The translations under genes and the position numbers were made by a program. The notes under the pieces are model-generated. The model was not told where the DNA came from. It saw only the letters and a program-made list of their open reading frames with translations, and ran no database searches. This document shows, piece after piece, positions 1 to 64,000 of a stretch of DNA of 64,000 nucleotides. The DNA lies in contig OZ219790.1 in the NCBI GenBank assembly GCA_964291215.2, forward strand, positions 1,984,001-2,048,000. Direction: 5' to 3'. Position 1 is the first letter of the stretch. Each line of letters begins with the position of its first letter. Origin of the DNA: Alphaproteobacteria bacterium (GTDB taxonomy: Bacteria; Pseudomonadota; Alphaproteobacteria; MPNO01; UBA830).

Positions 1-228
1 CGAAGCACGGAAGCTGGCTCAACATGGCCGAAATCGAGATCGGTGCGCTGTCGCGGCAATGCCTTCGGCGACGCATTCCCGACCGCGACACCATGCTGCG
101 GGAGACGGCAGCATGGTGTCGCGGCGCAATGCGGCCGATGTCACTGTCGACTGGCGTTTCACGACGAAGGATGCCCGAACGAAACTGAAGTCACTATGCC
201 CATCAATCCAATAATGCTAGACTACTAG
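1..228 (+). mobile_element. IS630-family element, 3' end (transposase C-terminal fragment and right end)
   Basis: Reads KHGSWLNMAEIEIGALSRQCL...VDWRFTTKDARTKLKSL with a frameshift; ends in ...GACTACTAG. Confidence 0.8.
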
Positions 229-904
229 ATGCGCGCTACGAAAAAGCCCGCCATGACGGCGTTGTGCGCGATGTCGCGGTACTCTCGGCCATTGGAATAG
301 GGGCTGCAGGCACGTTCCGGGGCTCTCTGTGGCGCTCTCCGAGGCCGAGGTCCATTGGAGAGCCCTCCTGGAAAGCTTGCTAGCCCTGCATGGTACGACC
401 TTCATCGTCTCGGATGCTGGGCTGAAAGCGGCACGACGCGCGGTGCTGGGCGCGGCGACGTGGCAGCGCTGCCAGTTCCACCTGGCGCAAAACGCCGTGC
501 AGCGCGCACCGAACAACGACATCAGGAAACGTATTGGAAAACAGCTCGGAGCCACGCCTCCTCACTCCAAACCGCCGAGGCTGAACTGGGCGCCCTCGTG
601 GCCAGCTATCGCGACAAGCATCCAGGCTTCCTGGCTGGAAAAGAATGCGGGGCTCGCTGTTTTCACCTTGCCCGATGCTCACCGCAAACGTATGCGAACC
701 TCGAACGGTATCGAGCGGCCGATCCAGCAAGAGCTCAAGCGGCGCACCTCCAAAGTCAGGGTCTTTCCGAACCTCGCCTCGTTGGAGCGCCTCTCAACCG
801 CGGTCCTCATCGACGAAAAATGGGAAACCGAAACCAAGATCAAATGGGAACAGCTCGATGATTGAGAGCTTCACGACAATTTCCAGACATCAGGTTGCGT
901 AATC
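229..904 (+). mobile_element. IS256-family remnant, copy 1 (3' half, degenerate)
   Basis: DARYEK, WQRCQFH, RTSNGIER..QELKRR..VRVFPN motifs; terminal TTTCCAGACATCAGGTTGCGTAATC shared with copies at 39169 and 56386. Confidence 0.88.
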
Positions 905-964
905 CCGCGCCGCCGCCGCGATCTCGGGACCGATGCCGTCGCCCGGCAGAATCAGCACCTGCAT
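905..964 (-). pseudogene. 5' stub of an isocitrate/isopropylmalate dehydrogenase-family gene, truncated by IS256
   Basis: MQVLILPGDGIGPEI is the canonical LeuB/IDH N-terminus; GGAGG RBS upstream; ends at the IS256 terminus. Confidence 0.75.
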
Positions 965-1052
965 CTGGAATTCGCCTCCCGTCCGATTTGATTTCGTTGG
1001 CCGCTCGCCTATGATCGCGCGCCGGTTCAGGCAAGAGAGGAGTTCCCTGCCA

Positions 1053-2351
1053 GTGTCAAGCAACCGCAGCCTGCGTCCGGAGACCATCGTGCTCCATGCG
1101 GGCCACCGGGGCGACCCCAATACCGGTTCGGTCGCCGTTCCGATCCACCAGACCACGTCCTACCAGTTCCGGGACACCGAACACGCCGCAAACCTGTTCG
1201 CGCTGAGCGAGCTCGGCAATATCTACACCCGGATCATGAATCCGACCCAGGCCGTGTTCGAGGATCGAATGGCGGCGCTGGAGGGCGGGGTTGCGGCGCT
1301 GGCGCTGGCCTCAGGCCAGGCGGCGACGGCGTTCTCCCTCCAGAACGTCGCCCATGCCGGCGACAATGTGGTGAGCTCGACCGACCTCTACGGCGGCACC
1401 TGGAACCTGTTCGCCAACACGCTGAAGGACCAGGGCATCGAGGTGCGGTTCGTCGATCCGGCCGACCCCGAGAACTTCCGCCGCGCCATCGACGACAGGA
1501 CGCGCGCCTTCTACGCGGAGACGCTGCCGAACCCGAAGCTCGAAGTCTTCCCGATCAGGGAAGTCGCCGATATCGGACGCGAATACGGCATCCCGCTCAT
1601 CATGGACAACACCGCGGCGCCGCTGATCTGCCGGCCCTTCGACCACGGGGCGGCGGTCGTCATGTATTCAACGACGAAATATATCGGCGGGCACGGCACC
1701 TCCATCGGCGGCCTGCTGATCGACGGCGGCAATTTCGACTGGGAGGCATTCCCGGAGCGTCAGCCCTATCTGAACCGGCCCGACCCGAGCTACCACGGCG
1801 CGGTCTGGACCGAGGCGGTCAAGCCGCTCGGGCCCATCGCCTACATCATCAAGGCCCGGACGACGCTCCTGCGCGACCTCGGCGCGGCGACCACGCCGAT
1901 GAACGCCTTCCTGTTCCTGCAGGGGCTTGAGACGTTGCCGCTCAGAATGGAGCGGCATAACGCCAATGCCGCGGCCGTCGCCGACTTCCTGAACGGCCAC
2001 GCCAGGGTCGCGAAGACGATCTATCCGGGCCTGATGGACGGCGAGGCGCGGCGCCGCGCCGACGCCTATCTGGACGGCGGCTACGGCGCGCTGGTGGGCT
2101 TCGAGCTCGCGGGCGGCCGCGAGGCCGGGCGGGCGTTGATCGACGCGCTGGAGCTGCTCTTCCATGTCGCCAATATCGGCGATGCGCGCAGCCTCGCCAT
2201 CCACCCAGCGACGACCACCCATTCGCAGCTCTCGGAAGAGGAGCAGGCGGCCACCGGCGTCACGCCCGGCTATGTCCGCCTCTCCATCGGCCTGGAGCAT
2301 ATCGACGACATCCTCGCCGACCTCGACCAGGCGCTGGCCGCAGCGGGCTGA
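1053..2351 (+). CDS. metY: O-acetylhomoserine aminocarboxypropyltransferase (sulfhydrylase)
   Basis: PIHQTTSY, GNIYTRIMNPT, STTKYIGGHG PLP lysine, HVANIGDARSLAIHPATTTH; GTG start after GAGGAG. Confidence 0.93.
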   Translation: MSSNRSLRPETIVLHAGHRGDPNTGSVAVPIHQTTSYQFRDTEHAANLFALSELGNIYTRIMNPTQAVFEDRMAALEGGVAALALASGQAATAFSLQNVAHAGDNVVSSTDLYGGTWNLFANTLKDQGIEVRFVDPADPENFRRAIDDRTRAFYAETLPNPKLEVFPIREVADIGREYGIPLIMDNTAAPLICRPFDHGAAVVMYSTTKYIGGHGTSIGGLLIDGGNFDWEAFPERQPYLNRPDPSYHGAVWTEAVKPLGPIAYIIKARTTLLRDLGAATTPMNAFLFLQGLETLPLRMERHNANAAAVADFLNGHARVAKTIYPGLMDGEARRRADAYLDGGYGALVGFELAGGREAGRALIDALELLFHVANIGDARSLAIHPATTTHSQLSEEEQAATGVTPGYVRLSIGLEHIDDILADLDQALAAAG

Positions 2352-2377
2352 GGCGGGTCAACCCTTTGCGCCACAAC

Positions 2378-2406
2378 GGGGCCGCGCCTTGCACGGGCGC
2401 GGCCCC
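2378..2406 (+). terminator. GC-rich hairpin after metY (possible terminator)
   Basis: GGGGCCGCGCC...GGCGCGGCCCC stem; no U-tract. Confidence 0.4.
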
Positions 2407-2463
2407 TGTGCAGAGTCGGCGCCGGATTAACGAGTGCGGGCACCGTTCAAAAACTAGATTCTT

Positions 2464-2603
2464 TTAGACCGAAGTTCCAGAAAATTCCGGCTGAAATGCA
2501 CGTCAAGCCATTGATGAAGCATGGTTTGTCGGATTTTTCGTGCGTCAGAGTGTACCCATGTAATATTGTGTTCGATGCTTGACATCCATGGATCTTGCTC
2601 CTA
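2464..2603 (+). mobile_element. IS1634-like left-end remnant
   Basis: TAGACCGAAGTTCCAG...GTGTACCCATGTA...GCTTGACAT parallels 62523-62650, which precedes an IS1634 transposase start. Confidence 0.55.
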
Positions 2604-3822
2604 CCCCACTTCCAGTCTGAAGTGCAACATCCGGCCCTCATCGCAGTGAGGGCGTAGCCCGAACGGAGATGAGGGCCGGATGTTGCACAAATTTTCTCCC
2701 TCTGCCCCTCTCGATTCCGCCTGAGAACAGCTTCAGTTCCTTCAACATCGAGCTTATGCAACGCCTTTGTCGGCTTCAAGCCACTATTTCGCCGTCGCGC
2801 GGCATGGACCCTGCTGCACGTTGCGGCTGCGGAACATGGCGCAGATGGTCAGCGCGGTTTCACTTCAAGATTACCTCCGTCGGCGATCCCAGGACTTTCC
2901 GAGTGTTGAGCCGCACCTTCTGAACATCTTCGTTGCATGTCGCGCGAAAGTCCGTGCCCTTCGGGAAGTACTCCCGCACCAGGCCGTTGGTGTGCTCATT
3001 CAAGCCGCGCTCCCAAGAATGGAAAGGCGAAGAAGAAATCTGCGTCAAATGCTTCAGCGACACGCCTGTGGTCTGCGAACTCCTTGCCGTTGTCTGACGA
3101 GATTGTGTTGTCTGACGTGATTGTGTGGACCAATAGCGCACCAGAGCCGAGCAGGCGGATCATGACCGAACCGACCGTGTCTTTCTGTCCACCCAGCAAG
3201 GTGTATTTCGTGGCACGAGCGACACGACAGCTCCACTGTGAGCTTTGCCGATGATGGCTCCCAGTCGCCGATCCGTTCCTTTGCCTCCGCAGGGCGCTCG
3301 GAAATGTCCACCCGGCCGGAATGGCATCCGCCCTTCCAGTTCGGCTTCTTGCCGCGCCGCCGAAGCTTCTTCCACAAGACGCCCCCGGCTCTCCGATCTT
3401 CGGCGATCATGGATCCGTTCACGGCCTTCCAGTCGAAAACGGCCGCTGCTCGGGGCCCTCCCGCAGCTTTTTCTAAGCTTCAACCCGAGGCGTCAACCGC
3501 CAAGAAACAGACGAGGCTGTACTACGGCGCGTTTCTGCCATCCTTTGCGCCTGCTTGTGACGGTAACCCCGTCCCCCGGTGTTGCGCTTGATCTCCCGGA
3601 AAATTGTTGATCGGCCCAGCTGCCGAGCAATCGCACCTTGTGAAAGACCGCTTTTCTGCCTCAATCTGGCATCGCTCTTCGTAGGTGACGGTAGCCTTTG
3701 GACATGAACAAGCTCCCTTCATCTTGTACAGGAACTCTCGCCGCTACCGCTCCGCAACATCATGCGTCTTAAAACACATGGCCACAGCCCATCATGTGTT
3801 GCACTTCACTATGGAACGGGGG
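2604..3822 (-). mobile_element. IS30-family element, degenerate
   Basis: TYEERCQI HTH, IGDWE, TITSDNGKEFA, SWERGLNEHTNGLVREYFPKG; imperfect IRs CCCC(A/G)..TCCA..TGAAGTGCAACA; no TSD. Confidence 0.9.
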
Positions 3823-4207
3823 TGCGACTGAAGAGATTACCTGCGAACGGGAGCTTGAATTTCACCTGGAGGCGGAACTCGCCGAAAAAGGAAGTCCGAC
3901 ATTACCCTACCTGCGCTTCTACAATTTGATTGACTGCGGTTATTTGGGCGCTACCGTTGATTTGCGTGGACAGGAAGAGACCTGTCCCGATCTGGTCAGC
4001 GAGACGAAACCGGGCTATCCCTTTTGCCAGTCTCTTGCTTTGGAGGCTGTCGAATACGGTGTTGAAGGTTTCCTTACAGCCTCCGCTCGTAATGATGGCG
4101 GTACCTGCGTTCCGGTATTCGCCCGCCCGGCACTGTTCGGGCCGACCATTAGACATGGAGTTGCGTTGTCAATCACCGATGTCGGCATGAAGTTCCAGCG
4201 ACGGTAA
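3823..4207 (+). pseudogene. RES-domain protein, 3' fragment (5' end lost at IS30)
   Basis: E..FH, VDLR, Y..CQSLA, G...SAR..GGTC.PVF pattern typical of RES domains; more AT-rich than neighbours. Confidence 0.6.
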
Positions 4208-4276
4208 AATTCCGGGTATTTTTCTGCTCGGAGTTATAGGGTGATCCCGTCGCTCCCGCTCCGATCACGTCGTAGA

Positions 4277-4672
4277 TCAGGAGACTGCGGTGATGATGAC
4301 CACCGCCTGAGCGATCGGCGGCTCGTCGGTTATCGTGACGTTGATCTGTGCGCTCATCCCTTCGGGCGTCAGTTCCCGCAAATGTCGGGCCGCGCCTCCG
4401 GTCAGCTCCATCGTCGGCTGACCACCGGGAATGTTTACCACCGCGAGATCGCGCCAGTAGACGCCCTGTCGGAAGCCGGTTCCGAGAGCCTTCGCGCAGG
4501 CCTCCTTGGCTGCGTATCGTCTTGCATAGCTGGCCGCGCGAAGCCGGCGCCGGTCGCATCTCTGTCGTTCGACGCCGGTGAAGCACCGATGGGTGAAGCG
4601 CTCGCCGAAGCGTTCCAGTGTCCGCTCTATGCGCCGGATGTCGATAAGGTCGCTGCCGAGCCCGATGATCAT
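4277..4672 (-). CDS. acpS: holo-ACP synthase
   Basis: [31 protein letters not shown]. Confidence 0.95.
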
Positions 4673-5502
4673 GCGTCGTCGCCATGATCGCCGGATGCGG
4701 TCGCCGGCCCGCCGCTGCGCGCGTTGTCCATGAGGCGCCGCATGTGTCCGACGGCATCCTCGATCCCCATGAAAATCGCCTCGCCGATCAGGAAGTGTCC
4801 GATGTTGAGCTCGACAATCGTCGGGATGGCGGCGATGGCCGATACCGTCTCGAAACCCAGCCCGTGGCCGGCGTGGCACTCGATACCGGCAGATTCGGCA
4901 TGCGCCGCAGCCTCCGCGATGCGGTCGAGTTCGCGCTCGCGCGCTTCGCCATTCGCCTCGCAGTAGGCGCCGACGTGAAGTTCGACGACCGGGCAGCCCA
5001 GCGCGACGGCAGAGTCTATCTGTTCGGTCACCGGTTCGATGAACAGCGACACGCGGATGCCGGCGCCCGCCAGGCCGTTGACGATCGGCGCCAGCTGATT
5101 GTGTTTGCCGGCGGCGTCGAGGCCGCCTTCGGTGGTGCGTTCCTCCCGTTTCTCGGGAACGATGCAGGCGGCGTGGGGGAGGTGCTGCAGCGCGATTCCG
5201 AGCATCTCGTCGGTCGCCGCCATCTCAAGGTTGAGGGGCAGGTCGCTGCCGTGGGCCAGGCGAAGGATATCGTCATCCGTGATATGTCGGCGATCCTCGC
5301 GGAGATGAGCGGTAATGCCGTCGGCTCCGGCCCGGGCCGCGGCCGCGGCCGCGCGCAACGGATCGGGATGGACGCCGCCGCGGGCATTCCGAACGGTGGC
5401 GACATGGTCGATATTGACGCCGAGTCTCAGCGGACGCACGGTAATCGTTCGCCCTGTTCCGACCGTGGCGCCGCCGGCTGAAGAGCGTGTGGCAGCAGCC
5501 AT
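4669..5502 (-). CDS. pdxJ: pyridoxine 5'-phosphate synthase (true start may be slightly downstream)
   Basis: [38 protein letters not shown]. Confidence 0.95.
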
Positions 5503-5503
5503 G

Positions 5504-7639
5504 TCAATTCTGGGCCAGCTCTACGGATGACACGTCGGACGCCGTGCGCAGAGCGGCGACGATGTCGCTGACGCGGCGCGCGTCCTCGACCTCGAAATCG
5601 ATGGTCATCTGGTAAAAATCCCGGGACCGGCCGGTGATCTTGAGATTGGTGATGTTGCCGTCCTGGCGCGCGATCAGCGTGGTGAGTTCGCCGAGGGCGC
5701 CGCGGCGGTTGGCCACTACCAGATCGAGTCGTCCGGCGCGATGGTCGGACGGCGCCGGCCCGAGGTCCCATGCAACATCGATCCATCGCTCCGGCATTTC
5801 GGTAAAGTTCGCGAGCGCCGAGCAGTCGCGGGTATGGATCGAGATTCCCCGTCCTGGTATTACGATCCCCATGATCTGCTCCCCGGGCATGGGATCGCAG
5901 CAGTTTGCGTAATGGACGGCCATGCCCGGCGTGAGTCCGCGGATCGGGATGGCCGCCGCGCCGTTCCGCCCGTCGCCGGCTCCTGTCCCGCGGCGCGGTT
6001 TGCGGTCGGCGAGGAGCTGCGGCGGGATCATTGCCTTGATGACATCCGCCACGGCGATGTCGCCCCGGCCCACGGCCTCGACCAGCATATCGGTGCTGTC
6101 GAGATCGAAGCGTGCCAGAACCTCCTTCGTTATCTGGCCCGGCGGCGCGCCCGTCGAGGTGTGGAACTCCCGGTCGAGCATGGCGCGTCCGAGCCGCGCG
6201 AACTCGTTGCGCTGGGTGTTCCTCACATGGCGGCGGATGCGCGCGCGCGCCTTGCCTGTCACCACCCACTGCTCCCAGGTCGGCGATGGCGCGCCTCCCT
6301 TGATGGTCAGTATCTCGACCTGATCGCCGTTGGCCAGTTCGGTGCGCAACGGCAGCATCCTGCCGTTGATCCTGGCGCCGATGCAGCAGTCGCCGATCTC
6401 GGAATGCACCGCATAGGCAAAATCCACGGGCGTGGCGCCCTGCGGAAGCGAGATGATGTCGCCCGTCGGGGTGAAGCAGAATACCTGGTCAGGATAGAGC
6501 TCGAGGCGCGTGTTTTCGAGGAACTCGTCGGGACTGCCTGCGCTGTCGAGGATGTCGAGAAGCTTGTGCACCCAGTGATAATGCTTGCCTTCGATCAGCG
6601 CGGCGCCGAACTTGTACTGCCAGTGGGCGGCAACGCCGAACTCGGCTATCCGGTTCATCTGAGTGGTGCGGATCTGGATCTCGATGCGGTGCAGCTCCGG
6701 ACCGATGACCGCGGTGTGCAGCGACTGGTAGCCGTTCTTCTTCGGGGTCGAGATGTAGTCGTCGAATTCGCCGGGGATCACACGGTACTCGGAGTGTATC
6801 CTCCCGAGCACCCGGTAGCAGTCCTCGACCGACGCGACCACGACGCGAAACGCGATGATGTCGGTCAGGCGCTCGAAGCGCACATTCTTGCGCTGCATCT
6901 TGCGCCAGATCGACACCGGTCTCTTGATGCGCCCCGACACCCCGGCGTCGATTTCGGAATCGGTGAGGATCCGGTCGATTTCCTCCGCGATCCTGTCCAC
7001 GATGTCTCCGGCCTGCTGCTGCAGGAAATCGAGGCGGCTGACAATAGATTCGCTGGCGTCGGGATGGATCTCGCGAAACGCGAGATCCTCAAGCTCTTCC
7101 TTGATCTCCTGTATGCCCATGCCGGCGGCCAGCGGCACGTAGATGTCCATGGTCTCCCGCGCTATGCGGCTCCGCTTTTCCGGCGAGCCGACATGCTCCA
7201 GCGTGCGCATGTTGTGGAGCCGGTCGGCAAGCTTGACGAGCAGCACGCGGATGTCCTTGGAGATCGCCAGCAGGAGCTTCTGGAAATTCTCCGCCTGCCC
7301 GCTGGCATTGGGCCTGAGCTCAAGTTCCGAGAGCTTCGTGACCCCGTCGACGAGTTGGGCGACCTCGGCGCCGAACAGGCCGCTGATCTGCGCGACGGTC
7401 GCAGCCGTGTCCTCGACCGTGTCATGCAGCAGCGCCGTGACGATGGATTCGGTATCGAGCCGGTATTCCGTGAGAATTCGCGCGACTTCGAGCGGATGCA
7501 GGAAATACGGCTCGCCCGAGGCACGTTTCTGCGCGCCGTGGACCTCCATCGAGAAGTCGTAGGCCCGCGCCAGCATTTCTTCGTCCGCGTACGGATCGTA
7601 GCCGCGGACGCGCTTGATCAGTTCCTGCTGTTCCATCAT
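5504..7639 (-). CDS. spoT: bifunctional (p)ppGpp synthetase/hydrolase (RelA/SpoT homolog)
   Basis: HD domain LHDTVED, KLADRLHNMRT, NGYQSLHT, TGS DFAYAVH, C-terminal ACT. Confidence 0.96.
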   Translation of the reverse strand: MMEQQELIKRVRGYDPYADEEMLARAYDFSMEVHGAQKRASGEPYFLHPLEVARILTEYRLDTESIVTALLHDTVEDTAATVAQISGLFGAEVAQLVDGVTKLSELELRPNASGQAENFQKLLLAISKDIRVLLVKLADRLHNMRTLEHVGSPEKRSRIARETMDIYVPLAAGMGIQEIKEELEDLAFREIHPDASESIVSRLDFLQQQAGDIVDRIAEEIDRILTDSEIDAGVSGRIKRPVSIWRKMQRKNVRFERLTDIIAFRVVVASVEDCYRVLGRIHSEYRVIPGEFDDYISTPKKNGYQSLHTAVIGPELHRIEIQIRTTQMNRIAEFGVAAHWQYKFGAALIEGKHYHWVHKLLDILDSAGSPDEFLENTRLELYPDQVFCFTPTGDIISLPQGATPVDFAYAVHSEIGDCCIGARINGRMLPLRTELANGDQVEILTIKGGAPSPTWEQWVVTGKARARIRRHVRNTQRNEFARLGRAMLDREFHTSTGAPPGQITKEVLARFDLDSTDMLVEAVGRGDIAVADVIKAMIPPQLLADRKPRRGTGAGDGRNGAAAIPIRGLTPGMAVHYANCCDPMPGEQIMGIVIPGRGISIHTRDCSALANFTEMPERWIDVAWDLGPAPSDHRAGRLDLVVANRRGALGELTTLIARQDGNITNLKITGRSRDFYQMTIDFEVEDARRVSDIVAALRTASDVSSVELAQN

Positions 7640-7726
7640 GGCGGCAACCTGCAGTCCGGCGGCCGATCCGGTCGCTGCCCAGGGAAAGGGGAGTATCGGA
7701 ACTCCGGGCCGGGATTTCGGCGTCCG

Positions 7727-8191
7727 CTAATCTTCCCCTTCGAGAGCCTCCTCCGGGACATCCTCGAAACCGCCGACCGGGTCCGACCAAGACTCCTCGG
7801 GTTCAGGCTCGGGCCCATCCCCGTCTTCTTCATCCTCATCGTCGGGGAGCGCCTCGTCGTGGAACGAGACGATGGCCTCGTCCTCTTCGGGCAGGAGAAC
7901 CGGCATGCCCAGCGGCGTGGCCGCCTTGTCGAATTCGCTCTCTTCCTCGACCGGTTCGTCGGGATCCGAATAGTCCTGCAGCGTCGCAATCATCGAATCC
8001 TCCAAGTCGCCCAGTTCGATCGTCTCCTCCGCGATCTCGCGCAGGGCGACCACGGGGTTCTTGTCATTGTCGCGCTCGACGGTCAGATCGGAATTGACCG
8101 AAATCATGCGGGCCCGGTGCGCGGCCATCATCACCAGCCGGAAGCGGTTGGGTACCATCAGAATGCAGTCTTCGACTGTAACGCGAGCCAT
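7727..8191 (-). CDS. rpoZ: RNA polymerase omega subunit with acidic tail
   Basis: MARVTVEDC...NRFRLV...[14 protein letters not shown]. Confidence 0.95.
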
Positions 8192-8296
8192 TGGCGGGTT
8201 TCTCCAGTTTCGGCCAAGCCGGTAGGCCGCTAATATAGGCGGATACGGTCGATCAAGGCAAGCTGTGATCCCGGGCGGTCACCGCGCCCGGCTGCG

Positions 8297-8788
8297 TCAG
8301 CAGGGTCGGCAGACCTGGTCTCCGGGCAGCTGGCGGACGAGGTCGTCGATGCCGCGCCCGTCCGCCGGGTGGCGCCAGCCCGGCGCGACCTCGCGCAGCG
8401 GCAGCAGCACGAAGGCCCGCTCCCTCATGCGCGGATGTGGTATCAGCGGCGGGCCCTCAAGACCGCGCACGAGGTCGTGATAGGCGAGAAGATCGAGATC
8501 GAGGGTCCGGGCCGCGTTGGCGACGGACCGGGTCCGGCCGAACATTGCTTCGACATCGTGCAGGACCGCGAGCAGGTCCTGCGGGTCGCGCGACGTGGCC
8601 ACCGCAGCGACGCCATTGACGAAGTCCGGCTGCTCGGAGGCCGGGACGGGCGCGCTCGTGTACCATCGCGAGCAGCGTTCGACCGCGATGTCCCGCTGTT
8701 GGAGTTCCGCAAGCGCCGCCATGCACAGCTGCAGCGGCATCCCGGCCTCGAGGTGCGAAAGGTTGGAACCTATACCGATCAGGATCAC
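8297..8788 (-). CDS. folK: 2-amino-4-hydroxy-6-hydroxymethyldihydropteridine diphosphokinase
   Basis: IGIGSNL, QPDFVNGV, ARTLDLDLL, PHPRMRERAFVL. Confidence 0.94.
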   Translation of the reverse strand: MILIGIGSNLSHLEAGMPLQLCMAALAELQQRDIAVERCSRWYTSAPVPASEQPDFVNGVAAVATSRDPQDLLAVLHDVEAMFGRTRSVANAARTLDLDLLAYHDLVRGLEGPPLIPHPRMRERAFVLLPLREVAPGWRHPADGRGIDDLVRQLPGDQVCRPC

Positions 8789-8918
8789 GGATTCGCCTCG
8801 AATCTCGTTCGGGCACTTGCCTCACGGGGAGAAGGCCGTATATTGAGTTCAAACTCCGTTCCAGGCTGTTGTCAACTCAGCGCCTGCGGAAGATTGCAAC
8901 CGGAAGACCCAGAGGGAT

Positions 8919-9563
8919 ATGATGCACTTCAATCCTGAAGAACGGGTGGCGCTGTTCATTGACGGCCCAAATCTATATTCGGCAGCTCGAGCCCTTGGTT
9001 TTGATATTGACTACAAGAATTTGCTTGAGCTTTTTAGAAACGAAGGCCGTCTTGTCCGTGCCTTTTACTACACGGCACTCGCAGAAGATCAGGAATACTC
9101 CCCGATACGCCCGCTGGTAGATTGGCTTGACTATAACGGTTATACGATGGTCACCAAGCCGATCAAGGAGCATATCGATGAAATGGGGCGCCGCAAGGTC
9201 AAGGGCAACATGGACATTGAACTGGCGATCGACATGCTGGAGATGGCGCAGCACATCGACCACGCGGTGCTGTTCTCCGGCGACGGCGACTTCCGCCGTC
9301 TCGTCGAGGCGGTGCAACGCCGCGGCGTGAGGGTCACCGTCATCAGCACCTTCCGGTCCCATCCGCCGATCGCTGCCGACGAGTTGCGCCGGCAGGCCGA
9401 CATCTTCGTCGAACTGCAGGAGATCGGTCCCCGGATCGCCCGCGAGGGGCGCCGCCCGACGGACGACAACGCCCACTACGCAGAACGGCGGCATGTTCGG
9501 ATGCCGACGCCCGGCGACCCCGACCCTGATCTGGATGCCGCGGACCTTCTTGAAGACGCCTGA
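8919..9563 (+). CDS. NYN-domain (LabA/DUF88) protein
   Basis: LFIDGPNL, KGNMDIELAID, FSGDGDF, ELRRQAD; usual alphaproteobacterial position next to folK. Confidence 0.9.
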   Translation: MMHFNPEERVALFIDGPNLYSAARALGFDIDYKNLLELFRNEGRLVRAFYYTALAEDQEYSPIRPLVDWLDYNGYTMVTKPIKEHIDEMGRRKVKGNMDIELAIDMLEMAQHIDHAVLFSGDGDFRRLVEAVQRRGVRVTVISTFRSHPPIAADELRRQADIFVELQEIGPRIAREGRRPTDDNAHYAERRHVRMPTPGDPDPDLDAADLLEDA

Positions 9564-9565
9564 CA

Positions 9566-10231
9566 TTGCCGCAGGATCTCGAAGGGCGGCCGGTCGCGCC
9601 GCCGCTCGACTGCGCGCTCTGTCCGCGCCTTGCCGGCTTCCGCGCCGAGAATTCCGCCGCGTTTCCTGACTGGCACAACGCGCCCGTCCCGTCGTTCGGC
9701 GAGCTCTCTGCCGCGCTCCTGATCGTCGGTCTCGCTCCCGGCCTTCGGGGCGCCAACCGGACCGGGCGCCCGTTCACCGGCGACCATGCCGGCGACCTCC
9801 TCTTTTCGACGCTCGCGAAGTTCGGTTTCCTCGACGGGCGCTATGATCGAAGACCAGACGACGGCGTGGCAGCCGTCAATTGCCGGATCGCGAATGCGGT
9901 GCGCTGCGTGCCGCCGAAGAACCGGCCGACCGGTGCCGAGGCACGCACCTGCCGGCCGTTTCTCGCGGGCGAGATCGAGGCCATGACGCGGTTAAGCGTG
10001 ATCCTCGCACTCGGGCGGACAGCGCACGACGCCACCCTGTCGGCGCTCGGCGAACGAAGAGCGGATTATCGCTTCGTCCACGGAGCCATGCACGGGCTCG
10101 GTGCCGGCCTCGTTCTGGCCGACAGCTATCATTGCTCGCGCTACAACACCAACACCGGCGTGCTCACGGTCGAGATGTTCGAGTCGGTGTTTCGCGCGAT
10201 CGTCCGCCATCTCGGCGGCGCGGAAGGATAG
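9566..10231 (+). CDS. uracil-DNA glycosylase (family 5-like, Fe-S)
   Basis: CALCPRL, GLAPGLRGANRTGRPFTGD, RCVPPKN, SYHCSRYNTNTG. Confidence 0.9.
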   Translation: MPQDLEGRPVAPPLDCALCPRLAGFRAENSAAFPDWHNAPVPSFGELSAALLIVGLAPGLRGANRTGRPFTGDHAGDLLFSTLAKFGFLDGRYDRRPDDGVAAVNCRIANAVRCVPPKNRPTGAEARTCRPFLAGEIEAMTRLSVILALGRTAHDATLSALGERRADYRFVHGAMHGLGAGLVLADSYHCSRYNTNTGVLTVEMFESVFRAIVRHLGGAEG

Positions 10232-10255
10232 GCAGCCGCCCGAACGGGCCGGCGC

Positions 10256-10732
10256 CTACCCCTTGTTCCGGAGCATGCGCGCTTTCTGGCGTTCCCAGTC
10301 CCGTTTCTTCTCGCTCTCGCGCTTGTCGTAGCGGTGCTTGCCGCGGCACACGCCGAGTTCGAGCTTTGCGATGCCGCGGTCATTGAAATAGAGGTTGAGC
10401 GGCACCAGCGTCATTCCTTGGCGGTCGGCGGCGCTGGCCAGTTTCGAGATCTCGCGCTTCTTCAGGAGGAGCTTGCGGCGGCGTTCGGGCTCATGGTTCA
10501 TGCGGCCTGCCTGGCGGTAGGCCGGGATGTGGGCGTTCACGAGCCAGATCTCGCCTTGCTCCGGCCTCGCATAAGCATCGGCAATATTGGCCCGGCCCTC
10601 GCGCAGGGCCTTGACCTCGCTTCCGGCGAGAACCAGCCCGGCCTCGATCAACTCCTCGACATGGTAGGCATGGCGCGCCTTGCGGTTGCGGGCGACGAAG
10701 TGCCGGGTCTCAGCGTCGGCTCGGGCCATCAA
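10256..10732 (-). CDS. smpB: SsrA-binding protein
   Basis: NRKARH, EAGLVL.GSEVK, RKLLL..REI, DKRE..K.RDW. Confidence 0.96.
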
Positions 10733-10739
10733 CGGGCCG

Positions 10740-11612
10740 TCAGTTCAGGAGCCCCGCGTGCCGCATCGCCTTCTCGACCCTGGCCCGGGACTCGGTGCTG
10801 ATAGACACTAGGGGCAACCGAAGCTCGTCGGCACACTTTCCGAGCAGGCTGGCGGCGTACTTGGCTGGCGCCGGGTTGGATTCGCAGAACAGCTCGACGT
10901 GAAGCGGCGTCAGGCGCTCGTTGATCTGCTGCGCCTGCCTGACATCGCCGGCCTGCCACGCGCAGTGCATTTCCGACATCAGCTTGGGCGCGACGTTCGC
11001 GGTGACCGAAATACACCCGTCGCCGCCCTGGGCGAGGAAGCCGATCTGCGTGACATCTTCCCCCGACAACTGGCAGAAATCCTCGCCGCAGGCCGTGCGC
11101 TGCTCAGTCGCGCGCCCGACCGCCGCCGTGGCGTCCTTCACGGCTATGACGTTTTCGAGCCGTGCGCAGCGGGCCATCGTTTCCACCGACATGTCGACCA
11201 CGGAACGGCCGGGGATGTTGTAGATGATCAGCGGCAGGCCGACCTGATTCAGGGCCTCGAAATGACGGTACAGCCCTTCCTGCGTCGGTTTGTTGTAGTA
11301 GGGGGTCACGATCAGCGCCGCGTCGGCGCCGGCATCCTTGGCGTGGCGCGTGAGGTCGAGCGCTTCGGCTGTGGAATTCGACCCGGCACCGGCGATCACC
11401 GGCACCCGCCGGTCGGCGACCTCGATGCAGAGTTCGACGACACGCTTGTGCTCCGCGTGGTCGAGAGTCGGCGACTCGCCGGTGGTGCCGACGGGCACGA
11501 GCCCGTGGGTCCCCTCGCTGATCTGCCAGTCGACGAAGGCGCTGTATGCGGCTTCGTCGATGTCGCCGCCGCGAAACGGGGTAATGAGCGCGCAGATGGA
11601 ACCGCTGAACAT
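10740..11612 (-). CDS. dapA: 4-hydroxy-tetrahydrodipicolinate synthase
   Basis: [35 protein letters not shown]. Confidence 0.96.
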
Positions 11613-11739
11613 CGCCGCCTCCCTGAAGATGCCTGATAACCGCGGGGAAACTTACAGCGGCGGTTGCCGGGGAGCAACAGCACTCCGCGATGCTGCGACC
11701 CCCGCGGCACCGGTCCTGCGCCTCCGCCGGGCCGCCGGC

Positions 11740-12245
11740 TCAGCGCAGGCGCCGCGCGAATTCCCGCGGCAGGTATTCCGGCCTGAAACCGTTCCAGCCG
11801 CGGTCGGGTGCAGCCTCGGCGTCCCTGATCCAGGCATTGAACACGACTTCGTTGCCGGAAGCGACCTCCTTCGGGACGATCGAGCCGATGCCCTGCGGCG
11901 GGAATTCGACACGGGCGCCTGCCGGGATGTGGCACAGCCCGGTGCAGGCCAGGAACCGGTTGCCCGACGGGGTCTCGCACCCGCCGCTCACGTAATGGGA
12001 GTAGGGCAGGTCCCGGCCCCGTACCGCCGGGTCTCGCGGGCGGTCATTCCGCGTTCGTCGATCAAACAGGCGACCCCGAACCGGCGATGCCACACGATCT
12101 CGCCCGCCCGGTCGATGGCGATGATCGCTTCCACGTCGCTGGTCTTGTTGATCGACCGCGTGTTGCGTCCGACCGTCAGCAGGACGACGATGTCGCGGCG
12201 GGCGGGGTCGATCTCGAGAATCTCGATTTCCGGCAGATCCGTCAT
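11740..12245 (-). pseudogene. collapsed remnant of a probable arylsulfotransferase-like beta-propeller gene
   Basis: N-terminal IIAIDRAGEIVWHRR and C-terminal YSHYVSG.CETPSGNRFL.C.G...EVVF in different frames; far too short for the family. Confidence 0.4.
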
Positions 12246-12331
12246 CGCCGTTCCAGCTCCCGCACGCCGCCGGCCCGGGCGCTATAATGGCCGGCGAAAA
12301 CGGATCGGCGCTTGAGCAAGGAGAGACGGAG

Positions 12332-13093
12332 ATGGCTGTCGAGGGCAACGGGGCGGGCGTTGCATTCATCACCGGCGGCGGCGGCGGAATCGGAAGTGCG
12401 ACAGCGCGGCTTCTGGCGTCGGACGGCATCGCGGTCGCGGTCGCCGATGTCAGCCCGGACCTTGCGGACGAGACCGCGGCGCGGATCGGCGCCGACGGCG
12501 GATGGGCGCTGGCGGTCCGGCTGGACGTCACCAACCGGGAGTCAGTCGCGCGGGCGGTCCGCACGGTCGGGGAGGAACTCGGTCCGGTCGACCGGCTTGT
12601 CAATGCTGCCGGAATCTTCGGCTGGGCGGCGATGGAGGACATCGACGACGACGCTTTCGAGGCCATGTTCCGTATCCATGTCTTCGGCATGCACGCCGTC
12701 TGCCGCGCGGTGGTGCCCGGCATGGCCGTCCGCGGCCGCGGCGCGGTCGTCAACATCGCGTCGATTCACGCCATTCGAGGACAGGCGAACGCCGTCCACT
12801 ATGCCTCCGCCAAGGGCGCGATCCTGTCTTACACCAAAGCGCTGGCACGCGAGAAGGCGCCCCATGGCGTCCGGGTCAACGCGGTTGCGCCCGGTCCCAT
12901 CGACACGCCGATGCTGCGCGGCGACATGGACGAGGCAGAACGGAGATTTGCCGAGCGCGTGAAGACCATCCCGGCCGGCCGGATCGGGACCCCAGGGGAG
13001 ATCGCCTCGGGAATAGCCTTCCTGCTGTCACCGTCCGCAAGCTATCTGACGGGCCATGTCATGACCATCGACGGCGGCGAAGTGATGAACTGA
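12332..13093 (+). CDS. SDR-family oxidoreductase
   Basis: TGGGGGIG, NAAG, YASAK, VNAVAPGPIDT. Confidence 0.9.
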   Translation: MAVEGNGAGVAFITGGGGGIGSATARLLASDGIAVAVADVSPDLADETAARIGADGGWALAVRLDVTNRESVARAVRTVGEELGPVDRLVNAAGIFGWAAMEDIDDDAFEAMFRIHVFGMHAVCRAVVPGMAVRGRGAVVNIASIHAIRGQANAVHYASAKGAILSYTKALAREKAPHGVRVNAVAPGPIDTPMLRGDMDEAERRFAERVKTIPAGRIGTPGEIASGIAFLLSPSASYLTGHVMTIDGGEVMN

Positions 13094-13104
13094 CCGCGGC
13101 GAGA

Positions 13105-13128
13105 GCGGCGTCGGGCGGCCGACGCCGC
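13105..13128. terminator. hairpin between convergent SDR genes
   Basis: GCGGCGTCGG-GCGG-CCGACGCCGC perfect 10-bp stem. Confidence 0.45.
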
Positions 13129-13133
13129 CCGCA

Positions 13134-13901
13134 TCAATGCACGGTCTGGCCGCCGTCGACCACCATCGAGACGCCGTGAACGTAGGAAGCGGCGTCGGAG
13201 GCAAGGAAAGCGATTACGTCGGCGATCTCCCGGCAGTCGGCGAGACGGCCTAGCAGCGCCATGTCCTCGATCACAGTGCCGTCGACCAGCCCCGAGTCGA
13301 TATACCCCTTGACCCGCGGTGACAGCGTCGCCCCGGGGCAGACCGCGTTGACGCGGATGTCCTCCCTACCGTAATCGACCGCAAGCTGGCGCGTCAGCGA
13401 GAGCACGCCGCCTTTGGCGGCGCAGTAGACCGGCATCCCGGGGTGGCCGATGATGCCGAACGTCGACGCGACATTGACGATGGAGGCGGTGCCGGGGGCC
13501 GCCTTGAGGAGCGGCAGGAAGGCCCGGCACATGTAGTAGACGCTGGACAGGTCGATGGCGAGAATCCGCTGCCAGTCCTCCTCGCCGAGATCCTCGATCT
13601 TGCTGACGAAATTGGTTCCGGCGTTGTTGATCACTGCCTTGACGTGGCCGTGGCCGCCGGCGACCGCGGCGGCAAGCGCATCGACCTGCTGGCGGTCGGC
13701 AACGTCGGTGATGTGGCCCTCGCACGGCGCGCCGGCCGCGATGAGCATCTTCTCGGTACTGAGCACGTTTTCCGCCGTCCTGGAGGCGATGATGACATGG
13801 GCGCCGAGCTCGGCCAGAACCTCGCAGCAGGCCTGTCCGATTCCCTGGCCGCCGCCAGTGACGACCACCGGGGCGCCGCCGAAGCGCAGCCGGTCCAGCA
13901 T
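13134..13901 (-). CDS. SDR-family oxidoreductase
   Basis: TGGGQGIG, NNAG, YCAAK, VNAVCPG. Confidence 0.9.
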   Translation of the reverse strand: MLDRLRFGGAPVVVTGGGQGIGQACCEVLAELGAHVIIASRTAENVLSTEKMLIAAGAPCEGHITDVADRQQVDALAAAVAGGHGHVKAVINNAGTNFVSKIEDLGEEDWQRILAIDLSSVYYMCRAFLPLLKAAPGTASIVNVASTFGIIGHPGMPVYCAAKGGVLSLTRQLAVDYGREDIRVNAVCPGATLSPRVKGYIDSGLVDGTVIEDMALLGRLADCREIADVIAFLASDAASYVHGVSMVVDGGQTVH

Positions 13902-13926
13902 TCCGGTTCTCCTTCCCTCGGACGGT

Positions 13927-15093
13927 TCAGGCGCCGGCGGGCGCCGGCTCGGTTCGCGTTTCCCGGGTGTCCTGCCCGGCGGTTATGCCGTAGAACCGCG
14001 CCGGGTTGTCGTAGAGGATCTTCCGGCGCTGGTCCGGGGCAATGTCGGTGCGTCCGCCGAGATCCTCGCCGGAGCCTTCCCTGGCTTCGAGGTGAGGCAT
14101 GTCTTCCGAGATCAGGATGTTGTCCTCGCCGAGATAGTCGATGACCTGAGGCAGCAGACGTTCGCCGGCCTCGCAGGTGGTATAGATCCTGTCCTTGTAG
14201 GATTCAGGGCTTTTCGACGTTATCGGTTCGAAGCCGAAGGATTTGCGGAAGAATTCGCCGACCGGATAGTAGTGATCCATGCGTTCGAGATACCACGGGA
14301 TCCAGCCTGCGCCGCCTTCGAGGAAGATGACGCGGAGACCGGGGTGGCGGTCGAGAATGCCGCCGCCGGCGAAGGAATAGAAACCGATCAGCAGCGGCAG
14401 CGTGAACGAGACGTTGAGCGACGACGAATGCTCGTCGCACAGGTCGCGAAGCGGGCCCGGCCAGCCGACATGCACGGCGATCGGCAGGCCGCACTCCGCG
14501 GCGGTGGCCCACACGCGCTCGTATCTCGGGTCGTGAAGCAGGGTGTTGTTGACGGTGCCGTAGCACATCAGGGCGACGGCACCGGCGTCCTTCGCGCGCC
14601 GTACTTCTGCCTCGGCGGCATCCGGATCCCGGAGCGGCAGGGACGCGGCCCACTTCAGGCGGTCGGGGGCCTCGGCGCAGCGCTCGCTGATCCATCTGTT
14701 GTAGCTGACCTCCAGGGCCGCCTGAAACTCGTCGTCATCGGTGAGGGGGACGAACAGCAGCGTGGGATAGATCACCTGCACGTCGACCCCGGCGCGGTCG
14801 AGATCCGCAAGCCGTGCGGGAACATCCATCAGCGACTGGTTGCCGATGGAGAATTCCTTCATGCCGGCATGCACCGAACCCAGCGGGCAGCCGATCTGGA
14901 CCGTGCCCGGTCCCCAGGTCCACTGGACCGCCTTTCCGTCGATCAGCCAGAAGGAGTTGTCGACGCCCATGTAGGGTGCGTCGCTTGGCGGTATCGTGAT
15001 CGGCAGCGGCCGTCGATGCATAAACTTCGCGGGCAGGTAGTCCCAGGTCTCCTCGACCTCGTACACGTGGGAATCGGCATCGATATAGGGCAT
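13927..15093 (-). CDS. amidohydrolase_2-family protein (decarboxylase/hydratase-like)
   Basis: IDADSHV, YPT, YNRW, VHVG, LEGGAGW, SEDMPH, N..RFY. Confidence 0.85.
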   Translation of the reverse strand: MPYIDADSHVYEVEETWDYLPAKFMHRRPLPITIPPSDAPYMGVDNSFWLIDGKAVQWTWGPGTVQIGCPLGSVHAGMKEFSIGNQSLMDVPARLADLDRAGVDVQVIYPTLLFVPLTDDDEFQAALEVSYNRWISERCAEAPDRLKWAASLPLRDPDAAEAEVRRAKDAGAVALMCYGTVNNTLLHDPRYERVWATAAECGLPIAVHVGWPGPLRDLCDEHSSSLNVSFTLPLLIGFYSFAGGGILDRHPGLRVIFLEGGAGWIPWYLERMDHYYPVGEFFRKSFGFEPITSKSPESYKDRIYTTCEAGERLLPQVIDYLGEDNILISEDMPHLEAREGSGEDLGGRTDIAPDQRRKILYDNPARFYGITAGQDTRETRTEPAPAGA

Positions 15094-15134
15094 GGTCTGT
15101 CGTCCCCCGTTTGCGGCCGGACGCGGCCGGTTGT

Positions 15135-16325
15135 TCACTCCGCCGCCAGGTCGGACATCTCGAACCCGCGATAGTTCCCTTCCGGTAGCGCCTGCAGGGA
15201 CGGCATCACCTCCGTTGCGAAGAGCCGAATGCTCTTCTCGGTGAGATCGGCCGGCAGGGTTCCGAAATGAGCCAGTGCGACGAAGGTGCCGAAGCCCAGG
15301 GCGGCATGGCATTCAATCAGCTTGCGGCGCACCGTGTCCGGGCTGCCGACGATGACGACACCGTTCTCCATCAGCCCTTCGATGGTCTGCTCCGACATGA
15401 TGCTGCGCTTGTGGGCGGCGACCCTCTTCCAGGACTGGAGGGTGAGGTAGCCCGGCGGGAAGAGCGTGTCGAAGGGCAGATGGAGAAACTTGTTGAACAA
15501 CGCCTCCATGTGGCTGCTGGCTTCCGCGACCGCGCGTTCGTCGCTCTCGGCGACATAGACGGGAGCGGTCCAGGCGATCTGCTCCGAAGCCGCCTCGTAT
15601 CCGTAACGCGTCCGGGCGACCTCGCGATACTGGTCGAGGAACCTGCAGACGTTGCGGAACGGGCTGTAGTTCTGGGCATAGACGTAGCGCCGGTCCGGAT
15701 GCGCCGCCCATTCTATGGTCTCGGTGGAGCCCAGCGACGGGCACCAGATCGGCGGGTGCGGATCCTGATAGGGCCGTGGCCAGACATTGACGTACTCGAA
15801 ATGATAGTGTCGGCCCTCGAAGGCGAAGGGGCCTTCCTCGGTCCACGCCCTGATGACCAGGTCATGCGCCTCCATGTGGCGCTCATGACTGAGCGTGGGG
15901 TTGGCCGCCATCGAGTAGAACTCGGCGCCGATGCCGCGCACGAAACCGGTGATCAGGCGGCCCGCGGTGATGCAGTCGATCATGGCGTGTTCTTCGGCAA
16001 GGGTCAGCGGATGTTCGCGGAGTGCGAACGCGTTGCCGAGAATGGCGATCCTGCAGTCCGCGGTGCGCCGCGCCAGCGACGAGGCCATGACCACGGGCGA
16101 CGGCATCAGCCCATAGGCGTTCTGGTGATGCTCGTTGACGGCAATGCCGTCGAATCCGAGCCCGGCCGCGAGTTCGAGTTCGTCGAGATAGCGGTTGTAG
16201 AGTTCATGTCCGATGCGCGGGTCGAACAGCCTGTTGGGGAGGGTCACCCAGGCCGAGGGATGCCGGTCCCGCTCTTCCATGTCCAGCGCCGCGTACGGCA
16301 TCAGGTGGAACATGAACAGCTTCAT
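15135..16325 (-). CDS. luciferase-like (LLM) flavin-dependent monooxygenase
   Basis: GFDGIAVNEHH, AEEHAMID, PRPYQDPHPPIW, VGSPDTV, LFATEVMP. Confidence 0.9.
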   Translation of the reverse strand: MKLFMFHLMPYAALDMEERDRHPSAWVTLPNRLFDPRIGHELYNRYLDELELAAGLGFDGIAVNEHHQNAYGLMPSPVVMASSLARRTADCRIAILGNAFALREHPLTLAEEHAMIDCITAGRLITGFVRGIGAEFYSMAANPTLSHERHMEAHDLVIRAWTEEGPFAFEGRHYHFEYVNVWPRPYQDPHPPIWCPSLGSTETIEWAAHPDRRYVYAQNYSPFRNVCRFLDQYREVARTRYGYEAASEQIAWTAPVYVAESDERAVAEASSHMEALFNKFLHLPFDTLFPPGYLTLQSWKRVAAHKRSIMSEQTIEGLMENGVVIVGSPDTVRRKLIECHAALGFGTFVALAHFGTLPADLTEKSIRLFATEVMPSLQALPEGNYRGFEMSDLAAE

Positions 16326-16326
16326 G

Positions 16327-17112
16327 TCAGGCGGCCTGTCTCCCGAGGAAGCCGGTCAGCGAATCGACGAACGGGCCGGGTTTCTCGATATGCGGCAGGT
16401 GGCCGGCGCGGTCGATGATCGTCACTTCGGCGCCCGGGATGATGCGGCTGAACTCGTCTGCATAGGAGATGTCGACGATGCGGTCTGTGTCGCCCCAGAT
16501 CACGTGGGTCGGGACCGTGATCCGGTGCAGCCACTTGCGAAGAGACGGGTTGAACAGCCGCGGCTGCCAGCCGAGGCGGGCGGTGGAGACCCGGTTGCGG
16601 AGCCGGATGTCGGTTTCTTCCTCGGTCAACTCCGCGTTGATGATCCCGTCCGCGAAACTCTGGTCGACGAACAACTCGCGGGCGAGATCGTCCGGGTCCA
16701 TGATGAAAATGTCGGCGATCGGCTTGCCCTTGATGCGGATCCCGGCCGCGCCGATCAGGGTCAGACTCCGGAGCCGGGTGGAGTTGCGCACGGCGATTTC
16801 CATCGCAAGCCAGCCGCCGAGCGAGTTGCCGACGAGATGAACGCCCTCAAGCAGCCGCTCCTCGAGGAAATCAAGATAGAACATCGCCAGATCGCCGATG
16901 TCGTCAAGCCATTCCGGCTCGTCCGACCGACCGTAAGTCGGGTGGTCGGGAACGTGGAGGTCGAAGGAGTCCGAAAGCGTGTCGAAGGCCGGTATCCAGC
17001 CCGGGACGCCGCTTGCCCCGTGCAGGAACAGCATCGGGTCGCCCGAGCCTCCACGGCGCAGGAAGATGTTGCATTTCCTGATTCCGACCATGCTCTCCGT
17101 GCATTCTGCCAT
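16327..17112 (-). CDS. alpha/beta hydrolase
   Basis: LHG, GNSLGG nucleophile elbow, WGDTD, GHLPHIE. Confidence 0.9.
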   Translation of the reverse strand: MAECTESMVGIRKCNIFLRRGGSGDPMLFLHGASGVPGWIPAFDTLSDSFDLHVPDHPTYGRSDEPEWLDDIGDLAMFYLDFLEERLLEGVHLVGNSLGGWLAMEIAVRNSTRLRSLTLIGAAGIRIKGKPIADIFIMDPDDLARELFVDQSFADGIINAELTEEETDIRLRNRVSTARLGWQPRLFNPSLRKWLHRITVPTHVIWGDTDRIVDISYADEFSRIIPGAEVTIIDRAGHLPHIEKPGPFVDSLTGFLGRQAA

Positions 17113-17130
17113 GTTGCTCGCCGTCCTTAG

Positions 17131-17973
17131 TCAGGTTGTCGCATCGTTGTCGGACCCTGATCGCGCCTGATCGGCGCTGCCGAGGCCGGGCTTGTACTTC
17201 TTGTCGAGGAATTCGCCGATCCCCTCGTTGCGGAACGCGTCATCCTGACGCTGCGTGTGCCATGCCTGCATCGCTCCGGCATAGTTCATCGCTGAATCCC
17301 AGTCCATCGCGAGGGAATGGAAATAGGCCTCCTTGGTCGCCTGCAGCGCCGAGGCGTCCTTCGCCGCGATCTCGCGGGCCAGCGCCATGACGTTGTCGTG
17401 CAGTTCGTCGCGCGGCACCGCGTAGTTCACGAAACCCATCTCCGCGGCGCGCCGGCCGTCGAACGGCCGGCCGGTCAGGGCGTAGAGCTTGTAATCCCGG
17501 GGACGCAGGAGGTTGCCCATCGACTTCGATACGCTGCCGCCGGGGAACATCTTGAAGTTGATCTCGCTGAGCCCCATCTTTGCGTCCTCGGCGGCGACGG
17601 CGAGGTCGCAGGCCTCGACGATGGTGAAGGCGCCGCCGAAGCAGTGGCCGTTGACCATGGCGATGGTTGGCTTGGGAAAAAGGCGCAGTGTCCGTCCGCG
17701 CCATTCGATCGCGACCCGCGACGCGCGGTCGTAGGCAGCCGGATCGTCGCGGAGATCCATGAAGAACTCCTTGAGGTCCATGCCGGCGCAGAAGGATTTG
17801 CCGGCGCCGGTGAGCACGAGCACACGACAGCGCGGATCATTGCGCAGCCGTTCGAGCGCATCGGTCATCTCCTCGCCGAGAACCGGATTCATCGCGTTGC
17901 GCTTCTCGATCCGGTTGAGCGTGAGCGTCGCTACCCCGTCATCGAACTCGACCAACAACGTCGTGTAGTCCAT
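17131..17973 (-). CDS. hydroxycinnamoyl-CoA hydratase/lyase-like crotonase
   Basis: KRNAMNP, FCAGMDLKEFF, PKPTIAMVNG.CFGGAF, LSEIN, C-terminal FLDKKYKPGLG typical of Ech/HCHL. Confidence 0.82.
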   Translation of the reverse strand: MDYTTLLVEFDDGVATLTLNRIEKRNAMNPVLGEEMTDALERLRNDPRCRVLVLTGAGKSFCAGMDLKEFFMDLRDDPAAYDRASRVAIEWRGRTLRLFPKPTIAMVNGHCFGGAFTIVEACDLAVAAEDAKMGLSEINFKMFPGGSVSKSMGNLLRPRDYKLYALTGRPFDGRRAAEMGFVNYAVPRDELHDNVMALAREIAAKDASALQATKEAYFHSLAMDWDSAMNYAGAMQAWHTQRQDDAFRNEGIGEFLDKKYKPGLGSADQARSGSDNDATT

Positions 17974-18072
17974 TGCCGCCCTCCCGCCGCGCGATCTGGC
18001 CCGAGAATGTCGTCCAAAGTGCAGGTTCGCCCGGTTGCAGTCAAGCTGGCGTGACGGAGAGCGCTCCTGCCG

Positions 18073-18265
18073 CATGGCGATCCCACGCTGCCAATCCGGC
18101 GACGACTGGCGAGATTTTTACAGTTTGCGTCGCGCTGCAATCTTGCCGCCAAGGCTCGATGGGACCTTCTCGGCACGAAAATTGCGATCAAGGAGGCGAT
18201 CTGTGATGACGCGAGCCCCAACGCATTCGGATTTCGCGTCTCCGAATTAGCATGGGATCGTCGTG
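18073..18265. mobile_element. 193-bp MITE, copy 1 (ISAs1-type ends)
   Basis: Near-identical to 38400-38592 and 40867-41058; ends CA.G.CGATCCCACGCT / AGCATGGGATCGTCGTG. Confidence 0.8.
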
Positions 18266-18599
18266 CTCGATGGCGCTGCCCGCATTGTCGGTTTGCGCAA
18301 TTCGTGATAGCGTCCGTGAACACCATGAGGGGGGGCGCTGGCCCGCTATGTTGCATGCGTCGGTAGAAGCGGGCCGACGGCGCTACCCGGCCGGACAGTT
18401 CAGGATGCGGCGGGATTCGGAACCGGCCCTTCCGGACGCCGCGGAGCCCCTTGATTCGATGCCTGTCATGCTGCCGGGAAATCAATCGGGAACGGAGTGC
18501 CGGAATCGATCCCGCCTGCAGGGAGGTCGCGGGCTGGCGCGCCATCGCGGCCGGCCCCGATATGTCCGCGCATGTGGATCCGGTTCCTGACGTGGCACC

Positions 18600-21500
18600 A
18601 TGATCCGGCGCGTGATATACGGCATCGGTGGCATCGCGATCACCCTGATTCTGGTTTTCCTCGCCTTTCCGAGACTGGTTGACCTCGACGGTTTCAAGCC
18701 GCGCATCGCCGCGGAGTTCCAGAAAGCGACCGGCAGGGTCCTGGCGCTCGACGGAAAGCTCGACATCGATTTCGTGCCCTATCCGCGCTTGGCCGCGTCC
18801 GATGTCCGGGTCCTCAATACCAGGGATGATGCCGCCTTCGAACTGATGACACTGAAGGCCTTCAAGCTGGGTGTCCGGTTGTTGCCGCTGTTGCGCGGCG
18901 AGATCGAGATCTCCGACATCGAGATGGTTGAACCGGTGGTCCGGCTTGAACGGCTTCCCGATGGCCGCGGTAACTGGCAATCGGCGACCGTCGGGTCGCC
19001 GTTCGACCCGGCGCCCGCGGCGCCCGCCGACGCTCGGGGGATCTTGGGAGCCGGGGGCGATCTGCGGATCAATTCGCTGAGGATCACGGACGGCACGTTC
19101 AGCTACCGTGATACGGCGGGTGGGGTCGAACGGATCGACGGCGTGACCGCCGATGTCACGGCCGGATCGCTGGCCGGCCCGTTCACCGTCAGGGGGGCGA
19201 TGACGGTGCGCCGCCAGGCCGTCCGGGTCGACGCCTATGTTGGACGGCACGTCGAGGGCGAGCCACTGGCGGTTTCGCTGCGGGCGGTTTCCGACGGCGA
19301 CACTGTCGCGTTGTCGGCAAAGGGCCACATGGATTTCTCGGGCGCGGGGCCATGGTTGCTCGTGGACGCCGCGCTCAAGGGACCCAGCCTCGGGGCATTC
19401 CTTGCCGTGCTGCCGGAGTTCGGCACGTCGTCGGGTTTCGACCATCCGTTCAGCCTTGCGGCCACCGTTGATGCCGACCAGCGCGAGCTAAGGCTTGCGG
19501 GCATGTCGGTCATCCTTGGCGGCGTGAGCGCGACCGGGACGGCGACGCTTCCGCTCGGCGGCAGTGCCGCAACACGGATAGTGCTCGATGCGGATCGGCT
19601 CGATGTCGACGCTCTGGTCGGAATGGCCCGTCTGCCGCCGGACCGTGCCATCGGGGAGGCTGTTCACCTGCCGACGGATATCGACGTGAAGATGAAACTG
19701 ACATCCGACGAGCTTGTCGTCGCGCGAAGGCCGGTCCGGGACCTGCGGATAACGGCCTCGCTCAGGGATGGCGAGCTCTCCGTCACGAGGCTTTCCGCGC
19801 GCCTGCCGGGGGAGGCGGCCGTCGAACTGAGCGGCAGTGCCGAAGCGCATCGCGGCAAGCTCGAATATCGGGCAAGACTGCTGCTTCGCGCAAGCGATAC
19901 GCGCTCGCTGCTGGGCTGGATCGGCGTGGATGCGGCGGCGGTGGCAGAAGACCGCCTGCAGAGGCTCTCGGTCCGGACGGAAATAACCGGAAACCTGTCC
20001 GAGATGCGTTTCGTCGACATACGCGGTCAGCTCGATGCATCGAACCTGCGCGGTGGCGTCACGCTGGCCCTGAGCCGCCGCCCGTCATTTGGCGCCAATC
20101 TGAGCATCGACCAGCTCAATATCGATGGCTACGCCGACAACGCGCGCACACCCGCCGAGGCCGTGCCGCCCGCCGCGGACGGAACATCCGGCGGCAGCAA
20201 GACTGCACCGCGGGACCGGGTCAGCGTCCTTCCTGCCGCCCTCGGGGAGCTTGACGCCAACGTCGCGCTTCGGGTTGGCGCACTGGGCTATCGCGGGATC
20301 ATCGCAAGCGGCGTGCGCCTCGACGGAACGCTGCAGGACGGTGCGCTGACGATACGCGAGGCGAGCGTGCGCAACCTTGCCGGCGCGAGTCTCCGGTTCA
20401 GAGGGACGCTGGCCAACCTCGCTGGAGCGCTCAAGGCTAGCGCCAGCCTTGCCGCGGCAGCGGATGACCCGGGACCGCTGCTCGGGCTTTTCGGGTTCAA
20501 TACGCTCGCTGGCATCGAGAAGCCGGGACCGCTGCGCCTGTCCGCTCGTGCCGAGTCGGTGCCCGACGGGCTCGAAATCGACAGCACGCTCGAAATCGCG
20601 GGCGCCACCCTGGCCGTCGCCGGGACGGGCCCGTCGCTCGACGCCCTGCTTGCGGGGTCGCTCGACGGCGGTCGTGAACTGCGCTTCGAGGTGCAGCATC
20701 CCGATCCTGGCCGGCTTGCCGCCCTCCTTGGCGGGACCGCGGAGAGCCAGGATGGCGAAATCCGTGCAAGCGTCGTCGCGACGCGCGCGGACGGGAGCAT
20801 CGGGATCCGGGGCGAGGCCAGGTTCGATGGCGGAAGCGCAAGCGTTTCGGGCCGGATTCTCGAGCCGCTTGCGTCGCCGGGGTTCGATGTTGAAGCCAGT
20901 CTCCGCCATCCCGATCTGGTTCGCCTCATGCAGCTCTTTGGCGCGGATTTCGGGCCGGTTGGAGGAGATTTCGGCGGTGTATTCCTCGAAGCCGCGCTCG
21001 AGGGCGACGGCGGGCATTTCTCGATCGACCGTCTGACGGGCAGCGTCGGGGCCGTTGACATCGCCGGCGGCGGTTCCTACCGCTTGGCCGAGCCGCGTCC
21101 AAGGGTGGAGCTGAGCCTGTCTTTGGGCCTCGTTCCCACGGATGATTTCTCCGGAAAGTCGCCGCCCGGGGCCGCCCCGCCTGACGGGGCGGCGGCACAG
21201 GGGGATACGGAACTATGGTCGCGGGCGCCGTTTGATCCCGGACTCCTCCGGCGGTTCGATTCCCGGATCGGGCTGCAGGCCCGGGCGCTGCTCCACAGGT
21301 CTCTTCGCATCGACACGCCGCGCCTGCTCGCCACCCTTCAGGATGGGGTCCTGTCGATCGAAGAGATGACCGGAACGATTTCCGGCGGCGCGTTCCGGGC
21401 AACCGGCGCACTCGATGTCCGTGATCTTCCGGTTGCCAGGCTATCCCTGGCAGTCGACGGGGCCGAGGTAGCGGCACCGCTGTTCGAAGCCGGCGCCTTC

Positions 21501-22460
21501 GACATCGTCGGCGGCGAGCTGGATATCGATGTCGATCTCGAAGCTCGGGGACGCTCCGAACACGAAATGGTGCGGACACTCGGAGGTGCGGGCCGGTTCT
21601 CGATCCGGAACGGCCGCATCAGCGGCCTCGATCTCGGCCGCATCGCCGAAGCGGTGGAAGACTCTGATCCGGCGGCGAATCTCGCGGATCTGTTCGAGCG
21701 GGCCATGAGCGGCGGAGAAACCGTCTTCTCGGCGCTTGACGGCAGCTTCGATCTGGAGCACGGCATCCTGCGGGTCGGAAATCTCGGATTGCGAACGCCG
21801 ACGGCAGCCGGAGACGCGGCCGGCCGCATCGATCTGCCGCGGTGGGACATCGATATACAAGCGGAATACCGGTTGACGGATCCGGATGTGCCGGCCGTCC
21901 ACATGCGCCTCGTCGGTTCGCCGGACCAGCCGCGGCGCATTCTCGATTTCGAGGACCTGCACCTGTGGGCGCTTGCGCGCGGTGTCGAGAACGTGCCGGA
22001 ACCCGAGGCGCCCAGGGAGGCGACAGCCGAGCCGGACCGGTCCTCGCGTCCGGACACGAAAGCGGAGTCCACCGGAACGGGCCTTGCGCCTCAGGTTGCG
22101 GCGCCGGAAACTCCGGAGGCGGGCGTGGCGGGGACGGCGCCCGCACCTCCGAAGGCGGCAGCGCGCGCTTCCGAAGCGGTGTTGGAGCCGTCGGCAGTGC
22201 CCGCGGTGGCGGTGAGAACTCCCGAAGCGGCACCGGAGTTCGGAACGGCAGCGGCGTTGCAGAAGGTACCCGCGAAGGTGCCGTCAGATCCCGAAACGGC
22301 GCCAGAGACCGCATCGGCGACTCCCGATGCGGTGGCACCGGCCGCAACGCCTGCGGCCGGTGACAAACCCTCCGAATCCGGAGGACAGCCGGGACGGGAT
22401 GAGGGTCCGCAGTTCGATCCTGACAAGCTGATCAGGGATCTGCTCCAGGAAATTCGCTGA
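18600..22460 (+). CDS. AsmA-family bridge-like protein with Pro/Ala-rich tail
   Basis: N-terminal anchor, ATGR.L.LDG, L.PLLRGEIEI, P.V.LE...DGRGNW, repeated beta-groove segments, GETVFSALDGSF. Confidence 0.85.
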   Translation: MIRRVIYGIGGIAITLILVFLAFPRLVDLDGFKPRIAAEFQKATGRVLALDGKLDIDFVPYPRLAASDVRVLNTRDDAAFELMTLKAFKLGVRLLPLLRGEIEISDIEMVEPVVRLERLPDGRGNWQSATVGSPFDPAPAAPADARGILGAGGDLRINSLRITDGTFSYRDTAGGVERIDGVTADVTAGSLAGPFTVRGAMTVRRQAVRVDAYVGRHVEGEPLAVSLRAVSDGDTVALSAKGHMDFSGAGPWLLVDAALKGPSLGAFLAVLPEFGTSSGFDHPFSLAATVDADQRELRLAGMSVILGGVSATGTATLPLGGSAATRIVLDADRLDVDALVGMARLPPDRAIGEAVHLPTDIDVKMKLTSDELVVARRPVRDLRITASLRDGELSVTRLSARLPGEAAVELSGSAEAHRGKLEYRARLLLRASDTRSLLGWIGVDAAAVAEDRLQRLSVRTEITGNLSEMRFVDIRGQLDASNLRGGVTLALSRRPSFGANLSIDQLNIDGYADNARTPAEAVPPAADGTSGGSKTAPRDRVSVLPAALGELDANVALRVGALGYRGIIASGVRLDGTLQDGALTIREASVRNLAGASLRFRGTLANLAGALKASASLAAAADDPGPLLGLFGFNTLAGIEKPGPLRLSARAESVPDGLEIDSTLEIAGATLAVAGTGPSLDALLAGSLDGGRELRFEVQHPDPGRLAALLGGTAESQDGEIRASVVATRADGSIGIRGEARFDGGSASVSGRILEPLASPGFDVEASLRHPDLVRLMQLFGADFGPVGGDFGGVFLEAALEGDGGHFSIDRLTGSVGAVDIAGGGSYRLAEPRPRVELSLSLGLVPTDDFSGKSPPGAAPPDGAAAQGDTELWSRAPFDPGLLRRFDSRIGLQARALLHRSLRIDTPRLLATLQDGVLSIEEMTGTISGGAFRATGALDVRDLPVARLSLAVDGAEVAAPLFEAGAFDIVGGELDIDVDLEARGRSEHEMVRTLGGAGRFSIRNGRISGLDLGRIAEAVEDSDPAANLADLFERAMSGGETVFSALDGSFDLEHGILRVGNLGLRTPTAAGDAAGRIDLPRWDIDIQAEYRLTDPDVPAVHMRLVGSPDQPRRILDFEDLHLWALARGVENVPEPEAPREATAEPDRSSRPDTKAESTGTGLAPQVAAPETPEAGVAGTAPAPPKAAARASEAVLEPSAVPAVAVRTPEAAPEFGTAAALQKVPAKVPSDPETAPETASATPDAVAPAATPAAGDKPSESGGQPGRDEGPQFDPDKLIRDLLQEIR

Positions 22461-22619
22461 CCGGCCGGCATGGACCGGAGCGATGTCCGCGATCTCCGGA
22501 AGACATGCGCCGCTGCGGCCTGGACGGCAATATTTCGGGGCCGATTCGGAATCGGGGTGGCGAAGGCCCGACCGCAATGTTACACATGATGTCGGTGTGA
22601 TCATGGAAGGATACGCAAA

Positions 22620-22961
22620 ATGGCTACATCCCCGAGTCGCAAGGCCTCGCCGATCAAGGAGGCGATGACCAAGGTACAACTCATCGAATCGCTCTCGGAA
22701 TCCACCGGGCTCGAAAAGAAACAGGTGCGCTTGGTGCTGGATGAGCTTTCAGGCGTCATCGAGCGTCACGTCAAGAGACGCGCCGTCGGCACTTTCACGC
22801 TGCCGGGACTTCTGAAGATCAAGATTGTGCGGAAACCGGCCAGGAAGGCCCGCAAGATGACCAATCCCTTCAATGGGGAGGAAGTCACCGTGGCCGCCAA
22901 GCCGGCGTCGAGGGGCCTGAAGATCCAGGCGCTGAGCGGCCTCAAGCGGATGGCGGAGTAG
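22620..22961 (+). CDS. HU/IHF-family DNA-binding protein
   Basis: MTKVQLIE, FTLPGL, ARKMTNPFNGEEV.VAAK. Confidence 0.88.
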   Translation: MATSPSRKASPIKEAMTKVQLIESLSESTGLEKKQVRLVLDELSGVIERHVKRRAVGTFTLPGLLKIKIVRKPARKARKMTNPFNGEEVTVAAKPASRGLKIQALSGLKRMAE

Positions 22962-23130
22962 TACGGCAAACAACGCGGTTTTTCAGCCCTGGAGACGGGT
23001 TGCCACTGACGTCTGCTGCACGGCGTTTCCGGTCTTTCTGCCTGCTTCCTGCATCGGAGGTGGCGGGTGCCGGTAGTGCTGCCGACAGTCCGGCGCCGCG
23101 GGCTGAGGCCGCGTTCGGCCGACCGGGAGA

Positions 23131-23604
23131 ATGTCCATGTCCGGAGCAGTCGAAGCGAGACTTGTCGAAATGGGTTTCAAGCTCCCGGACGCGGCGTCGC
23201 CGAAGGTGGCCCGGATCCGCAACTGGAAGATTGCCGGCTCGCTCCTGTTCGTGTCGGGCCAGGTGCCGAGAATCGACAACGAGATCGCTTTCATCGGCAA
23301 GGTCGGGCGCGAATTCACCTTGGAAGAGGGGCAGGCGGCGGCGCGAACAAGCGCCCTGATGGTGCTCGCCTGCGCCAAGGACGCCCTTGGCGATCTCGAC
23401 CGCATCGAGGAAATCGTGCGCGTCAAGGGCTACGTCAACGTCGATCCCGAGTTCACGGCTGTGTCCGCCGTCGTCAACGGTGCATCCGATCTCTTCAATG
23501 ACCTGTTCGGCGAGCCCGGCCGCCACGCGCGGACCGCAATCGGGGCGGCGTCGATGCCGTTCGGCGTGGCAATCGAGGTCGAGGCGACCTTTCAGTTCAC
23601 CTGA
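23131..23604 (+). CDS. RidA/YjgF-family protein
   Basis: VSGQVP, GKVG, VNGASDLF..LFGE.GRHARTAIG, EVE. Confidence 0.88.
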   Translation: MSMSGAVEARLVEMGFKLPDAASPKVARIRNWKIAGSLLFVSGQVPRIDNEIAFIGKVGREFTLEEGQAAARTSALMVLACAKDALGDLDRIEEIVRVKGYVNVDPEFTAVSAVVNGASDLFNDLFGEPGRHARTAIGAASMPFGVAIEVEATFQFT

Positions 23605-23870
23605 AAGCCGAGGGGGGCGAAGCCAGTCTCGGGATAGAGACCCGCCTCGCGGAGCGCAGCAACCCGTAGACCAGATCGACCATCGGCGTCGAGATACCGG
23701 CAAGCCGTCCGAGTTCGACGATGGCGCCGGTGGTCCCGTCGACCTCCATGGGATGTCCCCGCTCGAGATCCTGAAGCAGCGATGTCTTGTGGCCTGCCAC
23801 CTGGAAGGTGGCGCCGATCCTGCTCTCGATGTTTTGCCTGCAGGTTACGCCGAACGCTTCGCCAGGGCTC
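23597..23870 (-). pseudogene. 2-dehydropantoate 2-reductase-family C-terminal fragment
   Basis: HKTSLLQDLERGHPMEVD...GAIVELGRLAG.STP; no N-terminal Rossmann domain upstream. Confidence 0.7.
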
Positions 23871-24120
23871 TTCTTTTGTCCGGTTTCGTCCGACGAGGGG
23901 GCGTTGTAGGCAGATCTGGAGGTCCTTTCGGGAGCGGATTTCGTTGTCGATATGCCGGTTCCGACCTTGAGACGGTGCCACCAACTTCAAGAACGGCCAC
24001 TCTGATACGGTTGTCCGCCGCCGATCGCGACAACAGAATGGTCCTGGCGTTCCAACCCCGACAGTTGAGAGTTCAGACAAATTAGTTCACTATGGCCTGT
24101 CCGAACTGGAAGACACCTTC

Positions 24121-24855
24121 ATGACATCGAAGAAATCCGGCGGTTTCCGGGAAACCGCAAAAACCCTCGTCTATGCCGTCCTGATCGCAGTGGCGATCAG
24201 GACGGTCGGCTTCGAACCCTTCAATATCCCGTCCGGTTCCATGATACCGACACTGCTCGTGGGCGATTACCTGTTCGTCTCGAAATATTCCTATGGCTAC
24301 AGCAAGTTCTCGCTGCCTTTTTCACTGCCCCTGATTCCGGGACGCATACTGGAGACCCTGCCCGAACGCGGCGATGTGGCGGTATTCAAGCTGCCCAGGG
24401 ACAACAGCACGGACTACATCAAGCGGATCGTCGGCCTGCCGGGCGACCGCATCCAGGTGCGACAGGGCCGCCTCTACATCAATGGCCAACTCGTCGAGCG
24501 CCGCCGGATCGGCAATCTTCCGCTGGGGCCGCTCGACGCGGGGGTGCCGCAATTTGTCGAGACGCTCCCCGGCGGCCGCCAGCACCTGATCGCCGAGCGC
24601 CAGGGCGACCGTGGCGGCCTCGACAACACGCGGACCTATACGGTGCCGGAACGCCACGTTTTCGCGATGGGCGACAATCGCGACGACTCGCTGGACAGCC
24701 GGGTGCTCAGCGAAGTCGGATTCGTTCCGGTCGAAAATCTGGTCGGGCGCGCCGAATTCCTGTTTTTTTCGCACAATTCGAGCGCATATATATGGGAGGT
24801 CTGGAAATGGCCGACGGCCATTCGCTGGTCGCGGCTGTTGCAGTCCGTCCAATGA
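24121..24855 (+). CDS. lepB: signal peptidase I
   Basis: IPSGSMIPTL.GD, YIKRIVGLPGD, MGDNRD.S.DSR. Confidence 0.96.
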   Translation: MTSKKSGGFRETAKTLVYAVLIAVAIRTVGFEPFNIPSGSMIPTLLVGDYLFVSKYSYGYSKFSLPFSLPLIPGRILETLPERGDVAVFKLPRDNSTDYIKRIVGLPGDRIQVRQGRLYINGQLVERRRIGNLPLGPLDAGVPQFVETLPGGRQHLIAERQGDRGGLDNTRTYTVPERHVFAMGDNRDDSLDSRVLSEVGFVPVENLVGRAEFLFFSHNSSAYIWEVWKWPTAIRWSRLLQSVQ

Positions 24856-24870
24856 AGGGAAGAGGCTGCG

Positions 24871-25548
24871 ATGCCGGCAACGCGCGATCCTGTCGATGCC
24901 CTGGAAGGCCTGCTGGGATACGAATTCCGGAAGCCGGAACTTCTTGAACAGGCACTGACCCACGGCAGCCTCAACCTGCCTGGCGGCACTGCCACCTACG
25001 AACGCCTCGAATTCGTCGGTGACCGGGTTCTTGCGCTGGCGGTCGCCGACCTCCTCGCCGAGAGCTTTCCCGAAGCGAACGAAGGCGAACTTGCCAGACG
25101 GCACTCGATCCTGGTCAGCGAAGACACCCTCGCCGGGGTCGGAGACGCCCTCTCGCTTTCCCGCTTCATCCGCGCCGAGGACAGCAGCAATGCCGCAGAG
25201 CGCCGGTCCGTCATCGCCGACTGCTGCGAGGCGGTCATCGGCGCTCTGTACCGCGACGGTGGGCTTGCTCCGGCGCGAACATTCGTCGCCCGCCACTGGG
25301 AGACCCATATCGACGCAGAGATTCCAAAGGTGCCGGCCACCGACCTCCAGGAATGGCTGCAGACGCGCGGACTGCCGCTGCCGGAATACCGGGTCGTGAA
25401 CCGCACCGGAACCGACCACGAACCCGAGTTCACGATCGAGGTCACGGCCGCCGGGCTGAAACCGGTGCGTGCGAAGGGGCCGTCCAAGCGGATCGCCAGA
25501 GCGCGCGCCGCCGAGAAGATGCTCGAGCAGATCGGCGGCGCGGAATGA
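24871..25548 (+). CDS. rnc: ribonuclease III
   Basis: ALTH.S, YERLEFVGDRVL, EAVIGALY, dsRBD. Confidence 0.95.
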   Translation: MPATRDPVDALEGLLGYEFRKPELLEQALTHGSLNLPGGTATYERLEFVGDRVLALAVADLLAESFPEANEGELARRHSILVSEDTLAGVGDALSLSRFIRAEDSSNAAERRSVIADCCEAVIGALYRDGGLAPARTFVARHWETHIDAEIPKVPATDLQEWLQTRGLPLPEYRVVNRTGTDHEPEFTIEVTAAGLKPVRAKGPSKRIARARAAEKMLEQIGGAE

Positions 25549-26462
25549 CCGTTGGGCCGGCGTCGGCGAATACAAACTGTGGCTTCGTCGCCCTGGTCGG
25601 AGCGCCCAACACCGGCAAATCGACCCTCGTCAACGCTCTTGTCGGAGCCAAGGTGTCGATCGTCACACACAAGGTGCAGACCACGCGCACACGAATCCTC
25701 GGCATCGCCATGTCGGGCGCCTCCCAGATCATCCTCATCGACACACCCGGCATATTCGATCCCCGCAGGCGCCTTGACCGGGCGATGATCGCCGCCGCGT
25801 GGCAGGGCGTCTCGGATGCCGACCTCGTCGCCGTCATGGTCGACGCCGAGGCCGGGCTTACCCGGGACACACGCCGCATCATCGACAGGCTCGGCGACCG
25901 AAGGCGGTCGGCAACCTGCATCCTCAACAAGATCGACCTGATCCGCAGGGACCGTCTTCTCGGGCTTGCGGACGAATTACGGAGCCGGGAGTTTCTCACC
26001 GATTTCTTCATGATCTCCGCCCTTTCCGGAGATGGCGTCGAAGACCTCAAGCACGCCCTCGCAGATTGGCTGCCGGCCGGACCATGGCTGTTTCCGGACA
26101 ACCAGATCTCCGACATGAACGAGCGGCTGTTCGCCGCCGAGACCACGCGCGAGAAGCTGTTCCTCGGCCTTCGCGAGGAGTTGCCCTACGCGCTGACCGT
26201 GGAGACCGAGAACTGGCAACGGTTCGACGACGGCAGCGTCAAGATCGAACAGGTCATTTATGTGGAGCGGGACAGCCAGAAGGGAATTGTCCTCGGCCGG
26301 GGCGGCGAGCGCATAAAGCGGATTCGCGCCAGCGCGCAGGAAGAGCTTTCGGACGCGCTGGGCTGCCGGACGCACCTGTTCCTGTTCGTCAAGGTGCGGG
26401 GCAACTGGAAGGACGATCCCGAACGCTACCGCACGTGGGGCCTCGACTTCCACTCGCGGTAG
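25545..26462 (+). CDS. era: GTPase Era
   Basis: GAPNTGKST, QTTR, DTPG, NKID, KH domain SQKGIVLG. Confidence 0.96.
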   Translation: MTVGPASANTNCGFVALVGAPNTGKSTLVNALVGAKVSIVTHKVQTTRTRILGIAMSGASQIILIDTPGIFDPRRRLDRAMIAAAWQGVSDADLVAVMVDAEAGLTRDTRRIIDRLGDRRRSATCILNKIDLIRRDRLLGLADELRSREFLTDFFMISALSGDGVEDLKHALADWLPAGPWLFPDNQISDMNERLFAAETTREKLFLGLREELPYALTVETENWQRFDDGSVKIEQVIYVERDSQKGIVLGRGGERIKRIRASAQEELSDALGCRTHLFLFVKVRGNWKDDPERYRTWGLDFHSR

Positions 26463-26534
26463 CGCGGCTCCGCCGGCCGCTTCCGCCGCCATGGGGGACG
26501 AATCGACGCGTCCGCGCCCGCTCCGGAGAACGGG

Positions 26535-26540
26535 TATAAT
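26535..26540 (+). promoter_or_regulatory. -10 box of a probable leaderless recO transcript
   Basis: TATAAT 5 nt upstream of the ATG at 26546, no adjacent Shine-Dalgarno. Confidence 0.5.
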
Positions 26541-26545
26541 GCGCC

Positions 26546-27280
26546 ATGGAGTGGAGTGACGAAGGTTTCGTGCTGTCGGCACGCAGACACGGCGAGAATG
26601 CGGCCATCGTTTCGCTGCTGACCCGTGACCACGGTCGCCATGCCGGCTTCGTGCATGGCGGCGCGGGGCGGCGGGCGCGGGGCGTCTATCAGGCCGGCAA
26701 TCTCGTCCATGCGCGCTGGCGGGCGCGACTCAACGAACATCTGGGCGCCTACCAATGCGAACTCGCGCAAGCCTATGCCGCGGCGTTTCTTTCCGAGAGG
26801 TTGCGGCTTCTGGCCCTGGCGGCGGCGGTTGCGACCCTCGACCGTCTTATACCCGAGCGCGAACCCCAGCCGCGGGTCTTCGAGGAGTTCCGCGGCCTCG
26901 TCGAGGGCCTCGTCGCAGACGGGGACTGGCATGCCGAACTCGTACGGTGGGAGCTGGCTCTCCTCGGCCACCTCGGCTACGGCCTCGACCTGTCGCAGTG
27001 CGCGGCAACCGGCACCACCGAAGGCCTCGTCTATGTCTCGCCCCGGAGCGGCAGCGCGGTGTCAGCGGAAGCCGGTCGACCGTGGCACGCGAAGCTGCTG
27101 CTGCTGCCGCCGTTCCTGCGCTCGTGCGGGCCGACCGGGATGTCCGATATCATCGACGGGCTGGCCCTGACCGGCCATTTCCTCGAGCGCTGCGCCAGGG
27201 AGACGCTGGGCGAAGGCCTGCCGCCAGCTCGCGCGCAGATGATCGACGCGCTGCGCCGGGACGCGGCCGTTTCCGCATGA
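26546..27280 (+). CDS. recO: DNA repair protein RecO
   Basis: MEWSDEG.VL..RRHGE, GYGLDL..CAATG, YVSPRSG. Confidence 0.95.
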   Translation: MEWSDEGFVLSARRHGENAAIVSLLTRDHGRHAGFVHGGAGRRARGVYQAGNLVHARWRARLNEHLGAYQCELAQAYAAAFLSERLRLLALAAAVATLDRLIPEREPQPRVFEEFRGLVEGLVADGDWHAELVRWELALLGHLGYGLDLSQCAATGTTEGLVYVSPRSGSAVSAEAGRPWHAKLLLLPPFLRSCGPTGMSDIIDGLALTGHFLERCARETLGEGLPPARAQMIDALRRDAAVSA

Positions 27281-27303
27281 CACCTGCCCGGAGATAGACC
27301 GCC

Positions 27304-29535
27304 ATGGCGGATTCGATTGTCGCCTCCCGCATCGAGGAAGTGCCTCTCGCCGACGCTCTCGGCGAGCGCTATCTGGCATACGCGCTGTCGACGATCACCT
27401 CGCGGTCGCTTCCCGATGTTCGCGACGGCCTGAAACCGGTCCAGCGCCGCCTTCTGTACGCGATGCGCGAACTCCGCCTCGATCCCGATTCCGGATTCAA
27501 GAAATGCGCCCGCGTCGTCGGCGACGTGATCGGCAAGTACCACCCCCATGGCGACACGGCCGTCTATGACGCGCTTGTGCGCCTCGCGCAGGATTTTTCG
27601 GTCCGGTATCCGCTGGTCGAGGGTCAGGGAAATTTCGGCAATATCGACGGCGACAATGCAGCCGCGATGCGCTACACCGAGGCGCGGTTGACCGGCTACG
27701 CGATCGCCATGCTCGAGGGCATCGACGAGGATGCTGTCGATTTCCGCGACAACTACGACGGCTCGGAGAGCGAACCGGCGCTCCTGCCCGCTTCGGTGCC
27801 CAACCTGCTCTGCAACGGGGCAGCCGGAATCGCCGTCGGCATGGCAACCAGCATTCCTCCTCACAATCTCGACGAGGTCTGCGCAGCGCTGCTGCATCTC
27901 ATCAGGCATCCACGGGCGACCATCGCCAAACTCGTCGACTTCGTTCCGGGGCCCGACCTTCCGGGCGGCGGACTCCTGGTCGAGGATCGCGAGTCGGTCA
28001 TCGAGTCCTACAGCACCGGCCGCGGCTCCTTCCGCGTCCGCGCTAGGTGGCACGTCGAGAAACTCAGCCGCGGACAGTACTGCATCGTCGTTACCGAGAT
28101 TCCCTACCAGATCCAGAAGGGACGGCTGGTCGAGAAGATTGCCGACCTTCTGAACGCGCGCAAACTGCCGCTGCTCGGAGACCTGCGCGACGAAAGCGCC
28201 GAGGCCACCCGGCTGGTGCTCGAGCCGCGCAACCGTACCGTCGATCCCGACATCCTCATGGAGCAGATGTTCCGGGCTACCGACCTCGAAAGCCGCGTGT
28301 CGCTGAACATGAACGTCCTTGACGCCGGCACGGTTCCCCGAGTGATGAATCTGCGCGATGTCCTCGACGCCTACCTCCGGCATCGCGACGATGTCCTCGT
28401 TCGACGGACGCGGTACCGGCTCGACAGGATCGCACACCGGCTCGAGGTGCTGGACGGCTACCTGATCGCCTATCTCAACCTCGACGAGGTGATCCGCATC
28501 ATCCGGGAAGAGGATGAGCCGAAACCGGTGATGGTGGCGAAATGGAGCCTCAGCGACATCCAGGCCGAGGCTATCCTCAACATGCGGCTCCGCGCCCTGC
28601 GGCGCCTCGAGGAAATGGCGATCCGGACCGAACACGGCAAACTCACCACCGAAATGAGCGCGCTTCGAGATCTGGTCGAGGACCCGAAAAAGCGCAAGGA
28701 AGTGGTCGCGGCCGAAATCCGCGACGCGCGATCCCGGTTCGGAAAGAAGACCCCGGACGGCGCGCGCCGCACCGAGATTTCCGGCGCGCCCGCGGAGGTC
28801 GACATACCCGAAGACGTGCTGGTTGAGCGCGAGCCGATCACCGTGATCTGCTCGCACAAGGGCTGGATCCGCACGGTCCGCGGTCATACGAGGGAGGGCG
28901 ACGACCTGAAATACCGGGAGGGCGACCGGCGCCGGTTCGTCGTCCCGTCACAGACCACCGACAGGCTGCTTGCCTTCGGGACCGACGGCCGCTTCTACAC
29001 GCTCGATGCCGGGCGGCTTCGCGGAGGGCGCGGATACGGCGAGGCGCTGCGGCTGATGATCGACCTGCCCGACGGCCAGGACATCGTCGCACTGTTCGTC
29101 CACCGGCCCGGCGAGAAACTCCTGGTCGCATCGCAGGACGGCCGTGGCTTCGTGGTGGCCGAGAACGACGTGGTCGCGCCGCGGCGAGCGGGCAAACAGG
29201 TGCTCAACGTCGGCGACGGCGTCGAGGCCGCAGCCTGTGCACCAGTGCGCGGCGACATGGTCGCCGTGGTCGGAGACAACCGCAAGCTCAATATCTTCCC
29301 GCTGTCTGACCTTCCCCAACAGACGCGCGGCCGCGGGGTCAAGCTCCAGAGCTACCGGGGGGGCGGGCTTTCGGACGTGACCACGTTCGTGCGCGACGAC
29401 GGCCTGTCCTGGAAGACGGGAGCCGGCGTGCGAACAGAGAAGGTACCGCCGGAATACCTGGGCAAGCGCGCCCAGGCGGGGCGCGCCGCGATGCGCGGCT
29501 TTCCCCGGAACAACCGTTTCGGAAACTACGAGTGA
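27304..29535 (+). CDS. parC: DNA topoisomerase IV subunit A
   Basis: [28 protein letters not shown]; ~740 aa, no GyrA box. Confidence 0.95.
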
Positions 29536-29647
29536 GCTGGGCCCGGCGCAGTACGCTCGGCAGCGGCGTCCTCCCCGAGCCTCGTATCTCACCAGTTGCG
29601 GTCGGTGCCGGGGCGCGGATCCGGATGACGTCAACTGCTGACAGGCG

Positions 29648-30661
29648 TCAACTCGCGACGAATTTCTCCGCGTGAATCCGCGACGAGTCGACGCCCCGGG
29701 CTGCCAGCGCCGCTTCCGCTGCCTCGATCATCGGCGGCGGACCGCAGAGATAGACCTCACAGTTGCCGCCATTCAGGATCTCGTCGCGCAGCAGCGACGT
29801 GATGTGACCTGAACTGCCGGTCCAGCCGCTCGAAGCCTCGACAACACACAGTTCGATCTCGAGATCGACACCCTTTTCCCGATAGTCGGACAGCTGGTCG
29901 AGGGCAAAGAGCTCTTCCGGCCTGTTGGCACCGTAGAGCAGGCGCACCGGCTCCCCTTCCGCCTCCGACGAACCAAGCGTGTCGAGCATGCTGAGCATTG
30001 GCGCAAGGCCAGTCCCACCTGCCACCATCACGGACGGGCGTTCCTGCGGGCGGAGATAGAACCGGCCGAACGGACCCGTCATCGTGATCTCGTCCCCGGG
30101 CGCGGCCCTTTTCGAAATGTAGTCGCTCATTGCCCCCTGTTCGAGAATCTTGATGTAGAAGGCGTGACGATTCGTCGCCACCTTGTTGGCGAACGAATAG
30201 GACCGCTGCACGTCCGTTCCCGGGACCGAAAGATGCACATACTGGCCGGACATGAACGAAACCGGGGCGCTCTCTGCGTCCTGCGCAATCACGAGGCGAG
30301 CCACTGCGGACGCGACCATGTCGACCTCGACGACCTTGCACGGAATGCTTGTCGGCGCCGTCTTGAGCGCGATGCGCGATGCGTAGGGGAACTCGATCAC
30401 GCAGTCGGACGTGACATGCATCCGGCAGGTGAGCACCTCGCGCCGTTCACGTTCGGCCGCCGACAGCGCCTCGTATTCGTCGAGATAGTAGTCCCCCGAC
30501 GTGCACACGCCCTTGCAGGTCGCGCACGCACCCTCAAGACAGTCGGTGAGGATCCGCACGCGGTTCTTGAGGGCGGCAAGATAGACGCTGTCGTTCTCAT
30601 TGGCTTCGAACCGCGCCACCCGCCCGTCCTCGAAGACCAGCGTCACCTCGTGCGCGCCCAT
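29648..30661 (-). CDS. ring-hydroxylating dioxygenase reductase (2Fe-2S/FAD/NAD; BenC/AntC-like)
   Basis: DC.EG.CATC, LTC, RSYS, GPFG, AGGTGLAP, YLCGPPPM, EKF. Confidence 0.9.
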   Translation of the reverse strand: MGAHEVTLVFEDGRVARFEANENDSVYLAALKNRVRILTDCLEGACATCKGVCTSGDYYLDEYEALSAAERERREVLTCRMHVTSDCVIEFPYASRIALKTAPTSIPCKVVEVDMVASAVARLVIAQDAESAPVSFMSGQYVHLSVPGTDVQRSYSFANKVATNRHAFYIKILEQGAMSDYISKRAAPGDEITMTGPFGRFYLRPQERPSVMVAGGTGLAPMLSMLDTLGSSEAEGEPVRLLYGANRPEELFALDQLSDYREKGVDLEIELCVVEASSGWTGSSGHITSLLRDEILNGGNCEVYLCGPPPMIEAAEAALAARGVDSSRIHAEKFVAS

Positions 30662-30664
30662 GGC

Positions 30665-31705
30665 CTACGCGCCCGGAACTAGAAGCGGTTTGACGGCTTC
30701 GCCACGGCGGATCAATTCGAAACCTTCCGCAGCCTCCGACAGCGGCAGCACATGGCTTCGAACGGGACCGAGATCGACGGCCCCCGCATGGATCAATTCG
30801 GTCGCCTGCTGCCAAGTCTCCCAGATGCGGCGGCCGTGGATGTTGATCATGCGCGGGCACTTGAGAAGCCACCATGTGAAATCCACCGGGATCGCTGCGG
30901 GCGGCGCCCCGACGAGGCGGAAGTCGCCGCCCTTGCACAGGCTCTCGAACACCACCCGGAAGCCGGCCTCGGAGCCGGAAAACTCGATTCCGACATCCAC
31001 GCCCTCGCCCGACGTCATATCGCGCACCGCGGCCACGACATCCGTCTCGTCCGCCTTCAGCGCCCGGTCGGCGCCCATCGCCTCGGCGGTCACCAGGCGC
31101 AGCGGATTCAGGTCGGCAGCGAACACGCGGGCGGCGCCGAGAGAGCGCGCGGCAGCGACGGCCATGAGTCCGATCGGTCCACAGCCATTGACGAGGACCG
31201 TCTGGCCGGCGACGCCTGAACCCTCCAGACAGGCATGAACGGCTATACCGAACGGCTCCAGCATGGCCGCAACCTCATGGGGCAGGTCCGGCGGATTCCG
31301 CCACGCTATGCGCGCCGGAACGGTCACGTGATCGGCAAAGACGCCGTCGATGTCGATTCCGGGGTAGGTGGTGGCATTGCACAGGTGCGCGCGCCCAAGG
31401 CGGCACGGCCGGCACACGCCGCAATAGATGTGACTCTCGAGACTGACATGGTCACCGATCTCGATGTCGTCGACCCCCTCGCCGACCTGGTCGACGACGC
31501 CGCTGGCCTCATGGCCGAGCACGCGCGGAAGCTTCATCCTGCGCGCCATCCGGGGCGCCCAGTCGTAGATCTGCATGTCCGTCCCGCAGATCCCGGCAGC
31601 GCCGAGACTCAGGCGGATCTCGCCCGCGCCTGCATCGCGCGGCTCCACGGAGCGGACGGCAACGCCGCCGAGACCCTCCTCAATCTTGCACAACGCAAGC
31701 ATCAC
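30665..31705 (-). CDS. zinc-dependent MDR dehydrogenase (threonine dehydrogenase-like)
   Basis: GICGTD, GHE, CGVCRPC...HLC, GCGPIG. Confidence 0.88.
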   Translation of the reverse strand: MMLALCKIEEGLGGVAVRSVEPRDAGAGEIRLSLGAAGICGTDMQIYDWAPRMARRMKLPRVLGHEASGVVDQVGEGVDDIEIGDHVSLESHIYCGVCRPCRLGRAHLCNATTYPGIDIDGVFADHVTVPARIAWRNPPDLPHEVAAMLEPFGIAVHACLEGSGVAGQTVLVNGCGPIGLMAVAAARSLGAARVFAADLNPLRLVTAEAMGADRALKADETDVVAAVRDMTSGEGVDVGIEFSGSEAGFRVVFESLCKGGDFRLVGAPPAAIPVDFTWWLLKCPRMINIHGRRIWETWQQATELIHAGAVDLGPVRSHVLPLSEAAEGFELIRRGEAVKPLLVPGA

Positions 31706-32190
31706 AGGTGATACACGTCGATCGGCCCCTCAAGTCGATCATCGATGAAGACGATCTTCTTTCGGCAGATCCTGAGGGCGCCGTTGACCCGCCTGAGCCT
31801 GAAGTCATAGAGGCTGCCACGGGTCAGACCTCCCTTCTTGCCGTAGGAATGCACGAGGCAGCTTGCCGTCGCCTCCACCTCGCCGTCATTCTCCTCGCCG
31901 ACGACGATGTTGCCGACCAGGTGGACGGTGCGGTCGAGCGGCACCGACGCGTAGGAATCACGAGATTCGATGCGGAACACCCGATCCTCAAGGCCCCCGC
32001 GATTGCGCAGATAGATCAGGTTCAGCTGCAGCTCGGGGTCGTCGGTCGTCTCTTCCTCGTTTACCCATGACGGCACCCAGTAGACGGCATCCTCGGTGTA
32101 GAGGTCGATCCAGTCGTCCCAAAGATGTCGGTCGAGAAGCGTTGCCTCGCGACAGATCAGATTGCTCGCCTCGGTCTGCAAATCGGTCAT
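31702..32190 (-). CDS. ring-hydroxylating dioxygenase beta subunit
   Basis: REA.LLD...WD.W..LY, YWVP, GLEDRVFRI, RT.H. Confidence 0.92.
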   Translation of the reverse strand: MTDLQTEASNLICREATLLDRHLWDDWIDLYTEDAVYWVPSWVNEEETTDDPELQLNLIYLRNRGGLEDRVFRIESRDSYASVPLDRTVHLVGNIVVGEENDGEVEATASCLVHSYGKKGGLTRGSLYDFRLRRVNGALRICRKKIVFIDDRLEGPIDVYHL

Positions 32191-33509
32191 TCCTGCGCGT
32201 CCCCGTTCAACATGCGCTGCCACTGGCGGTAAAAGCCGTGATAGATGATCTCGTGGTCCCAGTTGGCGGCCGAGGCCGCCGGCTCGAATCCGAGGCGCCG
32301 GGCGTCCTCGTCGGCACCCTCGGTTACCTCGTCCATGCCGCGATTAAAATCGTTCCACTTCGCGTCCGCGGCGCCCGCGCCCTCATGGGTGCTCTCGAGC
32401 GCCGCAATGTCGTCGGATGTCGCCATGCCCGACGTCAGGTAGAAGTCCTCGAACTTGCGCAGGCGGCCCGCGCGTGCACGGTCGCTTTCCCCTTTCGGCG
32501 CTATGCAATAGACGGTGACGTCGGCGCGGTCGGCGGCAAGCGGCTTTACGACCCTGATCTGGGTCGAAGGGTTGTCCATCAGCATGACATTGGGGAAGAG
32601 ATAGAGGTTGCGGCCGCGATTCAGGATCCAGTCGAGCTCGACCGGGCGAAGCTCCTGCTCGAGGCGTTCTTTCGCCTCCCAGATCGGCCTCACCTCCGGC
32701 GTCGTGTGCTGGGCCCAGATTGCCATGTGCCCGTGACCAAGATCGTATTGAGCCGACGGCACCAGGGCGCTGGCGAGGCGCCCCGATTCGGTCCTGCGGA
32801 TGCCGGTATATTCACCCTTGCTCTCGCGCGCGGCGATGGTATTCGCAAACACTCGATGGACGGTCGAGACATGGTAGCCGTCGACCGAGTTCTCGGCCTG
32901 GAGTTTCCAGTTGCCGTCGACAGCGTAGGTCGAACTGCCTGGGACGACTTCCAGCCCGTCCGGCGCCTGCACGGCAAGGAGGTCGATCCAGCTGCAGGCG
33001 GCGCCGAGCCAATCCCGAAGCGGCATGACATCCGCGTCGAGGCACCCGAAGACAAGGCCCCGGTAGCTGTCGAGCCGGGCGATCTCGCGCAGATCGTAGC
33101 GACCGCGGTCCGTCCCCTCCTCCTCGTTCTTGATTCCGATGCAAGCGCCGTCGCAGCGATAGGTCCAGCCGTGAAAGCGGCAGGTGAGGGTCTTCGCGTT
33201 GCCCTGCCGGAACGGGGTGAGCACCGCGGCGCGATGGGAACAGGCATTTATGAAGCACTTTAGCGAACTGTCTTTCTGGCGATGCACGAATACGGGCTGA
33301 CGCCCGATCTCGGTCCAGAAATAGTCGCCATGGGCGGCAACCTGACTGTCGTGGCAGAGGAATACCCAGCATCTGGCGAAGATGCTGTCCATCTCCCGCT
33401 CGAAAATCTCCGGGTCGGTGTAGACGGCACGGTCGACCCGAAAGACGCCCTCCGCGACACGGTCGTCCACCAACGGCGGGACACCCGGCGACATCACTCC
33501 CGAATCCAT
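32187..33509 (-). CDS. Rieske dioxygenase alpha subunit (BenA/AntA-like), copy 2
   Basis: CSH...CRFHGW Rieske motif; ENSVDGYHVSTVH; GMATSDD. Confidence 0.92.
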   Translation of the reverse strand: MDSGVMSPGVPPLVDDRVAEGVFRVDRAVYTDPEIFEREMDSIFARCWVFLCHDSQVAAHGDYFWTEIGRQPVFVHRQKDSSLKCFINACSHRAAVLTPFRQGNAKTLTCRFHGWTYRCDGACIGIKNEEEGTDRGRYDLREIARLDSYRGLVFGCLDADVMPLRDWLGAACSWIDLLAVQAPDGLEVVPGSSTYAVDGNWKLQAENSVDGYHVSTVHRVFANTIAARESKGEYTGIRRTESGRLASALVPSAQYDLGHGHMAIWAQHTTPEVRPIWEAKERLEQELRPVELDWILNRGRNLYLFPNVMLMDNPSTQIRVVKPLAADRADVTVYCIAPKGESDRARAGRLRKFEDFYLTSGMATSDDIAALESTHEGAGAADAKWNDFNRGMDEVTEGADEDARRLGFEPAASAANWDHEIIYHGFYRQWQRMLNGDAQE

Positions 33510-33519
33510 CGCGCCCTCC

Positions 33520-34842
33520 CTATGCCTGTTCCACCTTCTCGCGCCACAGGCGGTAGAAACTGTGATAAAGCGTCTCGTGATCCCAGCTCGAGTTGCTCGT
33601 CTCCGGATGGAACCCACCGCCGCCGGCGGCATCGTCCGGCCCCGTCACCATCGACGACATCCCGCGATGGAACTCGCACCATCTCGCGAGCCGGCCTCGG
33701 CTTCCCTCGTGGCAGGCTTCGAGCGCCGACACGTCGTCGGATGTCGCCATTCCGCTGGCCATGAAGAAGTCCTCGAACTTGCGCAGCCGCGCATAGCGCG
33801 CCTCCCTGCTCTCGTCGGACGGGGCGAGGCAATGGATGGTGACTTCCGTCTGATCCACCGAAAGCGGCCGGAAGACACGAATCTGCGTGGCCGCAAAATC
33901 GTTGATCATCAGCGACGGAAACACGATCAGGTTGCGGCCGCGGCGCAGCATCCAGTCGACCTTGCCCGCGGGGTATTCCCGCTTGAGGCGCTCTTCGGCC
34001 TCCGACAGCGGCGACGTGGCCACCGGGTCGCGGTCGGCCCAGATCACCATGTGGCCGCGGCCAAGATCGTAGCAGCCCGTGCGCACCTTCCTGGCCAGCC
34101 TCCCGACCTCCGTCCTCATCATACCCTCATAGCCTTCCCGGTTCTCGCGCCGGCGCACTGTGTTGGCGAAGACCCGGTGTACGGTGCTCGTGTGGTAGCC
34201 GTCGACGGCGTTCTCGACGGACATCTTCCAGTTCCCGCCGACGAGGTAGGTCTGCGAGCCGGACAGGACCTCCATGCCCGCCGCCGACTGGTCGGCGACG
34301 AAATCGAGAAAGGCCCGCGACTGCCCGAGGAAGGTCTCGAGCGGCGCGACATCGGGCGACAAGCTGCCGAAGACAAAGCCCTTGTAACTGCCCAGCGCGC
34401 CGATTTCCCTGAGGTCGTAGGCGCTGCGGTCGAAGTCCCCGGGGTAGCCGGTATCCTGCTGCTTGATCCGGATGCAGGCGCCCGAGCAGTCATACGTCCA
34501 GCCGTGGAAGCGGCAGGTGATGGTGCGGGCGTTGCCCTGGCGCAACGGCGTGAGCACCGCGCCGCGGTGCGAGCAGACATTGAGGAAGGCCTTGAGACTG
34601 CCGTCCTGCTGACGATGAGCGAAGACCGGTTGGCGGCCGAGACGTGTCGCCAGGTAGTCCCCGGGCTCGCTCAGCTGGCTCTCGTGGCACAGATATTGCC
34701 AGTCGCCCTCGAAGATGGTCTTCATCTCGGCCTCGAAGACCGCCTCATCGAGATAGATGGCGCGGTCGACCCGGAAGATTCCGGCTTCGGTATCGTCCTC
34801 GAGCAACCCGCCCATGCCGGTGTGGTGTATTGTTCCGTCCAC
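33520..34842 (-). CDS. Rieske dioxygenase alpha subunit (BenA/AntA-like), copy 1
   Basis: CSHRGA...CRFHGW; ENAVDGYHTSTVH; GMATSDD. Confidence 0.92.
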   Translation of the reverse strand: MDGTIHHTGMGGLLEDDTEAGIFRVDRAIYLDEAVFEAEMKTIFEGDWQYLCHESQLSEPGDYLATRLGRQPVFAHRQQDGSLKAFLNVCSHRGAVLTPLRQGNARTITCRFHGWTYDCSGACIRIKQQDTGYPGDFDRSAYDLREIGALGSYKGFVFGSLSPDVAPLETFLGQSRAFLDFVADQSAAGMEVLSGSQTYLVGGNWKMSVENAVDGYHTSTVHRVFANTVRRRENREGYEGMMRTEVGRLARKVRTGCYDLGRGHMVIWADRDPVATSPLSEAEERLKREYPAGKVDWMLRRGRNLIVFPSLMINDFAATQIRVFRPLSVDQTEVTIHCLAPSDESREARYARLRKFEDFFMASGMATSDDVSALEACHEGSRGRLARWCEFHRGMSSMVTGPDDAAGGGGFHPETSNSSWDHETLYHSFYRLWREKVEQA

Positions 34843-34854
34843 TGCCCGCCTCCG

Positions 34855-36057
34855 TCACACTGTATGCCGTCCCGGACCGAATTCCTGCATGATGCTGTTC
34901 TGCACGATCTTCACGCGCCGCGTCGGCGGCGGCGTATTGCGCGAGCGGCCGACGAACCGCGGCACGCCGTCGGTGAAGACTGCAGGAATCGCCGGATAGT
35001 CCCCGTTCTTGATGGCCTCGAGCGCCGTCCGCTTGCTGCCGCCGAGCGGCGCGTCGAGAAGCATCACGTCGCCGGCCTTGCCGCGCCTGATAAAGCCCGT
35101 ATTGAGCCGGTAGACCGCGGCGTTGTTGCCGCACGCCGCAGCGAGCAGCATCTCCGGCGGGTAGCTCGACAGGCAGGACAGCTCGCACACCGACTTGATC
35201 ATGCCGAGCGGCATGACGCCGGTGCCCGTCGGTGTGTCGGTCGCGAGGATCACACGGTCGTAGGCATCTGCCTCGACCGCCATGTCGAGGCACATCAGCG
35301 CGGTCCGGATGTTGCCCGCCTGGCAGATCTGGAGCGCGATATCGCTCTCGTTGATCACCCTCGGAAAGTCCCGGTCCGGCATCGCCACCGGGCCGCCATT
35401 GACGTGGAACGACACGTCGGGGCGCATGTCGAGGAGGTGGTCGCCGGTAATCGGTGAGGAATCCGGGATCGACGCGCCGCCGGTATGCACGTTGACGATC
35501 ATTCCCGCCTTCTGCGCCATGCGAACATAGGGCGTGTATTCGAAGGGCGACTTGAACTTCCCGAAACCGGCCTTGGCCAGCCACACTCCCTGTGCCGCCG
35601 CCTGGTCGAAGTGAGCCTGCGTCAGACCGGGCTCGATGATGACGGCGCCGGCATGGACGTGCATGCCGCCCGGCGAATAGTTGTCGAAGCTCTTCTTGGC
35701 GGCAATGGCCAGGGCCACGACCCCGTCGGGATCGCCGGGCCGGCCCGGCACGTGGACCTCGCTGGCCGAGATTGATGTCGTCACACCGCCATGGAGGTAG
35801 CTCTCGAGGAAGCCTATCGCCCGCTGGCGCGGCGTGTAGTCGGCGAAGGCGACATGGACCTGAGAATCGATGAGTCCCGGGGCCGCGGTCGTACCGCCGG
35901 CATCGAGGATAAAGTCGCAGGATTCCAACTGGCGGTCAGTCAGCGTGCCGACCTTGGTGATCCTGTCATTGTTCATCAGGATCGAATCGCCCTTCGCAAA
36001 GGGCGCGCGCCAGTCACCGGTCACGATGGTGGCGATGTTGACGATGGCGGTTCTCAT
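34855..36057 (-). CDS. enamidase-like amidohydrolase
   Basis: DYTPRQ, LHGGVTT, PGRP.D, HTGG.SIP, HVNGGP, GTG..PLG, SRNTPP as in Eubacterium barkeri enamidase. Confidence 0.82.
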   Translation of the reverse strand: MRTAIVNIATIVTGDWRAPFAKGDSILMNNDRITKVGTLTDRQLESCDFILDAGGTTAAPGLIDSQVHVAFADYTPRQRAIGFLESYLHGGVTTSISASEVHVPGRPGDPDGVVALAIAAKKSFDNYSPGGMHVHAGAVIIEPGLTQAHFDQAAAQGVWLAKAGFGKFKSPFEYTPYVRMAQKAGMIVNVHTGGASIPDSSPITGDHLLDMRPDVSFHVNGGPVAMPDRDFPRVINESDIALQICQAGNIRTALMCLDMAVEADAYDRVILATDTPTGTGVMPLGMIKSVCELSCLSSYPPEMLLAAACGNNAAVYRLNTGFIRRGKAGDVMLLDAPLGGSKRTALEAIKNGDYPAIPAVFTDGVPRFVGRSRNTPPPTRRVKIVQNSIMQEFGPGRHTV

Positions 36058-36071
36058 CTCGCAGTCCGTCC

Positions 36072-36650
36072 CTATCTCAGCCCGTCTGTGCCGGCGATCT
36101 CACCGCTCGACAGGCCCCCGACCCGATGATTGAGGCGCCCGCGATTGGCGACGCAGCAGATGACGCAGATCTCGTCCGCGAGCGGCGCGTCGGGGACCAT
36201 TATGGTCATGCCGTCATAGTGTGAGCGCACATAAAGCGCGTCCTTGTGGGCAAGCGGTATGTCGAGCGTCTCCCCCGGCGCGCAACGCTTGGAAAAGGAC
36301 GATATCCAGGCTTGGCCGCCGCCAACCGCGTCGCGGAGCGCGTTGCCGAACACCGTGGTCAGGCATGCCACGCCGTGCTCCTGCTCCCCGGCGCTGCCGA
36401 CGAGCGCCGCCTTGCCGTAGGATTCCACCGCATAGGGCTTCATCTGGGCGACCGCCATCGCGGCAATCTTCGCGCCGAGTGCGGCGCTGGGCTCGATCAG
36501 CCCGTCCAGGTTTTCGGCATAGGCCCGCCCGGCATAGGGGTTGGCAACTACCGCAACCGCCGCAACCTTGCGCAGCACCTGCTCGCGGGGCTGACCCATG
36601 TCGTGGACAGTTTCCTCGACAACCGTGTAAAGACGCCTGGTGTCCATCAC
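36072..36650 (-). CDS. DUF1185 (amino acid synthesis family) protein
   Basis: NPYAG, ESYGKA..VG..GE.EH, HKD..YVRSH, DAP..DE, R...RVGG. Confidence 0.85.
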   Translation of the reverse strand: MMDTRRLYTVVEETVHDMGQPREQVLRKVAAVAVVANPYAGRAYAENLDGLIEPSAALGAKIAAMAVAQMKPYAVESYGKAALVGSAGEQEHGVACLTTVFGNALRDAVGGGQAWISSFSKRCAPGETLDIPLAHKDALYVRSHYDGMTIMVPDAPLADEICVICCVANRGRLNHRVGGLSSGEIAGTDGLR

Positions 36651-36762
36651 TCCTCCTGTCGCGGAGACCGCTGGCTGCCCCGGGCAGACGCCGGACAGGC
36701 TGCACCGGTCGGCCGATGCCGGACGTACGCACCGCGCATGCGGCAGGCCCGGCGGCGGACCG

Positions 36763-37227
36763 CTAGCCGGATTTTACGGAACCCGACTTGGCGACAACGT
36801 TTAACTGTCGGTACTCGGGATCCGGGTTGCGGGTATCGTCGTTCCCCTCATCGGAATCGGGCTCAGGAGAACCCGAGACCTCGCTGAAGCTGCAGCGTCC
36901 GTCGACACGGGCGCCGGCCTCCATGACAAGGGTCTCATAGAGGATGTCGCCTTCAATCCGCGCCGTCTTCGCCAGCGTCAGCGAGCCGGCCCTGACGTCC
37001 CCGCTGATCTCGCCGAGAATGACGCCTTCGGAGCACGTGACCGACCCGACAAACCGGGCCTTCTCACCAAGCAGGAAACTCCGGCACCTGATGTTCCCCG
37101 ACATGGTGCCATCCACCTGGACCTCTCCGTCGCTGAAGATGTCTCCGGCGATCTCAACGCCCTCGGCCAGATAGGACAGCGCAAGATCGCCGCCGAATCC
37201 GGCATTTCGTTTAGTCTTCGAAAACAT
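36763..37227 (-). CDS. bactofilin (polymer-forming cytoskeletal protein)
   Basis: Beta-helix repeats I.GDI..DG.VQVDG...GNI, GDI.Y..L.ME.GA...G; downstream of an M23 peptidase. Confidence 0.88.
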   Translation of the reverse strand: MFSKTKRNAGFGGDLALSYLAEGVEIAGDIFSDGEVQVDGTMSGNIRCRSFLLGEKARFVGSVTCSEGVILGEISGDVRAGSLTLAKTARIEGDILYETLVMEAGARVDGRCSFSEVSGSPEPDSDEGNDDTRNPDPEYRQLNVVAKSGSVKSG

Positions 37228-38077
37228 GTTTCCCCGCCATGGTGAATTTGAGCGGATCTACCGACTCGCCGTCGATGGTAATCTCGTAATGCAGGTGCAC
37301 ACCGGTCGAGCGTCCGCTTCGGCCCACTTGGGCAATCCGGTCGCGGAACCCCACCTCGTCCCCGCGCCTGACATACACGCGGTGCAGATGCCCGTACCGT
37401 GTCATGATGCCGTTGCCATGATCGATCTCGACGAACCCTCCGTTGCGTCCGGAAAACGTGACCACGCCCGGGACGGGGGCAAGAACCCTCTGAAGGAAGG
37501 GCGGCACCATGTCAATGCCATGATGCATCGCGCGCCGACGGTTGATGGGATCCTTTCGCATGTCGTACTTGCTTGACAGATAATAATAATCAAGCGGCAA
37601 TGCAAACGGAATCTACCGCAGCGCCCTCCTGCGATCGAGCTCCTCCTCAAGAGTGGCCACGGTAGCGCCGAATGCATCCTCGACTCCCTCGAACGGCCCT
37701 CCCTGGGCCAGCATCCGCACAGTACTCCCCTTGATCAGCTGTTCGAGCCCGACGCCGGTCGACGCCAGCAGCGTACGAATCCGTTCGATGTCCGCACGGA
37801 ACTCATAGGCCATGCGGTTCGCAAGCGCGAGCAGGATGCGCGTCTCAAGTCGCGCGCGCCCAACAGCCGCAGCGCGGTCCTTGAGCGATCCCTCGATTTG
37901 GGCGGTCCGGCGCCGCACCCGCTCCCGCGTCAGGTGACCGACCCACGCCGCCTCGGCAAACCGTACCCGCTCCTCCTCTGCTTCTCGCGCAGTACGGTCG
38001 GGCAGCGCACCTAGCAGGCGGAGCCGCGTCTGGATGCGTTCGCTCTCCCGGCGGTTTCCCTCAACCCAAGTTGGCAC
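37211..38077 (-). pseudogene. M23 peptidase with coiled-coil N-terminus, pseudogene
   Basis: HHGID, YGHL, GRSTGVHLHYE; in-frame TAG at 37613-37615; 5' end cut at the IS66-type end at 38078. Confidence 0.8.
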
Positions 38078-38751
38078 GTAAGCGTTCGTTCGTGCGGTGA
38101 GGTGTTGTTGTTTTCGTCCGTTTGACGGGCTTTTGTCAGGGAGTTCCAGCGTCACCCGGAGCGGTTTCGTGCACCGGGATGCGCGGTGAGGAGCACTGGC
38201 GCCATGCCGTGTTTTCCGCATTGGTTGCGGTTTTGTCCCGGCGCTGCGGAGGAGGAGCCGAGTGCCATCCCGTGCCGGTTGCAGGGGTTAGCGATCAAGG
38301 GTCCGCTTCCAGTCCTTGCGGAGCGGGCCAGATGTCCTTCTTCGGCTTGTCGGCCCTGTTGTGTATCACAACACGACGACTGCGACACGTCGCCAGCGGC
38401 ACGTTGATCCCACGCTGCTAATCCGGCGACGACTGGCGAGATTTTCTCAGTTTGCGTCGCGCTGCAATCGTGCCGCCAAGGCTCGATAGGACCTTCTCGG
38501 CACAAAAATTGCGATCAAGGAGGCGATCTGTGATGACCCGAGCCCCAACGCATTCGGATTTCGCGTCTCCGAATTAGCATGGGATCGTCGTGCGCCAGCG
38601 GCGTCCGCACCCGATGATGACGCGAAATCCTCGATGCACATGACCATGCACGACCTGATAGCACCGCCAAAAAAGTTTATCAGCCCCCTTCTCCGAATCA
38701 CCAAAATAAACCTCAGCGCAGATCGTCATCACCGCACGAACGAACGCTTAC
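38078..38751. mobile_element. non-autonomous element with IS66-type ends (contains a nested MITE)
   Basis: Perfect 23-bp TIR GTAAGCGTTCGTTCGTGCGGTGA at 38078-38100 and 38729-38751; no TSD seen. Confidence 0.7.
38400..38592. mobile_element. 193-bp MITE, copy 2
   Basis: Flanked by direct repeat CGCCAGCGG (38391-38399 / 38593-38601). Confidence 0.88.
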
Positions 38752-38759
38752 CTTCGGTC

Positions 38760-40825
38760 TAGGTTGTGGACTCAAATAATTGGTTTGCGATTCTGCGGAG
38801 CAAGAATCGGCTGGCAGCCAGTTGCACGGCGGAGAGGAAGTTCCTTGTCATAACGGGTGGCGACCCGTCGGAACTCCTTGATCTTACCGAAGAACCGCTC
38901 GACCAGGTTGCGCATCCTGTAGATCTCGCGGTCGAGCGGCCGTGGCGATGTCCGGTTGGATTTTGACGGAATGACCGCGGTTGCTCCTGCCGTCTCGATC
39001 AGATGGCGTCGGTGTCGTAGGCCTTGTCGCCGACCACCGTCTCGCCCGAGGTCGGCGAGAAGCGCCTGCGCGCAGTCGGCTGCTTGGCCCGGGGTCAGGA
39101 ACACGGTCTTCACCCTTTCGTTCTCGCCAAGATGGATCTTCGTCGTTCGTCCGCCACGGCCCGATTTGGATTACGCAACCTGATGTCTGGAAATTGTCGT
39201 GAAGCTGATCGAGCTGTTCCCATTTGATGTATGCCTTGGTTTCGGTTTCCCATTTTTCGTCGATGAGGACCGCGGTTGAGAGGCGCTCCAACGAGGCGAG
39301 GTTCGGAAAGACCCTGACTTTGGAGGTGCGCCGCTTGAGCTCTTGCTGGATCGGTCGCTCGATGCCGTTCGAGGTTCGCATGCGCTTGTGGTGAGCATCG
39401 GGCAAGGTGAAGACAGCGAGCCCCGCATTCTTTTCCAGCCAGGAAGCCTGGATGCTTGTCGCTGGCCACGAGGGCGCCCAGTTCAGCCTCGGCGGTTTGG
39501 AGTGAGGACGCATGGCTCCGAGCTGTTTTCCAATACGTTTCCTGATGTCGTTGTTCGGTGCACGGCGTTTTGTGCCAAGTGGAACTGGCAGCGCTGCCAC
39601 ATCGCCGCGCCCAGCACCGTGCCGCTTTCAGCCCGGCATCCGAGACAATGAAGGTCGTACCATGCAGGGCTAGCAAGCTTTCCAGGAAGGCTCTCCAATG
39701 GACCTCGGCCTCGGAGAGCGCCACAGAGAGCCCCAGAACGTGCCTGCAGCCCCTATTCCGATGGCCGAGAGCACTGCAACATCGCGCACAACGCCGTCAT
39801 GGCGGGCTTTTTCATAGCGCGCATCCAGGTATTTCATCAGGGGCCGGTTGCGCGGCGAGTTCTTCATCGAGCAACCTGGTGGCCCCCTGAGAAGAGGACA
39901 GGCTCCCGAACTCGCGCATTACATCTTGCCGCGTGGAAACACCCTTGATGTACATCTCGGCTACGGCCAGCATGACAGCGCGAGAAGATCGCTGGCCGCG
40001 TTCAAGCGACTGGGGGGGTCGTCCCCGTGACCGGCCGTCTTTGGCACCTGAACGGTAACAGTGGGGGTGTCGATCCGTTTGTAGCCGTTGGCATAGCCCT
40101 GTCGCTCCGGTGTCCGGTGGCCCGCTCTCAAGTGCTGCTCGCGCTCGATTTGCATCGCAAGCTCGAAGAGCTGACCAAAGATCCGCCCCAGATCCGTTGC
40201 TCCGTTTGCGATCAGATGTTCCAAAACGGCCTCAATCGTCGTAGTGTGTCGCAGGTCCATTCGCTTCCTCCATGAATGTTTTACAACTCCATGGGATAGC
40301 ACGATGGCGCTGCGTTTCACTGGGGGGCTAGCCCCCCAGTGAAACGCCTCAAAGCGCAAACCTCAGACAAATTTCCAGACATCAAGTTACAGTACCCCGA
40401 TTTTTTGCGAAGGCTCGTCGTCCCGGGACACCACAGCTTGTGAACGCGCACCGACGAGGAGTTCACCATGCGCAGATGAACCGGCGGGCCATCGTCGCTC
40501 CCGTCATCACCGCTCGTAAGCCTTTGAAGCTTCTCCATGCCCAAGTGCCGTTCTTGCTCCACCGGTTGAAGCGGTTGAAGCAGACGGACCGTAGCGCAGG
40601 TCGCGCCACGGCGTACCAGTGCGAAGCACGAAAAATATCCCGTTCCTCCGGTCATGCACCCGCTCCGGGCCTTGGTGCTTGTCAGGAAGCACCGAGCAGA
40701 GAACTTCCCATTCCGCGTCGCTCATGTTGTGTCGGTCGCCGCTCATCCCTCATTCTCCTTGTGAATCGCTTTCGACAAGATATGGCAGATCGTGCAAAAA
40801 TGTCAATATTTGGGTACAGAACCTA
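38760..40825 (-). mobile_element. IS5-family element, split by IS256
   Basis: MSDAEW, LRTGTPWRDL, RNLVERFFGKIKEFRRVATRYDK; TIR TAGGTT.TG..C.CAAATA; CTAG at both ends. Confidence 0.88.
39169..40396 (-). mobile_element. IS256-family element, copy 2 (degenerate, both ends present)
   Basis: IRs with ...TGATGTCTGGAAATT; flanks CCGATTTG / CCGATTTT; ERQGYANGYK, DARYEK motifs. Confidence 0.9.
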
Positions 40826-40866
40826 GGGCATCGGTGATTTTTCTGTCAAGGGCATCGGCGCGGCAC

Positions 40867-41058
40867 CACGACGATCCCACGCTGCTAATCCAGCGGCGAC
40901 CGGCGAGATTTTTCGGTCTGCGTCGCGCTGCAATCGTACTGCCAAGACTCAATGAGACCCTCTCGGCGCGAAAAATTGCGATCAAGGGGCGATCTGTGAT
41001 CACGCGAGCCCCAACGCACTCGGATTTCACATCTCCGAAACAGCATGGGATCACCGTG
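40867..41058. mobile_element. ~192-bp MITE, copy 3
   Basis: Homologous to 18073 and 38400 copies; near-duplicated flank CGCGGC(A/G)C. Confidence 0.8.
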
Positions 41059-41068
41059 CGCGGCGCCC

Positions 41069-42785
41069 CAGGTGTTTCCCACGCTACATTCAATTTTGCT
41101 GTCCGGAGGTTTCACAGCATGCCGGGTTTTCTGGCTTCGGGGCCGTCCGCGGTCGTCGCCGGCGGCGTTATCGGCGCGTGGGCGGGTTGTTTTCGGGATG
41201 TGGGCGGGTTGTGGGCGGCGTCCGGGAATCGGCCGGACGCTATTGGCGCTCAGGGCTGCGACGGCTTCCCGGCGGTCGAGCCGCCGCCGTGTTTCGGCGA
41301 GGCTCTCGCGTCGGTTGGCGAAGATCACCGCGAGCGCGATGTTGTCGAGGCTGACGCGGTTTGCGAGTCAGGCAGGCGTCCTCGCCGAAGACGCAGTCTC
41401 GGTGATTAATGTTTTCCACGGCCCGCGGCCGCAGCAGTTCCTCTGGCGACGCGTGTTGCGCATCGAGCGAGGTGATGATGTACCGGTGCAGTCGTTGCCG
41501 CTGACGCTCTTTCCCGGCGGCTTGCGACAGCGCTTGATGCGGGCGATCCGGCTGACGCCGGGGTAGTTGATCAAGCCCTTGAGCGGCACGCGCTGCTCGA
41601 GGCGGGCCTTGCCTCCTTGAAGCGGCCATCCGTCTCCCGATCGATGCCGTCGAAGGTTTCGGGCGCCCTTGACCGGGAAGACGTGGTCTGCGCCGCAGCG
41701 CCGGGTGATCAGCGTCGCCGGCGTCGTGCGGGTGATCACCTTGCCGCGAACATCGGTGCGCTCGAGGAGGTGGCCGCCGGCTCGCCGTCGTCGAAGTTCA
41801 ACAGCGCGAAGGGTGCGCCGGAGGCGTGAGGGCCACGGTCTCATGGTCGCCGTTGCGGTTAGCGCCCGGGCGAGCCGGCGGCCGAGCACATCCTCGAGCG
41901 CCTCGGGATCGATCGACTGCCCGGTGGAGGGTCGCCCTGGAGGGCGGCTCGCGCAGCTCCGTCCTCGGGTTCCGCCGATGGCCTCGTCCCGGGACAGCGA
42001 CCGCGCAAACTGCGCAGCTGCCTTTCATGTTCGCAAGCTCGGCGAGAACGTGAGCACACCGTGTGCTTCCTGCGCGGCGGAAGTCCTCGATCGCCGCCAG
42101 CTCGTCGTGCAGCGAACGCATCACCTCGGAACCCCGGGGAGCGAGGAGGCAGGCCACCGCAGCGCCTGCGACAGCAGCCGTCGCGCCGCACAACGAAAAT
42201 CTCCTTGCCATGGGAGGTCGGTGCAGCGCCCGTTGGCGCGGGCAAACCCCCTGGCACGCCAGCCCGCCGCCTTGTGCCCGCAAAACGCGCCGGATCGCAG
42301 AACGTCTCCGCCACCTGGTGGCCGCAGGCCCAGTCGTCGGCCAGCCGCCGCGTCGTAAGAAAGAAGGAGGCAAGGTTCGGAAACGTTCCCGGCGCCGCAC
42401 GCAGTCGCGTGTTGTCAGATCAAGCCACTGCTGCTCCGGCTTCCAGCCACCGGTCGCGGCACTTGAAGGCCCCGTCACGCCGCCAGACCACTGCCCCCTG
42501 AAGGACGCAATATGGCGCAGCCCCGCCAGACGGCGAAACCCGAGATAGTCGTCCATCAACGCAGCGGACGCTCCTCGGGCTTCGCAAACCTCGGACAGAC
42601 CCTTCCGGAGCTGCGACGTGAATCGGACAGGACGCGATGTACTTGTGAACCGACATTCCCGCACCATGACAACTCCAGTGCAGGAAAGCCAGCGAAAACT
42701 GCAAAAAAAATCTCCCCGCACCAACCCGCCCCAACCCCAGGTGCTGCTCTGAAAAACAAACAGAATTTAGCGTGAGATTTCTCTG
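41069..42785 (-). mobile_element. ISAs1-family element with DUF4338 N-terminal region, copy A (degenerate)
   Basis: 10-bp TSD CGCGGCGCCC (41059-41068 / 42786-42795); YLGFRRL, FPNLAS, ETFCDP.RF.G (DUF4338-like); VEN..H.RDC.FGEDAC (ISAs1). Confidence 0.85.
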
Positions 42786-42795
42786 CGCGGCGCCC

Positions 42796-42988
42796 CAAGA
42801 CTTTCCCATGCTGTGGATGATGTTCAGAATGACCGCTGGCGGGGCACAAATTTCCGCATTCTTGCCAAGCTTTCCGGCTGCGGCAACCCGTGGACGGCCC
42901 CGCAGCCGGAAAACCCGGCAAGGTTGGGCCTGTGCAACCTCCCTCCATCAGCAGTCGGCGAGATCGAATGCAGCGTGGGAAAGTCCTG
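42796..42988. mobile_element. second MITE type with ISAs1 ends (~193 bp)
   Basis: TIR CAAGACTTTCCCATGCTG / CAGCGTGGGAAAGTCCTG; right half matches the ISAs1 right end at ~54030-54119. Confidence 0.7.
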
Positions 42989-43121
42989 CTCTCTCCAATC
43001 GGGGATATCGCCCGCACGTAGCGGGCTTCCGTTTGCGGCGGGCGCGACTGTAACACTGGCTGACGCCAGCCGGACCGAAAAAGCTCTCGCTTTCGATGCC
43101 ATGTCGTGTCATATTGCCGGC

Positions 43122-43598
43122 ATGGATCAGGCACCGCAGTTCGCCGCCCAGATTTCTCCTTGGCTGACACCGGTCGTCCTGCTGACCGTTCTCGGTCTCA
43201 TGTGGCGCAGCATGCTGCGGCTCGAAGACCGGCTCGGCAAGCGCATCGACGACACCAACAAGCGTATCGACGACACCAACAGGCGTATCGACGACACCGC
43301 CGCCGCGCTCGTCAAACGCATCGACGACACCGGCGCCGCCCTCGGCGCACGCATCGACGACACCAACAGGCGTATCGACGACACCGCCGCCGCGCTCGTC
43401 AAACGCATCGACGACACCGCCGCCGCGCTCGGCGCACGCATCGACGACACCACCGCCGCGCTCGGCGCACGCATCGACGGAATCGACAACCGGCTGCGGG
43501 CGCTTGAGACCGGCCAGGCGGAGATCAAGGGAAAGCTCGACTTCGTCGAAGCATACATCCTCGGACGCAACGCCCCCGGAACCGCGCCTGCGGAGTGA
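43122..43598 (+). CDS. membrane-anchored coiled-coil repeat protein, copy 1 (158 aa)
   Basis: Hydrophobic WLTPVVLLTVLGLMW, then RIDDT-based units 7,7,11,11,7,11,11,11 aa; open frame conserved in 3 copies. Confidence 0.82.
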   Translation: MDQAPQFAAQISPWLTPVVLLTVLGLMWRSMLRLEDRLGKRIDDTNKRIDDTNRRIDDTAAALVKRIDDTGAALGARIDDTNRRIDDTAAALVKRIDDTAAALGARIDDTTAALGARIDGIDNRLRALETGQAEIKGKLDFVEAYILGRNAPGTAPAE

Positions 43599-43637
43599 TC
43601 CGGCGGCTCGGGGCGGCACGCATCCCGCATTGAGCCG

Positions 43638-43670
43638 CCTGTCCGCATTCACCGAGCGAATGCGGACAGG
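43638..43670 (+). terminator. 13-bp perfect hairpin downstream of the repeat gene (also after copies 2 and 3)
   Basis: CCTGTCCGCATTC-ACCGAGC-GAATGCGGACAGG. Confidence 0.5.
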
Positions 43671-43941
43671 ACCGGATGGAGGGTTCGGCGCGTTGCGCAA
43701 TCGCCGCTGCGGGCGATCTGAATTCAGGCAACATGCCCGAAATTTGTGCGGCGACCTGAACGAAAACAGAGCAGCAGCGGCCGTGACGGCGGCGGAACAT
43801 TCTCACGCTAAATTCTGGTAACTGCTCACCCTCCAGTTCCGGCTTGATGTCGGGGTAGAGCAACGAGCGGGTTTTCGTGGAGATTTGACATTGCAGCCCG
43901 ATTCGTTCAGTGGTGGGCATCGAGAACGACGGGGACCACCA

Positions 43942-44574
43942 GTGGGCTACTTTGGATCGAAGGCGACGAGCGGGCTGTGCCAGCTGCTTTCGGGGCTCCA
44001 GCCCCCGCATGATCTGTTTGTGGAAACGCATCCGGGAGGCGGCGGCGCGCTGATGAAGCGCAAGGCGCCGTGCTCTATCGGGATTGACCGGCGATCGCTG
44101 GACGGGTTCGGGTGCGACTATGCGGTGGAACTGATCCACGGCTGCGCCCACGCGTTCCTGCCGGCCTTGCGTTCCGGCGCACGGAACTGTTCTGCAGCGA
44201 CCCCTGCAGGCGACCCGCCGGTCGGGCCGCCGGTCGGGCCGGCGGTCGGGCTGGCGGTGCCGCCACGACTGCACCGACGCCGACCATGTCGAACTCCTTG
44301 AACTACTCAAGGGGCTGCCGTGTCAGGCGATGGTCTCGGGCCGCCCCTCGGCGTTGTACGACGACCTGCCGCGGGACTGGCGCCGCATCGCTGTGCAGGT
44401 GACGACCCGGGTCCGCACCGAGGTGGTGTGGCTCGACTTCGAGCCCGGGCGGATGCACTCGGCCGGCGATGCCGGGCGGAACCGCACGGACCGTCAGCGC
44501 ATCAAGCGCAAGGCGGGGTACCGGAAGATGCCGCCGGGCGAGCGCCAGGCGATGCTCGCGGCGAGGCCGGGTGA
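43942..44574 (+). pseudogene. Dam/D12-class DNA adenine methyltransferase-like passenger gene, frameshifted
   Basis: GYFGSK, PPHD.FVETH.GGGA.M, IGID, eroded SDP/DPP, MVSG..S.LYD, RTEVVW. Confidence 0.7.
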
Positions 44575-45931
44575 TGGCGACGAGCGGCGCACGAGGCGTT
44601 CGAGGCGGCCAGGACCGCGGCGCTGCCGGCAAGATATCCGGAGAGGCCGATGACGTGATCCGCGTGCTGTCCACCTTGGTGAGCATCCTGATTGCCGTCC
44701 TGCTGGAGAAGACGACCCGCGCCAACTCCGGCCTTGCGCCGTCGCAGACGGACAAGGACGAGCGGCGCAAGGGCGCCAGCGGCAAGGGCCCGAAGCCGAA
44801 CCTGCAGACGGGTGACAACCTCCGGAAGACCGTCATCGAGGAGACGGTCGCCGTCAAGGCCTGCGGCGCCGACCTCGATGACGTCGACGCCGTCGACCGG
44901 GAGCGTCGCACGACATCGTCTTCGAGGTCATCGAGCGCCGCGTCGACGCCGAGGTCAAGGAATGCCGGATCCGGGGGCGGTTTCCCGAGACCATGCCCGG
45001 GCCGCTGCAGTACGGCGTCGGTCTGCAGGCCTTCGTCATCAACCTGCCGGTCGCCCAAATGCTGTCCCTGCGCCGTCGCGCTGGTGCAGGCGATCTTCGG
45101 GCTCAGGCTCTCCGAAGCCACCTGCCTCGGCGACGTCAGGCGCCTGCATGACGCGCTGCACTCCAGGCCGCTATCGCCGAGCTGCTGGAACGCCCGGCGC
45201 TGCATGTCGACGAAACCGGCTTCCGGATCGACGGCAGGACCCGATCGCTCCATGTCGTCACCGACGGGACGTGCAAGTTCCTGCATCGCAAGCGCGGCAG
45301 GCAGGCGATCGAGGAGATCGGCATCAGCTACACCGGCACGCTGGACTGCCGGGCCGCATACCCGGCCTGCGATCAATGCACCCACCAGCTGTGCGGGTCC
45401 CACCTGCTCAGGGAACTGACCTTCATCGTCGGCGCCAGTGGCTACCGCCGGGCACGCGTGATGAAGAAACTGCTGCCTGCCACAGGGTTAACAAGAGCGC
45501 ATCCAGGACCCTGAACGAGGCCGACCGCCGCAGCGTCATCAAGCGCTACCGGACCATCCTGACCCGGGGGGCGAAGGAACTGCCTGAAATCCCGCCCCGA
45601 CAGAAAGGAAAACGCGGACGGATTGCGAACGCGCACAACCTCCGGGAGCGTCTCGCAAGACATGAAGAGTCCGTCCTGCGCTTCATGAGCGACCCGGACG
45701 TCAGCTTCACCAACAACACCGGCGAGCAGAAAATCCGGATGGCAAAGGTCAAGGTGTCCGGATGCTTCCGAACCCCGCTCTAGCCGAGGCCTGGTGCCGA
45801 AGCTCAAGCTATCTCACCTCCATGACCGCACTCGGCTACAGCCCGCTCGTCGCCATCTGGATCGCACTCGCCGGAAACGCCGCCGACACGATCAAGATGC
45901 ACAACGCCAAACCCGCCTCTGCGGAGGGTGA
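44574..45931 (+). pseudogene. IS66-family transposase (single-ORF type), frameshifted
   Basis: NSGLAPSQ, LHVDETG, HQLCGSHLLREL, VSFTNN.GEQ.IRMAKVK.SGCFR. Confidence 0.85.
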
Positions 45932-45939
45932 GGAGATAC

Positions 45940-46212
45940 CCCGACGCCAGGAAAGATCCGGCGTGCCGGGCGCGGTACCTGACCGCAATGAGCCGCGTCG
46001 GGATTCTCGTGGCCTCCCGGAAACCGCGCTCCGAGCGGGTCCCGCTTCCGGACGGTACGACGCATGGTGTGCCGGCACAGCGCGAGAAGGAAACAGACCT
46101 TCGGATTGGTCTCGACATGGTGCGAATCGCGCGCAACGGCGCTCTCGATGTGTCCGTGATATTCAGCCAGGATCAGGATTTGGCGGAGCTAGCCCAGAAA
46201 GTTCACACTAAC
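45940..46212 (+). pseudogene. internal fragment of an NYN/PIN-domain gene
   Basis: REKETDLRIGLD...VIFSQDQDLAE acidic NYN motifs; no start codon or native end. Confidence 0.65.
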
Positions 46213-46300
46213 CGAATCGATCTGCAGTGTCAAATCTCCACGAAAACCCGTTCGTTGCTCTACCCCGACATCAAGCCGGAACCAGGGGGTGAGCAGTTAC

Positions 46301-47739
46301 AAATTCTGTTTGATTTTTCCAGACAGTACTTGGGTATAGCGGAGGCGCGGGTTGGTGCGGGAGATTTTTTGCAGTTTTCGCTGGCTTTCCTGTACTGAAG
46401 TTGTCATGGTGCGGGGATGTCGGTTCACAAGTACATCGCATCCTGTCCGATTCACGTCGCAGCTCCGGAAGGGTCTGTCCGAGGTTTGCGAAGCCCGAGG
46501 AGCGTCCGCTGCGTTGATGGACGACTATCTCGGGTTTCGCCGTCTGGCGGGGCTGCGCCATATTGCGTTCTTCAGGGGGCAGTGGTCTGGCGGCGTGACG
46601 GTGCCTTCAAGTGCCGCGACCGGTGGATCGGCTGGAAGTAGGAGCAGGAGTGGCTTGATCTGATAGCGAACAACACGCGACTGCTGGTGCGTGCGGCGCC
46701 GGGAACGTTTCCGAACCTTGCCTCCTTCTTTCTTGCGACGCGGCGGCTGGCCGACGACTGGGCCTGCGGCCACCAGGTGGCGGAGACGTTCTGCGATCCG
46801 GCGCGTTTTGCGGGCACCCTGTACAAGGCGGCGGGCTGGCGTGCGCCGGACCAAGGGGTTTGCCCGCGCCAACGGGCGCTGCACCGACCCCCATGGCAAG
46901 GAGATTTTCGTTTTGCCGCTGCGGCGCGACGGCTGCTGTCGCGCCGCAGGCACTGCCGGGCGCCGCCTGCCTCCTCGCTCCCCGGGGTTCCGAGGTGATG
47001 CGTTCGCTGCACGACGAGTTGGCGGCGATCGAGGACTTCCGCCGCGCAGAAAGCACACGGTGTGCTCACGTTCTCGCCGAGCTTGCGAACATGAAAGGCT
47101 GCCTCGCAGCTGCGCAGTTTGCGCGGTCGCTGTCCCGAGACGAGCTCGAGGCCATCGGCGGAACCCGAGGACGGGGCTGCGCGAGCCGCTCCTCCAGGGC
47201 GACCCTCCACCGGGTCGTCCGGTCGGTCGACCCCGAGGCGCTTGAGAACATGCTCGGCCGCCATGGCAGGCGCCGGCTCGCCCGGGCGCTTGCCGCCGAC
47301 GGCAAGCGCATCCGCGACGCCAACCGCAACGGCCACCACGAGACCGTGGCCCTCACGCCTCCGCGCCCCCTTCGCGCTGTTGAACTTCGACGACGGCGAG
47401 TTGGCGGCCACCTCCTCGAGCGCACCGATGTTCGCGGCAAGGTGATCACCCGCACGACGCCGGCGACGCTGATCACCCGGCGCTGCGGCGCAGACTATGT
47501 CTTCCCGGTCAAAGGCAATACGCCCGAAACCTTCGACGGCATCGACTGGGAGACAGATGCCAGCGGTTGCTTCAAAGAAGCAAGGCCCACGGACGCCTCG
47601 AGCAGCGCTCGATACGTGCCGCTCAAGGGCTTGATCAACTACCCCGGCAGATCGCCCGCATCAAGCGCTACCGCAAGCCGCCGGGAAAGAGCGCCAGCGG
47701 CGCAGCGAGCGGCAACGACTGCACCGGTACATCATCACC
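46301..47739 (+). mobile_element. ISAs1-DUF4338 copy B (left end at 43793-43817, split by the IS66 composite; 3' truncated)
   Basis: Homologous to copy A; AADGKRIR, VKGN; truncated at YIITS by an IS66-type end (47740-47758). Confidence 0.82.
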
Positions 47740-47995
47740 TCACCGCACGAACGCTTACGTACCGCCAGCCGTGCGCAACTCTCGACACCGGGTCGGTTCA
47801 CGGCAACCACGCGATCAATATACGGCCGCATTCCAGGACCGATAGTACCAAACTGCCGATGCTCTCTCCAAATCGGGGATATCGCCCACACGTAGCGGGC
47901 TTCCGTTTGCGGCAGGCGCGGCTATAACACTGGCTGACGCCAGCCGGACCGAAAAAGCTCTCGCTTTCGATGCCACGCCGTGTCATATTGCCGGC

Positions 47996-48373
47996 ATGGA
48001 CCAGACACCGCAGTTCGCCGCCCAGATTTCTCCTTGGCTAACACCGGTTGTCCTGCTGACCGTTCTCGGTCTCATGTGGCGCAGCATGCTGCGGCTCGAA
48101 GACCGGCTCGGCGCACGCATTGATGACACCAACAAGCGTATCGACGACACCAACAAGCGTATCGACGACACCAACAGGCGTATCGACGACACCGCCGCCG
48201 CGCTCGTCAAACGCATCGACGACACCACCGCCGCGCTCGGCGCACGCATCGACGGAATCGACAACCGGCTGCGGGCGCTTGAGACCGGCCAGGCGGAGAT
48301 CAAGGGAAAGCTCGACTTCGTCGAAGCATACATCCTCGGACGCAACGCCCCCGGAACCGCGCCTGCGGAGTGA
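47996..48373 (+). CDS. membrane-anchored coiled-coil repeat protein, copy 2 (125 aa)
   Basis: Same termini as copy 1; units 7,7,7,11,11. Confidence 0.82.
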   Translation: MDQTPQFAAQISPWLTPVVLLTVLGLMWRSMLRLEDRLGARIDDTNKRIDDTNKRIDDTNRRIDDTAAALVKRIDDTTAALGARIDGIDNRLRALETGQAEIKGKLDFVEAYILGRNAPGTAPAE

Positions 48374-48726
48374 TCCGGCGGCTCGGGGCGGCACGCATCC
48401 CGCATTGAGCCGCCTGTCCGCATTCACCGAGCGAATGCGGACAGGACCGGATGGAGGGTTCGGCGCGTTGCGCAACCGTCGCTGCGGACGATCTGAATTC
48501 AGGCAACATGCCCGAAATTTGTGCGGCGACCTGGACGAAAACGGAGCAGCAGCGGCCGTAACGGCGGCGGAACATTCTCACGCTAAATTCTGTTTGATTT
48601 TTCAAGGCAGTACCTGGGTTTTGCGGGGGCGCAGGTTGGTGCGAGGAGATTTTTTCCAGTTTTCGCTGGCTTTCCTGGACTGGAGTTGTCATGGTGCGGG
48701 GATATCGGTTCACAAGCACATCGCGT

Positions 48727-50783
48727 GGGTGAGAGTCTCGTATGGCACGGTTGCAGGCTCAGTACCATTTGTTCATCTCACAGTGCCGGGGTGTGATTTG
48801 GGCTGATGTTGTCGTTGGCTGGTGCGTCGTCTGCACCGATCATGGTTGCCCATGCGCTTTCGAAGCGGCCGGATTCGAGCAGGGCGCGGAAGGTGATTGT
48901 CCGCCGACGATGCGCCAGCGCATGCCGGAACGTTTCATGCGCTGTGTGACGAGGGTCTTGTTTGCCGCCTCGACAATTCCCGAGCCGGTTGCTTCAGCGC
49001 GTGGTAGCGCATGCGGTGGCGATGCTTGCGGAAGTAAGGACAGTTCCCTGTCGATGTCGGCCCGTTGGCGCCGCGGTGTCGCGAAGGTGGCGCAGCGCCC
49101 GGATCACCTGTCGATGCCGCGGGGGTCGTGACAAAATCCTGTCCCGAAACGGGCGATTGTCACGAAAACTCGTTGTAACTGCTCACCCCCTGGTTCCGGC
49201 TTGATGTCGGGGTAGAGCAACGAACGGGTTTTCGTGGAGATTTGACACTGCAGGCCGATTCGTTTAGTGGTGGTAATCGAGAACGACGGGGACCGCCAGT
49301 GGGCTACTTTGGATCGAAGGCGACGAGCGGGCTGTGCCAGCTGCTTCCGGGGCTCCAGCCCCCGCATGATCTGTATGTGGAAACGCATCTCGGAGGCGGC
49401 GCGCTGATGAAGCGCAAGGCCGGGTGATGGCGACGGGCGGCGCGCGAGGAGTTCGAAGCGGCCAAGACCGCGGCGCTGCCGGCAAGGTGGCGGAAGAGGC
49501 CGTGATCCGCGTCCTCGTCATCCTGCTCGACATCATCATCGTCGTCCTTCTGAAGAAGACTACGCACGAGCCGGAACTCCGGTCTGCCGCCGTCACAGAC
49601 GGACAAGAGCGTGCCGGGAGCAACGGCAAGGGCCCGAAGCCGAACCGGCAGATGGGCGACAACCTGCGCAAGATCATCGTCGAGGAGACGGTCGCGGCCT
49701 GCGACGCCTGCGGCGCTGACATCGACGGCCCCGTCGATCGGGAGCGCCGCGTCCTCTATGACATCGTGTTCGAGGTCGCGCCGCGTCGACGCCGAGGAAT
49801 GCCCGAAGTGCAAGGCCCGGGGCCGGTTCCCCGACAACATCCCGTGCAGTACGGCATCGGCATCCAGGCCCTCGTCATCAACCTGCTGGTTGCCCAGATG
49901 CTGTCCCTGCGCCGCGCTGTCGCGCTCGTGCATGCGATCTCCGGCATCAAGCTCTCCGAGGCAACCTGCCTCGGCTATGCTTTCACGATGCGTCATGGGA
50001 GGAGGCCGCCGTGGCGCACCTCCTGCAACGCCCGATGTCGATGATTTCGGATCAACAGCAAGTGGCTTCATGTCGTGGGACCCTGACGTGCAAGTTCCCG
50101 CACCGCAAGCGCGGCCGGGAGGCAAGAGATCGGCATCATCCCGTGCTACAAGGGCGTCCTGACTGCTGGGCCTCGTACATGGGCCAGTGTAGCCACCAGC
50201 TGTGCGGCAGCCACCTGCTGCGCGAACTGACCTTTGTCGTCGAGGCTACCGCGCGACTGATGAAGAGCCTGCTCCGCGAGGTCTGCCACAAGGTCAACAA
50301 GAGCGCATCCAAAACCCTGAACGACGCCGGGCGCAAGCGCTACCGCACCATCAGGGCGCCAGGGAACTGCCCGATATCCCGCCGAAAGGAAAACGTGGAC
50401 GCAAGTCCGACGCGCACAACCTGCACGAACGTCTCGTGAAACACGAAAACCTGCGCTTCATAGACAACCCCGACGTCAGCTTCACCAACAATGCCGGAGA
50501 ACAGAAGATCAGGATGGCAAAGCTCAAGGTGCCCGGATGCTTCCGCTCCACGCAAAAGCATGGTGCCAAGCTACCTCACCTCCATGGCCGCACTCGGCTA
50601 CAATCATCACGTCGCAACCCAGATCGCCCTCGACGGAAAAGCCGCAGACATCATCAACGAGCACTACGACCAATCAGAACCCAACTAGGGGTGAGTAGAT
50701 ACAACTCGTTTTCGCCGCTGCCTCGCTGACCGCACAACCGTATTAAATCAATGGCTTGGATTCGCCATACGAGAACTGCACCC
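48727..50783 (-). mobile_element. ISKra4-like element, internally deleted, with nested IS66
   Basis: TIR GGGTG...(T)CTCGTATGGC; flanks CATCGCGT / CATCTCGT; YFRKHRHRMRY, GSGIVEAANKTLVTQRMKRSGMRW. Confidence 0.75.
49175..50702 (+). mobile_element. IS66-family element, copy 2 (methyltransferase internally deleted, transposase degenerate)
   Basis: Ends GTAACTGCTCACC / GGTGAGTAGATAC; perfect 8-bp TSD AACTCGTT (49167-49174 / 50703-50710). Confidence 0.88.
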
Positions 50784-51183
50784 CATCTCGTCCTGTCCGA
50801 TTCACGTCGCAGATCCGGAAGGGTCTGTCCGAGGTTGAGGTTCGCGAAGCCTGAGGAGCGTCCGCTGCGGGATGCGTTGATGGACGACTATCTCGGGTTT
50901 CGCCGTCTGGCGGAGCTGCGCCATATTGCATCTTTCAGGGGGCAGTGGCCTAGCGGCGTGACGGGGCCTTCAAGTGCCGCGACCCAGGGTGATCTTACGC
51001 TAAATTCTGTCTGATTTTTCAAGACAGTACCTGGGCTTTGCGGAGGCGCGGGTTGGTGCGGGAGATTTTTTTACAGTTTTCGCTGACTTTCCTGCACTGA
51101 AGTTGTCATGGTGCGGGGATGTCGGTTCACAAGCACATCGCATCCTGTCCGATTCACGTCGCAGCTCTGGAAGGGTCTGTCCG

Positions 51184-52510
51184 AGCATCCATGTTTCTTG
51201 GCAAGGTTTTTGCGGGTGTCTGTGGTGATGTTTTCTGTGGTTGTCCACAAGCGGTGTGGGGTTTGCTCTGCGAGCGAGGCGACATGAAGCTTGTGGTCCC
51301 GGCGGCGGGTTGCCGTCCATTGGTCACGTGAACGCGGCTACCTTGCCGTCCCCGGGCATGGTAACGTGACCGTCCGGGTTCCAGGTGTCCCAAGGCGGTT
51401 CGATCTCCTTGATGTCGACCTCGACGATGATCTGCAGACATTCTCCCCAAGTCGTGTCGGAGACTGTCGAGACAGTCCCGATCGCGCTCTCGGCAGGGCC
51501 GTGTCTCCTTCGCTCACTCACCGGTGCTTCAGGCAACGCTGCTGTCGCAGCAAGGTGTTCGCCAGAGCTTGCGCATCACGGCGACAATCGCGACTTTGTG
51601 GGCCTTGCCGGCAGTCTTGAGGCGCACCAGGTCCGCGTTGAAGCGTGCCGGTTGCGGCCATGAACAGGAGATCGCGTGGCCTTCGGCGCCCGCCACGGAT
51701 GTGCCGAGCACCGTGGTCGTTGGCGCCACCCCGATCAAGGCTGCCGACGCTGCCGAGTTCGGGCATCCAGCAAAGAAGGGCCGCGGCGGTCACCGGATCG
51801 AGGTCAGGATGGCATACCTCTGCTTGGGATCACCGGCGATCACCGCTTTGATCGCCGCGCCGGCAATGCGATCATCGAGATCGGCCGCCGAGGCCCTTGT
51901 GACGGTCTCGCCATCCTCCTCATCTGCCACCTGCCTGGCGTCGACAAGCGCGGCACCAGGAGATCCTCCAGGCTCTTGAGGAAGGCGGAGCCACAGGCTC
52001 AAGATCGCCCAGCCGATCTTGGCGTCGACGCGGTTGGCCCATCGCCTCGGCGAAGCCCGCAACGGGTTGACGAGAATAACCTCGAAGCCCCGGTCATGAA
52101 GACACTGGTAAACCTTGCGGTGATAGCGGCCTGTCGCCCACTACCCGGCTCACCCCGAGGCCGCGAAGCCACCTGCCCGTGGCGTCGTTCGCAAAACAAT
52201 GCGCCAGATGTCCAGACTGGCTGACCCTTGCTACTATCTTGACCATCGTCCCTTGCTCCTCGCCTTACGATGATACGGGTTCAAACCCAAGTATCCAGCG
52301 AGGGACGTCAAGGGAGGTTGCCACACTCGGACACGGCCCTGTCAAGGTCGAAACGGCAACCTCCGCGGAGATCGTTTGACCCCCTGTGCGTGTTCGCTCA
52401 GGGGAGCGGAATCTCTCTGCAACCATAGCTCTCCCACAGATCCACATTTTCCCGCCCCCAACTGCTGTGGATGATTTCATCATCAAGGGGACAAAACCTG
52501 GTCATATAAG
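51184..52510 (-). mobile_element. IS110-family element, copy 1 (degenerate recombinase ~51520-52246)
   Basis: GVAP...RHIRGGR..PR.LLFMAA, GKAHKVAIVAVMRKL; no TIR; 2-bp core (AG/CT) at both junctions; ~260-bp non-coding left end. Confidence 0.88.
52255..52495 (-). ncRNA. putative IS110 bridge RNA
   Basis: 5' hairpin (52381-52404), target-binding loop (52313-52364) and donor-binding loop (52258-52303), with guides matching target and donor sequences; exact ends uncertain. Confidence 0.75.
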
Positions 52511-55360
52511 GTTGAGGTTCGCGAAGCCTGAGGAGCGTCCGCTGCGTTGATGGACGACTATCTCGGGTTTCGCCGTCTGGCGGGGCTGCGCTATATTGCG
52601 TCCTTCAGGGGGCAGTGGCTGGCGGCGTGACGGGGCCTTCAAGTGCCGCGACTGGTGGATTGGCTGGAAGCCGGAGCAGCAGGGCTTGATCTGACAACAC
52701 GCGACTGCTTGCGGCGCCGGGAACGTTTTCGAACCTTGCCTCCTTCTTTCTTGCGACGCGGCGGCTGGCCGACGATTGGGCCTACGGCCACCAAGTGGCG
52801 GAGACGTTCTGCGATCCGGCGCGTTTTGCGGGCACAAGGCGGCGGGCTGGCGTGCCAAGGGGTTTGCCCGCGGGCGCTACACCGACCCCCATGGCAAGGA
52901 GATTTTCGTTGTGCGGCGCGACGGCTGCTGTCGCAGGCGCTGCGGTAGCGCCGCTTGCCTCCTCGCTCCCCGGGGTTCCGAGGTGATGCGTTCGCTGCGC
53001 GAAGAGTTGGCGGCGATCGAGGACTTCCGCCGCGCAGGAAGCACACGGTGTGCTCACGTTCTCGCCGAGCTTGCGAACATGAAAGGCTGCCTCGCAGCTG
53101 CGCAGTTTGCGCGGTCGCTGTCTCAGGACGAGCTCGAGGCCATCGGCGGAACCCGAGGACGGAGCTGCGCGAGCCGCCCTCCAAGGCGACCCTCCACCGG
53201 GCAGTCGATCGACCCCGAGGCGCTCGAGGATGTACTCGGCCGCGGGCTCGCCCGGGCGCTTGCCGCCGACGGCAAGCGCATCCGCGGCGCTAACCGCAAC
53301 GGCCACCACGAGACCGTGGCTCTCACGCCTCCGGCGCACCCTTCGCGCTGTTGAATTTCGACGACGGTGAGCTGGCGGCCACCTCCTCGAGCGCACCGAT
53401 GTCCGCGGCAAGGTGACCACCCGCACGACGCCGGCGGCGCTGATCACCCGGCGCTGCGGCGCAGACCATGTCTTCTCGGTCAAAGGCAATGCGCCCGAAA
53501 CCTTCGACATCCTCGACGGCATCGACTGGGAGCCAGCGGCCGCTTCAAGGAAGAGTAAGGCCCGCCTCGAGCAGCGCGTGCCGCTCAAGGGCTTGATCAA
53601 CTACCCCGGCCAGATCGCCCGCATCAAGCGCTACCGCGAGCCGCTGGGAAAGAGCGCCAACGGCGCAGCGAGCAGCAACGACTGTACATCATCACCTCGC
53701 TCGATGCGCAACACGCGTCGCCAGAGGAACTGCTGCGGCCGCGGGCTGTGGAAAACATGAACCATCGAGACTGCGTCTTCGGCGAAGACGCCTGCCTGAC
53801 ACGCAAACCGCGCCAGCCTCAACAACATCGCGCTCGCGGTGATCTTCGCCAACCGACGCGAGAGCCTCGCCGAAACACGGCGGCGGCTCGACCGCCGAGA
53901 AGCCGTCGCAGCTCTGATTCGGCCCTGAGCGCCAATGGCGTCCGGCCGATTTTCGGATGCCGCCCACAACCCGCCTACATCCCGAAAACAACCCGCCCAC
54001 GCGCCGGCAACGCCGCCGGCGACGACCGTGGACGGCCCCGAAGCCAGAAAACCCGGCAGGTTGTACAACCTGCCTCCATCAGCAGTCGACAAGATCGAAT
54101 GCAGCGTGAGAAAGTCCTGGCCGCGACCGGTGGCTGGAAGCCGGGGCAGCAGTGGCTTGATCTGATCGCGAACAACGCGCGACTGCCGGTGCTTGCGGCG
54201 CCGGGAACGTTTCCGAACTTTGCCTCCTTCTTTCTTGTGACGCGGCGGCTGACCGACGACTGGGCCTGCGGCCACCAGGTGGTTGTGGCAGAGACGTTCT
54301 GCGATCCGGAGCGTTTTGCGGGCGCAAGGCGGCGGGCTGGCATGCGCTGGGCCAGACCAAGGGGTTTACCCGCGCCAACGGGCGCTGCACCGACCCCCAT
54401 GGCAAGGAGATTTTCGTTGTGCCGCTGCGGCGCGGCGGCTGCTGTCGCGCCCGCAGGCGCTGCCGGGCGCCGCCTGCCTCCTCGCTCCCCGGGGTTCCGA
54501 GGTGATGCGTTCGCTGCACGACGAATTGGCGGCGATCGAGGACTTCCGCCGCGCAGGAAGCACACGATGTGCTCACGTTCTCGCGGAGCTTGCGAACATG
54601 AAAGGCTGCCTCGCAGCTGCGCAGTTTGCGCGGTCGCTGTCCCGGGACGAGCTCGAGGCCATCGGCGGAACCCGAGGACGGAGCTGCGCGAGCCGCCCTC
54701 CAAGGCGACCCTCCACCGGGTCGTCCAGTCGATCGATCCCGAGGCGCTCGAGGATGTGCTCAGCCGCGAGCTCGGCCGGGCGCTTGCCGCCGACGGCAAG
54801 CGCATCCGCGGCGCCAACGGCCACCACGAGACCGTGGCCCTCACGCCTCCGGCGCACCCTTCGCGCTGTTGAACTTCGACGACGGCGAGCTGGCGGCCAC
54901 CTCCTCGAGCGCACCGATGTTCGCGGCAAGGTGATCACCCGCACGACGCCGGCGATGCTGATCACCCGGCGCTGCGGCGCAGACCACATCTTCCCGGTCA
55001 AGGGCGCCCGAAACCTTCGACATCCTCGACGGCATCGACCGGGAGACGGATGCCAGCGGCGCAGCGAGCGACAACGACTGCACCGAGACCGCGTACATCA
55101 TTACCTCACCGCACGAACGCTTACGTACCGCCGGCCGTGCGCGACTCTCGACACCGGGTCGGTTCACGACAACCACGTGAACAATATATGGCCGCATTCC
55201 AGAACCGATAGTACCAAACCGCCGATGCTCTCTCCAATCGGGGATGTCGTCCGCACATAGCAGGCTTCCGTTTGCGGCGGGCGCGGCTATAACACTGGCT
55301 GACGCCAGCCGGACCGAAAAAGCTCTCGCTTTCGATGCCACGCCGTGTCATATTGCCGGC

Positions 55361-55771
55361 ATGGACCAGACACCGCAGTTCGCCGCCCAGATTTCTCCTT
55401 GGCTAACACCGGTCGTCCTGCTGACCGTTCTCGGTCTCATGTGGCGCAGCATGCTGCGGCTCGAAGACCGACTCGGCGCACGCATTGATGACACCAACAA
55501 GCGTATAGACGACACCAACAAGCGTATCGACGACACCAACAGGCGTATCGACGACACCGCCGCCGCGCTCGTCAAACGCATCGACGACACCGCCGCCGCG
55601 CTCGGCGCACGCATCGACGACACCACCGCCGCGCTCGGCGCACGCATCGACGGAATCGACAACCGGCTGCGGGCGCTTGAGACCGGCCAAGCGGAGATCA
55701 AGGGAAAGCTCGACTTCGTCGAAGCATACATCCTCGGACGCAACGCCCCCGGAACCGCGCCTGCGGAGTGA
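55361..55771 (+). CDS. membrane-anchored coiled-coil repeat protein, copy 3 (136 aa)
   Basis: Same termini; units 7,7,7,11,11,11. Confidence 0.82.
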   Translation: MDQTPQFAAQISPWLTPVVLLTVLGLMWRSMLRLEDRLGARIDDTNKRIDDTNKRIDDTNRRIDDTAAALVKRIDDTAAALGARIDDTTAALGARIDGIDNRLRALETGQAEIKGKLDFVEAYILGRNAPGTAPAE

Positions 55772-56052
55772 TCCGGCGGCTCGGGGCGGCACGCATCCCG
55801 CATTGAGCCGCCTGTCCGCATTCACCGAGCGAATGCGGACAGGACCGGATGGAGGGTTCGGTGCGTTGCGCAACCGTCGCTGCGGACGATCTGAATTCAG
55901 GCAACATGCCCGAAATTTGTGTGGCGACCTGGACGAAAACGAGGCAGCAGCGGCCATGACGGCGGGAGAACATTCTCACGCTAAATTCTGTTGATTTTTC
56001 AAGGCAGTACCTGGGTTTTGCGGGGGCGCGGATTGGTGTGGGAGATTTTTCA

Positions 56053-56385
56053 CCCCACTTCCAGTCTGAAGTGCAACACCCGGCCCTCATCGCAGTGAGG
56101 GCGTAGCCCGAACGGAGATGAGGGCCGGGTGTTGCGCAAATTTTTCCCCTCTGCCCCTCTCGATTCCGCCTGGGAACAGCTTCAGTTCCTTCAACATCGA
56201 GCTTATGCAACGCCTTTGTCGGCTTCAAGCCACTATTTCGCCGTCGCGCGGCATGGACCCTGCTGCACGTTGCGGCTGCGGAACATGGCGCAGATGGTCA
56301 GGGCGGTTTCACTTCAAGATTACCTCCGTCGGCGATCCCAGGACTTTCCGAGTGTTGAGCCGATCCTGTACCTTCTGAACATCTT
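56053..56385 (-). mobile_element. IS30 right-end fragment
   Basis: Matches 2604-2930; cut by the IS256 end at 56386. Confidence 0.85.
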
Positions 56386-56446
56386 GATTACGCAACCTGA
56401 TGTCTGGAAATTGTCGTGAAGCTGATCGAGCTGTTCCCATTTGATG

Positions 56447-57644
56447 CCCCCGTTCCATAGTGAAGTGCAACACATGATGGGCTGTGGCCATGTGTTTTTA
56501 GACGCATGATGTTGCGGAGCTGTCCAGCAGCGGCGAAAGTTCCTGTACAAGATGGAGGGAGCTTGTTCATGTCCAAAGGCTACCGTCACCTACGAAGAGC
56601 GATGCCAGATTGAGGCGTTACAGAAAAGCGGTCTTTCACAAGGTGCGATTGCTCGGCAGCTGGGCCGATCAACAATTTTCCGGGAGATCAAGCGCAACAC
56701 CGGGGGACGGGGTTACCGTCACAAGCAGGCGCAAAGGATGGCAGAAACGCGCCGCAGGGCCGCCTCGTCTGTTTTCTGGCGGTTGACGCCTCGGGCTGAA
56801 GCTCAGAAAAAGCTGCGGGAGGGCCCCGAGCAGCGGCCGTTTTCGACTGGAAGGCCGTGGGTCGGCAACGGATCCATGATCGCCGAAGATCGGAGAGCTG
56901 GGGGCGTCTTGTGGAAGAAGCTTCGGCGGCGCGGCAAGAAGCCGAACTGGAAGGGCGGATGCCATTCTGGCCGGGTGGACATTTCCGAGCGCCCTGCGGA
57001 GGCAAAGGAACGGATCGGCGACTGGGAGCCATCATCGGCAAAGCTCACAGTGGAGCTGTCGTGTCGCTCGTGCCACGAAATACACCTTGCTGGGTGGACA
57101 GAAAGACACGGTCGGTATGATCCGCCTGCTCGGCTCTGGTGCGCTATTGGTCCACACAATCACAACGGCAAGGAGTTCGCAGACCACAGGCGTGTCGCTG
57201 AAGCACTTGATGCAGATTTCTTCTTCGCCTTTCCATTCCTGGGAGCGCGGCTTGAATGAGCACACCAACGGCCTGGTGCGGGAGTACTTCCCGAAGGGCA
57301 CGGACTTTCGCGCGACATGCAACGAAGATGTTCAGAAGGTGCGGCTCAACACTCGGAAAGTCCTGGGATCGCCGACGGAGGTAATCTTGAAGTGAAACCG
57401 CGCTGACCATCTGCGTTCCGAAGCCGCAACGTGCAGCAGGGTCCATGCCGCGCGACGGTAAGATAGTGGCTTGAAGCCGACAAAGGCGTTGCATAAGCTC
57501 GATGTTGAAGGAACTGAAGCTGTTCCCAGGCGGAATCGAGAGGGGCAGAGGGGAAAAATTTGCGCAACCCGGCCCTCATCTCCGTTCGGGCTACGCCCTC
57601 ACTGCGATGAGGGCCAAGTGTTGCACTTCAGACTGGAAGTGGGG
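56447..57644 (+). mobile_element. IS30-family element, degenerate
   Basis: Homologous to 2604-3822; 3-bp TSD ATG. Confidence 0.9.
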
Positions 57645-58746
57645 ATGTATGCCTTGGTTTCGGTTTCCCATTTTTCGTCGATGAGGACCGCGGTTGAGAG
57701 GCGCTCCAACGAGGCGAGGTTTGGAAAGACCCTGACTTTGGAGGTGCGCCGCTTGAGCTCTTGCTGGATCGGTCGCTCGATGCCGTTCGAGGTTCGCATA
57801 CGTTTGTGGTGAGCATCGGGCAAGGTGAAGACAGCGAGCCCCGCATTGTTTTCCAGCCAGGAAGCCTGGATGCTTGTCGCTGGCCACGAGGGCGGCCAGT
57901 TCAGCCTCGGCGGTTTGGAGTGAGGAGGCGTTGCTCTGAGCTGTTTTCCAATACGTTTCCTGATGTCGTTGTTCGGTGCACGGCGTTTTGCGCCAAGTGG
58001 AACTGGCAGCGCTGCCAGGTCGCCGCGCCCAGCACCGTGCCGCTTTCAGCCCAGCATGGTCATCCGAGACGATGAAGGTCGTACCATGCAGGGCTAGCAA
58101 GCTTTCCAGGAAGGCTCTCCAATGGACCTCGGCCTCGGAGAGCGCCACAGAGAGCCCCAGAACGTGCCTGCAGCCCCTATTCCGATGGCCGAGAGTACTG
58201 CGACATCGCGCACAACGCCGTCATGGCGGGCTTTTTCATAGCGCGCATCCAGGATCAGGTATTTCATCAGGGGCCGGTTGCGCGGCGAGTTCTTCATCGA
58301 GCAACCTGGTGGCCCCCTGAGAAGAGGACAGGCTCCCGAACTCGCGCATTACATCCTGCCGCGTGGAAACACCCTTGATGTACATCTCGGCTACGGCGCG
58401 AGAAGATCGCTGGCCGCGTTCAAGCGACTGGGGACGGGTCGTCCCCGTGACCGTTTGGCACCTGAACGGTAACAGTGGGGGTGTCGATCCGCTTGTAGCC
58501 GTTGGCATAGCCCTGTCGCTCCGGTGTCCGGTGGCCCGCTTTCAAGTGCTGCTCGCGCTCGATTTGCATCGCAAGCTCGAAGAGCTGACCAAAGATCCGC
58601 CCCAGATCCGTTGCTCCGTTTGCGATCAGATGTTCCAAAACGGCCTCAATCGTCGTAGTGTGTCGCAGGTCCATTCGCTTCCTCCATGAATGTTTACAGC
58701 TCCATGGGATAGCACGATGGCGCCGCGTTTCACTGGGGGGCTAGCC

Positions 58747-60731
58747 CTCGCATGTCACGGAAATTTTAGCTGAACAACGGTGTTTCGGCGTGGCATAAGT
58801 GTCCCATGTCACAGTCTCAGATCAGCCGCACATTGCGGGACGAGGCAGCAGTTGCGCGGATCGCGTCGCTGCTGTCCTGTGAGCAGTTCGACAGCCGGTC
58901 GGCTCTGGGTCGTCTGCGAGGAGTTTGCCTTTGTCGACGCGCGCGGCCGTCTGCAGCTTGCCGGCTGCATGAAGGCGCTGAGGGCGCCCGGAGATCGTCC
59001 TGCCGGTGCCGAAGTCACCGACAATCGACCGCCGGCCTCGCCTGTTGGTGGATGATATCGCTGCAGAGGTTCCGGCGCGCGCATTCGGGATCTCGAGATC
59101 ATCGTGGTCGGGGATCGTATTGACCGAGCGGTCACGCTGATTGCGCGTGAACACCCGCGACGACCTTCGCCGGCTGCCAATATCTCGTGGGCTCGGCGCA
59201 CGGGTGGCGGGGTTTGCCGCCGCCGCGCGGCGCGGGACCGCTGGATGGAACGACGGGCAGCGCCGGAACCACCTGCAGCGGATCGTCTGTCTGAGCCGTT
59301 TCTTGATCAGGTGCTCTGCCCGCCCAGCCATGTGCGCATCCTGCGCCGCGTGACTTCGAGGACCGTTTCGACCATGGCTCAGTTTTGCCGATGAAGGTTA
59401 CCCTGCCTGCGCGCGGCCAACTTCCTGTGCAGGACCGAAGGCCGGCAGGACTGGGAGACGGTGAAGACGGTCTTCGTGGCCGAACTGGAGCGCGCAGGAA
59501 GCTGGGGAGGTCGATCATGCGCCCTCGCCGGGCGAAGGTCTGAACGACTGGGCGCAGAACGAGTTTGGAGGGGGGTGACAAGCGACTTTCTGCGCGCCTG
59601 GAGCGCCAGCCTTCTGGCGGCCGGTCAGAAGATCAATGCGTCTCCCAGCGCCGACAACACCGCGATCAATGCGTTTTACCGGATGGTCGCCCTCGGAGAT
59701 CACGCCGGCGAACATTCTTGCGCCGCACCGTGAGCGCAGCATCCGGCGCATCCGTGGCCAGAAGACGGTTCTTGCGGCACGGACCTGAACTTCTCCCGGC
59801 TGCGACGGCCTGCAGGTGATCGGGACGAACCAGACCGGGGCCTGCACGCGACCCTGGCGGTGACTGACCTGCCACTCGGGGTGCTGGGTCCGGTGAAGCC
59901 CCGGTCGCAGGAGACACGCCGCAGCTCGAGGGGTTCAAGGCGCTGCCACCCCGGCGGCAAGACGCGCGTCATCTCCGTCGGGAAGCCGACATCTTCGAGC
60001 TGTTCGACACGCGCTTGCCCCGCGTCGATCTGCGCGCCAAGCATGACAGGGTGCTGAAGGAGGGAAGGCTGTTCGCCGTCATGGCCGGCGGCCTGATTGA
60101 GATCGAGGGACTGACGGAGCAAGCCAGCCGGAAGAAGGCCCGCGCGACAGAAGCGCCTGGCGAGTTACGGTCCGTTACGCTGCCCGTGACGGGCACCGCC
60201 CCCAGCGCGAAGCCGGTGTCCCTGCACGGGGTCAGGGAGCGCCCGAGGGTGAGGATCCCGGTGCCTGCTGACCACCGTGCGGGTTGGCGAAGGAGGCGGC
60301 CGACATCGTCGGCTTCTACCTTCAGCGCTGGCGAATCGAGGATTACGTGCTCAAATCCGGATGCAGGGTGGAACACCTGCTGTTCCGCACCGCCTGCAGC
60401 GGGCGATCAACGCCGTCATCGCATGGCGCATCATGGTCATGACCCTGCTCGGCCGCCAGGTGCGAGCCGCAGCTGATGTTCACCGACAGCGAACTCGCGC
60501 GACTACGCACACAAGTACGCCCTGAAGGAACCGGAGCGTCTCGCCGATGCGGTGCACCTGGTCGCCCATCTCGGCGGCTACCGCAGCACGCCCGGGTCAC
60601 CAGATCATGTGGCCAGACACACCAGCGCCGCACTGGGTCACCAAATCGGCCGGGAAATCGGGTTCCGGGATGGACAAAGACACGCGTGAACACGTAAACC
60701 ATTGTCAACCAGATTTGTCATGACACGGCAG
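58747..60731 (+). mobile_element. IS4-family (IS50/Tn5-like) element with DUF4338-type N-terminal region, degenerate
   Basis: TSD GGCTAGCC at the centre of an IS256 hairpin; WAQNEFG, GDKRLSARL, QRWRIEDY, LKSGCRVE, NAVIAWRIM. Confidence 0.82.
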
Positions 60732-61233
60732 GGCTAGCCCCCCCAGTGAAACGCCTCAAAGCGCAAACCTCAGACAAATTTCCAGACATCAAGTTACAGT
60801 ACCGTCTATTATCCGTCTATTAGTTCTGCATGATCGTTGTGACGGGTGTTTTTCGGACTTGACTTCCTGCCTTGATCTTGGTGTAGAAATCGCGTCTCTT
60901 CTATGTGCCGGATTTCGGCGCCGATGTGCTTGGTCGCCTTCGGGAGACCCTCCTCCTTTGATACTGTCTTCCCCGCCCGTGCGTCCTCTCCGGAGGAGCG
61001 CCGGGAGCAGGCAGATGAATACGTTGCCGGGCAGTGCGCACGTCGCGTCGGTGGCAAGACCGCTTCTCGACCGGACTGATTACACCCGGCACGACTTCTG
61101 CCACGGCCTTCCCGAGGCCGTGGCTCCATCCTTCATCCGCAGTGACCCACCGCCCCGACGGGCGCCTGTTCCGACGCCTGTCGGCCAATGAGCGTTGCGG
61201 ATGGACTTAACTTGAGCTGAAGGAGACGAAACG

Positions 61234-62315
61234 ATGACGACAGGCATAACTTGGGCCGGGACGTCCGGCGACGACACCAAAGTCGGCAGCGACGGCGACG
61301 ACGCGCTGTATGGCGGCACGGGCGACGACACCCTTACCGGCAGCGCGGGGGATGACACGCTCTACGGCGGCGAAGGCGACGACTTTCTGTTCAGCCGCGA
61401 CGAAGACGACACGTTCGTGTTCAGGGCCGGAGACGGCGACGACATCATTGGCTGGTTCCAGAACGGCGACATCATCAAGTTCGACGGTGTGCCCGGGGTG
61501 AGCGAGTTCAGCGATCTGACGGTGGAGGAATCTGATGTTACCAACAGCGATGGTGAAAAGACCGGCGCCAAAGTCGTCATCACCTAACGGGGCCGGCCGG
61601 GACACGATCACGCTGAACGGCCTGGGCATGGGGGATATCGGCTCGGCAGACTTCGCGTTTGCGGACACCTCGGGCAAGGCGGCGCGGGCGACGACACCCT
61701 CACCGGCGGCACGGGCAATGACACGTTCGTGTTCAAGGCCGGGGACGGCAACGACACGATCACCGATTTCCAGGATGGCGACAAGATCAAGTTCGACAGC
61801 GTGCCCGGGGTGGACGATTTCGAAGATCTGACGATGCAGCAAGATGGCGACGATGTCGTCATCACCTACGGCGCCGGCGGGGACCAGGAAACGATCACGC
61901 TGACAGGCGCAGACATCGGGAATATCGGCTCGACAGACTTTACGATTGCGGCGAGGGCGACGACACGCTGTATGGCGGCGCCGGCAATGACATTCTGAAC
62001 GGAGGCGCCGGCCACGACAGGCTCAATGGCGGCGCGGGCAACGATACGCTGACGGGCGGCGACGGCGACGACTGGCTCCAGGGTGGCACCGGCAACGACA
62101 CCTTCCTCTACAACGGAATGGGCAATGACACCATCTCGGACTTCGCTGCGGGGGACACCATCGCGTTGAGGAACATTGATGGGGTCACCGCGTTCGGCGA
62201 CATCACCGTTGATTCCACGGAAGGCGGCTTCGAGATCACCTTCGGTGACGGCAACGCCCTGACCGTCACGTCCAGCCTGCAGGCACTCGAAGCCGAACAC
62301 TTCGACTTCCTGTGA
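61234..62315 (+). pseudogene. RTX/hemolysin-type calcium-binding repeat protein, frameshifted
   Basis: GG.GDD.L nonapeptides, three DTF.F...G.D.I.DF..GD.I modules; 1-bp insertion giving TAA at 61585 plus further frameshifts. Confidence 0.82.
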
Positions 62316-62522
62316 TGCGTTTCGCGCGCAGAGCCGCCACCGCGGCCCTGCGTTGCGTCCCGAAGGCAAAGTTGTGCGCGCCCGAGGGGAAGACGCGCAG
62401 GAGCAGGCCGGGGATGGTATCATCATGGATGTCGGTCGTAGCGCTTCTCGCGCGGTCTGACGACGTGAACGCACCGTGCGACGGTGGACTTCGGATTGTC
62501 GCCCATAGTTGGCGGCTCCTGT

Positions 62523-62965
62523 CTAGTCCGAAGTTCCAGATGATTTCCTGCTGATCTTCACAACAACTCGCTGATTTTGCGCTATTTGTCGGATTCGTCG
62601 GGCTTCACAGTGTACCCATGTACGAATGCACCTTGTGCTTGACATATGTCTGTGGTGCGCCTATGCACGGTAGCCATGTACATCAAAGCCCTCCTCAACC
62701 GATCCCCTCCACCCGCCATCCTGCTCCGCGAGCCCCCGGCGCGAAGTCGGAAAGGTCAAGAAGCGCACCATCACCCGCAACACCGTGACGCTCCACCTTG
62801 CGGGCGCCGGGCCCTTCCAGGTCACTACGCGACCCACGCCGCTCCAGAGAAGAGCACTCAAACTCCTCGGCGTAAAGCCGTAGTGTACCCAGTCAGACGC
62901 CTCTGAGATCCATCGAATGTCATTCATATCAGATACTTGCGCCTGATCGGCCCTAGAACTTCGGA
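62523..62965 (+). mobile_element. IS1634-family internal-deletion derivative
   Basis: TIR TCCGAAGTTC / GAACTTCGGA; N-terminus MYIK...NRS.PPAILLRE...KVKKRTI joined to C-terminus RNTV...TTRPTPLQ. Confidence 0.75.
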
Positions 62966-63041
62966 TGAAAGGCTGTCTCGCAGCTGCGCAGTTTGCGCGG
63001 TCTCTGTCCCGGGACGAGCTCGAGGCCATCGGCGGAACCCG

Positions 63042-64000
63042 AGCATCCATGTTTCCTGGCAAGGTTTTTGCGGGTGTCTGCGGTGATGTTTTCTGTGGTT
63101 GTCCACAAGCGGTGTGGGATTTGCCCTGCGATCGAGGCGACATGAAGCTTGTGGTCCCGGCGGCGGGTTGCCGTCCATTGGTCACGTGAACGCGGCTACC
63201 TTGCCGCCCCCGGGCACGTGACCGTCCGGGTTCCAGGTGTCCCAAGGCGGTTCGATCTCCTCGATGTCGGCCTCGACGATGATCTGCAGACATTCTCCCC
63301 AAGTCGTGTCGTAGTAGGGAGACTGTCGATACAGTCCCGATCGCGCTCTCGGCAGGGGTGAGGGCCATGAGGGTGTCTCCTTCGCTCACTCACCGTGCCG
63401 GTGCTTCGGTCGACCAGCAACGCTGCTGTCGCAGCAAGGTGTTCGCCAGAGCTTGCGCATCACGGCGACAATGGCGACTTTGTGGGCCTTGCCGGCGGTC
63501 TTGTGGCGCACCAGATCCGCGTTGAAGCGTGCTGCCGAGGTCGCGGCCATGAACAGGAGATCACGTGGCCTCCGGCGCCCGCCTCGGATATGCCGAGCAC
63601 CGTGGCCACTGTCGTTGGCCATCGGCGCCACCCCGATCAAGGCTGCCGACGCTGCCGAGTTCGGGCATCCAACAAAGAAGGGCTGCGGCGGTCACTGGAC
63701 CGGGGATCGAGGTCAGGGTACCTCTGCTCGGGATCACCGGCGATCACCGCTTTGATCGCCGCGCCGGCAATGCGGTCATCGAGATCGGCCGCCGAAGCCC
63801 TTGTGACGGTCTCGCCATCCACCTCATCTGCCACTTGCCTCAACTTGGTCCGCACGTCGACAAGCGCGGCGCGCGATACCAGGAGATCCCCCAGGCAGTT
63901 GAGGAAGGCTTCCTGAGGAGCCACAGGCTCGAGATCGCCGAGCACCGTGCCGATCTTGGCCAGCGCGTCAACGCGGTTGGCCAGATGGCCCAAAGCCTCG
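63042..64000 (-). mobile_element. IS110-family element, copy 2 (runs off the window), inserted in an ISAs1 fragment (62966-63043)
   Basis: Homologous to 51184-52040; junction again ...CCGAG|CATCCATG. Confidence 0.88.

Follow-up and report, generated by a model that had tools for sequence, protein, structure and literature searches.

The systems closest to the element considered here are IS621 and ISCro4 (IS622). In the accessible parts of their descriptions, they share with it a DEDD and Tnp-serine recombinase (PMC11208160, PMC11208158, 10.1101/2025.05.14.653916; PDB 8WT6, 9T56), a bridge RNA in the left end in the order hairpin, target loop, donor loop, a CT core with a 7+2+5 register and a discontiguous right donor guide (PMC11208160), handshake guides, and a promoter at the circle junction, which in our case is predicted. 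Guide changes that are mirrored in the target are described for two natural redirection pairs, ISEc11/ISXne4 and ISEc21/ISMch6 (PMC11187229, accessible part). IS110 guides are carried inside the element itself, and no acquisition step is known for them. In the literature that we searched, mainly the main texts of open-access papers, we found no report of natural guide redirection inside one genome. Supplementary Data 2 of PMC11208160, which we take to bin natural guides, could hold intragenomic cases.

Here we consider a window, a 64,000-nucleotide stretch of a genome that we assign to the Alphaproteobacteria from our reading of its 16S, in which the original prediction had read an IS110 bridge RNA built like that of IS621 around a CT core. 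Bridge RNAs are themselves a known class with a known mechanism, and the value of this case lies in the series of guides and sites around it. The predicted layout is supported by guide-target covariation in this genome and in intact relatives, and also by compensated stems, by donor-guide and handshake patterns and by homology of the recombinase to those of IS621 and ISCro4. We give a probability of about 0.7 to the following reading: this is an IS621-type bridge RNA, its copies carry guides that match their sites, and the guides were likely retargeted by single bases before deletions killed the copies. The features in the window are these:

51184..52510, minus: decayed copy of an IS110-group element (the window copy), 1,327 nt including both CT cores
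52511..52517, minus: left target half, CCTCAAC
52502..52510, minus: CT core and right donor half (TATATGA)
52506-52501, minus: -10-like word TATGAC of the predicted circle-junction promoter
52466..52474, minus: DnaA-box-like word, element position 37
52380..52406, minus: 5' hairpin, truncated by a 15-nt deletion
52313..52364, minus: target-binding loop, shortened by 6-, 5- and 5-nt deletions relative to intact relatives
52345..52353, minus: left target guide TTTCGAC and core CT
52324..52333, minus: right target guide (reads CT-CGGAC; guide itself 52333-52326), then handshake dinucleotide UG
52247..52307, minus: donor-binding loop; an 8-nt deletion takes out the inner stem strand and the first guide base
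52290..52297, minus: left donor guide TGGATA-CT
52262..52273, minus: right donor guide (guide itself 52273-52264) and handshake GC
51518..52246, minus: DEDD recombinase pseudogene with many small deletions
51385..51500, minus: remnant of a 96-aa passenger gene of no named family (limits approximate)
51241..51249, plus: DnaA-box-like word in the right end
51184..51204, minus: -35-like TTGCCA (51204-51199), left donor half ATGGATG, CT core
51177..51183, minus: right target half, CGGACAG
50827..50840, minus: empty copy of the same target site, in an adjoining ISAs1-type fragment
51010..53900, plus: host element, a decayed DruA/DUF4338-like + ISAs1 transposase gene interrupted by the IS110 copy (limits approximate)
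63042..64000, minus: second IS110 copy, its left end outside the window (C1:2048496)

The guide, stem and junction strings quoted in the original prediction are all present in their places on the minus strand. The ends of the element read ATGGATG-CT (51192-51184) and CT-TATATG (52510-52503) on this strand; once joined they give TTGCCA-17 nt-TATGAC, a junction promoter predicted from consensus match only. A scan of the linear sequence for promoters gave one weak site within the donor loop, which was set aside. The right donor guide, as read from the sequence, pairs with the core and 3 nt and, after a 1-nt bulge, with 4 nt more. The flanks of the window copy rebuild CCTCAAC-CT-CGGACAG, the site that stands empty in the adjoining fragment. 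Of the 12 positions of its guide, 9 match this site, and all 12 do so if G-U/G-T wobble is allowed. This exceeds chance: among the 613,313 genomic CT sites, 539 (0.09%) reach at least 9 of 12, and six are fully pairable including wobble. The proposed ISAs1 target is borne out, the local site being in an ISAs1-type gene with an N-terminal DruA/DUF4338-like domain. The second copy in the window has the guide TTCCGTC/CGGGA and occupies another site in the same host family.

The window copy is damaged and, as it stands, cannot serve as the new guide instance that it was proposed to be; its shortened RNA is predicted to have little or no activity, chiefly owing to the deletion in the donor loop. 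Its intact relatives are 1,762-1,968 nt long and have a left end of 318 nt in which several hairpins precede the target loop. The D105-equivalent is the only catalytic motif found in its recombinase pseudogene. The loops named in the original prediction are real; the stems drawn for them are products of 5-8-nt deletions (the target loop has lost 6, 5 and 5 nt and the donor loop has lost 8 nt). The donor stem CCTCGC/GCGAGG appears only because the 8-nt deletion removed the inner strand, and in 14 aligned relatives it does no better than shuffles (140/500). The 7/8 match of the left donor arm holds, but it depends on a G>A change that only two of 65 copies have; 56 read TGGATG. Folding of the 256-nt region, suggested as a check, supports the structure weakly (z=-1.47, with 17 of 200 shuffles as good; z=-2.12 for the two-loop part). 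A fold that buries the guides had been named as an argument against the prediction, and the minimum-energy fold of the naked RNA does pair them in part. The RNAalifold consensus likewise pairs the left donor guide with its own linker, so naked folding does not resolve the donor loop. A search of Rfam returned three weak unrelated matches and no relevant one.

Relatives with an intact 315-aa recombinase, recovered by protein search, provide an independent test. One of these recombinases (P0001) matches PDB 8WT6 with E=2.6e-28 and is homologous to those of IS621 and ISCro4. Intact relatives score 208 and 203 bits for NF033542 (cut-off 140); the DEDD (RuvC-like) and Tnp domains of the IS110 family are present in this genome as well, PF01548 and PF02371 being above cut-off on fragments of one copy. 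From 31 loci in other alphaproteobacterial genomes we obtained 17 unique guide-site pairs, with a score of 147 against 83.5 after shuffling (p<=5e-5). In an alignment of 14 left ends, pairing in the long stems reaches 98.7%, and none of 500 shuffles equals them in pairing percentage or covariation score. The target stem accounts for all 11 two-sided changes; in the donor stem almost nothing varies, which leaves it uninformative on covariation. Donor-guide variants track left-end variants in these relatives too. The loops thus covary with targets and donors among homologs, as the original prediction required. The position of the guide loops in the left end, and ends without a long inverted repeat, place the element in the IS110 group and not in IS1111; the length of the right end is due solely to the passenger gene.

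The assembly that was searched (6.15 Mb) contains 65 left ends and 71 right ends of the element. Target guides can be parsed in 59 of the 65 copies, six truncated or out-of-register ones being left out, and are of 16 kinds. The donor ATGGATG-CT-TATATG is common to all copies, with few variants. When unique units are permuted, guides match their flanks beyond chance in the left arm (21 units, 88 against 66.7 shuffled, p<=5e-5), in the right arm (16 units, p=0.0014) and in both arms together (15 clean sites, 131 against 105, p<=5e-5). Left guide positions 3-7 match the site in 26-39 of 39 copies, while positions 1 and 2 do so in 6 of 39 each. In the right guide, 39-51 of 52 copies agree with the site across positions 1-5, 22 do so at position 6 and one at position 7. 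This profile indicates a 7+2+5 target site as in IS621, with an extended right guide.

Insertion occurs at the CT dinucleotide core in one orientation and with no further target duplication, as in other members of the IS110 family. Empty sites rebuilt with a single CT were found for 21 of the 35 copies that have both junctions. The other 14 either lack an empty homolog or have left and right flanks that belong to different site families, which points to half-match events or to rearrangement of the genome between copies. The suggested convergence of the sites on TCGAC-CT-CGG does not hold, since the guides are themselves variable; among 52 intact right junctions, CGGAC is the reading in only 9. 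Sites A, B, C and E, which belong to two DruA/DUF4338-ISAs1 families, account for 29 of the 52 junctions and an IS1634-like gene (site D) for 14, and the remainder are in other transposase genes or rare sites. The ORFs of 670 and 586 aa that host A, B, C and E reach 93 and 105 bits for NF033564 (cut-off 70) and also carry PF14236, while a match to NF033559 beside one site D locus is, at 27 bits, below cut-off. We observed the fusion of a DruA/DUF4338-like domain to an ISAs1 transposase in two families (C2:460687-462697 and C2:356523-358281). Sites B and E are at equivalent Thr-Ser codons of these families.

On the donor side, too, guide variants go with variants of the left end. The donor guide reads ACA in 4 of 4 copies whose left end is TGT, and in 3 of 35 whose end is TAT. 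In the target loop the first handshake base is C or U, which can pair with donor G7, in 58 of 59 copies; in the donor loop the handshake base is A in 3 of 3 lineages with T7 and G in 8 of 10 with C7 (p=0.035, tallied by hand). These bases fit the rule given in the accessible part of PMC11208158, that is, pairing with the non-cognate position 7.

Retargeting can be examined in clade II, whose compared copies differ by 13-37 substitutions in 1.05-1.38 kb. Among such close copies, guides that differ by one base go with different sites, in transposase genes of ISAs1/DruA-like, IS1634-like and other kinds. The guide-site match is significant for the 25 copies with an assignable site (p=2.4e-4) and also when these are reduced to 18 unique pairs (p=0.0012). 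It is not significant when unique pairs are tested by single arms (p=0.20, 0.11, 0.11), and 15 of the 25 copies have at least one mismatch to their own site within guide positions 4-7 and 10-14. At site B (ATCAC.CGCTC) the three copies form one clade (supports 0.87 and 0.92), and their guides TTGAC.CGGTC, TTGAC.CGCTC and TTCAC.CGCTC come closer to the site sequence by one base at each of two steps. In clade I, copies that are 4-10 substitutions apart occupy four unrelated sites that fit their guide. Minor alleles occur 7 times at 10 guide positions against 23 times at 117 fourfold-degenerate sites (p=0.008, in a test picked after the data were seen). Among the substitutions shared in the ORF, amino-acid changes are under-represented when all copies are taken together (ratios 0.26 and 0.50); within clades, purifying selection is seen at A/T sites only and is not significant at G/C sites in either clade. 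The copies are mosaic, with 1,769 of 2,137 deletion pairs failing the four-gamete test. The units are consequently not independent, and the tree order and all p-values overstate their independence.

Decay of the recombinase, also part of the original prediction, extends to 57 of 57 near-full copies: none has all catalytic motifs (D, E, D, D, S) or a full open frame. By exact patterns the D11-, E60-, D102- and S241-equivalents survive in 2, 7, 7 and 17 of them. No intact copy of the element, and hence no active autonomous one, was found in the assembly. The only intact IS110 ORFs there are two of another subgroup (L017:988-2265, 425 aa, and L018), which stand in an otherwise eroded landscape of insertion sequences. 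Circle junctions number zero in the assembly and zero among five joints listed from the contigs of three runs; contigs drop rare forms, so this absence is no evidence.

Multi-copy insertion sequences in general, including those at 41000-64000 of the window, are eroded here by recurrent deletions peaking at 5-7 nt. The 57 IS110 copies have 162 distinct deletions relative to an intact relative, and ISAs1-type copies have about 27 deletions per kb in 34 alignments. Deletions are shared mosaically between copies, while marker genes are complete. We rejected an assembly artefact as their cause: marker completeness is 99%, and the same kinds of indel occur at high depth in Logan contigs of three runs, which come from one study, may include the source sample and are therefore not independent. 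A search for restriction-site origin gave no strong motif, and microhomology at the deletions is just slightly above chance. The ends of the 5-7-nt deletions are mildly enriched for GT, TC, AT and GC (p 0.002-0.006, uncorrected, 20 motifs). The window also has three copies (43238-43485, 47996-48373 and 55244-55771) of a small ORF whose IDDTNKR-type repeats are 7 aa (21 nt) long; they adjoin decayed methyltransferase-like fragments.

How might such a series of guides have come about? Our reading builds on the anatomy of loops, guides, shared donor and CT core, on covariation, on occupancy of sites according to match and on decay. If the element worked as IS621 does, excision would join its ends to ATGGATG-CT-TATATG and form the promoter (TTGCCA, 17 nt, TATGAC). 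The bridge RNA would then bind the 315-aa recombinase, the donor loop reading the junction and the target loop reading a 14-nt site (7+CT+5), the first two or three bases loosely; RNA-guided strand exchange would follow at CT, with action in trans. Going beyond IS621, we suggest that the guide tolerated one or two mismatches and so could insert the element at similar sites in other transposon families that are abundant. Any single-base change that brought the guide closer to such a site may then have multiplied, because these sites are plentiful and harmless to the host. Erosion of the copies and conversion would have come after. With a single donor common to all copies, each RNA would have been able to mobilize every copy, and the link between guide and site may have been blurred by later recombination and conversion between copies.

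A different history is that the guide variants arose in other bacteria and entered as lineages already retargeted, to be mixed here by conversion. We consider this unlikely as the whole explanation, yet it is a live rival since an intact relative is present in the same sequencing runs: runs X1 and X2 hold both the element and contig pieces of 255, 200 and 166 nt without any difference from the intact relative L043, suggesting a co-occurring carrier. Related genomes also hold several lineages with unrelated guides (two in G041, at least four in G042), and the 52 copies on the tree span 88.5-99.8% identity (gaps ignored). Repeated entry probably explains the deep split between clades I and II and the older copies. 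It does less well with clade II, whose guides are one base apart in copies 1-3% apart and fit this genome's own transposons. Furthermore, each lineage in G041, G043 and G044 keeps one guide, and no close DNA match was found in the 40 related genomes searched (9 candidates scored each) or in plasmids; viral contigs gave distant fragments only. In G041 we also observed one lineage inserted close beside another family copy (L036 from about 3352 onward; L082).

It is also conceivable that the match arose after landing, or that it is mere shared ancestry, and both of these we regard as very improbable. In the former case an off-target insertion would have had its guide corrected from its own flank by template switching or conversion. 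The left guide does repeat the left flank directly, at a distance of about 160 nt, and part-matched and fully matched guides occur at the same site family (B, F). Nevertheless, mismatches at guide positions 1-3 are never copied: the low match at positions 1 and 2 has been given above, and position 3 stays U at sites B, E and F though the target is A. This makes templated rewriting unlikely; the right guide, moreover, is inverted and more than 1 kb from its flank, and donor-only excision, in the accessible parts of 10.64898/2026.08.31.748434 and PMC13626964, makes a match after landing unnecessary. In the latter case one insertion per site family would have multiplied with its host transposon while its guide drifted neutrally. 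A 10-nt junction deletion common to several site E copies would fit this, as would the clustering by flanking sequence of filled hosts at site F (p=0.03) and the prevalence of conversion. At sites A, B, D and E, on the other hand, filled hosts are interleaved with empty ones and do not cluster (a distance filter removed outlying sequences in this test), and matches hold across unrelated sites and genomes. A truncated copy (C1:1320149) has a right guide that fits the empty form of its own site at 5 of 5 positions. As an account of guide function, shared ancestry is largely refuted already.

Occupancy supports our preferred reading of retargeting by single bases: right arm and core match in 20 of 21 filled against 6 of 23 empty hosts at site E (p=2e-6), in 13 of 13 against 3 of 15 at site D (p=1.5e-5) and in 3 of 3 against 2 of 9 at site F. 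The contrast on the right arm is not significant at sites A, B, C and J; at site A the full match is retained in only 3 of 23 empty hosts. Common variants among the empty hosts are CGGCC at site E, CAGGA at site D and a 6-nt deletion at site A.

We can go one step further, tentatively and at somewhat less than even odds, and see in these copies a fossil record of a guide-versus-target arms race among transposons, in which an RNA-guided element exploits other insertion sequences and its guide walks base by base to new sites. It may, with similar reservation, have reached in this way the equivalent Thr-Ser codons of two ISAs1 paralogues; and where the site in a host copy has a mismatch or a 6-nt deletion, that copy may, just as tentatively, have stayed empty for that reason. 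If true, this would show natural retargeting of a bridge RNA without spacer-acquisition machinery. In any event, intermediate guides, filled sites and empty near-miss sites stand together in one genome, as a test set for questions of mismatch tolerance and stepwise retargeting. The intact relatives offer a further bridge recombinase with a naturally long right guide.

Two other features of the family deserve mention. Intact relatives carry the 96-aa passenger gene (e.g. L043:2478-2765). Its product has 1,415 homologs without a named family, no Pfam or NCBIfam family, no plasmid match and hypothetical proteins only as Atlas neighbours; its model is helical (pLDDT 86) with no PDB match. The gene is near an IS110 recombinase in 15 of 79 metagenomic loci, and in others, read by eye, near IS21-like, IS66-like or recombinase ORFs. 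Both ends of the element also have, at fixed places, 9-mers that we take to be putative DnaA-box-like words, one to three per element in eight relatives (L036, L038, L039, L040, L043, L046, L047, L055). With a pattern relaxed after the data were seen, 0.03 are expected in a shuffled element and 141 of 428 genomic matches are inside IS110 copies. In the window copy a second, inverted word (element positions 65-73) is disrupted by an 8-nt deletion. A literature search by title and abstract start found nothing on such words in IS110 ends.

How does this family compare with what is known? Symbionts reportedly also harbor decayed expansions of insertion sequences, with many dead copies and conversion between them as here; erosion in the present case is by recurrent 5-7-nt deletions. 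Unlike IS621, whose RNA is 177 nt in the accessible part of its description, the family has a 318-nt left end with several extra hairpins. It has in addition a naturally extended right target guide, the 96-aa passenger gene and the DnaA-box-like words; its targets are transposase genes and not REP, and its copies in this one genome, all broken, carry 16 guides. Cargo-bearing IS110 elements (10.64898/2026.08.14.744561, accessible part) similarly have a non-recombinase gene inside their ends. The gene here is one fixed small gene outside Pfam and NCBIfam families and not resistance cargo, and it rides also with IS21-like and other elements. Within each of the redirection pairs ISEc11/ISXne4 and ISEc21/ISMch6, protein identity is 72% and the two members belong to different organisms (PMC11187229, accessible part). 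In the present family, by contrast, the steps are single bases between copies 97-99% identical in one genome, and filled and empty variants of the same sites serve as internal controls.
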